Source: Pseudomonadota bacterium
GTDB taxonomy: Bacteria > Pseudomonadota > Gammaproteobacteria > QQUJ01
Reading direction: 5' to 3'
Length of the DNA stretch: 64,000 nucleotides
Assembly: GCA_008501635.1 (NCBI GenBank)
Contig: QQUJ01000025.1
Coordinates: 32,196 to 96,195 of the forward strand
The notes below the pieces were generated by a model. That model was not told where the DNA came from. It did no database searches and saw only the letters and a list, made by a program, of their open reading frames with translations. Shown here piece by piece: positions 1-64,000 of the stretch. Made by a program: the position numbers and the translations under genes. Each line of letters opens with the position of its first letter. Positions within the stretch are counted from its first letter, which is position 1.

Positions 1-1275
1 ATGAAAGTCCTTGTCATTGGCAGCGGTCTGGCCGGCGTCGCCAGCGCCTGGTTTCTGCGCCAGTACGGTGCGGAAGTTACCGTCGTGGATCGATGTGACG
101 GTGCTGCGATGGAGACCAGCCACGCCAACGCCGGCATGCTGACCCCCAGCATGGCCGACCCCTGGAACCATCCGGGGATGCTGTTGAAGCTGCTCAAGTG
201 GATCGGGCGTGAGGAGTCTCCGATGCTGTTGCGTCCCGCGGCACTGCCGGCAATGGCGGTTTGGGGACTGCAGTTTCTGCGCAACTCATCGCCCGAACGT
301 CATCGGGAGAACACACTCAAGAATCTGCGTCTCGCCAACTACAGCCTAGACATACTGCGGGAACTGCGCGCCGAGCTCGGTATCGAGTACGACAGTCTCA
401 CCGCGGGAACCCTCAAGTTCTTCCGTGATCGCAAGACGCTGGATGAGTTCGTTCAGCTGGCCGAAGTTCTGCACGAGCATGGCGTGGATTACCGCGCCCT
501 CAAAGGCGACGCCGTCATCGAACTGGAGCCCAGTCTCGCGCCCATCCGCAACGCACTGGTGGGTGGTCTGCACTTTCCTGCAGACGAATCAGGCGATGCG
601 CGACTATTTTGTGAAGCGCTGGCGACACGGGCCGGTGAACGGGGTGTCGTGTTTCGCTTCGGCGAAACCGTCAGCGATATCGTCACAGAGCGGGGCAGGT
701 TTCAGGCGCTGCTGACCTCCGCTGGCCGACTGGAAGCCGATGCCTGTGTCGTGGCAGCAGGTAGCTACAGCCCCCTGCTGGTGAAACCGCTCGGTATCAA
801 GCTACCGGTGCGCCCCGTAAAAGGGTATTCGATCACGCTGCCGCTGGGCGACTGGCATCCCCGGCCACAAATGCCGCTCATCGACGAGACGCTGCATCTC
901 GCGGCTACGCCGCTGGGCGACAAACTGCGCGTTGCCGGAACGGCTGAGTTGGCCGGTTGGGACAACCGCATTCGTCCGGAACGTATCGCCAATCTACAGC
1001 GTTTCGTAGGGCAGGTTTTTCCCACCTATCCTGCGCATCGTCATCAGGACACGATCACCGAATGGGCAGGGCTGCGACCCATGAGCACCGATGGTGTCCC
1101 CGTCATCGGCGCGACCCCTGTCGCGGGACTCTACCTGGCGACCGGTTACGGGCATCTCGGCTGGACGATGTCCTCCGGGGCAGGCGCACTTCTGGCCGCG
1201 CTCGTCACCGACCATCATCCCCCTCTGGATCTTGGACCGTACAGTCTGCAAAGACAACCGCATCCGGATCGCTAA
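1..1275 (+). CDS. dadA: D-amino acid dehydrogenase, FAD-dependent
   Basis: N-terminal VLVIGSGLAG dinucleotide fold, ETSHANAG, WAGLRPMSTDGVPVIG and GHLGWTM motifs typical of DadA. Confidence 0.9.
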   Translation: MKVLVIGSGLAGVASAWFLRQYGAEVTVVDRCDGAAMETSHANAGMLTPSMADPWNHPGMLLKLLKWIGREESPMLLRPAALPAMAVWGLQFLRNSSPERHRENTLKNLRLANYSLDILRELRAELGIEYDSLTAGTLKFFRDRKTLDEFVQLAEVLHEHGVDYRALKGDAVIELEPSLAPIRNALVGGLHFPADESGDARLFCEALATRAGERGVVFRFGETVSDIVTERGRFQALLTSAGRLEADACVVAAGSYSPLLVKPLGIKLPVRPVKGYSITLPLGDWHPRPQMPLIDETLHLAATPLGDKLRVAGTAELAGWDNRIRPERIANLQRFVGQVFPTYPAHRHQDTITEWAGLRPMSTDGVPVIGATPVAGLYLATGYGHLGWTMSSGAGALLAALVTDHHPPLDLGPYSLQRQPHPDR

Positions 1276-1335
1276 CGCACCACACAACCACGGCCGACAG
1301 TTGGTCTACGCTTGCTAGAAACGGCGGGATATCCC

Positions 1336-2229
1336 ATGCAGCACACGACTTACGCAGCACACTATCGCGGCCTGATCCTGATCCTTGTCGCCGGTTTGAT
1401 GTTGAGCGCCTGCAGCGCCACGCGCATCGCCTATCAGAATGCCGACAACCTGATCGCCGGTTACGCCGAAAAACATCTCGACCTCGGCAATGAACAATCA
1501 CAACTGCTGCGCGACCGATTGGCGGCATGGTTGGTGTGGCATCGCACCGAACAGGTACCCGGAATGCGCGAGCAACTCGACGCGATACATCGACAACTGG
1601 CCGACGGGTTGACGGCACAGGAAGCCGAGGCGGTGATCCAGGCGATACGACATGGCCTGAAGAGCGTGATCGCGGGATTGCTTCCCGCATCGGCAGAGCT
1701 CTATTCCTCACTCTCCACATCACAATTGGCCGAACTCGAAGCGGCCTTTAAAGAGAACAACGAGGAGTACCGCGAGGATCTTCTCAACGACAGTCTTGAG
1801 GCGCGTCAGGAAAAGCGCCTGCGGTGGTTCGTCAAACAGGCAGAACGCTGGGTGGGTGATCTGAGCGACGCCCAAACCAATTGGTTGGAGCTGCAATTGC
1901 TGCGCTATCCAAGCACTGCCGAGGAGTGGTTGGAGTACCGCATCGCACAACAGCAGAGACTGCTTGGCTTGCTCCGCCGACACTCCGGCGCCGCGCAAAT
2001 TGAGAAGTTTTTACTCGAATGGACGGTGGAGCGTCAGGGGTTGACCCCGTCTCTCGCGAAATCCAGGCAGGAGATGCTGAACGATGCGCCGCGTCTGCTG
2101 CTGGAGTTCGATGGCAGCCTGAGCCCTCGGCAGCGCGAGCACTGGTTGGAGCGACTGACTTTTTATCTGGGTATGGCCGATAAGATGATTCTCCCACGCG
2201 GGGAGAATAGCGCGCCTGCTCAGAACTGA
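1336..2229 (+). CDS. Putative lipoprotein (DUF6279-like)
   Basis: Hydrophobic signal with lipobox LSAC followed by SATRIAYQNAD; helical body resembles the DUF6279 lipoproteins; start ATG 1336 chosen over 1312. Confidence 0.6.
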   Translation: MQHTTYAAHYRGLILILVAGLMLSACSATRIAYQNADNLIAGYAEKHLDLGNEQSQLLRDRLAAWLVWHRTEQVPGMREQLDAIHRQLADGLTAQEAEAVIQAIRHGLKSVIAGLLPASAELYSSLSTSQLAELEAAFKENNEEYREDLLNDSLEARQEKRLRWFVKQAERWVGDLSDAQTNWLELQLLRYPSTAEEWLEYRIAQQQRLLGLLRRHSGAAQIEKFLLEWTVERQGLTPSLAKSRQEMLNDAPRLLLEFDGSLSPRQREHWLERLTFYLGMADKMILPRGENSAPAQN

Positions 2230-2292
2230 ACCCACCGGTGTTGTCTACCCGCTCCGTTACCTGCAGGCGGCGCTGGCGCTCTCCGCAGTGCG

Positions 2293-2820
2293 CTACCTGC
2301 ACTCTCCGATCGATTCGGCTGCGCAGATACGACCGTCGGTCCAGGTCGCATTATCAAAGCGCGCTTTGATGATGATCGCCCCTAGGAGATTGGCCCCACG
2401 CAGATTGGCCCCCGTCAAATCCGCATCCAGCAGATTGACACCCACCAGGTTCGCCAGCATCAGGTTGGCACCGCGCAGATTGGTGCCGTGCATGTGAGCC
2501 TTCTCCAGATTGGCCAGCATCAGGTTGGCGCCCTCCAGACTGGAGAGTTGGAGAATCGAGCCCGATAGATCGGCGCCCTGCAGATCGGCGTTGTCGAGTC
2601 GCATCGAGGCCATCGATGAATCGTGCATATCCACGCCCGCTGCCTTAGCGCCGATACGAATCGCCCACGAACACTGGGCCTCGGGTTCGAATTTACAGAG
2701 CGTGTTGATGTCTTTCAGCTTGTCGATATCTTTGGTCCAGGCCCCCGCTCCGGATGCAACCACAGCCATCAGCACGAAGCCTGCGCCAGTCAGGAAATGT
2801 CGGAAGTTACGAATACCCAT
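2293..2820 (-). CDS. Secreted pentapeptide-repeat protein
   Basis: Signal peptide, many A(D/N)LxG pentapeptides, Cys pairs at both ends. Confidence 0.85.
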   Translation of the reverse strand: MGIRNFRHFLTGAGFVLMAVVASGAGAWTKDIDKLKDINTLCKFEPEAQCSWAIRIGAKAAGVDMHDSSMASMRLDNADLQGADLSGSILQLSSLEGANLMLANLEKAHMHGTNLRGANLMLANLVGVNLLDADLTGANLRGANLLGAIIIKARFDNATWTDGRICAAESIGECR

Positions 2821-3023
2821 CTCAAAACTCCTCCTGGCCCATCTTGAGTGTCCCTCGCAGCGCCCTGCGCTGTTGCGGAATTTCTATTGTTTATCCCATT
2901 GGAGATAGAACGAGCAGAGGGGCATCATGGAGCAGAAAAGAGGGTGTGTAAAGGGAGAGACATGCGCGCGCCAGAGACCAGAGAATCAGCGGGCAACTCG
3001 GTCGTTACCCGCTATCCCGGGAT

Positions 3024-3586
3024 TCAAACGTCGATGCGTTCCAGGTATTCCTTGGCCTTTTTCAGGTATTTCGGCCACCACTTTTCGGTCTGATCGATCA
3101 GCCACTTCCTCTGATCCTTTTTCGAAGGTCCGTTGACCGCCGTGTACGCGTCAGTCACACCGCGCCAATAGGCACGGGCAAGGAGTCGTGCCAGGCGCTC
3201 ATCGTCCGGTAGCTGCTCCAGGTCGGTCACCGTTTCCTGATCGTTGGCGGCCTCTTGCAGCTCCTCAAGTTTTTCCCCCTCGGGTTGTGGGATGTACATC
3301 TGGCCAGGAACCATGAGTTTGAAATTCGCCAGTCCCTCCTCTTCCTTGATCTGTGCGAACACCTCGCAGGTCATGCAGGAGAGGCGCTTTTCCGCGAACG
3401 AGCCCTGTACCTTGCCGCCGCACAGTGTCCCGGTGACGGCCCAACAGATACGGCCGCCATTTTTGCCGCTGTTGAGGCCGTTAGCATGCGTGTCAACGGA
3501 TGCCGCGCAGACACCAACTCCGCCGACTTGATTCCGCCCGGCTCGCGGCCACACCCTTTAAAATCCCAACAGTTTGCTTTTTGCAT
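3024..3586 (-). pseudogene. Frameshifted two-CW-domain Cys-rich protein with an extra C-terminal helical domain
   Basis: MQKANCWDFKGCGREPGGIKSAEL in one frame continues as GVCAASVD...GRICWAVTGTLCGG...SCMTCEVF in another; one extra base at the CC at 3514-3515 restores a single ORF; GAGGGG RBS upstream of ATG 3586. Confidence 0.7.
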
Positions 3587-3814
3587 ACTCATCCCCTCAT
3601 TTATCAGCGAAAAACGCTCGCGGGCGCACGGCTGCGACCGCGAATTGACGACTACCGGGGATCAAAACACTAGATTTACTTATAAGTTACTATGGTTTTT
3701 GAAATATATACATTATTTAGGCGTGAAAGGTTAAATAAATTTTCATTATGAGTGCCATGGATATTAATTGGTCACCACAGCCCCCGGAGAAACGAAATTC
3801 CCTTCTGTAGCGCG

Positions 3815-4708
3815 TTACCTGTCGCGTTTTAACTCGGGATTGACTATCGGGGGCAACGATTTCAGGTAAGTGGCGATCGCCTGACGGTCCTCGGAGGTCA
3901 GCCGGCTGGTGCCGTGATCGATCACCTCGGCCATCAGGCTGCCTGCGTAATCACCATCCGGCGTTCCACCGGTCTCCAGGTACCAAACGATATCGCGTGT
4001 GCCCCACTTCCCGAGGCCGGTCGTGCGTTCCGGCGTCAGGTTGGGTACCGGATCGCCCTCCGGGCCGATCGGGTTACCCGACAATTCCAGGGATTCTCTG
4101 ACGCTACCCCACGGCGTTCGTGGTGTATGGCATTCACCACAATGGCTTAGCGCCCGCACCAGATAGGCACCGCGATTCCACTCTTCAGATCGGGTGGAAT
4201 CAGGCTCGAAGTCGGAACGGTCAAAAAACGACCATTTCCACACCCGCGCTGCTACAGAACGCACCAGGTACCAGGGCAGTTCATGAGGCCGGTTGGGTTG
4301 GGAAATCGCGGGGACCGATTGCAGGTAGGTCCACAAATCACGTGCATCCTCGATGCGCATCCGCGTATAGCTGGTGTAAGGGAACACGGGGAAATAGTGC
4401 CCGTTGGGCCCGGTCCCCTCACGCAGCGCCGAGACGAAGGTTGCTTCCGACCACCGACCTAATCCATGTTCCGGATGCGGGGTGATGTTGGGGGCATAGA
4501 AGACACCGAAAGGCGTGTTCAGGGCACGTCCTCCAGCCAGGTATTCGCCGCCCTCCGGTTCAGTATGACAGGCTGTACAACCCGCGGCGGCCAGCAGATA
4601 GCGACCGCGTTCCAGACTGCCGGAGGCGCCGAACGCAGGCGCCAGAACCATCGCGCACACCAAGCCCATGGCAGCGCCTAGTTGAATCAAACGCTGGTCG
4701 CAAAGCAT
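3815..4708 (-). CDS. Diheme c-type cytochrome (alcohol/gluconate dehydrogenase cytochrome-subunit-like)
   Basis: CTACH and CGECH heme motifs, GVFYAPNITP, PVFPYTSY; signal peptide; start inferred at ATG 4708. Confidence 0.85.
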   Translation of the reverse strand: MLCDQRLIQLGAAMGLVCAMVLAPAFGASGSLERGRYLLAAAGCTACHTEPEGGEYLAGGRALNTPFGVFYAPNITPHPEHGLGRWSEATFVSALREGTGPNGHYFPVFPYTSYTRMRIEDARDLWTYLQSVPAISQPNRPHELPWYLVRSVAARVWKWSFFDRSDFEPDSTRSEEWNRGAYLVRALSHCGECHTPRTPWGSVRESLELSGNPIGPEGDPVPNLTPERTTGLGKWGTRDIVWYLETGGTPDGDYAGSLMAEVIDHGTSRLTSEDRQAIATYLKSLPPIVNPELKRDR

Positions 4709-4718
4709 GGCGTGGTAA

Positions 4719-5177
4719 TCAGTTTTTCTTGCGCCGGTACTCCTCGTGACACCCCTTGCAGCTTTGCCCGACCGCCTTATAGGCTTGCCCGATCCTGCCC
4801 GGATCACCCGACTGGGTCGCTGCTACCAATCCCGATGCCGCTTCCTCCGCAGCGGCGACTTTGGATTTAAAGTCATCCTTGTTGCTCCAGATCTTGTCCA
4901 GAGCATCCGTCTCTCCGAAGTCGGACCCCTCGGGAAACAGTGCCGGGACGATCTTGGTGAGCGTAAGCAGTCCCTGGGCATGATCCGCCATGTTGCCGGC
5001 AAAATCGGCGCGCCCCTGCACCACCATGCCCATCGCGCCCATATAGCCGGCCTGGGCTTTCATGATGCCTTGCCGGTACTTGATGGTGCCTTCTTCGTCG
5101 GCGATGGCCTGGCCGACAAGAAGACACAGCAACATCGCTGAAATGGAAGGGATTCGCTGGGGGACGGGGTGTTTCAT
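4719..5177 (-). CDS. Class II cytochrome c' / c556
   Basis: Signal peptide, IKYRQGIM, C-terminal CKGCH; GGAGA RBS upstream of ATG 5177. Confidence 0.88.
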   Translation of the reverse strand: MKHPVPQRIPSISAMLLCLLVGQAIADEEGTIKYRQGIMKAQAGYMGAMGMVVQGRADFAGNMADHAQGLLTLTKIVPALFPEGSDFGETDALDKIWSNKDDFKSKVAAAEEAASGLVAATQSGDPGRIGQAYKAVGQSCKGCHEEYRRKKN

Positions 5178-5463
5178 GGTTGGGTTCTCCTTAACGGAAG
5201 GGACAAATGGTAAAACGCCAAAAGGTTCCAACTTATTCCGCTGTTTCATCAAATGTAGCCCATCGCGAATCAGCCATTGGCTGAAAAAGCTGACGGCGTT
5301 CAGGCGATGTTCGCCGGCAGCAGAGCCTCTTCATTCTGAAAGTCGGTGGCATCCAACAACCAGACCAAAAGGTGAGCGTCAGCAGTTTGTACCGCACCGG
5401 GCTGGTGAGGGCTTGCCGGAACGCCCAGCGCATACTGCTTTCCCCTAACGCGGACAGGGGATT

Positions 5464-6876
5464 CTACATCTCATTCCACTGGTGGAGTTTTCTTTCCAGG
5501 GTCTTGCGCCCGATGCCCAGGCGCCGGGCGGCTTCCGATTTGTTGCCCCCCGCGCTCTCCAGCACCTGCAGTATATGGCGTTTCTCGACCTCTTCCAGAG
5601 ACCACTCGGAGGGATAGCCGATGCGGCCTACCGGTTGCTTGTCGCCATTGCCGCGTTCCTGCCAACACTCGCTGGGATGCGCCCCCAGCAGCAGGCAACG
5701 CTCGATAAGGTTTTTCAACTCACGCACGTTGCCCGGCCAACCGTAGGTCTGCAACTGCTGGATATCGGCATGATCGAAAGCCAGTGCCGGAACGCCCAGT
5801 TCCGCAGCCATCCGTTCCGAGAAAAAGAAGGCGAGTTCGGGGATATCCTCGATGCGTTCGCGCAGCGGCGGCATGGTGATGGTGAGGACATTGAGGCGAT
5901 AGAAGAGATCCTCGCGGAAATTACCGAGCTCCACCTCCTTCTCGATGTGCTTGTTGGTGGCGGCAATGACGCGCACATCAACCGGCGTCTCGCGCTCACT
6001 CCCGATCGGCCGTACGGTGCGCTCCTCCAGCACCCGCAACAGCTTGGGCTGCATGGGCAGCGGCATTTCGCTGATTTCGTCGAGAAACAGGGTGCCGCCA
6101 TTGGCGTAGGTAAAGAGTCCTTCGCGTGATGTATGCGCGCCGGTAAAGGCCCCCTTGACGTGGCCGAAAAGTTCGCTCTCCAGCAATTCGGGGGAAATCG
6201 CCCCGCAGTTGATGGGCACGAAGGGGCCGTCGCGACCGCTGAACTCATGCACCGAGCGCGCAGCCAGCTCCTTACCGGTGCCCGATTCACCGGCGATATG
6301 CAGCGTCGAAGGTGTTGGTGCCACACGTTGGATGATCTCACAGACCCGCTGGATCGCCGGGCCGTGCCCCACCATACCGCCCATGTCGTACATGCCGGCT
6401 ATCTGACGGCGCAGTACAAAATTCTCGCGCGCCATACGGCGTTGATCCAGGCATCGATGGACCGATGCCAGCATCTGCTCGAGCCGGAAGGGCTTGATAA
6501 TGAAATCCGACGCCCCTGCCCGCAGTGCATCGATGGCTGTCTCCACCTCCGCGTAGGCCGTGATGAAAATGACGTCGGCACGATTGCCCTGCTCGCGCAG
6601 ATGGTGCAGCCATTTGAGTCCGTCGCAACCGGAGCGGCCTATATCGACGATCATCAGATCGAAATCGGCCTCGGCGAGCAGCACCTCGGCCTCTCGCGTG
6701 CGCTCAACCGCTTCGACCCGCTCGCAGGCGTTGGCGAGTGCGCGCTGCAGCAGGTTGCGCATCCCCGCTTCGTCATCGACGATCAGAATCGCGGCCAGAC
6801 CGCGCGCTTCGTGACGGTTTGCATTTTCTACGTCTGGCGCGGCTTGTTGCGCATCCGACGCTAACGGTGCTGCCAT
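5464..6876 (-). CDS. Sigma54-dependent response regulator (REC-AAA+-HTH, NtrC family)
   Basis: ILIVDDE receiver, GESGTGKE Walker A, intact [15 protein letters not shown]-terminal Fis-type HTH. Confidence 0.93.
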
Positions 6877-7074
6877 ACCTCAGATCCCTCGAAATGGTTC
6901 CAAATGGCCCAATTCTGTCCCTTCAACTGACCCGCAAGCGATTCACAATGAACATGAATCACTCTACTGCGTCATAATGAACCAATGACAACCGATCAGG
7001 CATTACCCCATAACTGCGGTTCACTACGTAATCCCCATTAAATCCAAGGTGTAATGAAGTACCCGCTTTTCCCG

Positions 7075-7089
7075 TGGCATAGGATTTGC
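7075..7089 (+). promoter_or_regulatory. Sigma54 (-24/-12) promoter upstream of mobA
   Basis: TGGCAT-AGGAT-TTGC fits TGGCAC-N5-TTGC with exact GG/GC spacing, 76 bp before the mobA ATG and divergent from a sigma54 activator. Confidence 0.75.
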
Positions 7090-7165
7090 CATCACCGTGC
7101 CGATCTGAGAAAAGAGGTTCGTTGAATCGTTAACACGAAATCACCATTGCAGATCTGGAAGAACG

Positions 7166-7771
7166 ATGAACACTGATTCTAATAATAGACTCTCCCTGAC
7201 GGGTGTGGCGCTCGCCGGCGGCATGGGACGACGTATGGGGGGGCAAGACAAGGGGCTGATCCTGCTGGCCGGACGTCCCATGATCGAGTACGTCCTGGAT
7301 GCGCTGCGCGACCAGGTGGACAGTTTGATCATCAGTGCCAACCGCAATCAGGAGGTCTACGCGGCCTATGGCGTTCCGGTGGTCAGTGATGACATAGGCA
7401 ACTACTTCGGACCCCTGGCAGGTATGACCAGCGCCATGAACGTCGCCCCCGCAGGGCTGCTTCTGACCGCACCTTGCGATTCCCCGCTGGTCGCGAAAGA
7501 CTATGCGAGTCGCATGCGCCAGGCTTTGGTAGAGAATAGGGCAGAAATTGCCGTCGCCCACGACGGCGAGCGGTTGCAACCGGTGTTCGCCCTGCTGCTC
7601 ACCTCTTTACGCCAGGATCTGATCGGATTTCTCGAATCCGGCGAACGCAAGATCGACCGCTGGTATTCGCGGCATCGCATGGTTGAGGTCGATTTTTCCG
7701 ATCGCGCGGAGATGTTCTTGAACGTCAATCGTCCCGAGGATCGCGAAGCCCTGGAGATGCGGCTTGGATAG
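7166..7771 (+). CDS. mobA: Molybdenum cofactor guanylyltransferase
   Basis: LAGGMGRRMGGQDKGL, GPLAG, APCDSP, FLNVNRPED. Confidence 0.95.
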   Translation: MNTDSNNRLSLTGVALAGGMGRRMGGQDKGLILLAGRPMIEYVLDALRDQVDSLIISANRNQEVYAAYGVPVVSDDIGNYFGPLAGMTSAMNVAPAGLLLTAPCDSPLVAKDYASRMRQALVENRAEIAVAHDGERLQPVFALLLTSLRQDLIGFLESGERKIDRWYSRHRMVEVDFSDRAEMFLNVNRPEDREALEMRLG

Positions 7772-7828
7772 CGGCAACGCCGGTGCGCAAACGCACCCAC
7801 ACCATCTTTACACCAGAGGACCACAGGT

Positions 7829-8368
7829 TTGTTGACGAAACCCATACTCGGCATCGCCGCTTACAGCGGAACGGGCAAAACAACCCTGTTGCGTCAGGTT
7901 ATTCCCCTTCTCGGCCAGCGCGGTATAAGGGTTGGGATGATCAAGCACGCTCACCACAAACTGGAAATCGACACACCCGGCAAGGACAGCTATGAGTTGC
8001 GCAAATCCGGCGCCGATCAGGTTTTGGTGGCCTCCAATCGTATGTGGGCATTGATGGTGGATACCCCAGGCCAGGATGAGCCACAGCTCGATGAACTGGT
8101 GCGCAAGCTGGATCAGGAGCGCATCGATCTGATTCTCGTGGAAGGCTTCAAACAGGGCCGCTTTCCCAAAATCGAACTGCATCGACCGAGCGTCAATAAG
8201 CCGCTGATTTTTCCCAAAGACGACACCATCATCGCGATAGCCTGCGACGCCGAGCTATCGACAGCAACGGACCTGCCGTTGCTGGACATCAACAGTCCGC
8301 AACAGATAGCCGATTTCATATGCAGCTATGTGGAAACTGCAGGATCCGTCACTGCCTCCATGCCCTGA
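7829..8368 (+). CDS. mobB: Molybdopterin-guanine dinucleotide biosynthesis protein B
   Basis: AYSGTGKTTLL, IKHAHH, DTPGKDSY, LVEGFK; exact start uncertain. Confidence 0.93.
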   Translation: MLTKPILGIAAYSGTGKTTLLRQVIPLLGQRGIRVGMIKHAHHKLEIDTPGKDSYELRKSGADQVLVASNRMWALMVDTPGQDEPQLDELVRKLDQERIDLILVEGFKQGRFPKIELHRPSVNKPLIFPKDDTIIAIACDAELSTATDLPLLDINSPQQIADFICSYVETAGSVTASMP

Positions 8369-8475
8369 TCCTCATTCCCCGTACTGCAGGCGTCCGATGA
8401 TCCTGATCATAGGCAAGCGGGAGCGGCCACGGTTAGTATCGCACTCGTTCAGGGCTGAGGTCGTGGAGGTGCTCA

Positions 8476-8925
8476 GTGCGCAAAATCCAAATCGCGATGG
8501 TAGTGGCGTGGTTCACTGTCGCCGGCGAAACGGTTGCCGCCGCGGGAGATCAACGCCAGATGGTGGAGTTGCCTCCCATGATGCAGGAACACATGCTGGG
8601 TAATATGCGTGACCACCTGCTGGCTCTCAATGAAGTACTGCTGATGCTCGCGGCAGGGGACATGGATCAGGCAGGCCAGATAGCGGAAAACAGGATCGGA
8701 CTTTCATCACTGCAGCTCCACGGTGCTTCACATATGGCGCCGTTCATGCCGGAACAGATGCGTACCATCGGGACTGATCTTCACAAGGCAGCGAGTCGCT
8801 TTGCGGTGGTGGCGCAAGACGCCGGAGTTGAGCACAGCTATGCGGCACAGCAGAAGGTGTATGGCGCGCTGGCGGAGATCACCGCCCGCTGCAATGCCTG
8901 CCACGCGGCGTTTCGCATTCGCTGA
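8476..8925 (+). CDS. Periplasmic class II-like monoheme cytochrome c
   Basis: Signal peptide, helical Met/His-rich body, C-terminal CNACH. Confidence 0.75.
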   Translation: MRKIQIAMVVAWFTVAGETVAAAGDQRQMVELPPMMQEHMLGNMRDHLLALNEVLLMLAAGDMDQAGQIAENRIGLSSLQLHGASHMAPFMPEQMRTIGTDLHKAASRFAVVAQDAGVEHSYAAQQKVYGALAEITARCNACHAAFRIR

Positions 8926-9126
8926 TCAAGCGACACCGTCGAAATCGGTCCCTGGTTTAAGACCGAAATGCATCTCCAGATCCAATTCGTGGATCAAACC
9001 GTTGACCGCCGACGGGCCATGCTCGAGTTGAATCTCGCGCAGTATCAGTCGCGCCGCATCGCGGTTGCACCCGCTGCCGAATTCGACCCGCACGCGAATC
9101 GGTTCACGTGCTCTTGCGATGGTCAT
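8926..9126 (-). CDS. Small conserved hypothetical protein
   Basis: 66-aa ORF with protein-like composition (EFGSGCNRDAARLIL...ELDLE), in tandem with the next minus-strand ORF. Confidence 0.6.
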   Translation of the reverse strand: MTIARAREPIRVRVEFGSGCNRDAARLILREIQLEHGPSAVNGLIHELDLEMHFGLKPGTDFDGVA

Positions 9127-9177
9127 TCGCTTTAATTACTCCGCAGCGTCGGGAGCACGGGCGCTACTTCACGCCAG

Positions 9178-9630
9178 TCAGGGTGCAGGGCGCACCGATC
9201 GTCCCTGATAGTGAGATATGGATCGAATGACTTCTTCCATCGGGATCTCGGCAAGCGCCCCGAATCGGTTTTTCGCGTCCGTTATCAGCGCGTAGATATC
9301 GTCCACCGACTTACTCTCCGAATCCGGGTCCAGCGTCTGCCGCAAGCCCATCAAGCCGCCCCCCTGGACCTTGATCTCCTTGGCATGCGGCAACGGACCT
9401 GTGATGTGCGTGAGATGCAGCGCAAACCGGGCGTGTTCATGAACCAATCTCAAGAATTCGCTGCAGCTCAACTGCGCGGATTGCGAAGCGCATGAGATCC
9501 CCTCTCTCTCCGCCAGGTTGAATTTCTGCGCGTTTCCACACCCGCACCGACCCGAGAGGATGATCTTCTCAAATGAGCAGGGTATATCCTGGAGATCCAG
9601 GTAAGTCTTTCTGAGTTCGTTTTCATCCAT
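9178..9630 (-). CDS. Cys-rich hypothetical protein
   Basis: 150 aa, ATG start, CSFEK..RCGCG..ISC..SC pattern, LPHAK motif; divergent from moeA. Confidence 0.7.
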   Translation of the reverse strand: MDENELRKTYLDLQDIPCSFEKIILSGRCGCGNAQKFNLAEREGISCASQSAQLSCSEFLRLVHEHARFALHLTHITGPLPHAKEIKVQGGGLMGLRQTLDPDSESKSVDDIYALITDAKNRFGALAEIPMEEVIRSISHYQGRSVRPAP

Positions 9631-9865
9631 CGGAAAGTATCTTCATACCAACGGTACCGCGAGAAGGTGCGCTACGCCGGCTACTATTCAACGAATAACA
9701 CGAAAGCCCGGCGCGTTTCAGATACTACGCCACCAGCAGGGATCAATATAGCGTCTCAGTACTCTGACATCACACCTGGCCGTGTTTCGTGCAAGAGCCG
9801 CATTTGCCCCATGAATGCGGTAAGCTATTGCGCCTTGCAGAAATAATCCGCACACGAGGAAGACC

Positions 9866-11131
9866 ATGAGCGAAACGCACGCCCACGCCGCCAACTGCTG
9901 TGACGATATGCCCAAAGGCACATTGACCGTCGATCAGGCGCTCGAGCGCATTCAGAGTGCCGTGCCGCTGGTATCGGGCATCGAGCGCGTCGCGATCCGC
10001 GAGGCGCTGGGGCGGGTGCTGGCGGTGGATGTGCACTCGGCGGTGGATGTCCCCTCCCACACCAACTCGGCGATGGACGGCTACGCGGTCAACTCGGCCG
10101 ATCTGCCCGGTGAGGGCGAGGCAAAACTGAAGGTGATCGGCACCTCGTGGGCCGGTCGCCCCTATACCGGCACGGTAGGCCGTGGCGAGTGCGCGCGTAT
10201 CTTCACCGGTGCGGCCATGCCGGATGGAACCGACACCGTGCTGATGCAGGAGGCCGTAGAGCGCGACGACGATACCATTCGTCTTCTGGCGCGCCATAAA
10301 GCGGGCGAGAACGTGCGTCACGCCGGTGAGGATCTCGCCCAGGGCGGCCTGGTACTGGAGGCGGGTCATTGGATACGCCCCGCCGACATCGGCGTGCTCG
10401 CCTCGGTGGGCGTTCCCGAGGTCAACGTGCGCCGGCGCCTGCGCGTCGCCTTCTTCTCCACCGGCGATGAGTTGCGCTCCATCGGCGAGCCTCTGGGCAA
10501 AGGCGAGATCTACGACTCCAACCGCTACACGATTTACGGAATGTTAAAGCGCCTCGGCGTCGAAATGATCGATATGGGCGTAATCCGCGACGACCGCGAT
10601 GCCACGCGTCAGGCGTTCAAGGATGCCGCTGCCATCGCCGACGTGGTGATAACTTCAGGTGGTGTCTCGGTGGGCGAAGCCGATTTCGTCAAGGAGACGC
10701 TCGACGAACTGGGCAAGGTGGATTTCTGGAAGATTGCCATGAAGCCCGGCAAACCGCTGGCCTTCGGTTTCGTCGACGGTGCGGTTTTCTTCGGATTGCC
10801 CGGCAATCCGGTATCGGTCATGGTCACCTTCTACCAGTTCGCGCTTCCCGCCATGAAAAGCATGATGGGCTGCCGCGAGACCTTTACCCCGACCTTCCGT
10901 CTGCCGCTGGTGGATAGTCTGAGGAAAGGCAAAGGCCGCACCGAATTCCAGCGCGGCATCCTTGAACGCGACGCCAGCGGCCAGCCGGTGGTGCGCACCA
11001 CCGGCGAACAGGGATCGGGTATCCTCAGTTCCATGAGCCGCGGCAACTGCTTTATCATCCTGCCGCGCGACAGCGAAGGCGCACAGCCGGGGGATATCGT
11101 CGAGGTGCAGCCGTTTGATGGGATTGTTTGA
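9866..11131 (+). CDS. moeA: Molybdopterin molybdotransferase
   Basis: NSAMDGYAV, STGDEL, ITSGGVSVGEAD, MKPGKP, LPGNPVS. Confidence 0.96.
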   Translation: MSETHAHAANCCDDMPKGTLTVDQALERIQSAVPLVSGIERVAIREALGRVLAVDVHSAVDVPSHTNSAMDGYAVNSADLPGEGEAKLKVIGTSWAGRPYTGTVGRGECARIFTGAAMPDGTDTVLMQEAVERDDDTIRLLARHKAGENVRHAGEDLAQGGLVLEAGHWIRPADIGVLASVGVPEVNVRRRLRVAFFSTGDELRSIGEPLGKGEIYDSNRYTIYGMLKRLGVEMIDMGVIRDDRDATRQAFKDAAAIADVVITSGGVSVGEADFVKETLDELGKVDFWKIAMKPGKPLAFGFVDGAVFFGLPGNPVSVMVTFYQFALPAMKSMMGCRETFTPTFRLPLVDSLRKGKGRTEFQRGILERDASGQPVVRTTGEQGSGILSSMSRGNCFIILPRDSEGAQPGDIVEVQPFDGIV

Positions 11132-11143
11132 CAATCACTTTTT

Positions 11144-11282
11144 AACCACAAAGTACACGAAGTGAGTTCCGCTGCCACTGGCGGCATTCAGCCGGAGTAA
11201 AGACTGAAATTTCGCCCTCCCTTTTTGGTATTGAAATTTTGTTGTGTTTTAACTTCGTGAACTTTGTGTACTTAGTGGTAAC
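11144..11282. repeat. Intergenic palindromic element built from 9-bp CACGAAG-type units
   Basis: Left arm AACCACAAAGTACACGAAGT (11144-11163) is the inverted counterpart of right arm ACTTCGTGAACTTTGTGTACTTAGTGGTA (11252-11280). Confidence 0.7.
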
Positions 11283-11303
11283 CGCTTTTCGCCTTTGAGC
11301 CCG

Positions 11304-14300
11304 ATGTCCAACTCCGCATATATCTCGGTCTTCGAACCCCGCCTCCCCAGCAAACCCGGTCAACGCCTGACCTGGGGCCGGCTGCCGGGTGCCAGTTCGG
11401 CACTCGTGATCGCCACCGCCGCACAACGCCACGACGGCCTGGTGCTGGCGCTGGTCGATGACGCGGCGAGCGTCGATCGGCTGGAGGCGGAACTGCGTGT
11501 CTTTGTCGACGATCTTCCGATTCTCGCCTTCCCGGACTGGGAGACACTGCCCTACGACGTCTTCTCGCCACATCCCGATATCGTTTCGCGACGCCTGTGG
11601 ACGCTGAGCCGCTTGCCCACGCTGGCGCGGGGCATACTGGTGGTCTCGGTCAACAACCTGTTGCATCGCCTCGCCCCGCCGAGCTACCTGGCAGGTGCCA
11701 GCCTGCTCCTGGATGCAGGCGATACCCTCGATATCGACGTGATGCGCAGCCGGCTGGAGGCGAGCGGCTATCACTGCGTACCCCAGGTGGTGGAGCACGG
11801 CGATTTCGCAGTGCGTGGCTCGCTGCTCGACCTCTACCCCACGGGTGCCGAACTTCCCTACCGCATCGATCTGTTCGACGACGAAGTGGAATCGATTCGC
11901 ACCTTCGATCCTGAGACCCAGCGGTCACTGGAGAAGGTGACAAAGGTAGAGCTGCTGCCGGCACGCGAGTTCCCCTTCACCGAGGCGGCGATCCGCCAGT
12001 TCCGTCAGGCGTGGCGCAGTGCCTTCGAGGGCGACCCGCAGCGCAGTCAGATCTATCGCGAGGTGAGCAACGGCATCACCCCCGGCGGGCTGGAGTATTA
12101 CCTGCCGCTGTTCTTCGAAACGACCGCCAGTCTGTTCGACTATCTGCCCGTTCACACCCTGCTGGTGGGACCGCAGGGGCTGTTCGACTATGCCCAGACG
12201 TTCTGGAGCGAACTGGAGACCCGCTACGAGCAGCGCCGTCACGATATCGAGCGCCCGCTGCTGCCACCTCGCCAGCTGTTCGTCGAGGTCGATGAGCTGC
12301 GTCATCACTGCAAGCGCTTTCCGCGGGTCGCCGAGCAGTCCTTCGAGGCGACCGATACCGCGGCGGTGAACTTCGCCGCCAGCGCCCCACCGGCGTTGGC
12401 GCTGCAGCCGCGTGCCGCGCGTCCCGCCGGGATGCTGCAGGATTTCATCGCCGGCTTTGAAGGCCGCACCCTGTTTGCAGCCGAGTCGCCCGGGCGCCGC
12501 GAGGTGTTGCGTGACATGCTGCGCGATTGGGGAATCAACGCCGCGTCGGTGGAAGGCTGGCACGAGTTTCTCGCCAGCACCGAAGCAGTGGCCCTGACCG
12601 TAGCGCCGCTGGAACGCGGTCTGTTGCTGGAGTCCCCGCGCCTGGCGGTGATTGCCGAGTCGCAGATCTTCGGCGAGCGCGCCGCTCAGCCGCGTCGCCG
12701 CCGCGACAGACAGCGCGATACCGATGCCATCGTCCGCAATCTCACCGAATTGCAGCTCGGCGCCCCGGTGGTGCATGAGGAGCATGGCGTCGGCCGCTAC
12801 CTGGGATTGGAAAGCCTCACCGCCGGCGGCATGGAGGGAGAATTCCTGAAGCTCGAGTACGCGGCTGGCGACAAACTCTACGTGCCGGTGGCCTCGCTGC
12901 ATCTCATCAGCCGCTATACTGGATCGGCGCCGGAATCCGCGCCGCTGCACAGACTCGGCAGCGAACAATGGGCCAGGGCCAAGCGCAAAGCGGCGGAGCA
13001 GGTGCGCGATGTGGCCGTCGAACTGCTTGATCTCTACGCCCGGCGTGCCACCAGCAAGGGCCATGCGCTGCACCCCGCGACCGACGAGTACGCGCAGTTC
13101 GCCGCCGCCTTCCCGTTCGAGGAGACGCCCGATCAGCAGAGCACCATCGACGCGGTACTCGAGGATCTGCAGAAGGATCTGCCCATGGACCGGGTGGTGT
13201 GCGGCGATGTGGGATTCGGCAAGACCGAGGTGGCGTTGCGCGCCGCCTTCATGGCGGCCACCGCCGGCAGGCAGGTGGCGGTGCTGGTGCCTACCACGCT
13301 TCTCGCCCAGCAGCATCACAACAACTTCAATGACCGCTTCGCCGACTGGCCGATCCGTATCGAGGTGCTGTCGCGTTTCAAATCCAGGAAACAGCAGGAT
13401 GCAGTGATGGAGGAGCTGGCCACCGGTAAAGTGGATATCGTGATCGGCACCCACAAGCTGCTGCAGAAAGGCGTGAAATTCAAAAACCTCGGGTTGGTCA
13501 TCATCGACGAGGAGCACCGCTTCGGCGTGCGCCAGAAAGAGGTCTTTAAGAACCTGCGCGCCGATGTGCACGTCTTGACGCTCACCGCAACTCCCATCCC
13601 ACGCACTTTGAACATGGCGCTCTCGGGACTGCGCGATCTGTCGCTGATCAGCACCCCACCGGCACGCCGCACCGCGATCAAGACCTTCGTCGGCGAGTGG
13701 AACGATGGCTTGTTGCAGGAGGCCTGTCTGCGTGAGATCAAACGCGGCGGTCAGGTCTACTTCGTCCACAACCGGGTGGAGAGCATCGACAAGACTGCGC
13801 AGCGCGTCGAGAAGCTCATACCGCAGGCGACACTGCGTGTGGCTCACGGCCAGATGCGCGAAAGCGAATTGGAGCGCATCATGCTCGACTTCTACCACCG
13901 GCGTTTCAACATCCTGGTCTGCACCACCATCATCGAGAGCGGCATCGATGTCCCTACCGCCAACACCATCGTCATCGATCGCGCCGACCGTCTCGGCCTG
14001 GCCCAGCTGCACCAGTTGCGCGGGCGCGTGGGCCGCTCGCACCACCGGGCCTACGCCTATCTGGTCACGCCCCCGCTCCGTTCCTTGACCGCCGATGCCA
14101 TCAAACGACTGGAGGCGATCGAATCTTTGGAAGACCTGGGCGCGGGCTTCATGCTGGCCAGCCACGACCTGGAGATCCGTGGTGCCGGCGAACTGCTCGG
14201 TGAAGAACAGAGCGGCCAGATGCACGAGGTGGGCTTCACCCTCTACATGGAGATGCTGGAGCGTGCGGTCACGGCGCTCAAATCCGGCCGACAGCCGGAG

Positions 14301-14768
14301 TTGGAACAACCGCTGCACCGCGGCGCGGAAGTCGATCTTGGTATGCCGGCGCTGATCCCCGAGGACTACCTGCCTGACGTGCACACCCGACTGGTGCTCT
14401 ACAAACGCATCGCCAGCGCCGAAGACGCGGACGAATTGCGCGAACTGCAGGTCGAGATGATCGACCGCTTCGGCCTCCTGCCCGAACCCTTGAAACGGCT
14501 CTTCGAGGTCACACGCCTCAAGCTCAAGGCCCAGGAGTTGGGCATCACCAAGATCGAGTCCAGCGCCAACGGCGGGCGCTTCAGTTTTGTGGAGCAGCCC
14601 GATATCGACCCGCAGCGTGTGATCCAGCTCATTCAAACCCGGCCCGATGTGTATAAAATGGACGCCCAGCAACGGCTGCGTTTCAACCAGGACCTGGCCG
14701 ATCCAGCGGCCCGTGTGAAGGTCATCGATGAATTGCTCGACACCTTGGCCCGGAAAGCCGCGGCGTAG
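11304..14768 (+). CDS. mfd: Transcription-repair coupling factor
   Basis: FPDWETLPYD, CarD-like domain, CGDVGFGKTEV, DEEH, QLRGRVGR, TRCF C-terminus. Confidence 0.98.
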   Translation: MSNSAYISVFEPRLPSKPGQRLTWGRLPGASSALVIATAAQRHDGLVLALVDDAASVDRLEAELRVFVDDLPILAFPDWETLPYDVFSPHPDIVSRRLWTLSRLPTLARGILVVSVNNLLHRLAPPSYLAGASLLLDAGDTLDIDVMRSRLEASGYHCVPQVVEHGDFAVRGSLLDLYPTGAELPYRIDLFDDEVESIRTFDPETQRSLEKVTKVELLPAREFPFTEAAIRQFRQAWRSAFEGDPQRSQIYREVSNGITPGGLEYYLPLFFETTASLFDYLPVHTLLVGPQGLFDYAQTFWSELETRYEQRRHDIERPLLPPRQLFVEVDELRHHCKRFPRVAEQSFEATDTAAVNFAASAPPALALQPRAARPAGMLQDFIAGFEGRTLFAAESPGRREVLRDMLRDWGINAASVEGWHEFLASTEAVALTVAPLERGLLLESPRLAVIAESQIFGERAAQPRRRRDRQRDTDAIVRNLTELQLGAPVVHEEHGVGRYLGLESLTAGGMEGEFLKLEYAAGDKLYVPVASLHLISRYTGSAPESAPLHRLGSEQWARAKRKAAEQVRDVAVELLDLYARRATSKGHALHPATDEYAQFAAAFPFEETPDQQSTIDAVLEDLQKDLPMDRVVCGDVGFGKTEVALRAAFMAATAGRQVAVLVPTTLLAQQHHNNFNDRFADWPIRIEVLSRFKSRKQQDAVMEELATGKVDIVIGTHKLLQKGVKFKNLGLVIIDEEHRFGVRQKEVFKNLRADVHVLTLTATPIPRTLNMALSGLRDLSLISTPPARRTAIKTFVGEWNDGLLQEACLREIKRGGQVYFVHNRVESIDKTAQRVEKLIPQATLRVAHGQMRESELERIMLDFYHRRFNILVCTTIIESGIDVPTANTIVIDRADRLGLAQLHQLRGRVGRSHHRAYAYLVTPPLRSLTADAIKRLEAIESLEDLGAGFMLASHDLEIRGAGELLGEEQSGQMHEVGFTLYMEMLERAVTALKSGRQPELEQPLHRGAEVDLGMPALIPEDYLPDVHTRLVLYKRIASAEDADELRELQVEMIDRFGLLPEPLKRLFEVTRLKLKAQELGITKIESSANGGRFSFVEQPDIDPQRVIQLIQTRPDVYKMDAQQRLRFNQDLADPAARVKVIDELLDTLARKAAA

Positions 14769-14784
14769 TTGGCACGGAACCGAA

Positions 14785-15762
14785 ATGCCTATGACTCGAC
14801 GACTCACGCTGATCTTCATCACCTGCCTGGCATCGTTGTCGGCCCTGGCCCAGGGGGCCGATCCGCGCTGGTATCAGGTCGAAATTGTACTGTTTCTCAA
14901 TGAAACCGCGGGTAAGGTGAGCCGCGAAGATTGGTCACGCGATCCTGGTACGCCCGACCTCCAAGACGCAGTGACGCTACAACCCATCCCCGAAGCGGCC
15001 GCAGGATTGATGCCGTTTCAGATCCTCACTGCCGATGAACTGGAGCTGGGTTCCGCGGTTGAGAAATTGCACCGATCCGGTCACTACAAACCGTTGCTGC
15101 ATACCGGTTGGCGCCAGCCGGTCGAAGAGAATCAGGTCGTCTTCCCGCCGGTTCTGATCGATGCGCCTTTGGCGGTGCCACCGGAGAAAAATATCGCCGA
15201 AAAAGCGGTGGAAGCTCAGTCTACCGATACGCACCAGGCACCGGCATTGGCCGACCCGGCCATTGCCCAACCCATTCCTCTGGCACCCGTTGCCGCGTCG
15301 ATCGAACTCCAGCCTCCCGAACCCAAGGCCGGTATAGAAGGATTCATCCGATTGCGTGTCGCACGGTTCCTGCACCTGGATGTGGATCTGGTTTACCGCA
15401 AAGAGCTGCCGCTGCTGCCGGAGATGATGCAGACGCCCAATGCCGCGGGTAGCGGCGCGCTGCTCACCAGCGACAGCACTTCCCGGGAGACGCCGCAACA
15501 GCCTTTTGTTTCGGGATTGATGGCCGATTTTCTGGGTCTGACCAAGACCTTCTTCCAGCCCTATCGGTTGACCGAACAGCGCCGCATGCGTCGCGATGAA
15601 CTGCACTACATCGATCATCCCTACTTCGGTGTGTTGGCCAAGGTTTCCGCCTACGAACTGCCGGCTGCGGAAAACGTACCGGCTGTTCCCGTGGCGCAAC
15701 CCGCGCCGCTGCCGCTACCGGTTACCAACCCCGGAAAAGCAACCGCAAAACCACTGCGCTGA
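14785..15762 (+). CDS. csiV: CsiV-family peptidoglycan-binding protein
   Basis: RWYQVEIVLF, YKPLLHTGWRQP, RRMRRDELHYIDHPYFGVL; usual position downstream of mfd. Confidence 0.85.
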   Translation: MPMTRRLTLIFITCLASLSALAQGADPRWYQVEIVLFLNETAGKVSREDWSRDPGTPDLQDAVTLQPIPEAAAGLMPFQILTADELELGSAVEKLHRSGHYKPLLHTGWRQPVEENQVVFPPVLIDAPLAVPPEKNIAEKAVEAQSTDTHQAPALADPAIAQPIPLAPVAASIELQPPEPKAGIEGFIRLRVARFLHLDVDLVYRKELPLLPEMMQTPNAAGSGALLTSDSTSRETPQQPFVSGLMADFLGLTKTFFQPYRLTEQRRMRRDELHYIDHPYFGVLAKVSAYELPAAENVPAVPVAQPAPLPLPVTNPGKATAKPLR

Positions 15763-15882
15763 ATACACCTTTCAACATCGAGCCACACAAAGCTTACGAA
15801 CCCAACCCGCTCCGGTGGCGTTCACCGGCCGCACAACGCCGGTCGATTTGTCGTAGATGGGTGTCTGCTCTTGAAACAGGCA

Positions 15883-15919
15883 GTTTTAACTTCGTGTACT
15901 TGGTGCACTTCGTGGTAAC
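15883..15919. repeat. Second copy of the 9-bp-unit element (right arm)
   Basis: GTTTTAACTTCGTGTACTTGGTGCACTTCGTGGTAAC matches 11246-11282 at 33/37 positions. Confidence 0.75.
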
Positions 15920-15933
15920 AAGCGCCTTTTCGC

Positions 15934-16674
15934 TCACAATATCGGAATCACTGCGCCCAGCAATTTCTTCACCTTCTCCATGCCCGATTTCAGGTTGAGG
16001 TCGATCTCTTCCATGGTGATCGTGCCCGGCGCGCGTCCCGCCGCCCAGTTGGCCACCACTGCACAGGTGGCGTACTCCAACTTCAGTTCGCGGGCAAGCG
16101 CGGCTTCCGGCATGCCGGTCATGCCGACGATGTCGCAGCCATCACCTTCCAGACGGTTGATTTCGGCAGCACTCTCCAGCCGTGGCCCCTGCGTGGCGCC
16201 GTAGGTGCCGTTCTCAACGGCATTGATGCCTGCTTCCCGTGCGCTGGCGATCAACGCCCGGCGTAGCGATTCGGTGTAGGGGTAGGTGAAGTCGATATGG
16301 GTCACCTCGGAGAGGTCGGTTTCGAAAAAGGTGCTCTGCCGACCCCAGGTGTAATCGATAATCTGATTGGGGAAGACAATCTGGCCGGGCGCCATGTCCG
16401 AACGGATACCTCCAACCGCCGCCACCGCGATAATGCACTTTACGCCGATGTGCTTCAACGCCCAGAGATTGGCGCGGAAATTCACCTTGTGCGGCGGAAT
16501 GGTATGCCCCGACCCGTGACGCGGCAGAAACACCACCTCGTGTCCCTGCAGCACGCCGCTGCGCAGCGCCGCGGACGGTGGCCCGTAAGGGGTGCTCACC
16601 ACCTCTTTGCCCGTCAGCTCGATATTGCTGAGCGAGGTGAGTCCCGTACCGCCAATTATCGCGATTTCCGCCAT
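15934..16674 (-). CDS. S-methyl-5'-thioinosine/thioadenosine phosphorylase
   Basis: IAIIGGTG, FLPRHG, QGPRLESAAE, VGMTGMPEA; mfd-csiV neighbourhood as in Pseudomonas. Confidence 0.92.
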   Translation of the reverse strand: MAEIAIIGGTGLTSLSNIELTGKEVVSTPYGPPSAALRSGVLQGHEVVFLPRHGSGHTIPPHKVNFRANLWALKHIGVKCIIAVAAVGGIRSDMAPGQIVFPNQIIDYTWGRQSTFFETDLSEVTHIDFTYPYTESLRRALIASAREAGINAVENGTYGATQGPRLESAAEINRLEGDGCDIVGMTGMPEAALARELKLEYATCAVVANWAAGRAPGTITMEEIDLNLKSGMEKVKKLLGAVIPIL

Positions 16675-16689
16675 TGCAAATACCCGCCT

Positions 16690-17244
16690 TTAGCTTTCGC
16701 GCAGGGCATAAATGCCTGCGGCACTGCGAAGATAACCCTTGTAGTCCATGCCGTAACCAAACACATACCGATCGGGGACTTCGAGCCCGGCATAGTCAAC
16801 GGTGCTGTCGGCCGGCCTACGATCGTGCATTTTCATCACTAAAGCGGCACTGCGCACCTCGGCGGCCCCCTCCTGGCGCAGATAATCGACAATCGCTCTG
16901 AGTGTCAGTCCTTCGTCGAGAATGTCGTCCACCACCAGGATGCAGCGGTCGCGGACCGCCATGCTGGGACGCGTGATCCAGTAGAGATCGCCACCGCGCG
17001 TTCCGCCACGATAGCGCGTTGCATGAAGATAGTCATACTGAAAGGGGAACTGCAGTCGCTCAATCAGCTTGGCGGCCGGCAGTAATCCGCCCAACATCAC
17101 GCACAACACCAGCGGATCGCGGTCCTGCAGATCGCGCGTGACGGCAGCGGCCATGCGATCGAGGGCAGCTTCGACCTGGTCGCGAGTGAAGAGGCAATCG
17201 GCGTTCGCTGCAATCTGACGCACTTCCTCCACTTTGAGACTCAT
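16690..17244 (-). CDS. hpt: Hypoxanthine-guanine phosphoribosyltransferase
   Basis: ILVVDDILDEGLTL PRPP loop, VPDRYVFGYGMDY. Confidence 0.92.
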   Translation of the reverse strand: MSLKVEEVRQIAANADCLFTRDQVEAALDRMAAAVTRDLQDRDPLVLCVMLGGLLPAAKLIERLQFPFQYDYLHATRYRGGTRGGDLYWITRPSMAVRDRCILVVDDILDEGLTLRAIVDYLRQEGAAEVRSAALVMKMHDRRPADSTVDYAGLEVPDRYVFGYGMDYKGYLRSAAGIYALRES

Positions 17245-17295
17245 CCGCATGCTCCCCTGTCGCTACCCGCAAAGCGGCTGATTATAGAGGCCGAA

Positions 17296-17763
17296 TCAGG
17301 GTGAGGCTATGTCACTCGATAATCGATAAAGGTGCGCAGGACAGCCGCACCTGCAATCCGTTGCTCCGAATCCGGCTATGGGTACGCTGGTGCCAGGTGC
17401 CGCCGCCAACGTGAGGGAAAGTTCGCACTCATCGCCTTGCGGCACCAGATCAACGGCGACCACGCGTGCATGGCGATGCATTAACAGTGCATCGATATGC
17501 CAGTGCCCTCCGCATGACTGGCCGCTCGCGACACGTAGGTGGCGTGCCACCCGCTGGTGCAGTCCGCGCCGGGCACTACCCAGGTAACAGTACCGGCCAG
17601 GCGCCAGACGCAGCCGCCCCAGGCACCCGGGAGTGATGCAAGCCGGACGTGAAAGCGCGACGATCAATCGATAGGCGCCGCTGTTGAGGGAGTACGCCTG
17701 ATCGCCAGGACGGCTGTTGCCGTTTCCGGCCAGCGTGAACTCAGGTGGGAAAATCCTCTGCAT
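17296..17763 (-). CDS. DUF123 / GIY-YIG (Uri-type) nuclease-like protein
   Basis: GAYRL, GRYCYLGSA, HWHIDALL, GFGATDCRCGCPAHL; start uncertain. Confidence 0.75.
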   Translation of the reverse strand: MQRIFPPEFTLAGNGNSRPGDQAYSLNSGAYRLIVALSRPACITPGCLGRLRLAPGRYCYLGSARRGLHQRVARHLRVASGQSCGGHWHIDALLMHRHARVVAVDLVPQGDECELSLTLAAAPGTSVPIAGFGATDCRCGCPAHLYRLSSDIASP

Positions 17764-18148
17764 AGCGTTCGATCCATTCCGCGGCGGCCTGTTCACCGCT
17801 CAACCGGCGCCCCTCCGTGGCCAGCACCTCGCGCTTGTAGTGCTCGATGTGGCAGGCTTGCTCGACCATGCGCACCGCGAAGCCGGTCTCTTCGTCGGCA
17901 AAACGCACCCCGATGTCATGACCACTGTCAGCTGGACGGCACCACACCACCGTGCCCTCCGCTCGGAAGGGCGGCCCATGCAGCGCAATCGTGATGGACA
18001 ATACAGTACCGGGCGGCAGGGGTTCGCGGGCATGGAAACAGAGCCCGCCATGACCGATATCGCGCAACGGCTGTTGTCTGCTCGCTGTCTGATCAGTGAG
18101 CTGAAAGTGCAGCGGTATGTCGGTAGGGTGTCTGAGATATTGGCGCAT
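17741..18148 (-). CDS. PilZ-domain (c-di-GMP-binding) protein
   Basis: RQYLRHP (RxxxR) and DIGHGG (DxSxxG-like) motifs, GTVVWCR, IGVRF. Confidence 0.85.
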   Translation of the reverse strand: MRQYLRHPTDIPLHFQLTDQTASRQQPLRDIGHGGLCFHAREPLPPGTVLSITIALHGPPFRAEGTVVWCRPADSGHDIGVRFADEETGFAVRMVEQACHIEHYKREVLATEGRRLSGEQAAAEWIERYAEDFPT

Positions 18149-18240
18149 CGGGATCGGGGCGGATCCCTCCACCCACTCCTGCGACCAAGGTTAACCCGGT
18201 TTGGCCATCAATGACTACGGCGGAGAGGAGCAACCGTAAC

Positions 18241-18606
18241 TCAGTGCTCGCCCTTGGTCTTGCGTATGCCCGCCAGCCGATTGCCCTGTTTCTGTGGGCC
18301 ACCGAGTGGAAACATGTCGTGCAGGTAGCGGTTCGTCCCGAACTCCGGGCCCCACGCCTCCTGAAAATGCTTGATCATCACCCGTACCTGCGCCTGCACA
18401 CCGTGTTTTTGATAGTAATCACGGATATAGCGAATGACATCCCAGTGACGTTCGCTGAGCTCCACGCCTTCCTGCGCCGCCAGCGCTTCGGCAAATCCCT
18501 CGCTCCATTCACTCATATCCTGGATATAACCCTCGGAGTCGGTCAGCACTTCGCGGCCATCGACGTGCACGGCACCGGTTTTATGGGCGTAGGGGTTGGT
18601 CTTCAA
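18241..18606 (-). CDS. DsrC/TusE-family protein lacking cysteines (RspA-like)
   Basis: TDSEGY, EWSEGFA, HWDVI, LHDMFPLGGPQKQGNRLAG; no Cys in the whole protein; TTG start with AGGAGA RBS. Confidence 0.85.
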   Translation of the reverse strand: MKTNPYAHKTGAVHVDGREVLTDSEGYIQDMSEWSEGFAEALAAQEGVELSERHWDVIRYIRDYYQKHGVQAQVRVMIKHFQEAWGPEFGTNRYLHDMFPLGGPQKQGNRLAGIRKTKGEH

Positions 18607-18787
18607 ATCACTATCTCCTGTATTGTGGTGACACAGCGGTCACTATGGGAAGCACACTGTCGCGGTTGAATACCACCGAGTGGCTATCACTCTAGTTATA
18701 TCCACCCCCTGAGCAGGCAGTGAAAACGCATAATCCGCACCGGGCGTGGGGGTAATTCCGTTGCAGGGATTCTGTGCCGGTCTACGA

Positions 18788-19885
18788 TCAGCGGCTCGCA
18801 ACCTGGCACCCATCCCCGTCTGCCAATGCCCCTGTTGCGAAAAACCGCTGCAATCGCTGTTTGAATGGTTGAAGATCGAAACCGTTTTTCTCCAGCCAAC
18901 GCGTATCGTAATAGGTATCCCGATAACGTTCACCACTGTCGCAGATCAAGGTTACCACGCTGCCCGACTGACGTTGGCGGTGCATCCCGGCGATGATATG
19001 GAAAGCCGCGTATAGGTTGGTGCCGGTCGAGCCCCCGCAGCGCCGGTTGAGCAGCCCCTGCAACGCGTGAATGGTGGCCAGCGATGCTGCGTCCGGCACT
19101 TTGATCATGCGATCAACCACCGACGCGACGAACGACGCTTCGACTCGCGGCCGCCCTATGCCTTCGATACGCGAAGTGGTGGTGATATGCACATCGCGAT
19201 CGGGGTGCTGATAGTGTTCATAGAAGACCGAGTTCTCGGGATCGGCCACGCACAGGCGTGTCTCGTGACAGCGGTAGCGCAGATAGCGGCCTATCGTTGC
19301 CGAGGTGCCGCCAGTGCCCGCGCTCATGACAATCCAACGCGGCATCGGATGCGGCTCCGCCGCCATCTGACTGAAGATCGATTCGGTGATGTTGTTGTTG
19401 CCGCGCCAATCGGTGGCGCGTTCGGCATAGGTGAACTGATCCATGTAATGCCCGCCCAATTGCTCAGCGAGGTGGCTTGCTTCGCTGTAGATCTCTGCCG
19501 GTTGCACAAAATGGCACTCGCCGCCGTAGAACTGGATCTGTTCGATTTTTTCTCTTGAAGTACCTTCCGGTACGACAGCGATGAAGCGCAGATCGAGCAG
19601 CCGCGCAAAATAGGCCTCCGACACCGCGGTGCTGCCCGACGATGCTTCGATGACCGGTGTTCCACGATGAATCCAGCCATTGCACAAGCCGTAGAGATAG
19701 AGCGAACGCGCCAGGCGATGTTTGAGGCTACCCGTTGGATGTACCGATTCGTCCTTGAGGTAGAGTTGTATATCCGGCGTGGACGGCAGATCGAGCCGAA
19801 TGAGATGGGTGTCGGCCGAGCGCGTGAAATCGGCCTCGATACGGCGAATCGCCTCCGTCACCCAGCGTCGATCGGCCTCACTCAC
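18788..19885 (-). CDS. PLP-dependent cysteine synthase family, Cds1-like L-cysteine desulfhydrase
   Basis: [51 protein letters not shown]. Confidence 0.85.
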
Positions 19886-21204
19886 AACGTTTCCTCCCTG
19901 ATCAGCCTCCTCCTGAGGCTGCGCACGCCGATAAAGACCGCGGCGATCACCAGGGGAATGGAGAGGCCCGTCACCAGATCCGTATCGATGGGGGCACCGC
20001 TCGCTTTGACCGCCTTCGCCAGATAGCCGACCAATCCCACCGAATAGTAGCTGAGCACCACTACCGACAGTCCTTCCACGGTCTCCTGCAGTCGTAACTG
20101 CTGACGTGCACGCCTGTTCATTGACTCGAGCAGATCGCGATTCTGCTGCTCCAGAGCGACATTGACCCGCGCGCGCAACAGACTGCCGGTTCGCCCGACG
20201 CGATAGGAAAGCGCGCGCAGTCGATCGCTGACCGATTCGCAGGTGCGCATCGCAGGCGCAAGTCGGCGCTCCATGAATTCGTTGAAGGTCTGAATGCCTT
20301 GTACGCGCTCTTCGCGCAGCTCGCTGATGCGGCGCGTGACCAACGCGTAATAGGCCCGCGCAGCGCTGAATCGATATTCGGTGGTGGCGGCGATCCTCTC
20401 GACCTCAGCCGCAGCGCGGGAGAGCTCCAGCAAAAGGCGCTGCTCATCCTCGAGATTATTGATCTCGGTTACCCGCTGCGTGAGTTCGGCCAGATGCTCA
20501 TCGATGCGCGTCACCGCTTGCCCGTAGTGTTGAGCCTCAGGGAAGGCCATCAGCGCCAGCGTACGATAGGTCTCGATCTCCACCAGACGTTGCACCAGAC
20601 GCCCCACCTGGCGCACGCGCAGATCCAGATCTTCAACCAGCAATCGACTGAAACCGTCCGCATGCAGGCGATAGTCTGTCCACGCTTTGGCGGCTCCCCC
20701 GGCAACGACACTGCCCGCCACGGTATTGCCACTGAACAGGGGGGCCAGTTCCGCAAGATCACGCTGTCCACCGCGACGATCTTCGACCGCTACATGGATG
20801 GCGACCAGCGCCTCGCCGGGCAGACTGGCGAGCCACTCGCTGGGTACTTCGCCGATGACGGGGTCGGCAAAGGGCGCTGCAAATGCACCGTACTTGAGAA
20901 ATCCATAGGACGAGAACTCTGTATGACGTTCCCAGCGCAGCCGAAACGGGCCGAGGTCCACGCTGTAGTGGGAAGCCCCTTCGGGCGGCGCGCTCACCCC
21001 GTAGCGCTGACAGAGATCGCCGACGGCCGTCCAATCGTCCCGCGAGGCGGCTTCACCCGAATGCAGCGCAATGAACGAGCCGCGTGCCGGTGGCGGCATC
21101 ATCTCGTAAGGGCGCGCGTGCACCTCGTCGGTCAGCGTGCGTCGCAACGGATGTTCACGAAGGCCGGGCATCAGTTGGGCGGTGTTGCGGTCCTGTCGAT
21201 TCAT
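19882..21204 (-). CDS. DUF3422-family membrane-anchored protein
   Basis: [48 protein letters not shown] and C-terminal TM helices. Confidence 0.88.
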
Positions 21205-21326
21205 GGGATTTCGCTTGCTTGCTGCTGATTCACTGGGACGATCAGGGCGCGATTCTAACGTGCATCCGGGTCGCTGGGTTACGATAAGCGACCTTCACAC
21301 CACTGCGACCCGGCATTCACCCTTCC

Positions 21327-22187
21327 ATGACACCGACCTTGCCCCGCGATATCGAGATCCAGACCCGTTACCTTCGCATTGCCGCCCGCCAATGGGGCGA
21401 TCCCAACGGGGTGCCGGTCATGGCCATTCATGGCTGGCTCGACAATGCGGCCAGTTTCGATGCCCTGGCCCCTCTGCTGACAGGGATGAACCTCATTGCC
21501 GTGGATATGCCCGGGCATGGCCGATCCGAGCATCGCCCGCCGGGCACCCCCTATCACTTCATCGATTCGATTCCCGACGTGCTGGCGATTGCCGACGCAC
21601 TCGATTGGCCCCGGTTCTCGCTGTTGTCACACTCACTGGGCGCCGGGATCTCTGCCATCGTGGCCGGCACCGCCCCGCAGCGTATCCGGCGACTCGTTCT
21701 GATCGAGGGTCTCGGTCCCTGGTCGGGCAGCGCCGAAGAGAGCCCGGAACGGTTGTCCGAAGCGACCAACCATATCCTCTACAAGGAGCGTCGCCGGGCC
21801 CCGAGTTACCCGACGGTGGAAGAGGCTGCACACGCCCGCGAGAAAGCCGGCGATCTCGGTTTCGAAGCCGCCATGATGCTGGCCGGTCGCGGCACCTATG
21901 GGATCGGCGACCGCGTAGCCTGGCGCACCGATCCGCGGCTCACCTACCGTTCGCCGCTTTACCTCACCGAGGAGCAGGTCGGCGCGTTTCTGCCCCGCAT
22001 CAGCGCGCCGACACTGCTGATCTGGGGCGAGTCGGGACTCGATTCGCCCCTGCAGAACCTCGAGGAGCGTAAAAAGCTGGTGCCCGATCTGATCTTTCAG
22101 CGGATACCGGGCGGTCACCACCTGCATATGGACAATCCCGAACCGGTCGCTGCCGTTGTGCAGCCCTTCCTGGTTCCGGTGACCTGA
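21327..22187 (+). CDS. Alpha/beta hydrolase
   Basis: HGWLDNAASF, DMPGHGRS, SHSLG nucleophile elbow, GGHHLHM. Confidence 0.9.
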   Translation: MTPTLPRDIEIQTRYLRIAARQWGDPNGVPVMAIHGWLDNAASFDALAPLLTGMNLIAVDMPGHGRSEHRPPGTPYHFIDSIPDVLAIADALDWPRFSLLSHSLGAGISAIVAGTAPQRIRRLVLIEGLGPWSGSAEESPERLSEATNHILYKERRRAPSYPTVEEAAHAREKAGDLGFEAAMMLAGRGTYGIGDRVAWRTDPRLTYRSPLYLTEEQVGAFLPRISAPTLLIWGESGLDSPLQNLEERKKLVPDLIFQRIPGGHHLHMDNPEPVAAVVQPFLVPVT

Positions 22188-22200
22188 AGCGCAAACCGGG

Positions 22201-24624
22201 TCAAATAGAGATTCTGACCAGCGCCGGCGGCATCTCTTTCAATGTCTGCTCGGGATTGCAGATAATCAGTCGTTTGGCTTCGATCCCCCCTCTGTCCACC
22301 AGGTTGTCCTTGACCGCCTCAGCTCGTTTGGCCGCCAGCGCCCACAGCGTTTTTGCCTGCTCCGCGGTGGGCGTGCGAGGTTCGACTGAAGCTGCCGGGG
22401 CGGGGGCGGGTGCGGATTGGACCGGTCCGCCCCCCTCCATCGGGGTAGCTTGCGCTGCTGTATCAGGCTTTGCCGCGGGCGGAGCCGGCGGCGGTGGCGG
22501 CGGTGGCGGGTAGAGCTGATCAAAATCGGCGCGTGTCACATCGCCGCATAAAGCGAGACGCACCTGCGGGCGCTCCTGCAACAACTTGCCGATATCACCC
22601 AGCGACTTTTGCGCTTCGCCGGGCAATGCCGCATCGCCCGGGGCGAAGGCTACCGGTTCGAAGTCAAGCCCGGTGGCAAGATCCAGGACCGCGCCCGCCA
22701 GTTTCAGCAGCCCGAAGGGCGAATAGTAGGCCAGGATAGCGCTCTTGATCGCCTTTCCCATCACCTTGCCCAGGATGTTGTTGACCGAGACATCGGGGCT
22801 CTCTACATCCCCGGCGATCGGCAGACTGAGGCGAATGGCATCATCCTTGTCGCGCAACAGGGAGAGCGCTGCGTTCAGCGGTATCCCCAGCTCCTGTGCC
22901 GCAGCACCCGCCTTCTCCTCCTCGGAGAGCGGTTCCAGCTCCAGTTTGTGCAGTTCCACCTTCACTTCACTGTCCAGCATTCCATTGTCGACCTTGACGT
23001 TCAGTTCGACATCGAGGCTGCCCTGGCGTATGTGGTGCTGAACAACGTCGCGCGCGTACGAGGTCACCGGACCCAGATCGATCCCACTCACGGTCCCGGT
23101 AAGTGTCAAATCGGGCCGCACGGCAAAGGGTTTGACCTCGCCGGCGAGCGCGAGTTTGCCGTAGCGTCCGATGGCGGCTTCGAGCGTGACGGGAGAAGAG
23201 CTTCCGGGTGTCGTGGTATCGATATTGTCCATGCTGAGTCTGATATCGCTGATCGTCTCCTGATAGCGCGGCTCAACCTTGTGATCCGCCAGTGTGATCT
23301 TTCCTTCGCCGTCGATTCGGAGCTCGCCAAGCAGTAACTTGAGCGATTCGCTGGGCGGTGCTTCACGCGCACCATCGGCCTTTTCCTGCAACGCCAGCCA
23401 ATCGATCACCTCCCAGCTGCCCTGGCTACCGCGACCCAGCCAGATGGCAGGGGTTTGCAGGTGAAGTCTTTCGATTCGTAACGAGGAAGGTTCGGGCATG
23501 GTCAGGGCTTCGACGGCCAGCGATTTGACCGTGGCGATGTGAGCGGGCGTCCCCTCCTGCTGCGGTTTGCGCCGGAGTGCACTGACCCCTTCGAGCGCAA
23601 CGCTTTGTACCGACAGGTTTGGTGCACCGGTCAGTTGCTCGATCTGCAACGCGGTTAGATTCAATCTATCAATACCCAGCATCTGCTGCCCGGTTTGCGA
23701 TCCCTGGGTCTGCAGCAGCGCCAATGACTGAAGCTGCAGCGATGCGAGTTGCAGGTTCTCGAGCGACGCCATCTGCGCTCTGTCGAGTGTCAGGCGTTCG
23801 AGGGTTACCCAATCTGCCAGGTGTTGTTCATGCACAGGGTCGGCGAGCCGGAGTTCTTCGATGACGACCTGCTCTGCCGTCATGGTTTCACCACCCTGCA
23901 GCTTGAGCTGCTGGACCAGGAATTCCTTGAAACCGAAACGCAGCTCACCGCCAGCCGCTGAAGTGACCGCCAATCCCGTCCAGCGCAACGAGCCGGTCAC
24001 CCGCCAGGGAAGCGGCAGCGTGGCATCCGCAGGCTGCGGCCCCACCGAGGTCTCACCATGCCACGCCAGCTCCGCCCAACGGGCGCAGACATCGGCGAAA
24101 CCACGCACCGCCTCTTCGGTATGCAGTGCCAGAATCTCATCCTGATAGCAGACCCGCAGATCTGTAACGTTGATGCCGCCTACCCCGTAGTGCCAGGGAG
24201 AGGGTGCGGCGGGTGGGGTCGTGGGGGGGGGCTGAGGCATGGTGTCCGCAGAAGGGATGATCAATCCGCCGACCTTCATTTGTCCCTGCGCATTGCGTGT
24301 CGCGTCGATGTCGAGTCCGTCGACCTCGATCCCGGCAATTCGCACCTGCTTGTCCCACATGGGACTCCAACGCCATGTCACTCGGAAACTGCGCAGATCG
24401 AATCCACCACCGTCAGGCGCCTTACCCTTCGCTCCTCGAACAACCACCCAACCCTCGCTGAGATCGAGTTCGACGTCATCGATTTCCGCCTCCATACCCT
24501 GGTCACGCAGCCACTTTTCACCCCCCCAACGGATCCCCGCGGGTAGCGAGTAAACGGCAATGACAAGTAGTATCACGAGGGCTGAAAAGACAATAGATAA
24601 CTTGAAGAATAGTTTATTACGCAT
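22201..24624 (-). CDS. DUF748-domain envelope protein with OmpA-like C-terminus
   Basis: N-terminal TM anchor, long beta-rich body, LSLLRDKDDAIRLSLPIAGDV, LALAAKRAEAVK. Confidence 0.8.
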   Translation of the reverse strand: MRNKLFFKLSIVFSALVILLVIAVYSLPAGIRWGGEKWLRDQGMEAEIDDVELDLSEGWVVVRGAKGKAPDGGGFDLRSFRVTWRWSPMWDKQVRIAGIEVDGLDIDATRNAQGQMKVGGLIIPSADTMPQPPPTTPPAAPSPWHYGVGGINVTDLRVCYQDEILALHTEEAVRGFADVCARWAELAWHGETSVGPQPADATLPLPWRVTGSLRWTGLAVTSAAGGELRFGFKEFLVQQLKLQGGETMTAEQVVIEELRLADPVHEQHLADWVTLERLTLDRAQMASLENLQLASLQLQSLALLQTQGSQTGQQMLGIDRLNLTALQIEQLTGAPNLSVQSVALEGVSALRRKPQQEGTPAHIATVKSLAVEALTMPEPSSLRIERLHLQTPAIWLGRGSQGSWEVIDWLALQEKADGAREAPPSESLKLLLGELRIDGEGKITLADHKVEPRYQETISDIRLSMDNIDTTTPGSSSPVTLEAAIGRYGKLALAGEVKPFAVRPDLTLTGTVSGIDLGPVTSYARDVVQHHIRQGSLDVELNVKVDNGMLDSEVKVELHKLELEPLSEEEKAGAAAQELGIPLNAALSLLRDKDDAIRLSLPIAGDVESPDVSVNNILGKVMGKAIKSAILAYYSPFGLLKLAGAVLDLATGLDFEPVAFAPGDAALPGEAQKSLGDIGKLLQERPQVRLALCGDVTRADFDQLYPPPPPPPPAPPAAKPDTAAQATPMEGGGPVQSAPAPAPAASVEPRTPTAEQAKTLWALAAKRAEAVKDNLVDRGGIEAKRLIICNPEQTLKEMPPALVRISI

Positions 24625-24726
24625 TGTTTTATAAGATTATTTAAATTTATTAGGAGAGGGTACTTATGCAATAGTCTGATATAAGCATAGCGTGTACCAG
24701 TAGTTTCCACAGGGCAGATTTTTTAT

Positions 24727-24742
24727 TTGACCTTTCGTTCCA
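24727..24742. promoter_or_regulatory. Degenerate TetR operator overlapping a TTGACC -35-like box
   Basis: TTGACC-TTTC-GTTCCA has the same spacing and right half as the perfect site at 25362. Confidence 0.45.
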
Positions 24743-24760
24743 ATAAGCTACTCTCCCCCT

Positions 24761-25345
24761 ATGCCCAGACCGAAGAACTTCGATATCGAGCAGACGCTGG
24801 AGCGCGCCGTTGGCATCTTCTGGCGCAAAGGTTATGCGGCCACCTCGATTCAAGATCTTCTGGATGAGATGGGCCTCAACCGCGGCAGTCTCTACGCCAC
24901 CTACGGCGGCAAAAGACGGTTATTCGCAACCGCCGTGGATCGCTACCGGCAAGACGTTGTAGCGCCGCGCCTGGTCGCCATGGAGTCTGAAACGGCGGGA
25001 CTCAGTGAGATACGCAACTTCTTCGAGGCGTTTCTCGAGCGGGTCCGTTCGGGCCACAGCCGCTACGGATGCCTGATGACCAACACCTGCGTCGAACTGG
25101 CTCCTCACGATCCCGCGATGGCTGCCAAGGCACGCCAAAATCTAGCGCGCATTGAAGGCGCCTTTACCCAGGCACTGCGGTGTGCGCAGGCACGCGATGA
25201 GTTGAACGGCAATCTGAACCCTCAGGCGCTTGGACGGTTCCTCACCGCAACTCTGCAGGGCTTGCAGGTCATGACCAAAGCGGGCCTGCCGATCGCGCAC
25301 CTGGAAGATGTGGTTCGAACCGCGTTAGCCACTCTGGAACCGTAA
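24761..25345 (+). CDS. TetR/AcrR-family regulator (NemR/ComR-like)
   Basis: MPRPKNFD, FWRKGYAATSIQDL, GLNRGSLYATYGGK HTH, GCLMTN. Confidence 0.93.
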   Translation: MPRPKNFDIEQTLERAVGIFWRKGYAATSIQDLLDEMGLNRGSLYATYGGKRRLFATAVDRYRQDVVAPRLVAMESETAGLSEIRNFFEAFLERVRSGHSRYGCLMTNTCVELAPHDPAMAAKARQNLARIEGAFTQALRCAQARDELNGNLNPQALGRFLTATLQGLQVMTKAGLPIAHLEDVVRTALATLEP

Positions 25346-25361
25346 TTTTTTCACCTGTTTT

Positions 25362-25377
25362 TGGAACATACGTTCCA
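25362..25377. promoter_or_regulatory. Putative TetR operator
   Basis: Perfect inverted repeat TGGAAC-ATAC-GTTCCA 20 bp upstream of the redoxin ATG. Confidence 0.6.
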
Positions 25378-25397
25378 TTTAACCATGGAGATCACCA

Positions 25398-25928
25398 ATG
25401 AGCCGTTTAATGCCGCGCCAGAAAACCCCCGATCTTTCCGTCAACCTCGTCGGTGGCGGCACCTGGAGTCTGGCGAAAAGCCGCCCCGAACACTTCACCA
25501 TGATCGTCGCCTATCGCGGCCTGCACTGCCCGATCTGCCAACCCTATCTGCGCGAAGCGGATCGCACGCTTGGCGAGTTTGCCCAACGTGGTGTCGAGGT
25601 CGTGGCTGTCAGCAGCGATACGCGCGAGCGCGCCGAACAGACACGCAACGATTGGGGCTTGAAGGCGTTGCCGGTCGGCTACGGACTCAGCATCGACAGT
25701 GCCCGCGAATGGGGCCTTTACGTCTCGACCAGTCGTGGCAAGACATCGACCGGTGTCATGGAACCTGAGCTGTTCTCGGAGCCCGGCCTTTTTCTGGTAC
25801 GGCCCGATCAGACGCTCTACGCCGCCTCCTACGCCACCATGCCCTTCGCCCGCCCCCACTTCAGCGAACTCCTGAAGGCACTGGATTTCATCATCGCCAA
25901 CGACTATCCGGCCCGCGGTGAGGCCTGA
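25398..25928 (+). CDS. AhpC/TSA (peroxiredoxin-like) redoxin
   Basis: YRGLHCPICQPYL, FSEPGLFLVRPD, MPFARP. Confidence 0.88.
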   Translation: MSRLMPRQKTPDLSVNLVGGGTWSLAKSRPEHFTMIVAYRGLHCPICQPYLREADRTLGEFAQRGVEVVAVSSDTRERAEQTRNDWGLKALPVGYGLSIDSAREWGLYVSTSRGKTSTGVMEPELFSEPGLFLVRPDQTLYAASYATMPFARPHFSELLKALDFIIANDYPARGEA

Positions 25929-25983
25929 TTGGTAGATTGAGCGCAGCGTCTCCAGTACCCTGTCCCGGAAGAGGAGACACCGC

Positions 25984-26670
25984 ATGATAGAAAATGCTCA
26001 ACCGCACCTGGAACCGGATGATTATCTGCAGCCCAGGGAGTTCATTGACGCCGACCATGACTCGATTCAGGAGTTCGTGAGCAAGCACACGGTCTCCGGC
26101 GAATCCGCCCTGCAGACGGCCCTTCGACTCTACCTGGCGGTACGGGACGGGATCATCTATGACCCCTACCATGTCGGCCCCGAACCGCATTATTTCCGCG
26201 CCAGCGATTGCCTGGCGGCAGGCCGCGGCTTCTGCATCCCCAAGGCCGCGCTCCTGGCGGCCTGCGCACGTGCCGCTGGAATCCCGGCACGGGTCGGCTA
26301 CGCCGATGTGCGCAACCATCTCTCGACGCCCAAGCTGGACGAGCTGACCGGGGGCAACGTCTACACCTGGCACAGCTATACCGATCTCTTTCTTGACGGC
26401 CAGTGGGTAAAGGCCACTCCCGCTTTCGACAAGGCGCTCTGCGAACGCTTCGGCGTACACGTGCTGGAATTCGACGGCCGCACCGATTCGCTGTTTCAGG
26501 AGTTCAATCAGTCCGGCCATCGTCACATGGAGTACGTGCGCAAGCGCGGCGTATTCGAGGACGTGCCCTTCGAGACCATCGTGGCCGAATTCGATCGCAA
26601 CCACCCCAAATGGCTGCACCATCGCAAAGATCTTGAGGATCTCGCCTTCAAGCATCGCGCAGAGGCTTAG
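25984..26670 (+). CDS. Transglutaminase-like protein
   Basis: GFCIPKAALLAACARAAGIPARVG, HSYTDLFLDGQWVKATPAF. Confidence 0.88.
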   Translation: MIENAQPHLEPDDYLQPREFIDADHDSIQEFVSKHTVSGESALQTALRLYLAVRDGIIYDPYHVGPEPHYFRASDCLAAGRGFCIPKAALLAACARAAGIPARVGYADVRNHLSTPKLDELTGGNVYTWHSYTDLFLDGQWVKATPAFDKALCERFGVHVLEFDGRTDSLFQEFNQSGHRHMEYVRKRGVFEDVPFETIVAEFDRNHPKWLHHRKDLEDLAFKHRAEA

Positions 26671-26792
26671 TAATATTTAAATTAATCAATTAGTTATCAG
26701 GCTTATTTAAAGCTGATAACAACTCCAGATCCGCCAATCTCGCGGTGTTTGCCACCCCTCCCCCCAGGGGGTCACTTGCTTTTTTCTCAATA

Positions 26793-26826
26793 CTGTTAAT
26801 AATTGCAGCACTGCTTTTAACAACAG
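26793..26826. promoter_or_regulatory. Tandem LexA (SOS) boxes upstream of lexA
   Basis: CTG-TTAATAATTG-CAG (26793-26808) and CTG-CTTTTAACAA-CAG (26811-26826), both CTG-N10-CAG. Confidence 0.8.
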
Positions 26827-26835
26827 GTTTCCGCC

Positions 26836-27441
26836 ATGACCGAGAAGCTGACCCCGCGCCAGGCCAGGATCCTGGACTTTATTCGTCAACGTATTGAGGC
26901 TGACGGCCTACCGCCCACCCGCGCGGAGATCGCCACAGCCCTGGGCTTCCGTTCGGTCAATGCCGCCGTCGATCACCTCAAGGCGCTGGCCCGCAAGGGG
27001 GCCATCGAACTGGTCCCCGGCTCCTCGCGCGGCATCCGCCTGCCCCAGGGCCCCGGACTCCCCGTGGTCGGCCGTGTGGCGGCAGGCAGCCCCATCCTTG
27101 CCACCGAGCACATCGAGGATCACTACCGGCTCGATCCCACTCTCTTTCACCCTTCGGCCGACTATCTGCTGCGGGTGCGCGGCATGAGCATGCGCGATGC
27201 GGGTATCCTCGATGGTGATCTGCTGGCCGTGCACCGCACCCCTACCGCCGAGAACGGTCAGATCGTGGTGGCGCGGCTGGAGGACGAGGTCACCGTCAAA
27301 CGCCTGCGCCGTACCCGCAGTCGCGCCTGGCTGCTGCCCGAGAATCCCGATTTCGAACCCATCGAGGTCGATCTGCGCGAGCAGGAACTCAACATCGAGG
27401 GGATCGCCGTCGGTGTACTGCGCGACCATCCGCCCAAATGA
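26836..27441 (+). CDS. lexA: SOS repressor LexA
   Basis: PPTRAEI winged HTH, VAAGSP Ala-Gly cleavage site, GMSM (Ser), VTVKR (Lys). Confidence 0.97.
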
Positions 27442-27467
27442 TCCCGGATCCGGAATGAACCGTTTCC

Positions 27468-27578
27468 GCCGCCCCGCCGCTGGCAGCGTGTCGAACATGG
27501 ACAGCCTCCGACACGCTGCCAATCCCACATCCTCCGCTGCCACCCCTTGGCACTGCGGCGGGGCGGCACCTCTTTTTT
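27468..27578 (+). other. Nested inverted-repeat structure between lexA and imuA ending in a U-tract
   Basis: Outer 13-bp stem 27468-27480/27555-27567, inner 13-bp stem 27481-27493/27509-27521, T6 at 27573-27578. Confidence 0.55.
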
Positions 27579-27594
27579 ACAACGGTACCTAACC

Positions 27595-28242
27595 GTGCTG
27601 GCCGAACTCCTCCAGCGCGCCGACATCTGGCGCGGCAGGCAAACTGCCCCCCGCGCCCAGCGATCGACCGCACCCACCGGCTACGGGACGCTTGATACCC
27701 GTCTGCCCGGTGGCGGCTGGCCGATCGGTGCGCTGACCGAAATCCTCTATCCGCAGGAGGGGATCGGCGAACTGCAGCTCACCCTGCCCACGTTGGCGCG
27801 ACTCAGCCAGGGTGAACGCTGGATCGCCTGGATCAACCCGCCCTTGACCCCCTATGCGCCGGCCCTCGCGGCCCACGGCGTCAATCTGCAACGGCTGCTC
27901 TGGGTGTGCACTCAACGTCCCGAAGAGGGGCTTTGGGCACTGGAACAGGCCTTGCGCTCCGGCATCTGCGCGGCCGTTCTGAGCTGGCCCGCCCGCTGCG
28001 ACGATCGCACCCTGCGCCGCCTGCAGCTGGCGGCCGAGCATGGTCAGGTCCTGGCGTTTCTCTACCGCCCTCTGGAAAACGCACGGAAGGCCTCGCCCGC
28101 CGCCCTGCGCCTGATCCTCCAGAAAACGCCGGAGGGAGGATTGGCGGTGAACTTCGTGAAATGCCGCGGCGCCTGGATCAGCGACACCCTGCACCTGCCC
28201 CGATCCGTCACCGGAGATGCACGCCCATGGAACAGCAGGTAA
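27595..28242 (+). CDS. imuA: Translesion synthesis protein ImuA
   Basis: LLQRADIWRG, PGGGWPIGALTE, WALEQALRSG, LRRLQLAA, SPAALR; GTG start inferred. Confidence 0.92.
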   Translation: MLAELLQRADIWRGRQTAPRAQRSTAPTGYGTLDTRLPGGGWPIGALTEILYPQEGIGELQLTLPTLARLSQGERWIAWINPPLTPYAPALAAHGVNLQRLLWVCTQRPEEGLWALEQALRSGICAAVLSWPARCDDRTLRRLQLAAEHGQVLAFLYRPLENARKASPAALRLILQKTPEGGLAVNFVKCRGAWISDTLHLPRSVTGDARPWNSR

Positions 28243-29813
28243 TCGATCTGCCCCTGCCGCCGGCGGTGAAAGAATCACCGCAGCCAGTGCCGCCGCACGG
28301 TGCACCCCCCGCGATGACGCCAATCCCACGGCCAATCCCTCCCTCTGCGAACCATCAGAAATCCACCCTGACACCGCCAGCGCAGCCGCGCCCAACCCGC
28401 GCCCCGCTGTGGCTTGCCCTCCACTTTCCCCATCTCCCGCTGGAGGTGGTCACCCGCGGTGCGCCGGTAACCGGGCCTTTCGCCGTGATCGAGGGGCAAG
28501 GCACTCAATGCTGTGTTCTGAGCCGCAACCGGGCAGCGGCCGCTACCGGCGTGAAACCGGGGCAGCACCTCAGTGCCGCACAGAGCCTGGCGCCTTTGTT
28601 GAATACCGCCATGCGCCAGGAAGCGGCCGAAGCCGCCGCCTTGGAGCGGTTGGCCGCCTGGGCTTATCAATTCAGCTCCCGCGTCGCCATCGTTGCGCCC
28701 AATGGGCTGTTGCTGGAGATCTCCGGCAGCTTGCGCCTGTTCAAAGGGTTGGAGAACCTGGTGTGCGCTCTGCAGCGGGATCTCACCAACCTGGGCTACC
28801 GCACTCGGCGCAGCATTGCGCCTACCCCACTTGGCGCCTGGCTGCTGGCGCGCAGCGGCGATCGACGCCCCGCGCTGAAGCTGGACGATCTGCGCCGCCA
28901 GCTGGGCGCCCTGCCCCTGCAGATGCTGGAACTCCCGGCCGACACTTTGTCGGCTCTGCGCGAACTCGGTCTGCTACGGGTGCGCGACTGCCTGCGCCTG
29001 CCCCGCGACGGCCTCAATCGTCGCCTCGGTACCGCGGTGCTCGACTACCTGGATCGCGCCCTGGGCCGCAAACCCGACCTGCGCCCTCCGTTCGAAGCTC
29101 GTGAAGGTTTCACCAACCGCCTTGCACTGCCGGCCGAGGTCCACACCACCGAGGGCCTGCATTTCGCGCTGCACCGATTGCTCTTGGAACTGGTCGGTGT
29201 ATTGCGCGCCCGGGATGGCGTCATCCAGCAATTCACGCTGAAGCTTCATCACTTGAAGCGCCCTCCCACGGAGTTGACACTGGGACTATTGGTACCGGGG
29301 CGCGATCTCGTCCATCTGCAGCAGTTGGTCGACAACCGCCTGGAACGGCTCGAACTCCCGGCGCCGGTACTGGAACTCTCCCTGGAGGCAAACGGGATCA
29401 TGCCCTTTCGCGGCGAGCGGCATGACTTCTTTGTCCATACCACGGGGGACCAACTGAACGCGGGCCAGCTTATCGACCGCCTGCGCACCCGCCTCGGTGA
29501 ACAGGCTGTGCGAATGCTCAGCCCCGTTGCCGATCATCGACCCGAGCATGCCTGGCGCAGCGCCGGCAGCACCGTCATCAACACGAGTCACCCAGGCGTT
29601 CGCCCTCTCTGGTTGCTGGAAAAGCCGCAGCTGCTGCCCGGTGCGGACCGCTGGCAACTGCAAGCCGGACCGGAACGCGTCGAAAGCGGCTGGTGGGACG
29701 GTCAGGACCTGGCCCGGGATTATTTCGTGGCGGAACGCAAGGGTGCACGCCTGTGGCTGTTTCGTGAATTGCGTGGCTCGCTGCGCTGGTTTCTGCACGG
29801 GGTATTCGGCTGA
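28227..29813 (+). CDS. imuB: Inactive Y-family polymerase ImuB with Pro-rich N-terminal extension
   Basis: LWLALHFPHLPLE, LLLEISGSLRLF, RPLWLL, GPERVESGWWD, RDYF; overlaps imuA stop. Confidence 0.92.
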   Translation: MEQQVIDLPLPPAVKESPQPVPPHGAPPAMTPIPRPIPPSANHQKSTLTPPAQPRPTRAPLWLALHFPHLPLEVVTRGAPVTGPFAVIEGQGTQCCVLSRNRAAAATGVKPGQHLSAAQSLAPLLNTAMRQEAAEAAALERLAAWAYQFSSRVAIVAPNGLLLEISGSLRLFKGLENLVCALQRDLTNLGYRTRRSIAPTPLGAWLLARSGDRRPALKLDDLRRQLGALPLQMLELPADTLSALRELGLLRVRDCLRLPRDGLNRRLGTAVLDYLDRALGRKPDLRPPFEAREGFTNRLALPAEVHTTEGLHFALHRLLLELVGVLRARDGVIQQFTLKLHHLKRPPTELTLGLLVPGRDLVHLQQLVDNRLERLELPAPVLELSLEANGIMPFRGERHDFFVHTTGDQLNAGQLIDRLRTRLGEQAVRMLSPVADHRPEHAWRSAGSTVINTSHPGVRPLWLLEKPQLLPGADRWQLQAGPERVESGWWDGQDLARDYFVAERKGARLWLFRELRGSLRWFLHGVFG

Positions 29814-29970
29814 GGCAGCAGCGCTGGCGTCAACCGCCAGTCAAGAGAGTCCGATACCGGCGCATAGGACATGAAACAGAAGGCATATTCAGGTAAAGTC
29901 AGCCCTTCAAACACCGTGGTGCTGATGCACGACGGCATTTCCACAGCCACTCAAGCAGGATCATTGTCAC

Positions 29971-30129
29971 ATGAGCGATAAACCAGGCACGACCACGACC
30001 GGGACAAAGCAGGATACCGCCCGGATCAATTCGGAAAAGACTCAGAAAATCAACGAGATCAAAGTAATTCAGCAGGAAGAGGTCAAGGACAAGACCAAGT
30101 CGAATCCCTGCTGCGGCTCTTGCACCTGA
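29971..30129 (+). CDS. 52-aa small protein ending in CCGSCT (CCGSCS-motif-like); absent from the ORF track
   Basis: Hand translation MSDKPGTTTTGTKQDTARINSEKTQKINEIKVIQQEEVKDKTKSNPCCGSCT*; AGCAGGA RBS 10 nt upstream; terminator downstream. Confidence 0.7.
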   Translation: MSDKPGTTTTGTKQDTARINSEKTQKINEIKVIQQEEVKDKTKSNPCCGSCT

Positions 30130-30158
30130 ACAACTATCAGCCCTGGGCTGTACTTTCG

Positions 30159-30188
30159 AACCACTGGCACAGACCAGTGGTTTTTTTT
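30159..30188 (+). terminator. Rho-independent terminator
   Basis: AACCACTGG-CACAGA-CCAGTGGTT followed by a T run. Confidence 0.85.
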
Positions 30189-30264
30189 GCCTGCTGGCAG
30201 CGCACGCTACCGACAAAGAGCCATTTCACACTGTCCGCGTCGCGCACCAATCAGAGACTGCGCG

Positions 30265-31341
30265 CTACTCAAAAGCGCATCGCGCCCGCAGGGCATCGCC
30301 CAACTTGGCGTGTAAATTCCGCAACAGCCTCTCGGTAGTCTCCCAATCGATGCAGGCGTCCGTGATGGAGACGCCGTACTCGAGATCGGCCGGATTGGCG
30401 GTGAGCTTCTGATTGCCCTCTTTAAGATGGCTCTCCAGCATGAGACCGACAATGGATCGGTTGCCTTCAAGGATCTGGTGACTGACGTTCTCGGCCACCA
30501 GGGGCTGAAGCTGAAAATTCTTGTGCGAGTTGGCATGACTGCAATCGATGATGATGTTCTTCGGCATGCCCGCTTTTTCCAACGCCTGTTCGGCCAACGC
30601 CACATTGACTGAATCGTAATTGGGTTCCCTCCCGCCGCGCAGGATGATGTGACCATAGCGATTGCCCGCCGTTTCGATCACAGCCACTTGACCACCTGTG
30701 CTGATGCCGAGAAAGCGGTGCGGCGCCGAAGCCGATTGCAACGCGTTGATGGCAACATCCAACTGGCCTTCGGTCCCGTTCTTGAAACCGACCGGGGTGG
30801 AAAGGCCGCTGGACATCTCACGATGAGTTTGGGATTCCGTGGTGCGCGCGCCGATAGCCGACCAGCTGAAGAGATCCGCCAGATATTGCGGGCTGATGGG
30901 ATCGAGCGCTTCGGTGGCCGTTGGAATGCCCAGCTCACCCAGCCAGACCAGAAGTTCACGGGCGCTTCGCAACCCCTTTTCGATATCGAACGAATCGTTG
31001 ATGTGCGGGTCGTTGATGAAACCCTTCCAGCCGATGGTGGTTCGCGGCTTTTCGAAATAGACGCGCATCACGATGAAAAGCACGTCGCCCAACTCGTCGT
31101 ACAGTCGCTTCAGCCGCTCGGCATACTCTCGAGCAGCAGCGAGGTCGTGAATCGAGCAAGGACCCGCAATTACCAGCAAACGCGGATCCTGGTGATCGAG
31201 AATGCCCTGTATGACGTGGCGACCGCGTTCGACAGTGCTCGCTGCGGCCTCGCTGGTCGGCACCTGGTGGTGCAGTGCTTCGGGGCTGATAAGGACGCGG
31301 ACCCCGGTGACATTGACATTTTCCAGTTGATATTCGGTCAT
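30265..31341 (-). CDS. 3-deoxy-7-phosphoheptulonate (DAHP) synthase, class I alpha (AroF/G/H family)
   Basis: GPCSIHD, RVYFEKPRTTIGWKG, IGARTTESQTHRE, DCSHANS, SITDAC. Confidence 0.96.
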   Translation of the reverse strand: MTEYQLENVNVTGVRVLISPEALHHQVPTSEAAASTVERGRHVIQGILDHQDPRLLVIAGPCSIHDLAAAREYAERLKRLYDELGDVLFIVMRVYFEKPRTTIGWKGFINDPHINDSFDIEKGLRSARELLVWLGELGIPTATEALDPISPQYLADLFSWSAIGARTTESQTHREMSSGLSTPVGFKNGTEGQLDVAINALQSASAPHRFLGISTGGQVAVIETAGNRYGHIILRGGREPNYDSVNVALAEQALEKAGMPKNIIIDCSHANSHKNFQLQPLVAENVSHQILEGNRSIVGLMLESHLKEGNQKLTANPADLEYGVSITDACIDWETTERLLRNLHAKLGDALRARCAFE

Positions 31342-31495
31342 GATTCCAACGGCTTCACTTGTCAAAAAGGATGGGACCGATCCAGCGGATCGATCCCATG
31401 GGACTTATTGTATAGAAAAACACTCAATTTATAAGAGGAGATCCAACTATTGACCGACACTCGCAGCACCCAGCAGATAATACCGATGGCGGCTA

Positions 31496-32143
31496 TCACT
31501 TCGTCGCACCCAGCTGGTCGGGTGCGAGTCGCTTGCCGGTGTCGGGAAGATAGCGGTAGTGGCCTGTGATCGGGTACGAGAACAGCACATCCGCCAGTTC
31601 TGGACCTTCACCAATGTTGTGTACGATCAGTGGACGCTGACCGCCGGGCGATTGTTCCGCGACTACAATACCGATATGGGGCAGCCTGCCGGCGAGCAGC
31701 CAGGTGACCAGATCCCCGGCGCGATAATCGGCGGGATCGCCCGTCACAGGTAAATCGATCCCCCGCCGTTCGAGGAAGCGGCGAAGATTGGGTACGCGGC
31801 GATGATCGATATTGGGATCGGGACGCGATAGCCCCCACAGCTGCGGGAAGGCGTCAAACGCCACGCGCATCTCCTCGTGTACCTCGCGCTGCAGATCGAC
31901 ACCCACTTGCCGATAGGCGCGAATCACGACGTCGGTGCAGACCCCGATATGACTCGGCACATCACCGCCAGGATAGGTGATGCGAACGTACCGACCATCG
32001 TAGGTAACTGCTTGTTGAGTCCGCGCCAGGGCCGCTTCTGCCAGTCGCAGCGGGAACGAAGGTGCGTACGGCAGCCCATCCGCGCGTGACGTCAATGAAA
32101 CCAGAGCTGATACCAACACCGCCAGCAACTGAATAGATCCCAT
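31496..32143 (-). CDS. DUF1287-family secreted protein
   Basis: YPGGDVP..GVCTDVVIRAYR, DPNIDHRRVPNL, HIGIV, HNIG. Confidence 0.88.
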   Translation of the reverse strand: MGSIQLLAVLVSALVSLTSRADGLPYAPSFPLRLAEAALARTQQAVTYDGRYVRITYPGGDVPSHIGVCTDVVIRAYRQVGVDLQREVHEEMRVAFDAFPQLWGLSRPDPNIDHRRVPNLRRFLERRGIDLPVTGDPADYRAGDLVTWLLAGRLPHIGIVVAEQSPGGQRPLIVHNIGEGPELADVLFSYPITGHYRYLPDTGKRLAPDQLGATK

Positions 32144-32298
32144 ATTCTTGTCAGTCTCGAAATCGGCCTCTCCGGCTCACCGTCTGTTCACGACTTCAAC
32201 CTCACATTCTATTCAAAATAGCACCGGGGCTTGGGCTGAACCGCACCGGATAACTCTGCTGTTATGATCGCCTGTCACAAGGCCGCGAGGGAGCACTC

Positions 32299-32901
32299 GT
32301 GAGATCAACCAGAGTTCCGCCACTCGGTCCTGCTACGCCAACGCGCGGCAACGCATTTACGCGCCTGTTGGGGCATTCCATTCTGTCGATAAGCGATTGG
32401 CGTGTCAGCGGCGCAATTCCCAACTTGCCCAAACTGGTCGTGATCGTGGCACCCCACACCTCCAACTGGGATTTCGTGCACGGCATGGCAGCGGCGTTCG
32501 CTTTGGGACTAAAGGTCTCCTGGATGGGCAAACACACACTCTTTCGCCGGCCCTTCGGCGGCCTGATGCGCTGGCTGGGTGGCATCTCCATCGATCGGCG
32601 CGCCTCCCACGGTGTCGTCCAGCAGACCATGCAGATCTATGCCGAAAGAGAGCAACTGATACTGGGTATCACGCCGGAGGGAACACGCGGCAGGGCCCCG
32701 CAATGGAAAATGGGTTTCTACCATATTGCCAAGGGTTCGGGGATCCCCATCGTCCCCGTCTACTTCGATTACCCGCGACGCACAATCGGATTTGGCGAGC
32801 CACTGATACCCGGAGACGATCCCGACATCGATCTTGAGAAACTCATCGCCTTCTACCGCGGGCACCTGGGCAAACGACCGGAAAACCAGACGTATGCCTA
32901 A
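32299..32901 (+). CDS. Lysophospholipid acyltransferase (PlsC-like)
   Basis: APHTSNWD (HX4D), ITPEGTRG. Confidence 0.9.
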   Translation: MRSTRVPPLGPATPTRGNAFTRLLGHSILSISDWRVSGAIPNLPKLVVIVAPHTSNWDFVHGMAAAFALGLKVSWMGKHTLFRRPFGGLMRWLGGISIDRRASHGVVQQTMQIYAEREQLILGITPEGTRGRAPQWKMGFYHIAKGSGIPIVPVYFDYPRRTIGFGEPLIPGDDPDIDLEKLIAFYRGHLGKRPENQTYA

Positions 32902-32920
32902 CGACAATTACCCTATGGAT

Positions 32921-33532
32921 TCAACGTTCGGTCATAGCCAACCGCGCGCCCAGCAGGGCAAAGATACCGGCAAACCCGCGCTGCAGCCAGCGCACTGCGC
33001 GCGGTGAACGGGTCGCATAGCGACGCACGGCATGGGCCATCGCACCGTAAGCCACGAAGACCACCAACGTCATGGCCATGAATACGGCACTCAGCAGCAG
33101 CAGTTCCGGGAGTGGCTCGGATGACTGGTGGGAAATGAACTGCGGCAGGAAGGCAAGAAAAAAGAGCGAGAGCTTGGGATTGAGGATGTTGATCAGAATA
33201 CCGCGCACGACGATCTGGCGGTGGTTCCGCCTCCCTACCGTACTGTCCATCTGCAATGCATCCGCATCCCGCCACAGCGACCAGGCGAGATAGAGCAAAA
33301 AGAGGACACCCGCGTACTTCATGGTCTGAAATGCCAGTGCGCTCATGTGGAGGATTGCCGTCAGCCCGAGAATGCTGGCGATCAGATGGGGAACGATGCC
33401 CAAGGTGCATCCCACCGCGGCCGCGACGCTCGCTCGCCAACCGAGAAACAGTCCTGTTGAAACGGTGTAGATCACACCGGTCCCGGGAATCAGCACGATT
33501 ATCAAACTGGTGATCAGAAATTCGAGGCTCAT
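32921..33532 (-). CDS. LysE/RhtB-family exporter
   Basis: IPGTGVIYTVS, NILNPKLSLFFLAFLPQF; start at MSLEFL. Confidence 0.92.
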   Translation of the reverse strand: MSLEFLITSLIIVLIPGTGVIYTVSTGLFLGWRASVAAAVGCTLGIVPHLIASILGLTAILHMSALAFQTMKYAGVLFLLYLAWSLWRDADALQMDSTVGRRNHRQIVVRGILINILNPKLSLFFLAFLPQFISHQSSEPLPELLLLSAVFMAMTLVVFVAYGAMAHAVRRYATRSPRAVRWLQRGFAGIFALLGARLAMTER

Positions 33533-33581
33533 GGTCTTATTTCGTGGTCTGTTGTCCGGCTGGCACTTGCCGCACGAATGC

Positions 33582-35174
33582 TCAACGAACAGCCAGATCA
33601 GTGGCGAGTCTGCTCGCATTGCGCGCCGCGAGTCCATAGATCGACAACTGCGGATTGGTGCCCACACTGGTCGGGAACAGCGATCCATCGCAGATGCTCA
33701 CGTTATCCAACTGATGATGACGACCAAAAGAATCTGCCACGCCATCTCTCGCGCTGGCCGCCATGCCGCAGCCTCCCATCACATGCGCGCTCACGACGCG
33801 GGCAAGGTTAGGCGTCAGGGGCAGTTCCTGTATACCCCGTTGCACTTCCTTCCAGCTTGCATAGCCTCCCGCCTTCTCATGAACCGGGGTGACCCGCTTT
33901 GCCCCCGCGGCGAACTGGATCTCCGCCATGGCCAACCATGAACGGCGCACGCCTTCCCAGACGAACTCGGTGATCGGATAATCGAGCACCGGTGTGCCGT
34001 CGGATTGCAGGTGGACGGTCCCGCCCGGACTGCCGGGATTGAAACCGTCACGGAGCAGCGCAATCACCACGTGCGTATTGGCGAATCGTTGCATCTGCTG
34101 TGCGTGAGCTGTGCCGAAACCCTGCAGCGTGGTACTGAATAACACGGGGTGCAGAGGCGGCACCTCGAGCTTGAATCCCATGGGGCCCCGCAGCGGAACG
34201 TTGTCGAGAAAGTGATTGCTGTAGACGGACTGTGGCGCGCCCGCGTAACCGTCGACCCTGCCGTCCATCTGCCCCGCCGAGATAGTGGTTGGATGGAGAA
34301 ACGTGCGCTTGCCCAAATGTCCGTGGGGATCGGGCGCATCACTGCGCATCAGCAATGCGGGGGTGCCGAGCGATCCCGCGGCGAGGACGAAATGCTTTGC
34401 GTGTATCCGCACACGATAGGGTAACGGGCGGATCCCCGCCTCCTCCATCGCCAAGCACTCAAGAACCACCGCACGACCACCGCTGAGCACGAGGCGTTCG
34501 GCGCGCAGACGGTGCCATAGTGCGGCGCCGGACGAGAGCGCCGCTGGAATCGTGGTCACCAGCATCGACTGCTTGGCGTTGGTGGGGCAGCCCAGGCCGC
34601 AGTAGCCCAGATTCAGACAACCCTTCACGTTGCGCGGTATGGTCGCGGTGGAGATGCCCAGTTTTTCCGCCCCGCGCCGCAGCAGGTCGTTGTTCTCGTT
34701 CGCGGGCACGCTCCAGGTCTCGATTCCCAGCTGCTGTTCCATGCGTTCGAACCATGGCGCCAACGCATCACCATCGAGATCCGCGAGACCGAATTCGCTC
34801 CGCCAGTAGGCCAATGTCTCGGGAGGCGTGCGAAAGCAACTGGTCCAATTGACCGTGGTGGAACCTCCGACGCAGCGTCCCTGCAGGATATTGATGGCCT
34901 TGTCCCTGGTCTTGCGGGCCGCCGACTCCTGGTAGAGCTGCGGATAGGCATCCGCCTCGCGCATTCTGAATTCACGCGAGCTTTTCAGCGGTCCCTCTTC
35001 GACCAGCAGCACCCGCAAGCCCGAGGCCGCCAGAATCTCTGCCGCTGTCCCGCCTCCCGCGCCGCTGCCGACGATCACAACATCCGCTTCGAGCGTGTGA
35101 TCGGCGGTCAAGGCCGATCCGTTCCGCACCTGCCAGCCCGACCGCAAGCCTGCCGCAACCATATCTTCGGTCAT
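33582..35174 (-). CDS. GMC-family oxidoreductase (LaoA-like long-chain alcohol dehydrogenase)
   Basis: IVGSGAGGG, GRCVGGSTTVN, SAHVMGGC, DGSLFPTSVGTNP; ATGA overlap with the upstream gene. Confidence 0.88.
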   Translation of the reverse strand: MTEDMVAAGLRSGWQVRNGSALTADHTLEADVVIVGSGAGGGTAAEILAASGLRVLLVEEGPLKSSREFRMREADAYPQLYQESAARKTRDKAINILQGRCVGGSTTVNWTSCFRTPPETLAYWRSEFGLADLDGDALAPWFERMEQQLGIETWSVPANENNDLLRRGAEKLGISTATIPRNVKGCLNLGYCGLGCPTNAKQSMLVTTIPAALSSGAALWHRLRAERLVLSGGRAVVLECLAMEEAGIRPLPYRVRIHAKHFVLAAGSLGTPALLMRSDAPDPHGHLGKRTFLHPTTISAGQMDGRVDGYAGAPQSVYSNHFLDNVPLRGPMGFKLEVPPLHPVLFSTTLQGFGTAHAQQMQRFANTHVVIALLRDGFNPGSPGGTVHLQSDGTPVLDYPITEFVWEGVRRSWLAMAEIQFAAGAKRVTPVHEKAGGYASWKEVQRGIQELPLTPNLARVVSAHVMGGCGMAASARDGVADSFGRHHQLDNVSICDGSLFPTSVGTNPQLSIYGLAARNASRLATDLAVR

Positions 35175-35686
35175 GGGGATAACGGGGGCGGGCCAGGATA
35201 GGCGATGGTCGGCCACGATTGCGGGTCACCGTACCAAGCACCCAACACCAGATCGTGCAATGCGGCGTAGGCGCTGCGCAGGAGCGCAAAGCGGCTCATG
35301 CGCCAGCTTTCGAGGAAGGCGGCCACCTGATCCGGAGTTGCGCCGGCCCAGGATGTCCAAATGCCGGCCACAACCGCGCGGGCGGGTGCGAAATTCAATA
35401 GCGCGAACAGCTCGGCAATCTCCTTTTGCGCCTGAGCGGAGAGTCCCGCGACCGCTGTGTTCACGCCCTCGACCGTTGTTGCAATCGCGGCGCGCCGGGC
35501 CTCGCCCGATACGGGTATGACACCGGCCAGCATTACCGGCACGAGTACGGCCACGATCTCGCGTTCACTTACGCCCAACTCCCCCGATTCGCTGGTGGTG
35601 TGGCGCAACCCATAGTAAGCACCGGCGCCAGCAAGCGCTGCGCTGCCCAGCAGGCCAGCCTTGAGGAAGGTGCGCCGTGTGACCAT
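35171..35686 (-). CDS. Tat-exported partner protein (LaoB-like)
   Basis: TRRTFLK twin-arginine signal; between ALDH and GMC genes with overlapping stop/start codons. Confidence 0.8.
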   Translation of the reverse strand: MVTRRTFLKAGLLGSAALAGAGAYYGLRHTTSESGELGVSEREIVAVLVPVMLAGVIPVSGEARRAAIATTVEGVNTAVAGLSAQAQKEIAELFALLNFAPARAVVAGIWTSWAGATPDQVAAFLESWRMSRFALLRSAYAALHDLVLGAWYGDPQSWPTIAYPGPPPLSP

Positions 35687-37113
35687 CAGCGTAGCAGCAC
35701 AGCCATGAGCCGCTCGAACAGCGTGCCATACGGTGGCTTGAACAGACCTACACCGCTGATGCGTGACTGAAAGAAAACGGACTTCTTTTTGGAGAACGTT
35801 TCAAACCCTTCGTAGCCGTGGTAGTGCCCCTTGCCGCTCTCACCGACTCCGCCGAACGGCAGATTGTCCTGGGCGATGTGCAGGATGGTGTCGTTGATCG
35901 TCACGCCGCCGGAGATGGTCTCTGTCAGCACCTTGTCGATCCGCTTGCGGTCGTTATCGAAATAGTAGAGCGCCAGCGGTTTCGGCCTTGTGTTGACGTA
36001 GCGAATCGCCTCGTCAAGCTCGCGATAGGTGACGACAGGCAACAGCGGGCCGAAAATCTCCTCCTGCATGATGCGCATACTGTCCCTGGCATTGATGACA
36101 GCCAGTGGCGGAATACGCCGCGTCGATGAGTCCGGCGCTACCTCAAGCGAGGTCAGCGGGACAATATCGGCACCTTGGTCCCTGGCCTCCTCGGCCAATT
36201 CCAGCAGACGCTGAAAATGGCGCTCGTTGATGATCGAGGAGTAATCGGGCGTTTGCATGATGTCCGGGTAGCATCGCGCTACAGTACGCTTGGCGGCGGT
36301 CACAAAATCTTGCGTCCGGTTCTCGGGAATCAACACATAATCAGGGGCAATGCAGGTCTGTCCCGCGTTCATCGTCTTGCCGACCATGACACGTTCGGCA
36401 AATCGCGCCATCGAAAAATCCACCCCGAGTATCGCCGGTGATTTGCCGCCCAGTTCCAGCGTGATGGGAGTCAGGTTCTCCGCCGCAGCACGCATGACGC
36501 TGTACCCCACCCGGGTCGAGCCGGTGAACAGAAGATGTCCGAACGGTTGGCGTGAAAAGGCCTCTGCCACCTGACTGTCACCCTGCACCACAATCACGCT
36601 GTCCCTGGCAAAGTAGTTGGCGGCCAACCCGGCAACCAGCGCGGCGGTCGCGGGCGCGAACTCAGACATCTTGAGCATTACGCGATTACCCGCGGCCAGC
36701 GCCGCCGTCAACGGTCCGATCGACAACAGGATCGGATAGTTCCACGGGGCGATGACTCCCACCACGCCCAGCGGCTGATGCATGACCCGCGCACGGCCTG
36801 GTTGAAACCACAGCGTTACCGGGCGGCGCTCCGGCCGCATCCATTGTTTGAGATGACGTCGCGCGTGCTTGACGGCCTCGAGGCTTGGGAACAGCTCCAG
36901 CAATTGCGTCTCATGCGCTGAGCGATGACCGAAATCCTGGTCGACCGCGGCGATGAACGCGTCCGCATTCTCGCGCAGCAATCGTTCCAGAGCAGCCAGC
37001 TGGTTATCGCGGTCGCGCCACGAGGGATAGGGATCGCACTCGGCCGCACGCTGCAAGCAGGCGAACACCGGGCTCAGTGCCGCATCTTCATCGCTCGCTG
37101 TTCCCGGATCCAT
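35686..37113 (-). CDS. Coniferyl-aldehyde-dehydrogenase-family ALDH (LaoC-like)
   Basis: APWNYP, FTGSTRVG, LELGGKSP, NAGQTCIAPDY, EEIFGP. Confidence 0.92.
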   Translation of the reverse strand: MDPGTASDEDAALSPVFACLQRAAECDPYPSWRDRDNQLAALERLLRENADAFIAAVDQDFGHRSAHETQLLELFPSLEAVKHARRHLKQWMRPERRPVTLWFQPGRARVMHQPLGVVGVIAPWNYPILLSIGPLTAALAAGNRVMLKMSEFAPATAALVAGLAANYFARDSVIVVQGDSQVAEAFSRQPFGHLLFTGSTRVGYSVMRAAAENLTPITLELGGKSPAILGVDFSMARFAERVMVGKTMNAGQTCIAPDYVLIPENRTQDFVTAAKRTVARCYPDIMQTPDYSSIINERHFQRLLELAEEARDQGADIVPLTSLEVAPDSSTRRIPPLAVINARDSMRIMQEEIFGPLLPVVTYRELDEAIRYVNTRPKPLALYYFDNDRKRIDKVLTETISGGVTINDTILHIAQDNLPFGGVGESGKGHYHGYEGFETFSKKKSVFFQSRISGVGLFKPPYGTLFERLMAVLLR

Positions 37114-37291
37114 GTGATTTCCCGCTGCTGCTTTGTAGCCCTAGGCACTATACAGATCCTGGCGCAGCTTGTGTTATCCCCGGGTGACACACTGCCACTG
37201 TGCACCAGCGGGCGTCATCAAACTGCAGACCTCACAACGACCGACGACAATGCGGTTGCCCGTGGTCAACGGTTTAAACCGGGAAGCACAG

Positions 37292-37450
37292 TCACCCCGA
37301 TCCGAGGCCCGCCGGCTGGATGGTGAACACTATCGCCAGAGTAACCGATAGCACGACGGCCAAAGCAATCAGCAACGGTTTCCACTTCCGTTTCCGACGT
37401 GCTGGTGTTCGGAACGGAACAATCACCGAATGGGCTCTGCCAACGTCCAT
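37292..37450 (-). CDS. Putative 52-aa single-pass membrane protein; absent from the ORF track
   Basis: Hand translation MDVGRAHSVIVPFRTPARRKRKWKPLLIALAVVLSVTLAIVFTIQPAGLGSG*; basic patch then a hydrophobic helix; starts 5 nt after the upstream stop. Confidence 0.45.
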   Translation of the reverse strand: MDVGRAHSVIVPFRTPARRKRKWKPLLIALAVVLSVTLAIVFTIQPAGLGSG

Positions 37451-37455
37451 TGGAT

Positions 37456-37689
37456 TCAAGGTTTTTTCGGCAACGATTTCTTGCGGCGCCGCTGACCCTT
37501 CTTGGACTTGGAGGGAACTTCGGGCTGCGGATTGAGCGCCTTCAGGTCATGCTGGTGTTGCTGCCGCTTCTGGCGCGCCCGCGAGGGCACCTCTGGTTGC
37601 GGGTTGAGCGCCCAGACCGTGCCACTTGCGCAGAGACCGGCACCCAGTCCCAAACAGGCGATCAGTAGTTTGCGACGTTGCGGATTCAT
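37456..37689 (-). CDS. Small secreted basic peptide with duplicated ALNPQPEVPS motif
   Basis: QRRKLL Tat-like signal ending VWA, two identical 10-aa motifs encoded by synonymously diverged codons, GAGGAG RBS. Confidence 0.75.
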   Translation of the reverse strand: MNPQRRKLLIACLGLGAGLCASGTVWALNPQPEVPSRARQKRQQHQHDLKALNPQPEVPSKSKKGQRRRKKSLPKKP

Positions 37690-37871
37690 TCTCTCTCTCC
37701 TCGGGAATCACCACCGTATTGACGGTGTTCAGGCCCTGAGTCGTGGGCTTGAAGCGGACGGTTCAACGGGCAACTGCCCGGGTTCGGCGACCGTGGATGG
37801 CGGAACGCACACTCTGCGACCGTTATCAGTTATTCTCATGTTCCTGATTAAGCCAACGCCCTGAGCATCCG

Positions 37872-39299
37872 ATGAGTCTGCCCAGCCAATTTGCCGACGC
37901 GCTCGCCAGCCTGGTGGGCGTCACCGGCATCATCACCGATACCGAAGCGCTCGCACCCTACGTCAACGAAGAACGCGGTAGATTTCGTGGCCAGGCTGCC
38001 GCGCTTGTGCGCCCGGCGGATACGCATCAGGTCGCCGAGGTCGTCAGGCTCTGTGCCGCTCACGGGATTCCCATCACGCCCCAAGGTGGCAACACCGGTC
38101 TGTGCGGTGGCGGTGTACCCCACGGCGGCATCATCCTCAGCCTCGCGCGCATGAACCGCGTACGCACGATCGATCCGATCAATTACACCGTCACGGTGGA
38201 GGCCGGCGCGATCCTGGCCGAGATTCAACAGGCGGCGGATCGCGAAGGTTGCCTCTTTCCGCTGTCGCTCGGGGCGGAGGGTTCCTGTCAAATCGGCGGC
38301 AATCTGGCGACCAACGCGGGTGGCATCAACGTGCTGCGCTATGGCAATGCCCGCGACCTGGTATTGGGTCTGGAAGTGGTGCTGCCCGACGGTCGTATCT
38401 GGGACGGATTGCGCGCACTGAGCAAAGACAACACCGGCTACGCGCTAAAGCATCTGTTCGTCGGCTCCGAAGGAACGCTGGGGATCATCACCGCGGCGGT
38501 GCTGAAACTCTTCCCCAAGCCGCTCGATGTACAGACGGCACTGTGCGGACTCGACAGCGTGCAGGCCGCCACTCACCTGCTGTCGCTCGCAAGGGCGCGC
38601 TCGGGCGATGCGGTGACAGGCTTTGAGTTGATCTCGAATTTTGCGATGGAGATCACCACCCGGCATGTGCCTGACTGCGTAAACCCGCTGGCGCAAACCC
38701 ATCCCTGGTACGTCCTGATCGAACTCTCCTCCTCACGGCCCGATGCGGGGTTGCGGTCGGTCTTCGAAGGTTTGCTGGAAGAGGCCTATGCCAAGGGGGT
38801 GATTGCAGATGCCGCCGTCGCCGAATCCCTGGAACAGGCACGGCGATTCTGGCGCTTGCGCGAGGCGATTCCCGAGGCACAGAAGCGCGAGGGCAGTTCC
38901 ATCAAGCACGATGTAGCGGTGCCGGTATCCCGGGTGGCGGAGTTTATCGAGCGGGGCATCGCCGCCGTTACGCAAACCTTCCCTGGCGTGCGTCCCTGCC
39001 CTTTTGGCCATCTTGGTGACGGCAACATCCACTTCAACATCACTCAGCCGGTGGGGATGGATAAAAGCACCTATCTGGCGCAGTGGGAGGCGATGAACCG
39101 TGTGGTACACGATCTGGTTGCCGAAATGGATGGCTCGATCTCCGCCGAGCACGGTGTGGGACTGTTGAAGGTCGACGAGATACGCCGCTACAAGAGCCCG
39201 GTTGAACTCGATCTCATGGAGAATCTGAAACGCGCTTTGGACCCCGACAATCTGATGAATCCCGGCAAGGTGGTGCGCTTGTCCGACCTGCGCAAATAG
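37872..39299 (+). CDS. FAD-binding oxidoreductase (D-2-hydroxyacid dehydrogenase family)
   Basis: PQGGNTGLCGG, GGNLATNAGG, FGHLGDGNIH, SISAEHGVG, MNPGKV. Confidence 0.92.
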   Translation: MSLPSQFADALASLVGVTGIITDTEALAPYVNEERGRFRGQAAALVRPADTHQVAEVVRLCAAHGIPITPQGGNTGLCGGGVPHGGIILSLARMNRVRTIDPINYTVTVEAGAILAEIQQAADREGCLFPLSLGAEGSCQIGGNLATNAGGINVLRYGNARDLVLGLEVVLPDGRIWDGLRALSKDNTGYALKHLFVGSEGTLGIITAAVLKLFPKPLDVQTALCGLDSVQAATHLLSLARARSGDAVTGFELISNFAMEITTRHVPDCVNPLAQTHPWYVLIELSSSRPDAGLRSVFEGLLEEAYAKGVIADAAVAESLEQARRFWRLREAIPEAQKREGSSIKHDVAVPVSRVAEFIERGIAAVTQTFPGVRPCPFGHLGDGNIHFNITQPVGMDKSTYLAQWEAMNRVVHDLVAEMDGSISAEHGVGLLKVDEIRRYKSPVELDLMENLKRALDPDNLMNPGKVVRLSDLRK

Positions 39300-39402
39300 G
39301 CCGACGCCCGTCATCGTACCCTCCTCAGGGTGAGCAACAGATCCTGAGCTGATCCAGCCTGCTGAAGTCTCCTCCTCGCGCGCTTGAAACATTCCTCGAA
39401 TG

Positions 39403-39418
39403 CTGTACATTTATACAG
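39403..39418. promoter_or_regulatory. LexA (SOS) box upstream of dnaE2
   Basis: CTGT-ACATTTAT-ACAG, perfect CTGT-N8-ACAG 27 bp before the ATG. Confidence 0.9.
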
Positions 39419-39445
39419 TATTGAGCAACGTTTCCAACCACCCCG

Positions 39446-42400
39446 ATGTCATCGCAGCCCGACTACGCCGAGCTTCATGCGCTCACCAATTTCACCTTTC
39501 TGCGCGGTGCCTCGCATCCCGAGGAGCTGGTGGAACGGGCGGTGGCTGAGGGCTATACCGCCCTGGCGATCACCGACGAATGCACCGTAGCCGGGGTGGT
39601 GCGGGCCCATCTCGCCGCGCGCGGAACACCCTTGAGACTTATCGTCGGCAGCGAATTGCACCTGGCCGATGGGCCGCGTCTGGTGCTGCTGGCGACCAAC
39701 CGCGCCGGCTACGGGGCACTCTGCGCCCTGATCACCCGCGGCCGGCGGGCGACAACGAAAGGCAGCTACCACCTGACCCGCGCCGATGTAGAGGCATTCG
39801 ATCTGGATCGCTGCCTGGCCCTGCTGCTGCCCGCCGAGGAGCCTGCGGTGGAATCCGCCCGCTGGGTGTCCGGGCTGTTTCCCGACCGCGCGTGGCTGGC
39901 GGTGGAGCTGCACCACGGCTGCGACGACGCGGCGCGCCTCGCTCTGTTGCGCGAACTGGGGCGCATGAGCAGTCTGCCCCTGGTGGCAGCGGGCGATGTG
40001 CATATGCACCGCCGCGCCCGCCGCCCGCTGCAGGATGTGCTCACCGCCATACGCCTCAACCGCCCCGTGGCCCAATGCGGCTATGCGCTATTCCCCAACG
40101 CTGAGCGCCACCTGCGCCGCCGTGAGGTGCTGGCGCGGATCTACCCGCCGGAATTGCTGGAAGAGACGCTGCGCATTGCCGCGCGCTGCCAGTTTGTGCT
40201 CGATGAGCTGCGTTACGAATATCCCGACGAATTGGTACCCACAGGCACCACCCCCGCCGTGCATCTGCGCCAGTTGACCGAAGCGGGCCTGCGCCAACGC
40301 TGGCCGCAGGGCGAGTCCGCCAAGGTGCGCCAGCTCATCGAACACGAGCTGGCGCTGATCGGCGAACTGCGCTACGAACCCTACTTTCTCACCGTCCACG
40401 ACATCGTCCGCTTCGCCCGCGCCCGCGGCATCCTCTGCCAGGGGCGCGGTTCGGCGGCCAATTCGGCGGTCTGCTACGCCCTGGGGATCACCGAGGTGGA
40501 CCCCTCGCGCATGGAGATGCTCTTCGAGCGTTTCCTCTCCCGGGAGCGCGACGAACCGCCGGATATCGACGTGGATTTCGAGCACGAACGGCGCGAAGAG
40601 GTGATCCAGTACCTCTACGCCAAATACGGCCGCGAGCGGGCGGCGCTGGCCGCCACCGTCATCACTTATCGGCCCAAGAGCGCGGTGCGCGACGTGGGCA
40701 AGGCGCTGGGGCTGGATGGGGCGCAGATCGAGCGCCTGGCCAAGGCGCTCAAGGGGTGGGTGAGCCGCAAAGAGATCGGCGAGCGCCTCACCGAGGCCGG
40801 GTTCGACCCCGACAACCCGGTGATCGCGCGCCTGCTGTGGCTGGTCAGCGAACTGCTGGGCTTCCCGCGCCATCTCTCCCAGCATGTCGGCGGTTTCGTC
40901 ATCGCCCGGGACTCCTTGCACGAACTGGTGCCCATAGAAAACGCCACCATGCCCGAACGCACGGTGATCCAGTGGGACAAGGATGATCTTGAGGCCCTGG
41001 GCCTGCTCAAGGTCGATGTACTGGGGCTGGGAATGCTGAGCGCCATCCGCAAGGCGCTGGATCTGATCAACGGTTATCGGAGTCGGATGTCCGCTCGTAG
41101 GAGCGACTTCAGTCGCGATGTGCGGCCTGATCCGATCGTGACATTCGCGGTTGAAACCGCTCCTACGAGCACCAGTAACGGGGAAAACCGTGAACGGGAC
41201 TCCGCCCGGACATCAGGGCCGATCAACGGCCATCGGGGTCGAATACCCCCCAGTAGGAGCGACTTCAGTCGCGATGCACACCCCGATCCGACCGCGACGT
41301 TCGCGGTTGAAACTGCTCCTACGGGCACCGGTAGCGGGGAAACCCGCCCGCCGCTCTCCCTGGCCACCATCCCCCCCGAAGACCCGGCCGTCTACGACCT
41401 GATCTGCGCCGGCGACACGGTGGGCGTGTTCCAGATCGAGTCCCGGGCCCAGATGGCCATGCTGCCGCGCCTCAAGCCGCGCACCTTCTACGATCTGGTC
41501 ATCGAAGTGGCCATCGTCCGTCCCGGCCCCATCCAGGGGGACATGGTCCATCCCTACCTGCGCCGCCGTCAGGGTATCGAACCGGTCACCTACCCCAGCG
41601 AGGCGGTACGCGGCGTGCTGGAGCGCACTCTGGGGGTGCCCATCTTCCAGGAACAGGTGATCAAACTGGCGATGGTGGCGGCGGGTTTCTCCGCCGGTGA
41701 GGCCGACGCCCTGCGTCGCGCCATGGCGGCGTGGCGGCGGCGCGGCGGGCTGGAACCCTTCGAGCAGCGACTGATCACCGGCATGCGTCAACGCGGCTAC
41801 TCCGAGACCTTCGCCCGTCAGATCTACCAGCAGATCTGCGGCTTCGGCGAGTACGGCTTCCCCGAAAGCCACGCCGCCAGCTTTGCGCTGCTCGCCTACG
41901 CCTCGGCCTGGCTCAAGCGTCACGAACCCGCCGCCTTCTGTGCGGCCCTGATCAACAGCCTGCCCATGGGTTTCTACGCCCCCGCGCAGCTGGTGCAGGA
42001 CGCTCAGCGCCACGGGGTCGAGGTGCGGACCGTGGATGTGCGTCACAGCAATTGGGATTGCACGCTGGAGCCTCCTGGGGCCCCTATCTCGCGTCAGGAC
42101 ACCAGGGTGCCAGGAACGCGGAAAACGCTGGCATCAGCACCTGTTTTTGCCCCACGAGACGACAACGGGCAGAGCATTCTGACGACCGTTCCCCCTCACC
42201 CCAGCCCTCTCCCCAGGGAGAGGGAGCCCAACTGCATCCCCAGTACCCTCTCCCCCCGGGAGAGGGTCAGGGTGAGGGCCCAACCCACCCTGCGCCTCGG
42301 CCTGCGGCAGGTAAAGGGCCTTTCGCGCGAAGGCGCGGAGCGCCTTGTCGCCGTACGGGCCGAACAACCCTTCGCCGATGTGGCCGATCTGGTCCGCCGC

Positions 42401-42988
42401 GCTCGCCTCGACAAGCGGGACCGCAATGCCCTCGCGGCGGCCGGGGCACTGGCGGGACTGGCCGGTAACCGCCACCAGGCGCGCTGGCAGACGCTGGGCA
42501 TTGAGGCGGCGACACCCCTTGGGGTGGAGAACACCATCGCTGAAGCCACCCCCATGCTGGCACCCCCTAGCGAAGGTGCAGCGATTGCGGCGGACTACCG
42601 CAGCCTGGGACTCACACTGGAGCGCCACCCCTTGGCGCTGTTGCGTGAGCAACTAACCACACAGCATCTCGTCACCGCCGAGGCAATCAATACTTTGCCC
42701 CACGGCCGCCGGGCGCGCATGGCAGGCCTGGTGGTCACCCGGCAACGACCCGGCACCGCCAGCGGCGTGGTCTTCGTCACCCTGGAGGATGAGACCGGTG
42801 TGGTGAATGTGGTGGTGTGGGGGCAGCTGGCCGAGCGCCACCGCCGTGTGCTGCTGGAATCGCAGCTACTGGCAGTGAGCGGTGAGGTGCAGACCGAAGA
42901 TGGCGTCACGCACCTCATCGCCCACCGTTTGGAGAACTACAACCCGCTACTGGGCGGCCTGGAAACCCGATCGCGGGATTTCCACTGA
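39446..42988 (+). CDS. dnaE2: Error-prone DNA polymerase DnaE2 (ImuC) with two large in-frame repeat-derived insertions
   Basis: PHP domain, [36 protein letters not shown] fold, C-terminal SRDFH. Confidence 0.96.
41097..41166. repeat. GTAG-family REP doublet (REPIN) 1 inside dnaE2
   Basis: GTAGGAGCGACTTCAGTCGCGA (41097-41118) inverted to TCGCGGTTGAAACCGCTCCTAC (41145-41166). Confidence 0.88.
41253..41322. repeat. GTAG-family REP doublet (REPIN) 2 inside dnaE2
   Basis: GTAGGAGCGACTTCAGTCGCGA (41253-41274) and TCGCGGTTGAAACTGCTCCTAC (41301-41322), 156 bp after copy 1. Confidence 0.88.
42193..42278. repeat. CCCTCTCCC/GGGAGAGGG palindromic doublet inside dnaE2
   Basis: CCCTCACCCCAGCCCTCTCCC-CA-GGGAGAGGG ... 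CCCTCTCCC-CCC-GGGAGAGGGTCAGGGTGAGGG. Confidence 0.85.
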
Positions 42989-42994
42989 CACGCC

Positions 42995-43810
42995 TCAGCG
43001 CGTGGGCATACCCGGCATACCCGGCATGCCCGGCAGCTGCGCCGGCTGGTAATCGTCGGGAACCGTAAACAGCGCGCTGGCAATGCGGTCTGTGCCGACT
43101 TTGGTCAACTGCACGATGTCCTTTTTGCCGGCACGGATGTGGGACGCCCGCACTGGCACCCCCGGTATCTCCTCCGGGCCGAAGAACGGCATATCCCGTC
43201 CCATACCCCCCCGTGCCGAATCAGCCATGCTGCCCATCACCTTGAAGAATGCCTGCAGGGTCTGGAAATCCCGATCCGAAATTCCCAATGTCTTTGCCTT
43301 GGCGACACAGAGCTCGCTGGTCACCCTGGCACCTTCGACCACCTCGATAACCTCGCAATTCCACGAACCCACCTTTTCGGTGCGTTTGGTCCTGCGAATC
43401 TGCGGCTTGGCACGCGCACCACCCGCCGGCTTACCCATCATCTGTTCGACCTGGGCGCGCTGCTCAGGCGTCATGTTCTTCATCTGCTCCGCCATCATCG
43501 CCTGCATCTGTTGCATCATGCCGGACGCCTGCTGCATGGTCTGCCTGACCTGCTGCGGCGTGATGGTCATGACCGTCTTGGCTTTACCGTCAAGCACCTG
43601 GTACTGATCGCTGCCTTCACGGTACAGCACGATGAATTCCTGTCCTTGAACACCGCTCGTCACCCGCACCCGGCCCTCGCTCACCTGGATCAGCTGTTTC
43701 ATCTGATTGCCGGCAGCCACATCCATTTCCAACGTGACATCCGCCGTCACGACGGTCGTAACCAGCGCCAGTGCTGCGCCGAGGATCGTTTGGTATTGCC
43801 CTACATTCAT
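42995..43810 (-). CDS. Secreted DUF4412-like protein
   Basis: Signal peptide, Met/Gln-rich helix, RTEKVGSWNCEV, C-terminal FTVPDDY and PGMPGMP. Confidence 0.75.
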   Translation of the reverse strand: MNVGQYQTILGAALALVTTVVTADVTLEMDVAAGNQMKQLIQVSEGRVRVTSGVQGQEFIVLYREGSDQYQVLDGKAKTVMTITPQQVRQTMQQASGMMQQMQAMMAEQMKNMTPEQRAQVEQMMGKPAGGARAKPQIRRTKRTEKVGSWNCEVIEVVEGARVTSELCVAKAKTLGISDRDFQTLQAFFKVMGSMADSARGGMGRDMPFFGPEEIPGVPVRASHIRAGKKDIVQLTKVGTDRIASALFTVPDDYQPAQLPGMPGMPGMPTR

Positions 43811-44278
43811 CCTGTTTCTCCTTATCGCTCGCTCAGTTTTGTTCGCCCGGACCGGGCGCTGAATCAGTCCGTACTCGTATTGATTATTATCCAGCTTATC
43901 AATCGGTTAACTTGTTCTATCCGCCAAGCCTCAGAAATCACTGACACCGGAGCATGCGACCCCGGGGCACGGCGCTACGGACCTCGGTACAGACGATTGG
44001 TACCGCACTCCAACTATGAGACTAGCCAATCAACGGAAGGGATGCATCACTTTGCTGGTCCGGCAGCGATGGCTGGCTGTCATCGCATCCAGTATGCGAA
44101 CCTGCCTACAGTTTTCGTCGGCCGCGTCGATATGATGTCCAAGAACACCCCGCGGGGCGTCGGCGTCCAACCTCAACAAGAGACGTTAGCGGCCGCCCTG
44201 CACTGCAGTATCCCCCGGAACCGGCGTGACGGCGCAGCCGTTCACAGTGATATACGTTACGCTGACAGGGGTGATGTA

Positions 44279-45757
44279 ATGGGCGTGTACAAGCAGTCTC
44301 TCAGACTAGTTGGCGGTTCGCTTTGGTTGGCCGCCGGAATCGGATTAGGTGCCTTCTTCGTCGACCAGGTACGTAAACCGGCGATCGACACCATGCTGGA
44401 CTCATCGGTGGCGATTCGCACCATCACCCACGTCAAAATCGATCAGCTGGGCGACTCGGTCTGGTCCAAACGTCATGGTTCCGGTTTCCTCGTATCGGCA
44501 GAGAACTGCGAAGTATGGACCAACCACCACGTGGTCGCCGAAGCAGCGCTGATCGAGATCATCCCGCGAGATTGGTCCGCGCCCGAGGGCATCGCCGCGC
44601 GTGTCATCAGCTCTGATCCGCACACCGATATCGCAGTGCTGCGCATGACCCACTGCGCCGGCATGAAGGCGGCCGAGTTCGGCGATTCCGATACGCTGCA
44701 AACCGGTGATGAGGTTTTCGCAGTCGGCAATCCCTTCGGCCGCAATCCCGACTCCATCAGCCGGGGTATCGTCTCGCACAAACATCGTTACCTGCGGGGT
44801 GGTGTCGAGTACCTGCAAAGCGACGCCATGATCAATACCGGCAATTCCGGCGGTGCGCTTTTTGACCGCCGCGGCCGGGTAATCGGTGTCAATACAGCCG
44901 TTGCAACCGACAACAGCTCCGGCGGTACGGGCGTCAGCTACTCGGTGCCCATCAACAATGCACTGCGCGCGGTGGAACGGCTGCACGCCGGCACTCCCAG
45001 CTGGGGGGATATTGGATTGGGTGACCTGCTCACTGAGCTTGCCCCGACGGAAGCCGAGATGTTTCGCATCCCAGCCGGACGTCCAGCGGTAACACTGATC
45101 AGCGATCCGCAAAAAGGGAGCGCTCTCGGGCTACTCAAGGCGCGCGATGCCATCTTCGAGATAAACGGCATTCCCCTGCGCGGCCTCGCGCACCTGGAGT
45201 GGTTGGTCAGTAACAGCCGTCCCGGCAGCAAACTGGACGTGCAATTCATGCGTAACGGTATTGCGGAACGCACCAGGATCGCGGTGGAGAATGGTTGGAA
45301 TGTCGAGCCCCCTCCCAGTCCCGAGCACTACGATGGCTACCTGGGCATGAAACTGGCGAACTGGTCGGGTGAAGAGGACGAAAAAAGCAACTTCAAATCT
45401 CCAGTGATACTCCATGTAACCAGCCTGGGACCCGCGCATCGCGCCGGCGTGCTCAGTTCTCAACACCAGTTCTATCGCCAGGGGCCGTTTCTGCAGTCCT
45501 ACCTGATGGAAGTGCGCGCGATCACAGGGATCATCGTCGACGGCCAGTATGAACGATTGGCGAGTCCGGATGATCTCAACGCAGTCGCCGAAGTGGCATT
45601 GTCGTCAGGCGCCGCGATTCTTCTCGAGATCGAGGAGTGGCAACGTGAGCCCAAGAATCAGGCCGAAGCGCCATTCAGGCATGTCGGTACAACGTATCAC
45701 CGTGTGCAACCTGCCGCGTCCATACCGGCCAGCGGGCGCTTTGCTAGCGCACTTTGA
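44279..45757 (+). CDS. Trypsin-like serine protease (S1C/HtrA-like) with PDZ-like domain
   Basis: N-terminal TM, WTNHHVV (His), TDIAVL (Asp), INTGNSGGAL (Ser); start inferred at ATG 44279. Confidence 0.85.
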   Translation: MGVYKQSLRLVGGSLWLAAGIGLGAFFVDQVRKPAIDTMLDSSVAIRTITHVKIDQLGDSVWSKRHGSGFLVSAENCEVWTNHHVVAEAALIEIIPRDWSAPEGIAARVISSDPHTDIAVLRMTHCAGMKAAEFGDSDTLQTGDEVFAVGNPFGRNPDSISRGIVSHKHRYLRGGVEYLQSDAMINTGNSGGALFDRRGRVIGVNTAVATDNSSGGTGVSYSVPINNALRAVERLHAGTPSWGDIGLGDLLTELAPTEAEMFRIPAGRPAVTLISDPQKGSALGLLKARDAIFEINGIPLRGLAHLEWLVSNSRPGSKLDVQFMRNGIAERTRIAVENGWNVEPPPSPEHYDGYLGMKLANWSGEEDEKSNFKSPVILHVTSLGPAHRAGVLSSQHQFYRQGPFLQSYLMEVRAITGIIVDGQYERLASPDDLNAVAEVALSSGAAILLEIEEWQREPKNQAEAPFRHVGTTYHRVQPAASIPASGRFASAL

Positions 45758-46946
45758 AGCCGTAATTGCGCAGAGCCTGGACGATCTCGCTCACGTGCGG
45801 GAGACCGCGTGTTTCCAGGCTCATTTCCGCCTCTGCCTCCTCCAGACGAACTTCGCTGGCGTGGTGATTCTGGGAAATTCGCAGAATGTTGGCCTGTTGC
45901 TCGCCAATGATGCGCGCCAACTCAGCCATGCTTCCCGGGCGGTCGGCCACGACTACGCTGAGGTTGGCGATACGCCCATCGATCTCCAAACCGCGCTCGA
46001 TGATGCGTGACAGCATCGTCATATCGATATTACCCCCGCTGATGACAACGACGACCTTCCTGCCGGCAACATCGTCCACGTGACCGTTGAGGAGCGCAGA
46101 AAACCCGACGACGCCCGCGCCCTCTGCCAACGTTTTTTCACGCTCCAGCAACACCATGATGCCGTTGGCGATTTCTTCCTCCGTAACGGTAACAATGCGT
46201 TCGACATGACGTTCCACGATGGGATAGGTGTGCTGCCCCACCTCGGCGACCGAGATGCCATCGGCGATGGAGTTGATATTGGGCACTCTGACAATTTTGT
46301 GCACAGCCAGGCTCTCCTTCATGGCCGCCATGCGCTCCGCCTCGATCCCTACCAATCGGGTTGCGGGCTTGATGGTCTTCACGGCGGTGGCGATTCCGGC
46401 GATCAATCCACCACCACCGACCGGGACTATAACCACATCGAGATCCGGTACCTGTTCGAGAATCTCCAGTCCCACCGTTCCCTGGCCCGCGATAACCGTC
46501 GGATCATCAAACGCGTGGACAAATGTATACCCCACCTGTTGCTGCAGTTCGCGCGCGTGGCGATAGGCCTCGTCGTAGCTCTTGCCCCACAATACAACCT
46601 CCGCACCCAGTTCCCGTGTGCCCCGCACTTTGGCCAGGGGCGCGGTTTCCGGCATCACCACCACGGCGTGGATGCCACCGATGCGCGCAGCGTGTGCCAA
46701 TCCCTGGGCATGATTGCCCGCGGAGGCGCAGATCACGCCCGCGGACTTCTCACCGTCGCTGAGGCAGAGGATCTTGTTGAGCGAGCCCCGCTCTTTGTAT
46801 GAGCCTGTCATCTGCAGATTTTCGAGCTTGAGATATACCTGACAGCCCATCATGCGGCTTAGCGTCTCGGAACGCGCGCAGGGCGAGTAGAAGACCGATT
46901 GGCGAATTCGCTCGTGGGCCGCTTGAATGTCACGCAGTTGTATCAT
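45744..46946 (-). CDS. ilvA: Threonine ammonia-lyase with ACT domain
   Basis: KLENLQMTGSYKERG, ASAGNHAQG, PVGGGGLI, SGGNID, DRPGSM ACT domain. Confidence 0.92.
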   Translation of the reverse strand: MIQLRDIQAAHERIRQSVFYSPCARSETLSRMMGCQVYLKLENLQMTGSYKERGSLNKILCLSDGEKSAGVICASAGNHAQGLAHAARIGGIHAVVVMPETAPLAKVRGTRELGAEVVLWGKSYDEAYRHARELQQQVGYTFVHAFDDPTVIAGQGTVGLEILEQVPDLDVVIVPVGGGGLIAGIATAVKTIKPATRLVGIEAERMAAMKESLAVHKIVRVPNINSIADGISVAEVGQHTYPIVERHVERIVTVTEEEIANGIMVLLEREKTLAEGAGVVGFSALLNGHVDDVAGRKVVVVISGGNIDMTMLSRIIERGLEIDGRIANLSVVVADRPGSMAELARIIGEQQANILRISQNHHASEVRLEEAEAEMSLETRGLPHVSEIVQALRNYGFKVR

Positions 46947-47074
46947 CACGATGTCTTTCGAGAGTGTTCGAATGCACAATCGTTGACCTGGCCCGGATGA
47001 AACGCAACCCCTATAAAGCAAAACGGCGAGTTCCGAAGGCTCGCCGCTGTGCAATCAGTTTGTCGAGATGGATT

Positions 47075-48874
47075 CTACTTGTTCAGATGCACCTTGGCGT
47101 AGGAGCCGGGTGCGGCCTCGATGACCGGCAGATCCCCTGCACCGGGGACGCGCGCCGCGACCTTACCGCCGGCGCGACGGTAACACCACTTGTACCAATC
47201 GTTCCACCAGGAACCGTCGTATTGCTTGGCTCCCGAGAACCACTCCTCGGGACTATCGGCCAGGTTGGTCTTTGTCCAGTAGCAATATTTGCCCGCTACC
47301 GGTGGGTTGATGACGCCTGCGATATGACCGGATCCGCCGAGTACAAACTTGACCTGGCCAGCGAAGAGCTTGGCACCGTCGAAAGTCGCTTTCCACGGCG
47401 CGATATGATCCTCGATCGTTGAGAGGAAGTAGACCGGTGTCTTGACCTGCGTAAGGTCGATCTTTTCGCCAACCAATGTCAGGCCGCCGGGTTCTCGCAA
47501 CAGGTTTCCTTGATACATTTTGCGCAGGTAGAAACTGTGCATGGCCGCCGGCATGCGCGTGGAATCGGAGTTCCAGAACAGCAGATCGAATGGAAATGGC
47601 TCTTTGCCCAGCAGATAGTTATTGATGAAGAACGACCAGATCAAATCGTTGGCGCGCAGCATGCTGAAAGTGGTCGCCATTTCGCCGCCGTCGAGGAAAC
47701 CCGCCTTTTGCATCTTCGCTTCCAGCGCCTGCAGTTCATCTTCATCGATAAACACTTCCAGCTCACCGGGATTGGAAAAATCCAGCATGGTGGTAAAGAA
47801 GGTGGCACTCTTGATGCGATCGTCATTTTTGGCATTGAGATAGGCCAGAGTGCTGGCGAGCAATGTACCGCCGAGACAGTAGCCCACGGCATTGATCTCG
47901 TCCTCGCCAGTCGCCCGCGCGATGGCATCCAAAGCCGCCAGTGTGCCCTCCGAGAGATAGTCTTCGAATTGCTTCTCTGCCAGTCCGGCATCTGGATTTA
48001 CCCAGGAGATAACGAAAACAGTGAAGCCTTGATCCACAGCCCACTTGACGAAGGAATTTTTTTCGCGCAAATCGAGAATATAGTACTTATTGATCCACGG
48101 CGGCACGATCAGCAACGGACGTTTATAGACTTTCTCAGTGCTCGGTTCGTACTGGATGAGCTGCATCAGGTCGGTCTGGAATACGACCTTGCCTTTCGTG
48201 GTGGCAATGTTTTCACCCAGCTTGAAGGCATCAAGGTCAGTCATTCGGATTTTCAGTTTGCCGCGCCCGCGCTCAAGGTCGTCCAACAGGTTCTTCAGTC
48301 CCTGCACCAGGTTCTGACCACCCGACTCGACCGTGGAACGCAACACTTCGGGGTTGGTGATCGGGAAATTGGTGGGCGCCAGGGCATCGACGAACTGGCG
48401 AGTGTAGAACTCGACTTTCTTCTTGGTCTTCTCATCCATGCCCTCCACCTCGGCGACGGTGTTCTGCAGCCAGTTGGCGGTGAGCAGGTAGGTCTGCTTC
48501 ACGTAATCAAAGAAGAAGTGCTCCTCCCAATCGTCGTGTTTGAAGCGGCGATCCGTCTTGTCGGGGGCAATCGCCGGTTCGACCTGCATACCGAAAAAGG
48601 AGGCGGCGCTTTTGTGCCAGATATCCAGATACCCCTGCCACAGCGTGAAGTTGGCCTCAGCCAGTTTGGCCGGGTTTTGCAGCATCTTTTCCGTCAGTTG
48701 CAAAAAGGCCTGCCCCAAATTGGTTCGATCCCCCATCCCCATGTGGCCTTCCGCCACCTGCTTGCCCAGCCAGTCATTGACGATACGCTGGCTTTGCTCA
48801 GCGATTCCCACCATCGTCTCCGAAAGTTTCGCGAGATCAGGCATTTGGATATCGGCTGTCTGGGGTTCGGCCAT
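47075..48874 (-). CDS. phaC: Class I poly(hydroxyalkanoate) synthase
   Basis: PPWINKYYILDL, GYCLGG lipase box, EDHIAPW, SGHIAG. Confidence 0.96.
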   Translation of the reverse strand: MAEPQTADIQMPDLAKLSETMVGIAEQSQRIVNDWLGKQVAEGHMGMGDRTNLGQAFLQLTEKMLQNPAKLAEANFTLWQGYLDIWHKSAASFFGMQVEPAIAPDKTDRRFKHDDWEEHFFFDYVKQTYLLTANWLQNTVAEVEGMDEKTKKKVEFYTRQFVDALAPTNFPITNPEVLRSTVESGGQNLVQGLKNLLDDLERGRGKLKIRMTDLDAFKLGENIATTKGKVVFQTDLMQLIQYEPSTEKVYKRPLLIVPPWINKYYILDLREKNSFVKWAVDQGFTVFVISWVNPDAGLAEKQFEDYLSEGTLAALDAIARATGEDEINAVGYCLGGTLLASTLAYLNAKNDDRIKSATFFTTMLDFSNPGELEVFIDEDELQALEAKMQKAGFLDGGEMATTFSMLRANDLIWSFFINNYLLGKEPFPFDLLFWNSDSTRMPAAMHSFYLRKMYQGNLLREPGGLTLVGEKIDLTQVKTPVYFLSTIEDHIAPWKATFDGAKLFAGQVKFVLGGSGHIAGVINPPVAGKYCYWTKTNLADSPEEWFSGAKQYDGSWWNDWYKWCYRRAGGKVAARVPGAGDLPVIEAAPGSYAKVHLNK

Positions 48875-49069
48875 CTTGGGTTTGCTCCTCGTGATTGTCA
48901 GGTCGGCGTGCACTAACGACAGGGGTAACACCCTCAGTCCCTAGGGGATTTGGCGGGCTGGAGATATCTGAACCGGGAATTCGTCAATTTGACGCGGGAA
49001 AACTACCCGATTTGTCGCTGCGCTGCAACATTTTTAGCGGGGTGGCAGTGGGTTGCGGGCCTTTCACCA

Positions 49070-50185
49070 TCATCGAAGGCCCGCCGACCATAGCGCCGGG
49101 CACACGGTCTTCGAGTGAAAAGCCGCCTCTTCGGGATCAACCGGGAGCTTGATTTTAAAGGTGGTCCCTCTACCCGACTCGCTCTCTATATCAAGCAACC
49201 CCTTGTGCTTGGTAACTAGAACCTATCTCAATATCCCGCGCGAGCTGTGCCGGTCGCTCGTGGTTTCAGCGCCAGGCGCGGCGAGCGTGGTTGGGTCATT
49301 CCCAATGAGCGAGCCGCAACACCGCGCTGGAGCCACGAGCGGCCGGCCCTTCGGGCCCACCCAGCGCCCTCTGGGGCTCAACACAGCTCACGGGGGATAT
49401 TGAGATAGGCTCTATGTTGTACACCACATTGAGGCCCAAACCCGTTCCTTACCCAGATCCGGGAAATAGTCTTCGGCTTCATAGGCACCATCCAGGATCG
49501 CGGACCTGCGATACTTGGTGCCGTAGTGACGTTTTCTCACCGCATCAGACGCGCAATCAACGATCAGATCGGCCATTAGGGGACGCTCTGATCCGTAGAA
49601 GGCTCGCCATTGTTCAGACTTGCCGACCATCTGCTCCGCGCTATAGCCGGTTAACACCGCGCAGGCATGGTTCCAATGGGTGATCCTGTGCTGACGATCG
49701 ATGACCAGCGTAGCGATAGGCACCCCCTCGAGCGTTTCACGCAGATATTGATCGCTTGCGATCAGCGTTTGCCGCGCCCTGGCACCCTCGGTGACATCGG
49801 TAAGCGCAATAAGAATGCCCCCTTCATCGAGCAACTTCTGAGTCTCCTCCAGCACAGTGCTCTCATCGTGGGCGCGATGGACCCTGCACTGAGAAACGGA
49901 ACCCAGACATTCTGCCTACTCTACCGAGAGCTGGTTGGCATCCCCTTCCCCAAAGTCCCCGCGATCAGTACAAAAACGCGTGACCGCCTCTATGGGTGAG
50001 CCCGGTTCAGCCAGATGCTCAGAGAGTTGCAGCAGCTCGCGAAAGGCGAGATTGGTTGCCACTATGCGATGGTCGGTACTGAGGATGCAGAGTCCTTCCG
50101 CCGCTGATTGAATGCCTCCATGAAAAGCACTGTTCGATCCACCGCCCCTCCCGGTGTTCTCAAACTCTGCAATCCGAGTCGACAA
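49070..50185 (-). pseudogene. Decayed PAS-PAS-histidine kinase gene
   Basis: PAS-like start, in-frame TAG at 49916-49918, second PAS, deletion junction into GTGLGLNVVYNI, MITE, then VTKHKG...ESESGRGTTFKIKLP HATPase tail. Confidence 0.85.
49219..49412. mobile_element. 194-bp MITE with 19-bp TIRs and TA target duplication
   Basis: GAACCTATCTCAATATCCC ... GGGATATTGAGATAGGCTC (18/19 complementary), TA on both flanks, excision restores the kinase reading frame. Confidence 0.9.
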
Positions 50186-50225
50186 CCCGAATGAGTGTTT
50201 CGGCCAAGGCTACGCCAGGGCATAG

Positions 50226-51296
50226 TGTAATCCCCCTATTTGTAATCCCCCATGGAAGTAGACGTAGGCTGCCAATGCCAGCGTTTGAATCGGGGTGATA
50301 CCTCCATTGGCCATGTTGGACCGTTCGTCATTGTAGCGCCATAGCCAGTCAGTGGCAGTTCGTTGTGCATGATCGATGGAATCGAACAGATGCTCGTCCA
50401 ACCACTCATGGCGGACAGTCCGATTGAAGCGTTCAACGTAGGCATTCTGAGTTAGCTTGCTGGGTTGGATAAACAACAAGCGGATATCTCGCTTTGCAGC
50501 CCAACTCTGGAACTTAGCACTGCACGTTTTGCGGCCATAGTCTGAGCGGACGACTTTTGGATTACCGCGCCATTCCATGATCTGATCCAGCGCTCGTACA
50601 ATGCGTGCGGCTGGCAAACCGAAATCAACTTCGATGCCCAGGCTCTCGCGATTATAATCGTCCAGCACATTGAAAGTGCGAAAGGCGGTACCGTTAGCCA
50701 GAGCATCATGCATGAAGTCGATCGACCAAACGGTATTGACCTGCCGAGGCACATCCAGCAGATTGGGTGAATCACGCCTCAGGCGGAGTCTGGACTTGAT
50801 GCGTAAATTTAACTCCAGCCCCCGGTAAATGCGGTAGACATGCTTATGGTTGTACGGCATACCTTTGGCGTTGCGAAGATATAGAAAGCACAGGCCAAAA
50901 CCCCAGCGACGGTTTGTGGTGATCTATCGCAGCGGCTAGTCGGCGATCAATGCATTGTCATCGTTGAGCTTCACCTGGTAGCGGTAGCGGGTCTCGGAAA
51001 TACCAAAAGTCTGGCAGGACAACCGGATAGATACGCCCTTCTCGGTAACTGCTCGTTGCGCCAGCTCTTTGCGTCGAGATGGTTTCACCACTTTTTTAGA
51101 GGGTCTCAGCGACTTCATGTTCGACGCATTCATGCCGCCATACTTGACGCACCACTTGTAAAACGAAGCATTGCTCATGCCGTACTTCCTGCACAGCTCC
51201 GGTACCGGAACGCCGGCATCGGCTTCTTCATTCGTAGAATCTCCTCTTGCAAGAAAATTCTACTCCCCGCGGCAACTATTTTCCGGGGGGATTACA
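50226..51296 (-). mobile_element. Degenerate IS3-family (IS407-group-like) element
   Basis: TGTAATCCCCC...GGGGGATTACA ends, OrfA remnant EADAGVPVPELCRKYG, A6G slippery site 51091-51097, Orf[21 protein letters not shown] with stops and deletions. Confidence 0.88.
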
Positions 51297-51562
51297 CATC
51301 CCCAGGTGCGAAAGATCGCGGTGGCCCTGCTGGGTACCATTGAAGAAGATCTCCGGAAGGCGACGGCGGTATCGAGAACGTCAACTCGTGTACCGACGCT
51401 AGGAAACCATGCGCACCTTGCAAGGTGAGGCGACCCGCTTTTTCGGCTTCTCGTCAGGCCAACTTCAGAATTTTAGTTCCCTTCCTTTTTCCATCCTCGT
51501 GTCTTTCCGTGAGTCTATTTGTGAGAGGTTGGCCAGCAGTACGAATCTAAATACAAAAATAT

Positions 51563-51663
51563 GTGCGTATAGCGCACTTTTAATCAGTGCTATTGACAAG
51601 TCTATGTTATGCGTAATAGGTTCTTTTTAACTATATATAAATATAAGTGTGCGTACTTCGCAC
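51563..51663. promoter_or_regulatory. Pair of 15-bp palindromic operators upstream of the UbiD gene
   Basis: GTGCG-TATAG-CGCAC (51563-51577) and GTGCG-TACTT-CGCAC (51649-51663). Confidence 0.6.
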
Positions 51664-51691
51664 ATACATTAGGGTCGAATGGGAGGAGACG

Positions 51692-53167
51692 ATGCGGGTC
51701 AAAAAACACGGTCAGATCTTGTCAAATCATACGCAGGGGGAAAACGCCGGAGGCGTGTCCTTCAACGATCTTAGGGGCTTCATAGCCCTTTTAGAGGAAG
51801 CAGGTGAACTAAAACGTATTTCAGCGGAAGTAGACTGGGACCTGGAGTTGTCTCATGTCGCTAAGCTTAACGAACAGAATGGAGGGCCAGCGTTGCTGTT
51901 CGAAAATGTAAAGGACTACGAGTGGCCGGTTTTCACCAGCGCTCTCGCCACCTCACAGCGTCTCGCTATCGCACTAGGCCTACCTAAGGAGACCTCCTTT
52001 ACTGAGTTGGCCAAGGCGTGGGTCATCAAGGTCAAAACTCGAATCCCTCCGAAAGAAGTAAAAAGTGGGCCGTGCAAGGAAAACATACTCCGCGGCGACG
52101 AGGTCAATTTGTTCGATTTCCCGGCTCCACGCTATTACGAGGGCGATGGTGGCCGATTCATTGGCACTACCCATTGCATCATCTCACGAAGCCCATCGTC
52201 AGGCTGGGTTAATCTGGGTACCCACCGCATGCAAATTCTCGACGAAAAATCGGCGGGCATCTGGATGATTCCTGGCAAGCATGTCCAGCTCCACCTTAAA
52301 GAGTACGAGGCTCTCGGCAAACCCATGCCTGTAGCAGTTGCCATCGGCGTTGATCCAACTGTCTTCCTAACCGCCAGCGCTCCAATTCCAGCTGAGGAGT
52401 GTGAGTACGACTATATCGGCGGTCTGCGCGGCTCCCCGATTGAGGTGGTACGCGGCGAGACTGTCGACCTCCCGGTCCCGGCCAACGCCGAGGTAATCCT
52501 GGAAGGCGAGGTCGACCCCATCGCGCTGCGCGACGAAGGTCCTTACGGTGAGTACTCCGGAACCTATCAAGCCGCCTACCCCAAGCCATTCATGAAAGTG
52601 AAGTGCATCACTCACCGTAATTCGCCCATACATTGGGGCTGCACTACTGGTAGACCCATCACGGACATTCATCAACTAATGGCCCTCAATCGCACGGCCA
52701 CCTTGTGGAGTGACCTACAGAATATGGGTATCCCCGGTATCGTAGGCGTTTATTGCCCACCGGAAACCGGCGGCTACTTCACAACCGTTGTCTCGGTAAA
52801 ACAGCTCTATGCTGGACACGCCCGCCAAGTAGGTACAGCCGTGCTGTCCTCGCCGTCGGGCGCCTATTCAACGAAGTTTGTGGTGGTCGTCGACGACGAC
52901 GTCGATCCCACCAATCTTAGCGAAGTTTGGTGGGCCATAGGAATGCGCTATCAACCCGACCGCGGTACCGACATCCTGCACCGCGGAATGCCCTCGCACA
53001 TCGACCCATCGCTGCATCATTCGGATAAGCATCACACATCGCGGGTAATAATCGACGCCACTGTCCCCTTCGAGTGGGCGCCCGAGGACAAACCGGAACT
53101 CATTGCCCTGACACCAGATATTGAAGCCAGAGTGCGGAAACGTTGGAACGAGCTCTTTTCCAGTTGA
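51692..53167 (+). CDS. UbiD-family prFMN (de)carboxylase, PpcB-like
   Basis: DLRGFI, GTHRMQ, EGPYGEY, VVVDDDVDP; GGAGGAG RBS; segments resemble the recalled phenylphosphate carboxylase beta subunit. Confidence 0.9.
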   Translation: MRVKKHGQILSNHTQGENAGGVSFNDLRGFIALLEEAGELKRISAEVDWDLELSHVAKLNEQNGGPALLFENVKDYEWPVFTSALATSQRLAIALGLPKETSFTELAKAWVIKVKTRIPPKEVKSGPCKENILRGDEVNLFDFPAPRYYEGDGGRFIGTTHCIISRSPSSGWVNLGTHRMQILDEKSAGIWMIPGKHVQLHLKEYEALGKPMPVAVAIGVDPTVFLTASAPIPAEECEYDYIGGLRGSPIEVVRGETVDLPVPANAEVILEGEVDPIALRDEGPYGEYSGTYQAAYPKPFMKVKCITHRNSPIHWGCTTGRPITDIHQLMALNRTATLWSDLQNMGIPGIVGVYCPPETGGYFTTVVSVKQLYAGHARQVGTAVLSSPSGAYSTKFVVVVDDDVDPTNLSEVWWAIGMRYQPDRGTDILHRGMPSHIDPSLHHSDKHHTSRVIIDATVPFEWAPEDKPELIALTPDIEARVRKRWNELFSS

Positions 53168-53206
53168 CTGCCCATTAAGTCTAATCGCGGGGTTCTGGGA
53201 GGTTTT

Positions 53207-53710
53207 GTGGAACGACTTGAGCAAATTCTGGCACGCATTACCGCTTTAGTGACCCGAGTGGTCGGGTGGATAATGGGTCTGATGGTTGTGCACATCGTCG
53301 TGGATGTGGCGATGAAGTACCTCTTCAATCAGCCAATCTTCGGCACCATCGAGGTCACCGAACACTACTACATGGTACCGGTGGTGTTCGGTGCACTGGT
53401 CTATCTTCAGGCCCTCCGTGGGCACGTCAAGGTGGAAATTTTTACTCTGGGTCTTCCGGTCGGAGGTCGCCGATTCCTCGATGGGATCGCAAGTTTAGCC
53501 ATGGCTGCATTCATGATGCTATTCAGCGCAGTGGGCTACGAAGAGGCCGTTGCCAGTACCGCTCGTCTCGAGTTGGTTGAGGCAGCGACCACAACTATCT
53601 ACATCTGGCCAGCTCGCTGGGTGTTGCCGCTCGCCGGCACTCTGGTGTCGCTAATCGCTCTGCTCCAAAGCGTCCAGCTACTGAGACCTGGAAGCAGGGT
53701 GGGCTGTTAA
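53207..53710 (+). CDS. dctQ: TRAP transporter small permease
   Basis: Four TM helices, GHVKVE motif, upstream of dctM. Confidence 0.85.
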   Translation: MERLEQILARITALVTRVVGWIMGLMVVHIVVDVAMKYLFNQPIFGTIEVTEHYYMVPVVFGALVYLQALRGHVKVEIFTLGLPVGGRRFLDGIASLAMAAFMMLFSAVGYEEAVASTARLELVEAATTTIYIWPARWVLPLAGTLVSLIALLQSVQLLRPGSRVGC

Positions 53711-53782
53711 CGGAGCGCCCCGAGCAATGTCGACGATCGCGGTAGTTACAGAAGTGATTGCGAAGCAGCCCCAGAACCTGCC

Positions 53783-55090
53783 ATGACGCCACTATCTGTG
53801 GGCTTTATCGGTCTAGCCACAATCTTTGTGCTACTAGCCCTGCGGACACCCATAGGCTTGGCGTTGATCGGCGTCTGTTTTATCGGTACTTGGACGATAA
53901 TTGGCCTAACCCCAGCACTGAGCATGCTCCGAATCATGCCCTATGAGTTTGTTGCCCATTGGAGTCTGTCTGCCATTCCCATGTTTTTGCTAATGGGTGC
54001 GATAAGCTACCACGCCGGCCTAGTCAGCACCCTTTACCGAGCAGCTCGACTATGGTTCTGGTTTGTACCTGGCAACTTGGCGATAGCGAGTAATTTCGCC
54101 TGCGCCGGTTTTGCGGCTGCCTCAGGCTCTAGCGTTGCTACAGCAACCGCCATGGGAAGGCTGACCATTCCGGAGATGCTACGCTGTCGCTACGACCCAG
54201 GCTTGGCCACAGGAGTTGTGGCGGCAGCTGGAACCCTCGGCTCACTGATCCCACCCAGCATCTTGCTGATTTTGTATGGCCTGTTCACTGAGCAATCGAT
54301 AAGCGCGCTACTGATGGCTGGAGTGTTGCCCGGCATCCTCACCGCAGTGGTTTACGCGGTGATGATCATTATAAGAGTGAGACATAACCCTTCCCTCGCC
54401 CCACCCATGGAGGGTCACATAAATCGAGCGGAGAAGTGGGAGGCGCTACGCGGCGCATGGCCGATTCCACTACTCATTCTCGGTGTGATAGGAGGCATCT
54501 ACAGCGGTATTTTGACCGCCACTGAAGCGGGAGCCGCTGGCGCATTCCTCGCGTTCCTCATCGGTGTCGCGCGCGGACAAATGACCCGCGCTGTGCTAGA
54601 TGAAAGTGTGCGCGAAGCCTTGGCTAGCACCGCTTTCATCTTTTTCATTGCCATAGGCGCTAGCTTATTGGCCAAATTCATGGTACTCAGCGGTATACCC
54701 ACTTACCTGGGCCAGTTGACCGTCCAGTGGTTTGATGGCCCACTCGGCCTGCTCATGGCGGCCTTCGTTATATTCTTGGTCCTTGGCATGTTCCTCGATC
54801 CGATCGGACTGATGCTGTTGTCAATCCCGGTGCTGCTTCCGATGTTCAAGCAGGCGGGTTTCGACTTAGTCTGGTTCGGCATCTTGGTCATCAAGTTTGT
54901 AGAAATTGGTTTGATAACGCCCCCAGTAGGGCTAAATATATATGCCATTAAGAGTGTCACGGGCGACGCGGTTCCTCTCGAAACTATCTTCAAGGGCGCG
55001 GCATGGTTTCTGCTGTGTGAGTTCATCGTTGTCGCGCTTTTGGTGGTCTTCCCTGACATCGCATTATTGCTACCGCGAATGATGCGATAG
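53783..55090 (+). CDS. dctM: TRAP transporter large permease
   Basis: AIPMFLLMG, SGSSVATA, GTLGSLIPPS, GLITPPVG. Confidence 0.95.
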   Translation: MTPLSVGFIGLATIFVLLALRTPIGLALIGVCFIGTWTIIGLTPALSMLRIMPYEFVAHWSLSAIPMFLLMGAISYHAGLVSTLYRAARLWFWFVPGNLAIASNFACAGFAAASGSSVATATAMGRLTIPEMLRCRYDPGLATGVVAAAGTLGSLIPPSILLILYGLFTEQSISALLMAGVLPGILTAVVYAVMIIIRVRHNPSLAPPMEGHINRAEKWEALRGAWPIPLLILGVIGGIYSGILTATEAGAAGAFLAFLIGVARGQMTRAVLDESVREALASTAFIFFIAIGASLLAKFMVLSGIPTYLGQLTVQWFDGPLGLLMAAFVIFLVLGMFLDPIGLMLLSIPVLLPMFKQAGFDLVWFGILVIKFVEIGLITPPVGLNIYAIKSVTGDAVPLETIFKGAAWFLLCEFIVVALLVVFPDIALLLPRMMR

Positions 55091-55145
55091 GAGAGACGGG
55101 ATGGCCGTAATCACTGCAAGTAAGTAGGCTATGGGAGAAACGACT

Positions 55146-56252
55146 ATGCGAACAAACGTTATTCTGACATCACTAGTACTCGGATTTGCCTTATTGCAGC
55201 CAACATCGCTGATCGCTGCCGAATTGCGATACGCTACCTATATTCCGGCAACCTCAAGTAATAACACCAAGGGTGTCCTGCCATTATTCGAGGCGGTGAA
55301 AGCCAATACCGGTGGTAGGCTGTCGTTCAGTTTTTATCCTGGAGGCCAACTCCTCGACGCCCGCGCAATGCTCTCCGGCATCAAGGACGGTATTGCCGAC
55401 GCAGGTTTTCTGGTAGTGCCTTACTACCCCAGTGAACTCAAGCATGCGGCCGTGATACCGGGTATGGTTACTTTCGGCAGCAATCCGGTCGCCACTGCTG
55501 GCGCAGTACTTGAGACATACCTACTCGACTGTCCCAAGTGTAATGCTGACTTCACCGACAATGGGGTTATTTTTCTGGCTGGCCACGCCACCACACCTTA
55601 CAATATCTTGTGCTCAAAACCTGTCGCTTCGGTCAATGATCTGAAGGGATTAAAAATGCGGACGGCCGGCGGCGGTCTGGCACGTGAAGTCGAAGCGCTC
55701 GGTGGGGTACCGGTCTCTATGACCTCCGGGGAGGTGTACGAAGGACTACAGCGCGGTCAAATCGATTGCGTAATCGCACCCAAGGCATGGTTGCGCCAAT
55801 ATAGCCTTGCTGAGGTTGTCAAGTTCATCTACGACGTACCACTGGGCAGCATCGGCGGTCTCGGCCTGATGACTATGAATATCAACAAGTGGAAGGGACT
55901 AGATGACGCCGATCGTACTATGATACTCAAGGAGTTACCTGGAATGGTCGCACGTGTGGTGCTTGACGGATACGTTGCTGACGACAAAATGGGGATCGAT
56001 GCTGCTGAAAAGGCGGGGATTGAGATCGTAGCCGCCCCACAGGAGCTACACGACAAACTAGCCATCTTCCGTCAAACCGAATTGGCAGAGGTTGAGCGCA
56101 GCGCAACCGAACGCGGAGTCGAGAATGCGCGGGAAATTACTGGTGCCTACCTCGACAACCTAAAAAAATGGAACAGTCTGGCCGAGGATATCGGCACCAA
56201 TAGTGACAAGTACCGCGAGGTGCTTTGGCGAGAGATCTACAGTAAACTTTGA
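55146..56252 (+). CDS. dctP: TRAP substrate-binding protein
   Basis: Signal peptide, FYPGGQL, DLKGLKMR, EVYEGLQRG; alternative start at 55131. Confidence 0.9.
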   Translation: MRTNVILTSLVLGFALLQPTSLIAAELRYATYIPATSSNNTKGVLPLFEAVKANTGGRLSFSFYPGGQLLDARAMLSGIKDGIADAGFLVVPYYPSELKHAAVIPGMVTFGSNPVATAGAVLETYLLDCPKCNADFTDNGVIFLAGHATTPYNILCSKPVASVNDLKGLKMRTAGGGLAREVEALGGVPVSMTSGEVYEGLQRGQIDCVIAPKAWLRQYSLAEVVKFIYDVPLGSIGGLGLMTMNINKWKGLDDADRTMILKELPGMVARVVLDGYVADDKMGIDAAEKAGIEIVAAPQELHDKLAIFRQTELAEVERSATERGVENAREITGAYLDNLKKWNSLAEDIGTNSDKYREVLWREIYSKL

Positions 56253-57084
56253 GTGTCCGGTCGTATACGAGCCGCCCGGCACTCGGGCGGCTCGCACCGG
56301 TGAGAAGCGCATTCCATGCTACACTGACGCTGAGTATAGATACAAAAAAGGACGATGGGGCGACCTAACAACACCGACCAGACCTAGTCAATTTTTAACT
56401 GGATAGTTTTACGCACGTCACAAGACAAAAATCTTCCACACTACCCGGACAAAAACTCGGCGTGACCCTGCAGGCAGTGAGTAACCTCCGATTAACCGTG
56501 CAGGCAGGGCCTGTCAACTATTTATTCGTACAAAGTCCACGCTTAGTTTGCCTCATTATGTATCAACACGCGGGGAGCGGTTGCTCTCCGTAGCAATCAT
56601 CTTCGCAGCATGTATGTCATATACGATTTGTCATATCGATAGCCACGGTCCTCCCAGATAGAGCGATGATTACTTGCACCTTCAGCGAACAAAGACGCCA
56701 ATTTTAAAGTCGGCATTTTGATTAAGTTCTCTCCTACCATTCCCTTCGCTTTGCTCAGCTCAAAGCGATATCCTTACCCGGAAGCAGAACATTCTCTCAA
56801 TCACAATTCAACGCTTTCTGTGGCCAATTAGGTGTGATGGTACTGCCGTATGCGGTTCGATCTCGATGTCGGCTATTGTGCAGATACGCTTGAAGTATTT
56901 CTCGTAGCTCGCTGCTCTTTGCACCCTGTCACTCCAATTGGGGAAAGCGCCACCGCATTCTTATGTGAACGTGGATTTCAAGAGTACCAACCGAACCTAA
57001 AAACCCATTACTGACACTAGGAGATTGACAGCGAGATTAGTGTCGCTGCGCATTTATTTGACCGGGTGAAACGGTGAATCCAGA

Positions 57085-57675
57085 TCAACCGTCGCCATAG
57101 CGCACCGCGTATTCGACCCGCAACGCTGCCAATGTGGTGGCCGCCTCTGCGCTGAAGTCAGCCCCTGTCCAAGCTCGGTGAAGCCCTTGACGGTAGTGTT
57201 TGGCATTGTGCCAATAGGTCAGCGCATTCGCCTTGTTATCGACGAAGTTGTTGCGGGTTCTCTTGACCACGGCGGGTGTGCCTGCGACGATCGAGTTGTC
57301 GGGTATCACAGTACCCTCGCGGACGATCGAACCGGGCGCGATAATGCAGTTGTCCCCCACGCGTGCATTGTCCATGATCACCGCATTGATACCGACTAGA
57401 CAGTTATTGCCAATCGTACAACCGTGCAATATGACATGATGGGTGATCGAGCAATAGTCCCCAATCACCGTGTCACCCTCCCAGCATGTGTGGATCATCA
57501 CGAAGTCCTGTATATTAGAGAAGCAACCAATGCGCACCGCATTCACCTCGGCTCGGACCACGCTATAAGGCCAGAATGACACCCCCTCTCCGACGGTCAC
57601 GTCACCGTAAATCTGCGTAGTCTGATGAATATATGCATTGTCGTGGATCATCACCTTCGGTCCATAATTAGTCAT
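57085..57675 (-). CDS. Gamma-carbonic-anhydrase-family hexapeptide protein (PaaY/CaiE-like)
   Basis: IYGDVTVG, SNIQDFVMIH, THHVILHGCTIG left-handed beta-helix. Confidence 0.9.
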   Translation of the reverse strand: MTNYGPKVMIHDNAYIHQTTQIYGDVTVGEGVSFWPYSVVRAEVNAVRIGCFSNIQDFVMIHTCWEGDTVIGDYCSITHHVILHGCTIGNNCLVGINAVIMDNARVGDNCIIAPGSIVREGTVIPDNSIVAGTPAVVKRTRNNFVDNKANALTYWHNAKHYRQGLHRAWTGADFSAEAATTLAALRVEYAVRYGDG

Positions 57676-57829
57676 TCGGGACTCCTCGTCCAGTATATTG
57701 CCCCCGTAGGCACACCGCTTGTGCAGCTGTTTCCTGCACCTGCACTGGCAGGGCTATTCAGTTTCCCTCTATTCTTGATGGTGCAACCTCTTCCGTTGTG
57801 CACCTCGCATGAACTCCACCAGATTTACT

Positions 57830-58741
57830 TTACCCAGGACTACGACTAGTTGGCCGGGCAACCAACCACGAGGCAGTCACCAAGAGCACTAATCCGACGG
57901 AGTGGTAGCGCTCAAAGACCTCTCCAAGCAGTATGATCGCCATGAGAACACCGAAACTCAGGATCAGATAGGAGATGATCCCAGCGCGGTTTGCACCTAA
58001 GAGTTCGACGACACGATTGTACGAAAGGTGGGCGATTATCGACGAGAATAAGGCGAGAAACAGAATAGCTACGACGGTGTCGCCGGTAAACGGGAATGCC
58101 TCGATTGTCAATGTTTCCCAAATATATAATGGCAATAGCTGCAACAATCCGAAGATTACCGCAAAAGCCATAAAGCTTGCGGGATGAATGGACGGGCGTT
58201 TGGGAAGCAGGACGGTGTAGAGGGCCCAAGTTACGGTCGCTGCGAAAACCCACAAATCACCGGAGTTGAATATAAACTCCGATATTCGGAATAAATCACC
58301 GCGCAGAATTATAACCACAGTGCCTAGTAATCCACAGATCAAACCAATCAGAATGGTGTTGCGTACACTGACTTGAAACAATAAAAAAGATAGCAGTACG
58401 ATGATTGCGGGACGGGACGAGTTAATCAACAGTGCGTTAACGGCGGTGGTCCGCTCCAGTCCGAGATAAATGAATGTATTGAATCCGCTGATCGCGAGGG
58501 CAGCTAATAAGAACATCCAACGCCATTGACTGCGCACCACAGGCCAATCCTCACGCAAATGTGGCCAAGCTAGCGCCAGTAGTATTGGCACCGTCGGTAC
58601 CCAGCGCCAGAAGTTGAGACCGATAGGAGGAACTAGGTCGTGTATGCCACGTCCGACGATGATATTGCTCGCCCACACAAGGGCGGCAATCACCATCAAC
58701 ACATACCCCTGGTCGTAGATCCAGCGCTTCATCCTGGTCAC
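57830..58741 (-). CDS. EamA/DMT-family exporter
   Basis: Ten hydrophobic segments, VWASNIIVGR, GDLWV, LGANRAG. Confidence 0.9.
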   Translation of the reverse strand: MTRMKRWIYDQGYVLMVIAALVWASNIIVGRGIHDLVPPIGLNFWRWVPTVPILLALAWPHLREDWPVVRSQWRWMFLLAALAISGFNTFIYLGLERTTAVNALLINSSRPAIIVLLSFLLFQVSVRNTILIGLICGLLGTVVIILRGDLFRISEFIFNSGDLWVFAATVTWALYTVLLPKRPSIHPASFMAFAVIFGLLQLLPLYIWETLTIEAFPFTGDTVVAILFLALFSSIIAHLSYNRVVELLGANRAGIISYLILSFGVLMAIILLGEVFERYHSVGLVLLVTASWLVARPTSRSPG

Positions 58742-58870
58742 ACAAAGATCCTCTGAGGCACATACGCGTTCATTCTATGATTGCAAAATAGTGTGCGTAT
58801 TGGACAACTTAAACACTCATACGATGTCACCGAGCACGCTGCAACTGAAAGATCTACCGTTACAAGTTCT

Positions 58871-60331
58871 TTATAGCCTCACGCAGATATTCTGAAGCTC
58901 GGTGTAAAATTCTAGAGAGTGGACCCCCCCTTCGCGGCCAATACCGGAGTGTTTACTTCCACCAAATGGTGTACGTAAATCACGCAACATCCAACTGTTC
59001 ACCCAGCAAACTCCAACATCCAACCGCTGCGCGACACGGTGCGTACGGCTAGCATTTTCACTCCATAGTGCCGCACCTAGGCCATAGCGTGTGTCGTTGG
59101 CCAGTGCGATCACCTCTTCCTCACTATCAAAGGGACGTACGTGACAACACGGGCCGAAGATTTCCTCGCGCACAATGACAGAGTCATCCGAGAGGCCCGT
59201 CCAGATAGTAGGCTGCACCCATGCGCCACCTGCTAACTCACCAGGCATTTCTGGTACGCCGCCTCCCGTTATTACAGTAGCGCCTTGTTCAATTGCTCGC
59301 TTGTAGTACACCAATACTTTGTCGCGATGGTTCTGACTAATCAATGGGCCAAGGGTTGTTCCAGGGTGATTCCACGCGCCAAGCACCAAGTGTTCTGCGC
59401 CGGTCTTCAGCCGGACCACAAATTCGTCAAAGATCGCTCGCTCTACGTAAAGGCGTTCGGTGCTAAGGCAGATTTGACCGCAGTTATCGAACACCGAACG
59501 CAGTGTGCCCGCGACGGCCTTGTTCATATCACAGTCGGCAAAAACGATGCCGGGGTTCTTACCTCCTAACTCGAAACTGATATCGCGCACGCCGTTCGCT
59601 GCAGCACGCATGATAGTCTCTCCCGTGCTCGTTTCACCGGTAAAGGTAATCGCATCCACATCGGGATGCTCCGTAAGGAAGGTACCAGCTGAGTTGGGCC
59701 CAAAACCGTGCACCACGTTGTACACGCCCGGCGGTACGCCTGCCGTGTTCATTACCTCGCCTAGCAACGCGGCGGTTGTGGGTGTTTCCTCGGAGGGTTT
59801 GACCACCACTGAATTTCCACAGGCCAATGCCGGGGCGACCTTCCAAGTCATCAGTAGCAACGGCATATTCCAAGGGCTAATTACACCAATCACACCCTTG
59901 GGTTTGCGCACAGTGTAATTAAGCGCACCTGCACTATCTGTAGTGTCAAGCATAAAGCTCTCGGCGGCAAAACCCTTTAGAGCTTCGGCGAAGAAACTGA
60001 AATTAGCTGCACCGCGGGGAATATCAATTTGACTAGCTACTTGCTTCGGCTTACCAGTGTCCCCGCATTCGGCGTCGAGGAACTCATCAAAACGTGCATT
60101 GATACCATCAGCGATACGGTGCAAGATCGCCGTACGCTCGTCTAGCGAAAGACGGCTCCAAGGACCTCGCAACGCGGCGCGTGCCGCAGAAACCGCAGCG
60201 TCGATCTCTTCGTGACCTCCCTCGTGGGTCTCACCGATCTTTACTCCAGTCGCCGGGTCGCGGTTGGCGAAGCGCCGGTCGCTGACCGAACCGACGTGTT
60301 TGCCGTTGATGAAATGTTTGACTTCTCGCAT
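58871..60331 (-). CDS. dmpC: 2-hydroxymuconic semialdehyde dehydrogenase-type ALDH
   Basis: MREVKHFING, IDIPRGAANF, FELGGKN, GQICLSTERLY, EGGVHSLEFYTE closely follow recalled DmpC/XylG; start inferred. Confidence 0.85.
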   Translation of the reverse strand: MREVKHFINGKHVGSVSDRRFANRDPATGVKIGETHEGGHEEIDAAVSAARAALRGPWSRLSLDERTAILHRIADGINARFDEFLDAECGDTGKPKQVASQIDIPRGAANFSFFAEALKGFAAESFMLDTTDSAGALNYTVRKPKGVIGVISPWNMPLLLMTWKVAPALACGNSVVVKPSEETPTTAALLGEVMNTAGVPPGVYNVVHGFGPNSAGTFLTEHPDVDAITFTGETSTGETIMRAAANGVRDISFELGGKNPGIVFADCDMNKAVAGTLRSVFDNCGQICLSTERLYVERAIFDEFVVRLKTGAEHLVLGAWNHPGTTLGPLISQNHRDKVLVYYKRAIEQGATVITGGGVPEMPGELAGGAWVQPTIWTGLSDDSVIVREEIFGPCCHVRPFDSEEEVIALANDTRYGLGAALWSENASRTHRVAQRLDVGVCWVNSWMLRDLRTPFGGSKHSGIGREGGVHSLEFYTELQNICVRL

Positions 60332-60642
60332 GTCATTCTCCATCCTCTCGAATCTTCTGGAAGTCGCGAGTTGAAGTGCCATTGTCCCACATGCTCGCAG
60401 CCCCCATCTTGCGCCAAACTGACACCAGCACTCTCTCTTAATCAATATCAAAGTTGGCCAGTGAAAACGATCACTTCCCAATTCTATTGCTCTCGACCCC
60501 TCGGCAAATTCGTCACGCACCCTTTGTAGCTCGCTGCGATCCAGTATTGAACCGGTCTCGGGCACCCACAGACAATATCTGAACCCTAGAATCAACTGCT
60601 CCGATTGAGTCTTTACATCTGACATTCAGGGCCGGAAAAAAT

Positions 60643-62157
60643 CTACGTCATCTTCGTGAGTTGGCTCTTCCAAATTTTGCCGGTGGGACCGACGGGCAAT
60701 GCTGCCACTAACACCACTTTATTCGGCCGCTTGTATGGTGAGAGGAGAGGTGTGACGTGTTCGCCAATATCAGCATCGCTCATCTTCCATCCAGGCAAGG
60801 GTTGAACGAAGGCGATGATCTCCTCGTCACTGCCCCTCACCGGACGACCAATAACGGCGCATTGGGCCACGCCTGGATGGCTGGCGATGGCAGTTTCAAC
60901 CTCGCCAGGATAGACATTGAATCCGGACCGAATAATTATCTCCTTCGTCCGTCCGACAATGGCATAGTTACCACACGGAAGCCTAATGGCCAGATCGCCC
61001 GTGACAAACCATCCATCGGGTCGAAAAACGCTAGCAGTGGCTTCGGGGTTACGATAGTACCCCATCATGAGCGATGGTCCTCGGACCCACAGTTCCCCGA
61101 CTTCGCCGTCAGTAACGTCACGGTTCTTAGCAACAATCTTAATTTCAATGCCTCCCTGGGGAATCCCCACGCTTTCCGATGCAGCGTTTGTACCCAGCTC
61201 TGTGCGAAGTATCGGTGTGCATTCGGTCATCGCGAAACCGTTGCAAAGAGGCATACCAAACAACTGTTCGACCCTCGCTTTCAAGCTGGGGTCGAGGGGG
61301 GCTCCACCTGTAATCAGATTGCGTAAACGATGCCCCGTCAGGTTACGGTCTCGCTGCTGCAGATAATCCAAGAGGCGTGTGAACAATGTTGGCACACCCA
61401 TCAACACAGTTATTTCTCCCCGCTTAAGTGCGCCCTCCAAATCTTCTAAATCAAGCCGCGGCACCAGCCGTGTAGTCGCTCCAGCCCACACGCTGGTCAT
61501 GATGTACATTGCCACCCCCATGATGTGGGAGAGTGGTGCCAGACCGTACAACCGGTCCTCCGGACCGATTCTCCGAGCAGTCGACGTACTCGACCCCATG
61601 TTGAGCAAAGCACGGTGACTAAGCATCACACCCTTAGGTTGCCCGGTGGTTCCAGAGGTAAACAGCAGCAACCCCACCTGCCGGTCATTTTCCGGATGGA
61701 CTCGTTCAGGTACCGCCGCCGCGTCTGTGGCTCCGAAGGCTACTTTACCGGTGGGAAGGTCTAGAATCTCGGTATCCGTAGCGGCGGTATGGTTCAACGC
61801 CGCGTGTGAATTTTCAATGATGTAGGCAATCAAGCGGGCCCCAAGGGACTGTTTCATCGCCGAGATCTCACACTCGGAAACTCGTGCGTTGACTATCGCT
61901 GGCCACGCGTCAATACGTTGTGCAGCAAACATCAGCACTACGGTACTGATGCTATTTTCAGCCACAATCATAATCCTATCACCCGGCCGCACCCCACGAT
62001 CGACGAGAGTATCGACCGACGCGGATATGGCTGCCGACAGTTCACTGTAGCTCACTCGATCGCTACCGACTTCCTCAAAGGCCGTCTGTTCGGGTGCCTC
62101 ACGTGCCCAATGCAAAACTGGTTCATACGCGCGCGCAGGCAGGTCTGAAATCGCCAC
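60643..62157 (-). CDS. Acyl-CoA synthetase (candidate hydroxycinnamoyl-CoA ligase)
   Basis: FTSGTTGQPKG, GFAMTE, FVTGD, PVGPTGKIWK; directly downstream of the HCHL gene. Confidence 0.88.
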   Translation of the reverse strand: MAISDLPARAYEPVLHWAREAPEQTAFEEVGSDRVSYSELSAAISASVDTLVDRGVRPGDRIMIVAENSISTVVLMFAAQRIDAWPAIVNARVSECEISAMKQSLGARLIAYIIENSHAALNHTAATDTEILDLPTGKVAFGATDAAAVPERVHPENDRQVGLLLFTSGTTGQPKGVMLSHRALLNMGSSTSTARRIGPEDRLYGLAPLSHIMGVAMYIMTSVWAGATTRLVPRLDLEDLEGALKRGEITVLMGVPTLFTRLLDYLQQRDRNLTGHRLRNLITGGAPLDPSLKARVEQLFGMPLCNGFAMTECTPILRTELGTNAASESVGIPQGGIEIKIVAKNRDVTDGEVGELWVRGPSLMMGYYRNPEATASVFRPDGWFVTGDLAIRLPCGNYAIVGRTKEIIIRSGFNVYPGEVETAIASHPGVAQCAVIGRPVRGSDEEIIAFVQPLPGWKMSDADIGEHVTPLLSPYKRPNKVVLVAALPVGPTGKIWKSQLTKMT

Positions 62158-62172
62158 CGCTGTATCTGCCCG

Positions 62173-63027
62173 TCACGTTTCCCGGCGGTAAGCTTGCAGC
62201 CCAGGCTTATATGATTTCTCGTCGAGGAACTGTCTCATACCCTTTTCACGACCACGCTCCGGATCGAGTGCAATGGTTTGGTCGAGCTTGGCGCGCAGGT
62301 ATTCAGACGATTGCTCCCACGACAGGCTCTTCGACATCTTGATGGCGGTTTTTGTCGCCCGCACCACCATCGGATTTTTCTCCAAGAGACTCTTTGCCAC
62401 CTCGATAGTTCTGTCCTTAAGGCGACCTTTAGGAACAGCCTCGTTAACCAACCGCATATCCACAGCCTTTCGGCCGTCGAAATTCTCACCGGTCATGGCG
62501 TAGTAAAGGGCGTCGCGCTGGCTCATGACCTCGGTCAGTACTTTAGAGACGATTCCCCCGGGGATGATGCCCCAGTTCACCTCAGACAGCCCGAAAACGG
62601 CATCCTCGGCTGCAATAGCGAGATCGCAAGCGACCAGCGGAGTGAATGCACCGCCGAAACACCAGCCGTTGACCATAGCAATGGTCGGCTTCGGATAGTC
62701 TACAAGGCGGCCCCATTGCCAAGCCGCATTAGCGCGATAGACTTGCGCTTTTTCCATCGGGCTCATCTTATCTACGGCACGGAAGTAGTCTTGGAGATCC
62801 ATACCTGCAGACCACGAATCGCCGACGCCGGTCAATACCAATACGCCGCAGGATTCGTCTAGTTCCAACGCATCCAACGTGGCGAGCATCTCGAACGCCA
62901 ACTCAGCACTCATCGCATTGAGTTTCGCCGGACGATTGATCGCTACCCAAGCTATTCCGTCTGCAATGTCAACAACTACGTCCTTACCCCACGGTTTACC
63001 TTCATGTACAGTGTTCGAGTTACTCAT
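62173..63027 (-). CDS. ech: p-hydroxycinnamoyl-CoA hydratase/lyase (HCHL)
   Basis: SAGMDLQDYFR, KPTIAMVNGWCFGG, FGLSEVNWGI, QFLDEKSYKPGLQAY follow recalled Pseudomonas HCHL. Confidence 0.92.
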   Translation of the reverse strand: MSNSNTVHEGKPWGKDVVVDIADGIAWVAINRPAKLNAMSAELAFEMLATLDALELDESCGVLVLTGVGDSWSAGMDLQDYFRAVDKMSPMEKAQVYRANAAWQWGRLVDYPKPTIAMVNGWCFGGAFTPLVACDLAIAAEDAVFGLSEVNWGIIPGGIVSKVLTEVMSQRDALYYAMTGENFDGRKAVDMRLVNEAVPKGRLKDRTIEVAKSLLEKNPMVVRATKTAIKMSKSLSWEQSSEYLRAKLDQTIALDPERGREKGMRQFLDEKSYKPGLQAYRRET

Positions 63028-63070
63028 CAAATGTTCCCCTTACTGAATAGACTTGATTTGACGTAATCCC

Positions 63071-64000
63071 TTACGCTTCGGCGGCAAACAACCCCCCGCC
63101 CGCAGCCAGTCGGGACAGGTGATGATCGGCATCTCCGAATAGAATATCGATCGCTGTGAGACGTTGCACGTAATGTCCGATATCATGCTCAATAGCGAGC
63201 CCAATGCCGCCATGAAGCTGAATCGCCTGCTGGCCGATCAGACGTGCCGAACGACCGATTTGCACTTTGACGGCCGCCAGCGCCTGCCGTCGTTCACGCG
63301 CGTTCGAATAGTCAGCCATCATCGTACCGAACATCGCCATACTGCGACTCTGCTCGAGTGATACCAACATGTCGACAGCACGGTGCTGAAGTACCTGGAA
63401 CTTACCAATAGCAGTGCCGAATTGGACGCGGGTTTTGAGGTACTCGACGGTCCTCTCGTGTGCGGCAGTCATCGCCCCCACTGCTTCAGCAGCTAAGGCC
63501 GCGATGGCATGGTCAAGTACCCGTTCAATGATTGGTAGGGCTTCGTCGGCATTACCAATCACCGACTCTGGTCCTACTCTCACGCCGGTCATCACTACAT
63601 CCGCGGCGCGTCGCCCGTCAATGGTCGCGTAAGCCGTGCGTAGCAATCCATGGGCGGTGTCATCAACCAAAAACAAACCTATCCTGCTTTTGCCTGGGTG
63701 GCCGGTCTCCGTACGAGCTGTAATGATCAAGGCATCAGCACAATCGCCGTGCAACACCATGGTCTTGGCGCCGTCGAGCACCCAGCCGTCTCCGTCATGC
63801 CTGGCCGTGGTCCTGACGTGCGCCGGGTCATGACGTGATGTTGACTCAGTGTGCGCGAATGCGAGTCGCCATTCGCCTGAGACGATGCGCGGTAAAAGTG
63901 CCTTACACTGCTCATCATCGCCGCCCTCGCGTATCAACCCCCCACCTAATACCACTGTTGCCAGATAGGGCTCGAGAGCGAGAGCACGTCCCAACGCCTG
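63071..64000 (-). CDS. Acyl-CoA dehydrogenase (PimD-like), 5' end outside the window
   Basis: LAFAHTE, RVQFGTAIGKFQVLQHR, QLHGGIG; ORF open at the window edge. Confidence 0.9.
   Translation of the reverse strand, partial: QALGRALALEPYLATVVLGGGLIREGGDDEQCKALLPRIVSGEWRLAFAHTESTSRHDPAHVRTTARHDGDGWVLDGAKTMVLHGDCADALIITARTETGHPGKSRIGLFLVDDTAHGLLRTAYATIDGRRAADVVMTGVRVGPESVIGNADEALPIIERVLDHAIAALAAEAVGAMTAAHERTVEYLKTRVQFGTAIGKFQVLQHRAVDMLVSLEQSRSMAMFGTMMADYSNARERRQALAAVKVQIGRSARLIGQQAIQLHGGIGLAIEHDIGHYVQRLTAIDILFGDADHHLSRLAAGGGLFAAEA

What the first reader, a model, noticed from the sequence alone, without database searches (positions are those of the whole stretch)
37292..37689. Secreted mini-protein with twin ALNPQPEVPS motifs plus a coupled membrane peptide
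Seen: the 77-aa ORF has a Tat-like signal (QRRKLL...VWA) whose predicted cleavage would expose the first motif. The two 10-aa copies are identical, yet 6 of 10 codons differ at synonymous sites (37582-37611 vs 37510-37539), which points to protein-level selection. Spacers are highly basic or His/Gln-rich. An unlisted 52-aa single-TM ORF starts 5 nt after the stop. Inference: a repeated-core peptide (RiPP-like precursor, signal peptide or periplasmic binding motif) with a partner membrane protein.
Basis: partly seen in the sequence, partly recalled or inferred. Interest (0 to 1): 0.62.

Follow-up and report, generated by a model that had tools for sequence, protein, structure and literature searches.

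The report
Exported twin-motif peptide, ECF-sigma controlled
This is a real, conserved gene for a small exported, unstructured protein that carries two copies of a nearly invariant nine-residue motif and a strongly basic tail, apparently switched on by a dedicated stress-type (ECF) sigma factor; the family has never been described and what the motif binds is unknown.

Summary
The 77-aa ORF, its two ALNPQPEVPS copies and the 6 of 10 synonymous codon differences are there, and so is the 52-aa one-helix membrane ORF 5 nt downstream.

The mini-protein belongs to a rare, unannotated family: 90 representatives among 1.84 billion proteins, found in 12 of 185,579 species genomes. Members have a signal peptide, 1-5 near-invariant (K)ALNPQPEVPS(K) motifs, variable spacers and a Lys/Arg tail. 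AlphaFold predicts no fold beyond the signal helix.

A conserved ECF-type promoter (TGAACC-N16-CGACT) lies 49 nt upstream, here and in relatives. The same motif precedes the genome's own ECF sigma / anti-sigma / S8-protease module and about ten other secreted-protein genes.

In relatives the gene sits inside an island of CARDB-like secreted proteins. In some, the motif is fused to those proteins.

The membrane ORF is real (10 synonymous against 2 non-synonymous changes) but confined to this lineage.

My best reading is an ECF-regulated envelope adaptor with a multivalent docking motif and a polybasic anchor. A RiPP precursor is not supported. The biochemical function remains inferred, and no expression data could be obtained.

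The parts
37739..37765 (-). ECF-sigma-type promoter TGAACCGTCCGCTTCAAGCCCACGACT (-35 TGAACC, 16-nt spacer, -10 CGACT). It ends 49 nt upstream of the ATG.
   Evidence: The same motif, at the same spacing, precedes mini-protein genes in L017, L019, L030, L031, L042, L046, L056, L057 and L067-71. Genome-wide there are 16 hits at N16 against 1-7 at other spacings, and 2 of the 16 lie inside the ECF module on contig C15. No sigma-70-like promoter was found in 37050-37950.
37697..37702 (-). Shine-Dalgarno sequence GAGGAG
   Evidence: Read directly from the sequence. It is conserved in L019.
37456..37689 (-). Mini-protein gene (77 aa plus stop)
   Evidence: There are 48 homologues and 90 representatives. 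No Pfam or NCBIfam family matches. AlphaFold2 predicts only helix 3-20 and coil elsewhere.
37609..37689 (-). Signal peptide, residues 1-27 (n-region QRRK, h-region LLIACLGLGAGLCA, VWA cleavage site)
   Evidence: In most family members whose first motif follows the signal peptide directly, an A-x-A site immediately precedes the first LNPQPEVPS. The RR motif is present in 15 of 44 members.
37582..37611 (-). Motif copy 1, ALNPQPEVPS
37510..37539 (-). Motif copy 2, ALNPQPEVPS (6 synonymous codon differences from copy 1)
37459..37509 (-). Polybasic C-terminal tail KSKKGQRRRKKSLPKKP
   Evidence: A Lys/Arg-rich tail follows the last motif throughout the small-protein subfamily. The mature 50-aa peptide has 15 K/R against 3 D/E.
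37292..37450 (-). 52-aa single-pass membrane protein gene (MDVGRAHSVIVPFRTPARRKRKWKPLLIALAVVLSVTLAIVFTIQPAGLGSG), 5 nt after the mini-protein stop
   Evidence: The frame is intact in three lineages. Against L019 there are 10 synonymous and 2 non-synonymous changes. Against L067-69 there are 7 and 4. The TM core is invariant. It is absent downstream of all more distant homologues and is never called as a gene.
37316..37378 (-). Transmembrane core of the 52-aa protein (residues 25-45)
   Evidence: Hydropathy maximum 2.9. No amino-acid change in L019 or L067-71.

Best explanation
The 77-aa ORF is a genuine gene for a small exported, intrinsically disordered envelope protein. After signal-peptide cleavage at VWA|L, the 50-residue product starts with the first LNPQPEVPS motif. 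It carries a second copy after a variable basic spacer and ends in a Lys/Arg tail, for a net charge of about +12.

The gene is most probably transcribed from a dedicated ECF-sigma promoter (TGAACC-N16-CGACT). That would make it one member of a regulon controlled by the module on contig C15 of the same genome: a 392-aa protein, an ECF sigma, a zf-HC2 anti-sigma and an S8 protease.

Proposed mechanism (inferred). The invariant motif is a short linear docking peptide, probably in extended or polyproline-II form. Its PEVPSK segment fits PxxPx[KR]. It would be recognised by another extracytoplasmic component of the regulon: a CARDB-like beta-sandwich protein, or the protease/sensor module. Copy number gives multivalency, and the polybasic tail would hold the peptide on anionic envelope polymers. 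The motif would then be a portable adaptor or tether, either fused to its client (Woeseiaceae proteins, L047) or made as a free mini-protein, as here.

The downstream 52-aa membrane protein is a real, translationally coupled gene, but it is an add-on of this lineage only. The two genes together form a roughly 620-nt cassette that is absent from the same site in a congeneric genome.

My confidence in the separate steps:
- real exported protein: about 0.9
- ECF-regulon membership: about 0.75
- docking/tether mechanism: about 0.3
For: Real gene and family:
- Searches give the homologues. The motif is nearly invariant while spacers, copy number (1-5) and signal peptides vary.
- In close relatives all 4-5 amino-acid changes lie outside the motifs.

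Disorder: AlphaFold2 with 44 sequences gives only the signal helix.

ECF control:
- The promoter motif is conserved at fixed spacing upstream of mini-protein genes in at least 9 independent loci.
- Own genome: 16 hits at N16 against 1-7 at other spacings. Two hits lie in the C15 module, one before the anti-sigma/S8 genes and one before the 392-aa/sigma genes. Most of the others lie 25-80 nt upstream of signal-peptide ORFs.
- The motif recurs inside the islands of relatives.
- Orthologous sigma (50-54% identity), the 392-aa marker and the S8 protease occur in the four other gammaproteobacterial genomes among the twelve motif-bearing species genomes. These are the genomes whose loci carry this promoter. 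The marker was found only in the window's own genus among 40 relatives.
- In two of those four genomes the module lies within 7 kb of the mini-protein.

Adaptor idea, from two natural fusions:
- Woeseiaceae proteins of 1206 and 1267 aa carry 2-5 motif copies internally. They are homologous to the ~875-aa protein that neighbours the mini-protein elsewhere (E 4e-41).
- L047 fuses the motif and K tail to a CARDB-like domain. That domain is the gene directly downstream of the mini-protein in L057, L031 and L030.

Cassette: in same-genus genome G001 the intergenic gap is about 118 nt, against about 740 nt here.
Against: - No binding partner was identified.
- No partner family is universal. The S8/ECF module is missing from Woeseiaceae and Burkholderiales genomes that have the motif. 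The ~875-aa family is missing from this genome, yet present in G001, which lacks the motif.
- In the large proteins the motif region could simply be an interdomain linker.
- The promoter assignment rests on sequence pattern and co-occurrence only. The genome has four other ECF-like sigmas.
- AlphaFold cannot show docking for a single chain.
Confidence: 0.4

Rival explanations
1. Multi-copy pro-peptide. The precursor is cut next to each motif, by the regulon's S8 subtilase or another protease. This would release several identical diffusible peptides of about 10-25 residues. These could act as a self-made signal for the ECF anti-sigma/protease switch, or as another extracellular signal.
For: - The layout resembles known multi-copy precursors: a signal peptide, then tandem identical units separated by basic spacers.
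- The first unit starts exactly at the signal-peptidase site, and internal units follow a conserved P-K-A.
- An S8 protease is co-regulated, and in several relatives it is adjacent. Its catalytic domain weakly resembles peptide-maturing subtilases such as QhpE and PatA/G, though below their cut-offs.
- In many loci the mini-protein is the first gene after the dedicated regulator.
Against: - Many motif-bearing genomes lack this S8 protease.
- The motif also lies inside large multidomain proteins.
- The conserved part is the motif itself, not a recognisable dibasic cleavage site.
- Family members with a single copy exist (L056, L057).
- No peptide data are available.
Confidence: 0.2
2. Structural or matrix protein. 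A polycationic, disordered coat or matrix component binds an anionic extracellular or periplasmic material, such as exopolymer, eDNA, or mineral or sulfur deposits. The other low-complexity secreted proteins of the regulon would be further components.
For: - The mature peptide has a net charge of about +12 and is predicted disordered.
- Several other candidate regulon members are secreted proline-rich or repeat proteins: C12 113 aa, C14 189 aa, C28 286 aa, C29 546 aa.
- The family is confined to sediment and groundwater sulfur-cycle Gamma- and Betaproteobacteria.
Against: A purely structural role does not explain why a nine-residue, partly acidic motif is almost invariant while the basic parts drift. 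No target material is known.
Confidence: 0.15
3. Sec-exported cationic proline-rich antimicrobial peptide, with the 52-aa membrane protein as its immunity factor (a bacteriocin-like pair).
For: - This is a small cationic proline-rich secreted peptide followed at 5 nt by a small membrane protein under purifying selection.
- The pair behaves as an insertion/deletion cassette.
Against: - The membrane ORF is absent from all other family members.
- Selection acts on the neutral-to-acidic motif, not on the cationic parts.
- The family is embedded in non-toxin islands and fused to large structural proteins.
- PADLOC and bacteriocin-specific libraries were not searched, so this is not formally excluded.
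Confidence: 0.08
4. RiPP precursor with two core peptides.
For: A repeated identical core in a short ORF.
Against: - No modifying enzyme is adjacent here or conserved near homologues.
- The N-terminus is a classical signal peptide.
- The motif has no Cys and only one Ser. That Ser is Gly at the corresponding position in most of the related NPQPEPP-repeat proteins inspected.
Confidence: 0.04

Closest known systems
ECF sigma / zf-HC2 (ZAS) anti-sigma modules with autoregulated promoters and small envelope regulons (general class, e.g. Bacillus subtilis SigW-RsiW)
   Same: It has a group-IV sigma (Pfam Sigma70_r2, r4_2 and ECF) and a membrane zf-HC2 anti-sigma. The promoter has AAC in the -35 and CG(A/T) in the -10, and it is also found inside the sigma module itself. 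The regulon consists of exported proteins.
   Different: The adjacent protease is a TIG/CARDB-bearing S8 subtilase, not a known site-1 protease. The regulon consists of unannotated proteins. No described ECF group was matched here.
Wider class of small secreted proteins with [LF]NPQPEPP[GS] repeats (uncharacterised)
   Same: They share the NPQP-E-x-P core, a signal peptide with the first repeat often right at the cleavage site, 2-6 copies and variable spacers. At least 997 protein clusters exist across Myxococcota, Thermodesulfobacteriota, Pseudomonadota and Acidobacteriota.
   Different: That class has PPG or PPS instead of VPS. It mostly lacks the Lys tail and has no conserved gene neighbourhood. 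It also has no Pfam or NCBIfam model and no paper, so it gives no functional lead.
Eukaryotic multi-copy secreted peptide precursors cut by S8/kexin proteases (yeast alpha-factor, insect apidaecin, diatom silaffin precursors); comparison from general knowledge
   Same: They have a signal peptide followed by tandem identical units separated by basic spacers, and a subtilase in the same regulatory unit.
   Different: Cleavage is not shown here. The motif also occurs inside large proteins, and the spacers are not conserved processing sites. This is an analogy only, not homology.
Proline-rich short linear motifs bound by SH3-type or similar modules (class II PxxPx[KR]); comparison from general knowledge
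   Same: P-E-V-P-S-K fits PxxPxK. The motif lies in disordered sequence, is repeated, and is invariant under synonymous drift.
   Different: No SH3-like or other reader domain was identified in the regulon. The position after the second Pro is Gly or Ser in the wider class.
RiPP precursor peptides
   Same: A short ORF with a repeated 'core'.
   Different: It has a signal peptide instead of a leader, no maturase, and few modifiable residues.

Membership tests
RiPP precursor | A dedicated modifying enzyme or enzymes encoded next to the precursor and conserved with it | tested here: not met
   The window neighbours are an aldehyde dehydrogenase and an FAD oxidase. Both are syntenic in G001, which lacks the cassette. 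Homologous loci show no common enzyme apart from an S8 protease in a subset.
RiPP precursor | An N-terminal leader peptide recognised by the maturase rather than a Sec/Tat signal peptide | tested here: not met
   The N-terminus has an n-region, a hydrophobic h-region and an A-x-A site directly before the first motif, as in most family members whose first motif follows the signal peptide. AlphaFold2 predicts helix 3-20.
Tat substrate | Twin-arginine consensus (S/T-R-R-x-F-L-K) in the n-region | tested here: inconclusive
   The window protein has QRRKLL. Fifteen of 44 family members have an RR motif and the rest are Sec-like. Pfam TAT_signal did not match. No dedicated Tat predictor was available.
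ECF-sigma regulon member | A promoter with the ECF-type -35 (AAC) and -10 (CGT/CGA) at fixed spacing, shared with the sigma's own operon | tested here: met
   TGAACC-N16-CGACT lies at 37739-37765. The same pattern precedes the anti-sigma/S8 and 392-aa/sigma genes on C15. The spacing control gives 16 hits against 1-7.
ECF-sigma regulon member | Promoter motif and cognate sigma co-occur across genomes | tested here: met
   A sigma orthologue (E below 1e-50) is present in G041, G043, G044 and G052, whose mini-protein loci carry the motif. Burkholderiales and Woeseiaceae genomes have only distant ECFs, and their loci lack the motif.
ECF-sigma regulon member | Sigma-dependent transcription start | not testable with these tools
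Sec-dependent bacteriocin plus immunity pair | The immunity gene travels with the peptide gene across the family | tested here: not met
   The 52-aa membrane ORF occurs only in the window lineage (window, L019, L067-71). All other homologues have a different downstream gene.
TrbK entry-exclusion protein (TIGR04361) | Score at or above the curated cut-off of 50 bits | tested here: not met
   The score is 17.2 bits, E 0.005, over the signal-peptide region only.
PEP-CTERM / exosortase substrate | A PEP motif followed by a C-terminal transmembrane helix and an Arg cluster in the same protein | tested here: not met
   There is no hydrophobic segment after the motifs, and the tail is purely basic.
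LNPQPEVPS mini-protein family (defined here) | A signal peptide, at least one (A)LNPQPEVPS motif and a Lys/Arg-rich tail, in a protein of 70-110 aa | tested here: met
   Alignment A1 and the profile search.

The most novel reading that the evidence does not exclude
NPQP-type repeats would be an unrecognised, widespread class of bacterial extracytoplasmic short linear motifs. In this subfamily the mini-protein would be the self-made peptide ligand of its own ECF switch. It would be exported under sigma control, then bound or cut by the anti-sigma/S8-protease sensor to give positive feedback or cell-to-cell signalling. That would be a peptide-based ECF signalling circuit in Gram-negative bacteria.
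Probability: 0.12. Interest if true: 0.8.

Novelty: new variant of a known kind. Interest (0 to 1): 0.52.

Why it matters
The inducing signals and physiological outputs of most ECF sigma factors are unknown. Here a tiny, easily synthesised peptide with a near-invariant nine-residue motif is tied to one ECF / anti-sigma / subtilase module in three ways: a shared promoter, gene-island context and natural fusions. That makes a concrete and testable entry point, namely asking which envelope protein reads LNPQPEVPS.

The work also brings to light a much larger set of NPQPEPP-repeat secreted proteins, at least 997 clusters, with no family model and no literature. If the motif proves to be a docking or processing signal, it would annotate thousands of 'hypothetical' small proteins. 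If it is only a linker or a structural filler, the finding is a modest new family.

Tried and rejected
- Pfam and NCBIfam scans of both small ORFs gave nothing meaningful. The weak hits were TrbK at 17 bits and Asp5 and DUF4179 on the TM helix.
- A full-text literature search for the motif strings returned 0 papers. A search for ECF + subtilisin + CARDB returned nothing relevant.
- A search of earlier scan notes by sequence found no look-alike.
- I looked for a second copy of the motif in the genome. There is only this gene.
- I looked for the ~875-aa and 217-247-aa island partners in this genome. Both are absent.
- I tested whether the membrane ORF is a family-wide partner. It is not.
- I tested for a sigma-70 promoter or an intrinsic terminator in 37050-37950. 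Neither was found.
- I folded the ~875-aa island protein to get a function. Only its C-terminal CARDB domain matches the PDB. The confidently modelled region at residues 200-586 has no match.
- I checked three neighbourhoods of the wider NPQPEPP class for a shared enzyme. None was found.
- I tested whether the 221-aa gene before the anti-sigma gene in L024 is the sigma. It is not. The sigma orthologue lies with the 392-aa gene elsewhere in that genome.
- The alignment of the window intergenic region against G001 was uninformative beyond the size difference.

Full report
**1. What is in the sequence**

On the minus strand, 37456-37689 encodes a 77-aa protein. It has four parts:
- an N-terminal signal peptide, MNPQRRKLLIACLGLGAGLCASGTVWA
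- the motif LNPQPEVPS directly after the VWA site
- a basic His/Gln-rich spacer, then a second ALNPQPEVPS
- the tail KSKKGQRRRKKSLPKKP

The two 10-aa copies (37582-37611 and 37510-37539) differ at 6 of 10 codons, all synonymously. A GAGGAG ribosome-binding site precedes the ATG.

Five nucleotides after the stop, an ATG at 37450 opens a 52-aa ORF. It has a basic N-terminal segment (RRKRKWK) followed by one hydrophobic helix.

**2. Both small ORFs are real genes**

The mini-protein has 48 homologues in the 5.8-billion-protein collection, all unnamed. A profile search finds 90 representatives among 1.84 billion proteins, 27 of them at E below 1e-10.

In the alignment the block (K)ALNPQPEVPS(K) is nearly invariant. 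Signal peptides, spacers and copy number (1-5) vary, and a Lys/Arg tail follows the last copy.

Two close relatives, about 94% identical at the DNA level, were compared (L019 and L067-71). They show 7 synonymous and 4-5 non-synonymous changes in the mini-protein, and all the amino-acid changes lie outside the motifs.

The 52-aa ORF keeps its frame and length in both relatives. It shows 10 synonymous against 2 non-synonymous changes (L019) and 7 against 4 (L067-69). The membrane core does not change at all. For comparison, the flanking FAD oxidase gives 34 against 17. So the 52-aa ORF is coding, although no public annotation calls it.

More distant homologues have no such ORF downstream. The next gene there is usually a signal-peptide protein, or in Burkholderiales a conserved soluble protein of about 58 aa. 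The membrane peptide is therefore a partner in this lineage only.

**3. Physical nature of the protein**

AlphaFold2 with the 44-sequence alignment predicts only the signal helix (residues 3-20). The rest is coil with pLDDT 56-70. The mature 50-mer has 15 Lys/Arg, 3 Asp/Glu and 8 Pro.

A twin-arginine-like n-region occurs in 15 of 44 members, and the others look Sec-type. Pfam TAT_signal does not match. The export route is therefore open. A requirement for a folded or cofactor-bearing Tat cargo is unlikely.

**4. Regulation**

No sigma-70-like promoter is found in the 180-nt upstream region.

Instead, TGAACCGTCCGCTTCAAGCCCACGACT lies at 37765-37739 and ends 49 nt before the ATG. The same pattern, TGAACC(G)-N16-CGAC(T), lies at the same spacing upstream of mini-protein genes in L017, L019, L030, L031, L042, L046, L056, L057 and L067-71. 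The chance expectation for ten fixed bases in about 110 nt is roughly 1e-4 per locus.

From general knowledge of ECF sigma factors, AAC in the -35 and CGT or CGA in the -10 is the canonical ECF promoter signature.

In this genome the strict pattern occurs 16 times at N16, against 1-7 times at any other spacing from N10 to N23.
- Two of the 16 hits lie in one 4-kb module on contig C15. One is 39 nt before the zf-HC2 anti-sigma gene, which is followed by an S8 subtilase with a TIG domain. The other is 201 nt before a 392-aa gene that is followed by the ECF sigma gene.
- Most of the remaining hits lie 25-80 nt upstream of ORFs with signal peptides, several of them proline-rich or repetitive.
- None of the other four ECF-like sigma genes has a hit in its own module.

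Across genomes, the sigma orthologue (50-54% identity), the 392-aa marker and the S8 protease are present in G041, G043, G044 and G052. These are the other gammaproteobacterial genomes among the twelve motif-bearing species genomes, and their mini-protein loci carry this promoter. The 392-aa marker was found only in the window's own genus among 40 relatives. In G041 and G043 the module lies within 7 kb of the mini-protein.

The betaproteobacterial members lack this sigma and this promoter. They have instead a BTAD + AAA_16 regulator directly upstream, with TGTAACG heptads at 11- or 22-nt phasing in between. That arrangement is typical of SARP-type activator sites (general knowledge).

In both lineages, then, the mini-protein is under a dedicated regulator.

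**5. Genomic context in relatives**

In Sulfuricaulis-like, Ectothiorhodospiraceae, Sedimenticola and uncultured gamma- and betaproteobacterial loci, the mini-protein sits in an island of secreted proteins. The island holds:
- CARDB-like proteins of 318-400 aa
- proteins of 214-247 aa with no family
- a protein of about 875 aa with a C-terminal CARDB domain
- often the anti-sigma/S8 pair

ECF-type promoters recur before several island genes.

Two natural fusions tie the motif to these proteins:
- In Woeseiaceae, 2-5 copies of NPSLNPQPEVPS[AS][RK] lie inside proteins of 570-1267 aa. The two largest are homologous to the ~875-aa island protein (26% identity over 646 aa, E 4e-41).
- In L047, two motifs and the Lys tail are fused to a CARDB-like domain. 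That domain is the gene directly downstream of the mini-protein in L057, L031 and L030.

The ~875-aa protein could be modelled well: 365 residues have pLDDT of 90 or more. Only its CARDB domain matches the PDB, so the island's function stays unknown.

**6. The situation in this genome**

The genome has one motif gene. It has the ECF/S8 module on C15. One weak homologue of an island protein lies behind the same promoter type (C29 208 aa against the L017 241-aa protein). The ~875-aa and 217-247-aa partners are absent.

The congeneric genome G001 has the ECF module and a 955-aa relative of the large protein, but no motif gene. At the syntenic site between the aldehyde dehydrogenase and the FAD oxidase it has about 118 nt, against about 740 nt here.

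The mini-protein and the membrane ORF are thus a roughly 620-nt cassette gained or lost as a unit. No single partner family is universal across motif-bearing genomes.

**7. Interpretation**

These points are shown by the analysis:
- It is a conserved exported disordered protein.
- Selection is focused on a 9-10-residue motif.
- Copy number and spacers vary.
- A dedicated ECF-type promoter is shared with one sigma / anti-sigma / S8 module.
- The gene sits in an island of beta-sandwich secreted proteins, and the motif is fused to some of them.

The following is inferred. The motif would be a short linear docking element read by an extracytoplasmic component of the regulon. The polybasic tail would anchor it to anionic envelope material. 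The free mini-protein would be a stand-alone version of a tail that other lineages attach to their client proteins.

The main rival is a multi-copy pro-peptide cut by the S8 protease, possibly feeding back on the ECF switch. I cannot separate the two without peptide data. A matrix or coat role and an antimicrobial-plus-immunity pair are less likely. A RiPP precursor is not supported.

**8. Comparison with what is known**

No Pfam or NCBIfam model matches the mini-protein. No paper contains the motif.

The profile search reveals a much larger related class of small secreted proteins with [LF]NPQPEPP[GS] repeats. It comprises at least 997 clusters from several phyla, all annotated as hypothetical. 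It has no family model either, and no conserved neighbourhood.

Earlier notes from this scan describe other small secreted proline-rich repeat proteins next to ECF modules in unrelated genomes. They match the theme, but I did not test them and they are not evidence here.

**9. Verdict**

This is a real and undescribed family with an unusually sharp motif and a well-supported regulatory assignment, but no demonstrated function. I rate it as a new variant of a known kind, namely an ECF-regulon envelope protein carrying a repeated short linear motif, with moderate interest.

Noticed in passing
own genome contig C15:12.5-18.7 kb (locus L040 3474-9745), outside the window: A five-gene module reads: a 666-aa OMP-beta-barrel-like protein, a 392-aa unknown protein, an ECF sigma, a zf-HC2 anti-sigma, and an S8 subtilase with a TIG domain. 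It contains two TGAACC-N16-CGACT promoters. The 392-aa / sigma / S8 part is found in G001, G041, G043 and G044, and in split form in G052.
   Followed up: partly
own genome, 13 further sites (e.g. C12:61396, C14:269208, C28:73120, C28:18102, C29:22203, C29:65353, C29:67032, C30:531681): These are candidate members of the same ECF regulon. The strict promoter motif lies 25-80 nt upstream of ORFs with signal peptides, several of which have their own proline-rich repeats (RIKPG, KPQI, RFELNFIAxPR).
   Followed up: partly
loci L018, L020, L029, L032, L041, L044 (Burkholderiales relatives), 60-110 nt upstream of the mini-protein gene: TGTAACG heptads lie at 11- or 22-nt phasing between a 908-aa BTAD + AAA_16 regulator gene and the mini-protein gene. 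This looks like a SARP-type activator site replacing the ECF promoter. A conserved soluble ORF of about 58 aa follows the mini-protein in this lineage.
   Followed up: no
L017:5453-8080 and homologues (alignment A5): The ~875-aa island protein has a confidently modelled, mainly helical, Cys-rich region (residues 200-586, pLDDT above 90) with no match in the PDB. Only 18 homologues exist in 5.8 billion proteins.
   Followed up: partly
window 33582-37113 (-): Three co-directional genes lie here: an aldehyde dehydrogenase (475 aa), a 171-aa protein with a weak, sub-threshold TAT_signal match, and a GMC oxidoreductase (544 aa). They may form an operon. The layout resembles membrane-bound gluconate-2-dehydrogenase-type enzymes. 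The genes are syntenic in G001 and independent of the small-gene cassette.
   Followed up: no
window 39446-42988 (+), about 41065-41346 and 42070-42290: The DnaE2 ORF contains in-frame repeated peptide insertions (SDFSRD...[12 protein letters not shown] twice, and a PLPREREPN...[10 protein letters not shown] segment). Earlier notes from this scan already explain them as REP and BoxC repeats.
   Followed up: no
proteins P0052-P0099: There is a large uncharacterised class of small secreted proteins with [LF]NPQPEPP[GS] repeats in many phyla. One hit is annotated in a fungus (Vanrija pseudolonga).
   Followed up: partly

What the first reader, a model, noticed from the sequence alone, without database searches (positions are those of the whole stretch)
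41065..41346. Two tandem REPINs read through in frame inside the DnaE2 polymerase
Seen: a 156-bp-period (52-codon) duplication, each unit with a 70-bp GTAG REP doublet. The two arms show compensatory stems (GCGAC-TTCA-GTCGC vs GCGGT-TTCA-ACCGC). About 95 aa now separate ALDLI from LSLATIP, with no stop or frameshift. Established: GTAG REPs are RAYT-mobilised and nearly always extragenic; this position matches a variable loop after the KxDxLG motif of C-family polymerases. Inference: REP elements domesticated as coding sequence in an SOS mutator polymerase, possibly also folding the mRNA and modulating its translation.
Basis: partly seen in the sequence, partly recalled or inferred. Interest (0 to 1): 0.78.

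Follow-up and report, generated by a model that had tools for sequence, protein, structure and literature searches.

The report
REP repeats read through inside DnaE2
A small mobile palindromic DNA repeat (a REP doublet) has landed in frame inside the SOS-controlled error-prone polymerase gene dnaE2 and was then duplicated, adding a floppy 88-residue loop; this is real, but REP-decorated DnaE2 genes were already described in 2013.

Summary
Window 41066-41377 contains two 156-nt in-frame units. Each carries a 70-nt inverted GTAG REP doublet inside the 1180-aa dnaE2 ORF (39446-42988). The REPs belong to a genome-wide family (69 strict copies, 29 doublets) whose RAYT transposase gene is flanked by the same variants. 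All orthologues tested, including a same-genus genome, have an empty site. The net gain is 264 nt (88 codons).

One 108-nt REPIN-bearing insertion came first. A tandem duplication followed, and it also copied 18 nt of host codons (INGYRS/INGHRG). These were not two transpositions.

Six allelic variants on about 19 independently assembled contigs keep both inserts. Within-species pN/pS is 0.14, so neither misassembly nor a pseudogene fits. AlphaFold2 predicts the insert as a disordered loop.

A second palindromic family sits in frame in a second loop (42193-42278). Relatives carry other mobile palindromes at the same two loops.

The "domesticated" or translation-modulating reading has no support. 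The most likely reading is a tolerated passenger in a permissive loop. Di Nocera et al. 2013 already listed DnaE2 among REP-tagged proteins, so this is a new member of a known kind. One point is unexplained: REP cores are far better conserved than the rest of the insert.

The parts
39403..39418 (+). LexA (SOS) box CTGTACATTTATACAG, 28 nt upstream of the dnaE2 ATG
   Evidence: It is the only CTGT-N8-ACAG match in the window (sequence). That it binds LexA is inferred from the gammaproteobacterial consensus.
39446..42988 (+). dnaE2 (error-prone Pol III alpha homologue), 1180 aa, intact
   Evidence: ORF. Pfam finds PHP, DNA_pol3_alpha, finger, HHH_6 and OB domains. NCBIfam NF004225 scores 1479 bits against a 939 cutoff. 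The AF2 model matches Pol III alpha structures (2hpi E 3.7e-56). The catalytic Asp residues D373, D375 and D524 are invariant in alignment A1.
41066..41221 (+). Repeat unit 1 (52 codons). It comprises host head 41066-41083 (INGYRS), insert copy 1 at 41084-41191 (108 nt) and a 30-nt joint at 41192-41221.
   Evidence: The unit is 72% identical to unit 2 over 156 nt and 83% over the first 126 nt.
41222..41377 (+). Repeat unit 2 (52 codons). It comprises a duplicated host head 41222-41239 (INGHRG), insert copy 2 at 41240-41347 (108 nt) and host tail 41348-41377 ([10 protein letters not shown]).
   Evidence: The head matches unit 1 at 15 of 18 nt and resembles the orthologues' NGFRG/QHRG.
41084..41347 (+). 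Net extra sequence relative to orthologues: 264 nt, 88 codons
   Evidence: This stretch is absent from same-genus G001 and from every DnaE2 orthologue aligned. AF2 gives pLDDT below 50 for residues 559-631.
41097..41166 (+). REPIN 1: left REP 41097-41118 (GTAGGAGCGACTTCAGTCGCGA), 26-nt spacer, right REP 41145-41166 (inverted GTAGGAGCGGTTTCAACCGCGA)
   Evidence: Its architecture matches the 29 genomic REP doublets. The closest spacer is that of C6:82465.
41253..41322 (+). REPIN 2: left REP 41253-41274, right REP 41301-41322 (one C-to-T change in the stem)
41175..41191 (+). Third, degenerate GTA-hairpin in the 3' flank of the insert (GTAACGGGGAAAACCGT). Its counterpart in unit 2 lies at 41331-41347 (GTAGCGGGGAAACCCGC).
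   Evidence: Read from the sequence. There is one G-C to A-T double change between the copies, and one pair is lost.
42071..42280 (+). Second in-frame insert (about 65 codons) in the loop between CTLE and LRLGL. Boundaries are approximate.
   Evidence: GFYAP to LRLGL spans 102 aa here, against a mode of 37. AF2 gives pLDDT below 50 for residues 883-943. An orthologous but decaying copy sits in L110/P0012.
42193..42278 (+). 86-nt inverted doublet of a second dispersed palindrome family: CCCTCACCC-CAG-CCCTCTCCCCAGGGAGAGGG ... CCCTCTCCCCCCGGGAGAGGG-TCA-GGGTGAGGG
   Evidence: About 10 copies of the 33-nt unit occur in the genome.
26836..27441 (+). lexA (context)
   Evidence: TIGR00498, 232 bits.
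27547..28242 (+). imuA (context; the mutasome partner genes lie 10 kb upstream, not adjacent to dnaE2)
   Evidence: NF033429, 228 bits.
28240..29813 (+). imuB-like Y-family gene (context; start uncertain)
   Evidence: A PF00817 hit at C2:60668-61045 corresponds to window 28473-28850, in the frame of ORF 27906..29813. No NCBIfam hit was found.

Best explanation
A 108-nt segment carrying one 70-nt REPIN, plus a third degenerate hairpin, inserted in frame into dnaE2. The REPIN is an inverted doublet of the genome's RAYT-associated GTAGGAGCG / TTCA-loop REP family. The insertion site is the loop just after helix ...ALDLINGYR, between E. coli Pol III alpha K578 and E581 and about 20 residues past the third catalytic Asp.

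Later an in-frame tandem duplication with a 156-nt period copied the insert together with 18 nt of upstream host codons. Together the two steps give 88 extra residues.

The extra residues form a disordered surface loop that the polymerase tolerates. The gene is still SOS-boxed, intact and under purifying selection. The most likely reading is therefore a near-neutral passenger that survived because it landed in one of the two permissive loops of DnaE2, not a domesticated module.

Shown: the identity of the repeat, the empty sites, the duplication, the reproducibility of the assembly and the purifying selection. Inferred: RAYT-mediated mobilisation, the order and timing of events, neutrality, LexA control, and that the insert is translated.
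For: - REP family: 69 strict copies against 0 for the control, 110 profile hits and 29 head-to-head doublets with the same architecture.
- RAYT: the gene at C7:586472-586951 scores 149.9 bits against NF047646 and is flanked by arrays of GGTTTCAACC and GAATTCATTC REPs.
- Empty site: seen in same-genus G001 (86% aa identity) and in all other orthologues. The KxDxLG-to-GVFQIES distance is 44 aa in 48 of 82 DnaE2s and 132 aa here.
- Duplication: the repeat starts in host codons (ATCAACGGTTATCGG / ATCAACGGCCATCGG, 15 of 18 nt). The non-REP 3' flank is 20 of 25 identical between the copies, yet is absent from other genomic REPINs.
- Assembly and selection: six 1180-aa alleles occur on about 19 contigs. 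L109, from another run, differs at 25 of 3543 nt and has both inserts at the same length. pN/pS is 0.14 within the species, and dN/dS against G001 is 0.16.
- Structure: AF2 gives pLDDT below 50 with no secondary structure for residues 559-631 and 883-943, with confident flanks. The insert maps between E. coli alpha residues 578 and 581.
- Recurrence at the same two loops in other lineages: L106, L071 and L078, L111.
- Prior report of REP-tagged DnaE2: PMC3733652.
Against: - The 30-nt joint between the copies (41192-41221) matches the host tail at only 10 of 30 positions, or 13 of 22 with a 1-nt shift. A clean 156-nt duplication therefore needs later indels or rapid drift.
- REP cores differ at 1 of 44 positions between the copies, while the rest of the insert differs at 19 of 64 (p = 2.4e-4). 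Pure neutral decay does not predict this. Some force keeps the REPs intact, whether gene conversion, RAYT or structural constraint, or selection.
- Neutrality is inferred, not measured.
Confidence: 0.75

Rival explanations
1. The insert is functional (exapted). In this reading the REPIN hairpins in the mRNA slow translation or alter the stability of the dnaE2 message. Alternatively, the extra loop changes mutasome activity or partner binding, so that the insertions tune SOS mutagenesis. Di Nocera et al. raised this last speculation.
For: - The RNA fold of 41060-41380 has an MFE of -145.5 kcal/mol, against -120.6 +/- 5.3 for shuffles (z -4.7).
- REP cores are conserved far more than the rest of the insert (1/44 against 19/64).
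- There is one G-C to A-T double change in the third hairpin.
- dnaE2 is the only recognisable protein in this genome with internal REPs. The published pattern says repair genes are often the only REP-tagged CDS.
- Both inserts are fixed in all six alleles.
Against: - Any REPIN folds strongly, so the z-score is not specific to this locus.
- The encoded peptide is predicted disordered.
- Outside the REP cores the two copies have diverged by 30%, with dN/dS of about 0.56.
- The same-genus relative and most DnaE2s work without the insert.
- Different lineages carry unrelated elements at the same loops. This fits tolerance better than a shared function.
- REP-core conservation can come from gene conversion by about 100 genomic copies.
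Confidence: 0.15
2. The two REPINs are independent RAYT-mediated insertions into neighbouring or pre-duplicated target sites, not a segmental duplication. In this reading the junction after LINGYR is a true insertion target.
For: - A relative at 82% identity (P0003/L106) carries three REPs of a different GTAG family at exactly the same junction after LINGYR.
- The spacer of REPIN 2 is as similar to the extragenic REPIN at C6:82465 (18 of 26, my count) as it is to REPIN 1 (18 of 26).
- REP cores are nearly identical to the genomic master copies.
Against: - The repeat includes 18 nt of host codons and 25 nt of non-REP 3' flank that other genomic REPINs lack.
- The period is exactly 52 codons.
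- A bare 70-nt REPIN would shift the frame.
Confidence: 0.07
3. The feature is an assembly artefact, or dnaE2 is a decaying pseudogene whose open frame is accidental.
For: - Repeats are prone to assembly error.
- The genome is a 30-contig draft.
- Read-level checks could not be run.
Against: - The same 1180-aa architecture appears in six alleles on about 19 contigs from independent assemblies. L109 carries 25 SNPs and has identical insert lengths.
- The two units are only 72-83% identical, so they cannot be collapsed or expanded by an assembler.
- pN/pS is 0.14 after the insertion.
- My own estimate of the chance that two random inserts of 88 and about 65 codons both stay in frame and free of stops is about 0.1%.
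Confidence: 0.02

Closest known systems
REP-tagged (intragenic GTAG/CGTC REP) proteins, including DnaE2, of Di Nocera, De Gregorio and Rocco 2013 (PMC3733652)
   Same: - GTAG REP dimers lie entirely within ORFs and are read in frame.
- DNA replication and repair genes, explicitly including error-prone DnaE2, are over-represented. They are often the only REP-tagged CDS of a species, as is the case here.
- Listed examples are Oter_4053 dnaE2 residues 934-971 and Swit_1119 dnaE2 residues 166-246.
   Different: - This REP family and its peptides (RSDFSRD / FAVETAPT) are not in their table.
- The insert here was enlarged by a tandem duplication that includes host codons.
- A second, unrelated palindrome family occupies a second loop of the same gene.
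- A relative carries another REP family at the identical junction.
Rickettsia palindromic elements (RPEs; Ogata et al. 2002, Claverie and Ogata 2003), as cited in PMC3733652 and PMC10969869
   Same: Palindromic mobile repeats inserted in frame in functional protein genes, at sites compatible with the protein fold.
   Different: RPEs are longer (about 150 bp), belong to other families and occur in reduced intracellular genomes, with dozens of target genes. Here a single gene is hit in a free-living-sized 3.9-Mb genome.
REPIN-RAYT systems (Bertels and Rainey 2011, PMC3116915)
   Same: Inverted REP doublets of about 70 nt. The RAYT gene is flanked by REPs of its own family. Stem variants keep the hairpin.
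   Different: REPINs are described as essentially extragenic. This copy is inside a CDS and translated in frame, though translation itself is inferred.
imuA-imuB-dnaE2 SOS mutagenesis cassette
   Same: The genome has a DnaE2-type polymerase with a LexA box, and lexA-imuA-imuB lie in the same window.
   Different: dnaE2 lies about 10 kb from imuA-imuB, behind a FAD-linked oxidase gene, and has its own SOS box. It carries two loop insertions.

Membership tests
GTAG REP / REPIN (RAYT-associated repetitive extragenic palindrome doublet) | Short palindrome (hairpin) with a conserved GTAG head, present in many copies in the genome | tested here: met
   GTAGGAGCG-N8-CGCGA occurs 69 times, against 0 for the reversed control. 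Stems are 5 bp with 4-nt loops. The profile gives 110 hits.
GTAG REP / REPIN (RAYT-associated repetitive extragenic palindrome doublet) | Two REPs in inverted orientation at a short, fixed distance (the REPIN unit) | tested here: met
   The arms are 26 nt, 85% and 76% complementary, and 26 nt apart. The layout is the same as in 29 genomic doublets.
GTAG REP / REPIN (RAYT-associated repetitive extragenic palindrome doublet) | A cognate RAYT gene flanked by REPs of the same family | tested here: met
   C7:586472-586951 scores 149.9 bits against NF047646 (cutoff 80). It is flanked by GCGGC/GCGGT/GCGAA TTCA-loop REPs.
GTAG REP / REPIN (RAYT-associated repetitive extragenic palindrome doublet) | Extragenic location | tested here: not met
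   The doublets lie inside the dnaE2 ORF in frame. This is the exception of interest, and published exceptions exist.
GTAG REP / REPIN (RAYT-associated repetitive extragenic palindrome doublet) | Mobilisation by the RAYT | not testable with these tools
   Only the outcome is seen: an empty site in orthologues.
DnaE2 (error-prone C-family DNA polymerase) | Pol III alpha domain set and the DnaE2-specific profile | tested here: met
   Pfam finds PHP, DNA_pol3_alpha, finger, HHH_6 and OB domains. NF004225 scores 1479 bits against a 939 cutoff, while the DnaE1 model NF004226 scores 580, below its 1002 cutoff. A separate DnaE1-like gene lies at C23:104329.
DnaE2 (error-prone C-family DNA polymerase) | Intact catalytic aspartates | tested here: met
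   D373, D375 and D524 are invariant columns in the 63-sequence alignment. D524 aligns to the LVKFDFLGL motif of E. coli alpha. The numbering of the E. coli triad comes from my own knowledge.
DnaE2 (error-prone C-family DNA polymerase) | SOS regulation and ImuA/ImuB partners | tested here: met
   A CTGT-N8-ACAG box lies 28 nt upstream. lexA, imuA and an imuB-like gene are in the window. Binding and induction were not tested.
DnaE2 (error-prone C-family DNA polymerase) | Mutagenic translesion activity | not testable with these tools
   This needs UV or mitomycin mutagenesis assays.
Intein (considered for the insert) | Hint/LAGLIDADG domains and splice-junction residues | tested here: not met
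   Pfam finds no intein family in P0001. The insert is a repeat-derived, disordered sequence. Some other DnaE2s do carry PF14890.

The most novel reading that the evidence does not exclude
The two DnaE2 loops are not merely permissive. They may be preferred landing sites for ssDNA-transposing palindromic elements, and the intragenic REPs may stay 'alive'. In that reading their cores are kept intact by RAYT interaction, gene conversion or RNA-structure selection. REP/REPIN populations and the SOS mutasome would then be functionally coupled, for example through REP hairpins or loop peptides tuning DnaE2 output under stress. The supporting observations are as follows:
- Unrelated REP families sit at the identical codon junction in two related species.
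- One 270-nt element occupies both loops of one gene.
- REP-core conservation is 1/44, against 19/64 for the rest of the insert.
Probability: 0.12. Interest if true: 0.7.

Novelty: new member of a known kind. Interest (0 to 1): 0.4.

Why it matters
This is a clean, datable example of how a bacterial protein gains length from a mobile palindrome: an insertion into a permissive loop followed by in-frame tandem duplication. It adds to published evidence that DNA-repair polymerases, and DnaE2 in particular, are repeatedly decorated by REP-type elements.

The new points are as follows:
- The same two loops are hit by different element families in different lineages.
- REP cores inside the coding sequence stay nearly unchanged while the rest of the insert drifts.

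If that conservation reflects RAYT activity or RNA structure rather than gene conversion, it would bear on what REPINs do for their hosts. For annotation, it warns that such inserts are real and not assembly errors.

Tried and rejected
- Tandem Repeats Finder did not report the 156-nt repeat. The repeat finder did.
- I asked whether other genes in this genome carry in-frame REPs. Of the 110 REP hits, 27 lie in open frames with at least 60 codons on each side. The 10 non-dnaE2 frames have no Pfam family and look like shadow ORFs rich in R, G and A. I rejected them, with the caveat that a missing Pfam hit is not proof.
- My first REP pattern used N9 and found 0 copies in the window's own genome. 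With N8 it found 69.
- I tested whether DnaE2 loop inserts are generally palindromic. For 23 inserts against 230 control windows, the mean longest perfect inverted-repeat arm was 7.5 against 7.1 nt (p = 0.20). The generalisation is not supported. Only a subset of inserts is recognisably element-derived.
Independent Logan/JGI assemblies served as a substitute.
- The genome of L106 is not held, so the copy number of its REP family could not be counted.
- MAFFT global alignment placed the gap badly. I redid it with a free-end-gap pairwise aligner.
- An intein, a misassembly and a pseudogene were all considered and rejected (see rivals and membership test).
- The organism's name was withheld by the tools, and the genome-contig scan left out its own record.
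Full report
**1. What is in the sequence**

Window 39446-42988 (+) is one uninterrupted 1180-codon ORF.
- Pfam finds PHP, DNA_pol3_alpha (273-527), finger (636-784), HHH_6 and OB domains.
- NCBIfam places it in NF004225, error-prone DNA polymerase, at 1479 bits (cutoff 939). The replicative DnaE model falls below its cutoff.
- A separate DnaE1-like gene lies elsewhere in the genome, at C23.
- The Pfam palm and finger hits are separated by about 110 residues. That gap is where the finding sits.

The repeat finder reports a direct repeat of 126 nt (41065-41190 and 41221-41346) at 83% identity with a 156-nt period. Each copy contains an inverted pair with 26-nt arms 26 nt apart. In codon register the units are 41066-41221 and 41222-41377.
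- Unit 1 reads [52 protein letters not shown].
- Unit 2 reads [52 protein letters not shown].

**2. The repeat is a genuine REP family with its RAYT**

The genome is a 3.93-Mb draft in 30 contigs, and the window is C2:32196-96195.
- The strict pattern GTAGGAGCG-N8-CGCGA occurs 69 times, against 0 for the reversed control.
- A profile built from these copies finds 110 hits.
- The hairpins fall into a few stem-loop variants: GCGGC-GGAA-GCCGC (25), GCGGC-TTCA-GCCGC (19), GCGGT-TTCA-ACCGC (9), GCGAC-TTCA-GTCGC (8), GCGGC-GGCA-GCCGC (8) and GCGAA-TTCA-TTCGC (6).

29 head-to-head doublets share the REPIN architecture of the dnaE2 copies. Some have related spacers, for example C6:82465.

Five Y1-transposase hits exist in the genome. 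The one at C7:586472-586951 scores 149.9 bits against NF047646, REP-associated tyrosine transposase. It is flanked on both sides by TTCA-loop REPs, including the GGTTTCAACC variant that forms the right arm in dnaE2.

The same-genus genome G001 has only GGAA/GAAA-loop and 5-nt-loop relatives of the family. The other genus of the family, G002, has TTCA-loop copies.

**3. Empty sites and the size of the insertion**

DnaE2 orthologues from G001 (86% aa identity) and from seven other relatives align to residues 1-546 and 635-876, with 0-3 nt between the blocks. The protein and DNA alignments show ...LINGYRG-xPLSLATIP... without the insert.

In 82 DnaE2 sequences the distance from KxDxLG to GVFQIES is 44 aa in 48 cases and 132 aa here. 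The net gain is 264 nt (41084-41347).

**4. How it arose**

The repeat begins in host codons. ATCAACGGTTATCGGAGT and ATCAACGGCCATCGGGGT agree at 15 of 18 nt, and the second copy (INGHRG) resembles the orthologues' NGFRG. Downstream of the REPIN, the repeat includes 25 nt of non-REP flank that is 20 of 25 identical between the units and absent from other genomic REPINs.

A bare 70-nt REPIN would shift the frame. Each unit instead contains a 108-nt (36-codon) insert. The simplest history is one 108-nt insertion followed by an in-frame 156-nt tandem duplication.

The weak point is the 30-nt joint at 41192-41221. It matches the host tail at only 10 of 30 positions, or 13 of 22 with a 1-nt shift, so later indels or rapid drift must be assumed.

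The two units have pS 0.37, close to the pS of 0.40 between this dnaE2 and that of G001. The duplication is therefore old, dating from roughly soon after the split from G001. This dating is an inference.

**5. Not an artefact and not a pseudogene**

The 90%-identity cluster of this protein has six distinct 1180-aa variants on about 19 contigs from independent assemblies.

L109, from another sequencing run, differs at 25 of 3543 nt. It keeps both inserts at the same length, with 0 differences in insert 1 and 1 in insert 2. Of the 25 differences, 18 are synonymous, giving pN/pS of 0.14. Selection has therefore acted on the insert-bearing allele. Against G001, dN/dS is 0.16.

**6. Where it sits in the protein**

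The AF2 model was built from 63 sequences and has mean pLDDT 78.5 and pTM 0.76. It matches Pol III alpha structures (2hpi E 3.7e-56; TM up to 0.82 normalised to 2hnh).

Residues 559-631 and 883-943 have pLDDT below 50 and no secondary structure, while their flanks are confident. By sequence the insert falls between E. coli alpha K578 and E581, about 20 residues after the KxDxLG aspartate. The aspartates D373, D375 and D524 are invariant.

**7. Regulation and context**

A perfect CTGTACATTTATACAG box lies 28 nt upstream of the ATG and is the only such match in the window. lexA (26836-27441), imuA (27547-28242) and an imuB-like gene lie 10 kb upstream. The gene directly upstream of dnaE2 is a FAD-linked oxidase.

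**8. A second insert, and recurrence elsewhere**

Residues about 876-945 form a second insert: GFYAP to LRLGL spans 102 aa, against a mode of 37. It contains an 86-nt inverted doublet (42193-42278) of a different palindrome, CCCTCTCCC-N-GGGAGAGGG-N-GGGTGAGGG, which has about 10 copies in the genome. A relative (P0012/L110) has an orthologous, partly decayed copy but lacks insert 1, so insert 2 appears to be the older.

Other lineages show similar events:
- P0003/L106 (82% identity) carries three REPs of another GTAG family (GTAGGWTGGGTCAAG) at exactly the junction after LINGYR.
- L071 has a GTAG REPIN with 25-nt arms in loop 2.
- L078 has 20-nt inverted arms in loop 2.
- L111 has one 270-nt TIR element, 90.4% identical between copies, in both loops.
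- Many relatives show SPSPLGEG-type or LDPGLRRDD...PAKAGAQ-type peptides at loop 1.

A general test did not reach significance. For 23 inserts against 230 control windows, p was 0.20. Only a subset of loop inserts is recognisably element-derived.

**9. Function**

The RNA of 41060-41380 folds at -145.5 kcal/mol (z -4.7), but that is expected of any REPIN.

Outside the REP cores the two copies have drifted, differing at 19 of 64 positions. The unit-to-unit dN/dS is about 0.56. Together with the predicted disorder and the many insert-free orthologues, this favours a tolerated passenger.

One observation does not fit simple neutrality. The four REP cores differ at only 1 of 44 positions (Fisher p = 2.4e-4). 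Gene conversion from the roughly 100 genomic copies is the simplest explanation. Constraint from RAYT binding or RNA structure cannot be excluded.

**10. Comparison with what is known**

Di Nocera et al. 2013 (PMC3733652) catalogued intragenic GTAG and CGTC REPs. They noted an excess in replication and repair genes and stated that REP-tagged proteins include the error-prone polymerases encoded by DnaE2 genes. They also noted that such genes are often the only REP-tagged CDS in a species. Their table lists Oter_4053 (residues 934-971) and Swit_1119 (residues 166-246).

Rickettsia RPEs are the classic case of in-frame palindromes. The peptides found here are not in the 2013 table.

This is therefore a new member of a known kind. 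The added details are the duplication, the presence of two families in one gene, recurrence at the same junction, and REP-core conservation.

**Verdict**

I score interest at 0.4.

Noticed in passing
window 42071-42280 (doublet 42193-42278): A second, unrelated palindromic family (CCCTCTCCC..GGGAGAGGG..GGGTGAGGG, about 10 genomic copies) is also inserted in frame in dnaE2, in the loop between CTLE and LRLGL. An orthologous but decaying copy exists in L110 (P0012), which lacks the REPIN insert.
   Followed up: partly
L106:5624-5848 (P0003, MAG Gammaproteobacteria, GCA_054681815.1): A related dnaE2 (82% aa identity) carries three REPs of a different GTAG family (GTAGGWTGGGTCAAG) in frame, at exactly the same junction after LINGYR.
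   Followed up: partly
L111:3154-3422 and L111:4183-4451 (P0030): One 270-nt element sits in frame in both variable loops of a single dnaE2 gene, and the two copies are 90.4% identical. It has terminal inverted repeats (GGGGACGCAGAGTTCGCAGAGG / CCTCTGCGAACTCTGCGTCCC) and an internal GTAG hairpin.
   Followed up: partly
L071:2323-2393: An independent GTAG REPIN lies in frame in loop 2 of another DnaE2, from a Pseudomonadota MAG. Its arms are GTAGGGGCGGCTCGCGAGCCGCCCT and its inverse, 25 nt long and 21 nt apart.
   Followed up: no
G001:C119:94164-94185: In the same-genus genome a REP (GTAGGAGCGGAGGGAACCGCGA) sits about 130 nt upstream of the insert-free dnaE2 start.
   Followed up: no
window 39403-39418 and 26836-29813: dnaE2 has its own perfect SOS box and is separated by about 10 kb from lexA-imuA-imuB. 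This differs from the usual contiguous imuA-imuB-dnaE2 cassette.
   Followed up: partly
G000 C7:586340-587248 and C14:284807-285572: There are two REPtron-like loci. One RAYT is flanked by TTCA-loop REP arrays. A second Y1-transposase hit (C14:285012-285233) is flanked by GGCA/GGAA-loop REPs. This suggests two RAYT-REP subsystems in one genome.
   Followed up: partly

What the first reader, a model, noticed from the sequence alone, without database searches (positions are those of the whole stretch)
42070..42290. A second, unrelated palindromic family is also inserted in frame in dnaE2
Seen: an 86-bp doublet of CCCTCTCCC-N2/3-GGGAGAGGG hairpins with CCCTCACCC/GGGTGAGGG termini, translated [11 protein letters not shown]...[10 protein letters not shown], within a ~71-aa insert just before the HhH motif (LGLRQVKGL). 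Two independent repeat families in one gene suggest a permissive or targeted locus. Inference: this class is recalled in association with DUF559 endonuclease genes, so the insert may be a remnant of such an element.
Basis: partly seen in the sequence, partly recalled or inferred. Interest (0 to 1): 0.65.

Follow-up and report, generated by a model that had tools for sequence, protein, structure and literature searches.

The report
BoxC triplex-motif repeats inside dnaE2
Two inverted copies of a known, widespread bacterial DNA repeat (BoxC, also called the "triplex motif") are read through in frame in a floppy surface loop of the SOS-controlled error-prone polymerase DnaE2, a loop that collects such repeats in several bacterial lineages.

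Summary
Window 42193-42278 is an 86-bp inverted doublet, CCCTCACCC-CCCTCTCCC-GGGAGAGGG / 21 nt / CCCTCTCCC-GGGAGAGGG-GGGTGAGGG. It is translated in frame inside a 69-71-aa lineage-specific loop of an intact, LexA-boxed dnaE2.

The repeat is not a new family. It is the BoxC / PIT / "TM" intrastrand-triplex motif (Holder 2015). The genome holds 18-23 units at about 15 loci. All the others are intergenic or at gene ends.

The insert is old. An 84%-identical metagenomic orthologue shares it. There the unique part has drifted to 61% identity, while all 54 motif positions are still consensus here.

The same-genus relative carries a different (GTAG-type) REP in the same loop. Two other genera in the class (3 of 18 repeat-bearing, dnaE2-bearing genomes, counting this one) and at least 12 further metagenomic DnaE2 proteins carry BoxC units there, read in different frames. 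I read this as a permissive loop with retention, not a functional peptide.

No DUF559 trace exists in this insert, so "remnant of such an element" is unproven.

Moderate interest: a new member of known kinds.

The parts
39403..39418 (+). Perfect LexA (SOS) box CTGTACATTTATACAG, 28 nt upstream of the dnaE2 start codon
   Evidence: It is the only zero-mismatch CTGT-N8-ACAG site in the 64-kb window. Its function as an operator is inferred from the consensus.
39446..42988 (+). dnaE2 (error-prone DNA polymerase), an intact 1180-aa ORF carrying two in-frame repeat inserts
   Evidence: Searches give the ORF. NCBIfam NF004225 scores 1479 bits. Pfam finds PHP, DNA_pol3_alpha, finger, HHH_6 and OB domains. 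Orthologues run 1035-1121 aa by open frame.
41081..41347 (+). Site-1 insert: the other finding, a tandem REP-derived segment at residues about 546-634
   Evidence: It is absent from G001 (the match breaks at residue 545/635) and from P0003. It was not studied further here.
42071..42277 (+). Lineage-specific loop-2 segment, 207 nt / 69 aa, between the conserved anchors CTLE and AQP-T-LRLGL
   Evidence: Protein and DNA alignments with 7 relatives. It is homologous over its whole length to the insert of metagenomic orthologue P0003. AlphaFold gives pLDDT of about 25-57 per 10-residue block, flagged below 50 for residues 880-944, between two short strands (the model is weak overall).
42071..42192 (+). 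Non-repeat part of the insert, of unknown origin
   Evidence: No similarity elsewhere in the genome or in DUF559 loci. No DUF559 signal. It is 61% nt-identical to P0003, the level of synonymous sites.
42193..42224 (-). BoxC/TM unit 1 in reverse orientation: CCCTCACCC (42193-42201), CCCTCTCCC (42205-42213), GGGAGAGGG (42216-42224)
   Evidence: It is 26/27 block positions identical in P0003.
42225..42245 (.). 21-nt spacer between the two units
   Evidence: Unique in the genome. It is 14/21 identical in P0003, which shows the doublet was inherited as a whole.
42246..42278 (+). BoxC/TM unit 2 in forward orientation: CCCTCTCCC (42246-42254), GGGAGAGGG (42258-42266), GGGTGAGGG (42270-42278)
   Evidence: It is perfect here but decayed in P0003 (19/27, with a 6-nt deletion).

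Best explanation
The 86-bp doublet is a gene-less pair of inverted BoxC / PIT / 'TM' units. Each unit is a 9-bp G/C hairpin plus a mirror-image third block. The pair became fixed, in frame, in the tip of a surface beta-hairpin loop at the start of the HhH domain of the LexA-controlled polymerase DnaE2.

Shown:
- The family identity.
- Its dispersed, otherwise intergenic distribution in this genome.
- Inheritance of the whole insert by two lineages about 16% apart in protein sequence.
- Occupation of the same loop by a different REP family in the sister species.
- Occupation of the same loop by BoxC units in other genera.

Inferred mechanism:
- The units are copied around the genome by an unknown route. 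DUF559 nucleases, whose genes they bracket elsewhere, are the candidate partner.
- Almost all landings inside genes are purged.
- A copy survives where the added peptide is harmless. Five of the six reading frames of a unit have no stop codon.
- This loop tolerates a disordered Pro/Gly/Glu/Arg-rich stretch, and the gene is normally repressed, so the cost is small.
- Once inside a needed reading frame the copy is hard to lose, because only precise in-frame deletions are viable. Such copies therefore persist and accumulate (a retention ratchet).
- The encoded peptide itself has no function.
- The motif blocks are kept close to consensus at the DNA level, by gene conversion from other copies or by selection on the DNA/RNA structure.
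For: Family identity:
- The unit matches the published TM(ECO)/BoxC consensus CCCTCTCCC-loop-GGGAGAGGG-TTA/CCG-GGGTGAGGG and its habit of inverted pairs.
- It is present in 36/151 genomes of the class. The reversed-pattern control gives 0 everywhere.

Distribution in this genome:
- 18 units at 15 loci.
- Flanking high-GC3 ORFs place 11 of the 14 other loci clearly between genes. Two touch possible 5' ends and one lies at a contig edge.

The insert is an insert, and it is old:
- Absent from 7 relatives.
- Shared with P0003: left part 61% identical, spacer 14/21.

Permissive loop:
- G001 has a perfect GTCGGGTTA-N8-TAACCCGAC REP at the same site. That family has about 39 copies in G001 and about 33 here.
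- G151 and G093 have BoxC units in the same loop.
- P0010, P0016, P0032, P0035, P0037, P0042, P0058, P0062, P0067, P0070, P0081 and P0083 show BoxC peptides there, in different reading frames.
- Inserts cluster at a few discrete positions of DnaE2.
- AlphaFold predicts disorder between two strands.

Other points:
- A perfect LexA box lies upstream.
- Stop-free frames: only the GGG TGA GGG frame is closed (read directly from the sequence).
- DNA-level maintenance: 54/54 consensus positions here, against 61-67% identity in the non-repeat parts and 48-74% at flanking third codon positions.
Against: - No copying mechanism has been demonstrated for BoxC units. Holder et al. found no mobility genes next to them.
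- No target-site duplication can be defined here.
- Enrichment in this loop is far beyond uniform landing in non-coding DNA: 3 of 18 repeat-bearing, dnaE2-bearing genomes, against about 0.03 expected. Some real site preference therefore cannot be excluded.
- The perfect conservation of all six blocks is not explained by a purely passive passenger.
- The own/P0003/G001 branching is unresolved. Gain in one ancestor and loss in G001 cannot be told apart.
- The AlphaFold model is poor overall (mean pLDDT 57).
Confidence: 0.78

Rival explanations
1. Remnant of a DUF559 cassette. A nuclease gene bracketed by BoxC units once sat in this loop. Recombination between flanking units then removed it and left a solo doublet.
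For: - 19 of 40 stand-alone DUF559 genes have BoxC units within 700 nt. The typical layout is (+) 3-70 nt upstream and (-) 2-26 nt downstream, with extra (-)(+) doublets outside.
- Density is 0.63 units/kb there, against 0.027/kb in control loci and 0.006/kb genome-wide.
- The genome's only DUF559 relic has a unit 157 nt upstream.
- E. coli ycjD has a BoxC 168 nt downstream.
- In G114 a DUF559 gene with its units is read in frame inside an hsdM-like gene (locus L061).
Against: - No DUF559 signal in any frame of 41900-42450.
- The unique 119 nt and the spacer match nothing.
- No PF04480 in the 120 DnaE2 relatives listed. In the 151-genome survey, none of the DUF559 hits whose contig could be compared lies on the dnaE2 contig.
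- The repeat-rich genomes G061, G064, G123 and G134 have no DUF559 at all. Gene-less units therefore spread or persist on their own.
Confidence: 0.15
2. Targeted insertion. BoxC units, or palindromic repeats in general, are directed to this position of dnaE2 by a sequence or structure preference, or by a mechanistic link with SOS / translesion synthesis.
For: - 3 of 18 repeat-bearing, dnaE2-bearing genomes in the class sample carry a unit in this roughly 60-nt loop. About 0.03 would be expected if the 187 perfect units were spread over non-coding DNA.
- Di Nocera et al. 2013 also thought REP hits in replication and repair genes were unlikely to be fortuitous.
Against: - Units sit at different positions within the loop, with unrelated flanks.
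- Unrelated repeat families occupy the same loop.
- The two genomes with the most units (G131 with 90, G134 with 42) have none in dnaE2.
- Only 2 of 144 dnaE2-bearing genomes in the phylum sample have one.
- Retention bias explains the enrichment without targeting.
Confidence: 0.1
3. Functional cis element. The doublet is kept because its DNA triplex/cruciform or its mRNA hairpin modulates dnaE2 expression or local recombination.
For: - All 54 block positions are consensus while neighbouring insert sequence drifted to 61-67% identity. The (-) unit is 26/27 conserved in both lineages.
- The doublet folds into one long hairpin: RNA -61.2 kcal/mol, z -6.8; DNA -29.3 kcal/mol, z -5.5.
- A three-way compensated subfamily in this genome keeps both the hairpin and the triplex geometry.
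Against: - It is absent from the sister species and from most DnaE2 genes.
- The (+) unit is decaying in P0003.
- Published tests found no promoter, terminator or polymerase-blocking activity for these elements in vivo (citing Maher's work).
- Gene conversion among about 20 genomic copies can keep consensus without any function.
Confidence: 0.1
4. Ordinary loop expansion whose resemblance to a repeat is a coincidence.
For: The single 9-mers occur at chance frequency genome-wide.
Against: Six perfect blocks in the exact BoxC architecture. There are 0 hits in shuffles and 0 hits for the reversed pattern in 151 genomes.
Confidence: 0.01

Closest known systems
BoxC / PIT elements / TM(ECO) intrastrand-triplex motifs (Bergler 1992 and Hoyne & Maher 2000, as cited in Holder et al., NAR 2015, PMC4666352)
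   Same: Same three-block unit: CCCTCTCCC, a short loop, GGGAGAGGG, a 3-nt loop, GGGTGAGGG. Same length of about 33 nt. Same tendency to occur as closely spaced inverted pairs. Same patchy multi-copy distribution across Proteobacteria.
   Different: In E. coli the motif is reported as always intergenic. Here a pair is translated inside a conserved gene. Both units of this pair are the canonical type, whereas E. coli pairs combine type A with type B. The orientation here is (-)(+), seen in only 1 of the 5 E. coli pairs.
REP-decorated proteins, including DnaE2 (Di Nocera, De Gregorio & Rocco, BMC Genomics 2013, PMC3733652)
   Same: A small palindromic repeat read in frame within the error-prone polymerase gene. 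That paper also suggests a location in a flexible loop.
   Different: That paper treats GTAG- and CGTC-tagged REPs, linked to RAYT transposases. BoxC units have no such tag and no RAYT link, and they are not mentioned there.
Rickettsia palindromic elements (RPE) inserted in frame in genes (as cited in PMC3733652)
   Same: Selfish palindromic repeats tolerated inside functional ORFs as extra surface peptide.
   Different: A different sequence family (CGTC-tagged) and a different host clade.
DUF559 (YcjD-type, Vsr-fold) nuclease genes bracketed by BoxC units. No paper linking the two was found in the held library. Noted repeatedly in this scan's own records (e1-051545, e1-703951 and others).
   Same: The same repeat units.
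   Different: No nuclease gene or relic lies in this insert. Only a gene-less doublet is present.

Membership tests
BoxC / PIT / TM intrastrand-triplex motif | Three blocks in order: pyrimidine block CCCTCTCCC, loop of 1-6 nt, purine block GGGAGAGGG, short loop, mirror-repeat third block GGGTGAGGG | tested here: met
   Both units match with 0 mismatches in all six blocks. Loops are 2-3 nt. The consensus is taken from Table 1 of PMC4666352.
BoxC / PIT / TM intrastrand-triplex motif | Dispersed multi-copy family, far above chance | tested here: met
   18 units at 15 loci against 0 in shuffles. Present in 36/151 class genomes, with the reversed control at 0.
BoxC / PIT / TM intrastrand-triplex motif | Intergenic location | tested here: not met
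   This copy lies deep inside dnaE2. The other 14 loci in the genome are intergenic or at gene ends. Location is a described habit of the family, not a sequence criterion.
BoxC / PIT / TM intrastrand-triplex motif | Folds into an intrastrand purine-motif triplex | not testable with these tools
   Indirect support only. A subfamily CCTTCTCCC / GGGAGAAGG / GGATGAGGG (5 units) changes all three blocks in a way that keeps both the hairpin and the antiparallel third-strand pairing.
DUF559-nuclease cassette with BoxC ends | A PF04480 nuclease ORF between inverted units | tested here: not met
   A custom HMM built from 37 of the 40 DUF559 domains gives E > 1 in all six frames of 41900-42450. The only PF04480 hit in the genome is C14:320917-321048.
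DUF559-nuclease cassette with BoxC ends | Units of the same family as those bracketing DUF559 genes | tested here: met
   BLAST of the insert hits the units flanking DUF559 genes in loci L044, L047, L055, L061 and others at 85-94% identity. The layout is shown.
GTAG/CGTC-tagged REP (RAYT-associated) | Short palindrome tagged at one end by GTAG or CGTC | tested here: not met
   The unit ends read ...GTTCC|CCCTCACCC and GGGTGAGGG|CCCAAC, with no tag. By contrast, the REP in G001's loop does end in CCTAC (= GTAGG on the other strand).
MITE | Terminal inverted repeats plus a target-site duplication | tested here: inconclusive
   The doublet is itself a long palindrome (pair I1). No flanking direct repeat is visible, and no empty site from a close enough relative is available to define the ends.
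DnaE2 (error-prone polymerase) | NCBIfam NF004225 above cut-off and the PHP / pol3-alpha / finger / HhH / OB architecture | tested here: met
   1479 bits against a cut-off of 939. Pfam domains.

The most novel reading that the evidence does not exclude
BoxC/TM units are non-autonomous derivatives of a small selfish element whose only gene is a DUF559 (Vsr-fold) nuclease. They are actively kept at consensus in place by nuclease-driven gene conversion. That would explain 54/54 consensus positions inside an insert whose other parts have drifted to about 61% identity. Under this reading the dnaE2 loop is a preferred homing or retention site for such elements, and its repeated colonisation by BoxC and by REPs reflects a real mechanistic bias toward SOS-polymerase genes rather than tolerance alone.
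Probability: 0.15. Interest if true: 0.75.

Novelty: new member of a known kind. Interest (0 to 1): 0.42.

Why it matters
BoxC/TM repeats have been known for 30 years, yet they have no known origin, mobility mechanism or function. In E. coli they are described as strictly intergenic.

This case shows four things:
- They can be fixed inside a conserved gene.
- They can persist there across speciation.
- They can stay at consensus while the surrounding insert drifts.
- The same DnaE2 loop has been colonised independently by BoxC units and by unrelated REP families.

That gives a natural, dated substrate for measuring how these repeats are maintained. It also extends the 2013 observation of REP-decorated repair polymerases to a third repeat class.

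Beyond this gene, the quantitative DUF559-BoxC linkage measured here supports a testable candidate for the repeats' partner enzyme. That linkage is 19/40 genes and about 100-fold enrichment, including E. coli ycjD and this genome's own DUF559 relic.

For the biology of DnaE2 itself, the insert is probably neutral.

Tried and rejected
- Codon-usage log-likelihood scoring of flanks, to call each repeat locus coding or intergenic. It was too noisy: it mis-scored dnaE2's own flank. I replaced it with ORF plus GC3-pattern inspection.
- Rfam search. Only sub-threshold generic hairpin matches appeared (whalefall-1 at 22 bits against a cut-off of 37; miRNA precursors). No RNA family applies.
- DUF559 relic in the insert. 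The custom HMM was negative.
- Origin of the non-repeat 119 nt and of the spacer. BLAST against the genome and all fetched loci found nothing.
- Polarity of the event (gain in the own+P0003 ancestor, or loss in G001). The maximum-likelihood tree left the three as an unresolved trichotomy.
- Population check for excision or presence/absence with sequencing reads.
- AlphaFold with the 8-sequence alignment gave a weak model (mean pLDDT 57). I used it only to show that the insert is low-confidence between two strands.
- imuA/imuB neighbourhood. The upstream gene is a GlcD-like FAD oxidase, not imuB, so no mutasome operon can be claimed here.
- Early alignment attempts failed because genome-search loci are not re-oriented, and one script failed because loci are bundled several to a FASTA file.
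Full report
**What is there.** Window 39446-42988 (+) is an intact 1180-aa ORF.
- It scores 1479 bits on NCBIfam NF004225, "error-prone DNA polymerase"; the cut-off is 939.
- It has the full PHP / pol3-alpha / finger / HHH_6 / OB architecture.
- A perfect LexA box, CTGTACATTTATACAG, lies 28 nt upstream of the start. It is the only perfect CTGT-N8-ACAG site in the window.
- The upstream gene is a GlcD-like oxidase, not imuB.

At 42193-42278 the sequence reads CCCTCACCC-cag-CCCTCTCCC-ca-GGGAGAGGG, then a 21-nt spacer, then CCCTCTCCC-ccc-GGGAGAGGG-tca-GGGTGAGGG. The core hairpin occurs twice in the window and never in 100 shuffles. It is translated [29 protein letters not shown].

**It is an insert.** I aligned the protein with seven orthologues from the same class.
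- The stretch between the conserved strands ...WDCTLE and AQP(A/T)LRLGL..VKGL is 2-5 residues in most of them.
- It is 18 residues in the same-genus relative G001 and 69 residues here (42071-42277).
- Pfam's HHH_6 profile resumes at position 20 right after it.
- An AlphaFold model built on the small alignment is weak overall (mean pLDDT 57). It flags residues 880-944 as low confidence (pLDDT below 50; 10-residue block means about 25-57), between two short strands. This fits a disordered tip on a beta-hairpin.

**What the repeat is.** A full-text search for the two 9-mers led to Holder et al. 2015 (PMC4666352).
- Their Table 1 lists the 23 E. coli K-12 "TMECO" sequences, with consensus CCCTCTCCC-loop-GGGAGAGGG-TTA/CCG-GGGTGAGGG.
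- They equate these with the older BoxC and PIT elements.
- They show a class II intrastrand triplex in vitro.
- They report the motif in more than 260 genomes, frequent inverted pairs and an always intergenic location in E. coli. They found no adjacent mobility genes.

The dnaE2 units match this architecture without a single block mismatch. Rfam has no corresponding family; only sub-threshold generic hairpin hits appear.

**Genome-wide count and location.**
- In the 3.93-Mb assembly the single 9-mers occur about as often as composition predicts, 36-45 times.
- The three-block architecture occurs 18 times at 15 loci and 0 times in five shuffled genomes. A slightly looser pattern finds 23 units.
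- I judged location by the flanking ORFs with the genome's coding signature (GC3 above GC1). Eleven of the other 14 loci are clearly between genes. Two may touch the 5' ends of ORFs (C14:299342, C28:131086). One is at a contig edge.
- The dnaE2 pair is the only copy deep inside a conserved gene.
- Five units belong to a subfamily, CCTTCTCCC / GGGAGAAGG / GGATGAGGG. All three blocks have changed together in the way needed to keep both the hairpin and the antiparallel third-strand pairing.
- In the class survey (one genome per genus), the perfect motif is present in 36 of 151 genomes, with up to 90 copies. The reversed-sequence control is zero in every genome.

**Age and maintenance.** The closest database relative with the insert is P0003, from a JGI metagenome contig (locus L104). 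It is 84% identical in protein sequence.
- P0003 lacks the site-1 REP insert but carries a homologous site-2 insert over its entire length.
- Between the two lineages the non-repeat left part is 61% identical and the spacer is 14/21 identical.
- The (-) unit is 26/27 identical. The (+) unit is decayed in P0003 (19/27, with a 6-nt deletion).
- Third codon positions in the flanking conserved coding sequence are 48-74% identical. The non-repeat insert DNA is therefore drifting roughly neutrally.
- All 54 block positions are still consensus in this genome. This is unlikely under pure neutrality. It points to gene conversion from the roughly 20 other copies, or to selection on the DNA/RNA structure.
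- The doublet can fold into one long interrupted hairpin: RNA -61.2 kcal/mol, z -6.8; DNA -29.3 kcal/mol, z -5.5.
- The tree of own, P0003 and G001 is an unresolved trichotomy. A single gain and a loss in G001 cannot be told apart.

**The loop is a recurrent sink for repeats.**
1. G001's 18-residue loop contains a perfect copy of a different, GTAG-tagged REP: GTCGGGTTAcgctgcgcTAACCCGAC-CTAC. That family has about 39 copies in G001 and about 33 in this genome.
2. Of the 35 other class genomes that carry the BoxC motif, 17 have dnaE2. Two of these carry BoxC in the same loop.
   - G151 has a perfect single unit, read LSPWERAGVRA.
   - G093 has a unit read [15 protein letters not shown], with one mismatch.
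   - Their flanks are unrelated.
   - Counting this genome, that is 3 of 18. I expect about 0.03 if the 187 perfect units of those genomes were spread evenly over non-coding DNA (my estimate counts).
3. Among the 120 best database hits, at least 12 further DnaE2 proteins show BoxC-encoded peptides in this loop. This sample is biased toward similar inserts. The peptides are read in different frames: PLP..GEG..GEG, LSP..ER..VR and PSP..GRG. Others carry unrelated repeat peptides.
4. Inserts of 12 aa or more cluster at a few discrete positions of DnaE2: about residues 130, 289, 547 and 880-941.
5. In a phylum-wide sample, 144 of 401 genomes have dnaE2. Only this genome and G151 carry BoxC in the loop.

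Different families, different positions within the loop and different reading frames argue for structural tolerance plus long retention. They argue against a functional peptide and against a strict target site. Five of the six reading frames of a unit have no stop codon; only GGG TGA GGG closes a frame. Read-through is therefore the expected outcome of an insertion whose length keeps the frame.

**The DUF559 recollection.** PF04480 has one hit in this genome, a 44-residue relic with an internal TGA at C14:320917-321048. A BoxC unit lies 157 nt upstream of it.
- In the class survey, strong stand-alone DUF559 genes occur in 15 of 36 motif-bearing genomes and in 11 of 115 motif-free genomes.
- I fetched 40 such genes with 700-nt flanks. 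Nineteen have at least one unit nearby, and there are 41 units in 65 kb. The typical layout is a (+) unit 3-70 nt before the domain and a (-) unit 2-26 nt after it, sometimes with further (-)(+) doublets outside.
- Control loci from motif-bearing genomes have 3 units in 111 kb, and all three are in the dnaE2 loop. The density in this genome is 0.006 per kb.
- In E. coli K-12, BoxC/TM number 9 lies 168 nt downstream of ycjD, which is annotated as a DUF559 protein.
- In one genome (G114, locus L061), a DUF559 gene with its units is read in frame inside an hsdM-like methylase ORF.
- The association is therefore real. I found no paper in the held library that links DUF559 to BoxC. Other follow-ups of this scan have noted it repeatedly.
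- It does not follow that this insert is a cassette remnant. No DUF559 signal is detectable. The unique parts match nothing. No DnaE2 relative examined has the domain. Four motif-rich genomes have no DUF559 at all.

**Verdict.** The "remnant" inference is not shown.

The element is a new member of two known kinds: BoxC/TM repeats, and repeat-decorated DnaE2 genes (Di Nocera 2013). Three points go beyond what is in print:
- the intragenic location of BoxC units;
- their recurrence in this particular loop;
- their in-place conservation over a measurable divergence.

Noticed in passing
Own genome C1:97625, C3:3229, C6:43628, C12:31188, C14:299393 (outside the window): A subfamily of five units, CCTTCTCCC / GGGAGAAGG / GGATGAGGG, differs from the canonical unit by one change in each of the three blocks. 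The changes are placed so that both the hairpin and the antiparallel third-strand (triplex) pairing are kept. In the two (+)(-) doublets of this genome (C12:31132-31220, C14:299342-299425), a canonical unit is paired with a variant unit. This echoes the type A plus type B pairing in E. coli.
   Followed up: partly
Own genome C14:320917-321237 (locus L027 1713-2033): The genome's only DUF559 (PF04480) hit is a 44-residue relic with an internal TGA. A BoxC unit lies 157 nt upstream, between two intact genes on the minus strand.
   Followed up: yes
L011 (G001:C119:96682-96707): The same-genus relative carries a perfect GTAG-tagged REP (GTCGGGTTAcgctgcgcTAACCCGAC-CTAC, read MSGYAALTRPT) in the same DnaE2 loop. 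This third repeat family has about 33 copies in the window's genome and about 39 in G001.
   Followed up: yes
L061 (G114:C39:39542-41265): A DUF559 gene with three BoxC units is read through in frame inside an hsdM-like N6-adenine methylase ORF (open frame 713 aa). The methylase C-terminus resumes after the cassette.
   Followed up: partly
window 37872-39299 and 39403-39418: dnaE2 here is not preceded by imuA/imuB. The upstream gene is a GlcD-like FAD-linked oxidase. A perfect LexA box lies 28 nt before the dnaE2 start codon. In the P0003 contig dnaE2 likewise has no imuB-like gene upstream (the neighbouring called genes are a histidine kinase and a response regulator on the opposite strand).
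   Followed up: partly
Proteins P0024, P0006, P0005, P0018: Other DnaE2 proteins carry other repeat-derived peptides at the same two sites. P0024 has the same roughly 50-aa element at both site 1 and site 2. P0006 has repeats of STQYAVRAPQHS-type peptides in loop 2 and again further downstream. P0018 has an ASLHPGY-type REP peptide in loop 2 plus a BoxC-type peptide near the N-terminus.
   Followed up: no
Protein P0058 (Sulfurifustis variabilis DnaE2, 1713 aa): This DnaE2 has intein domains (PF14528, PF14890) and also a BoxC-type peptide (ALTPSPLPQAGEGES) in a 127-aa loop 2.
   Followed up: no
Loci L107-L124 (other genomes of the same phylum): Many DnaE2 genes from families outside the window's class share a conserved extension of about 25 aa in loop 2 (AFDPSRILERHASMRGVIETAHA-like). 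It is ordinary conserved sequence, not a repeat.
   Followed up: no
Class survey, genomes G061, G064, G123, G134: These genomes have 28-45 perfect BoxC units each but no detectable DUF559 gene. If DUF559 is the partner enzyme, the units outlive it or use another one.
   Followed up: no
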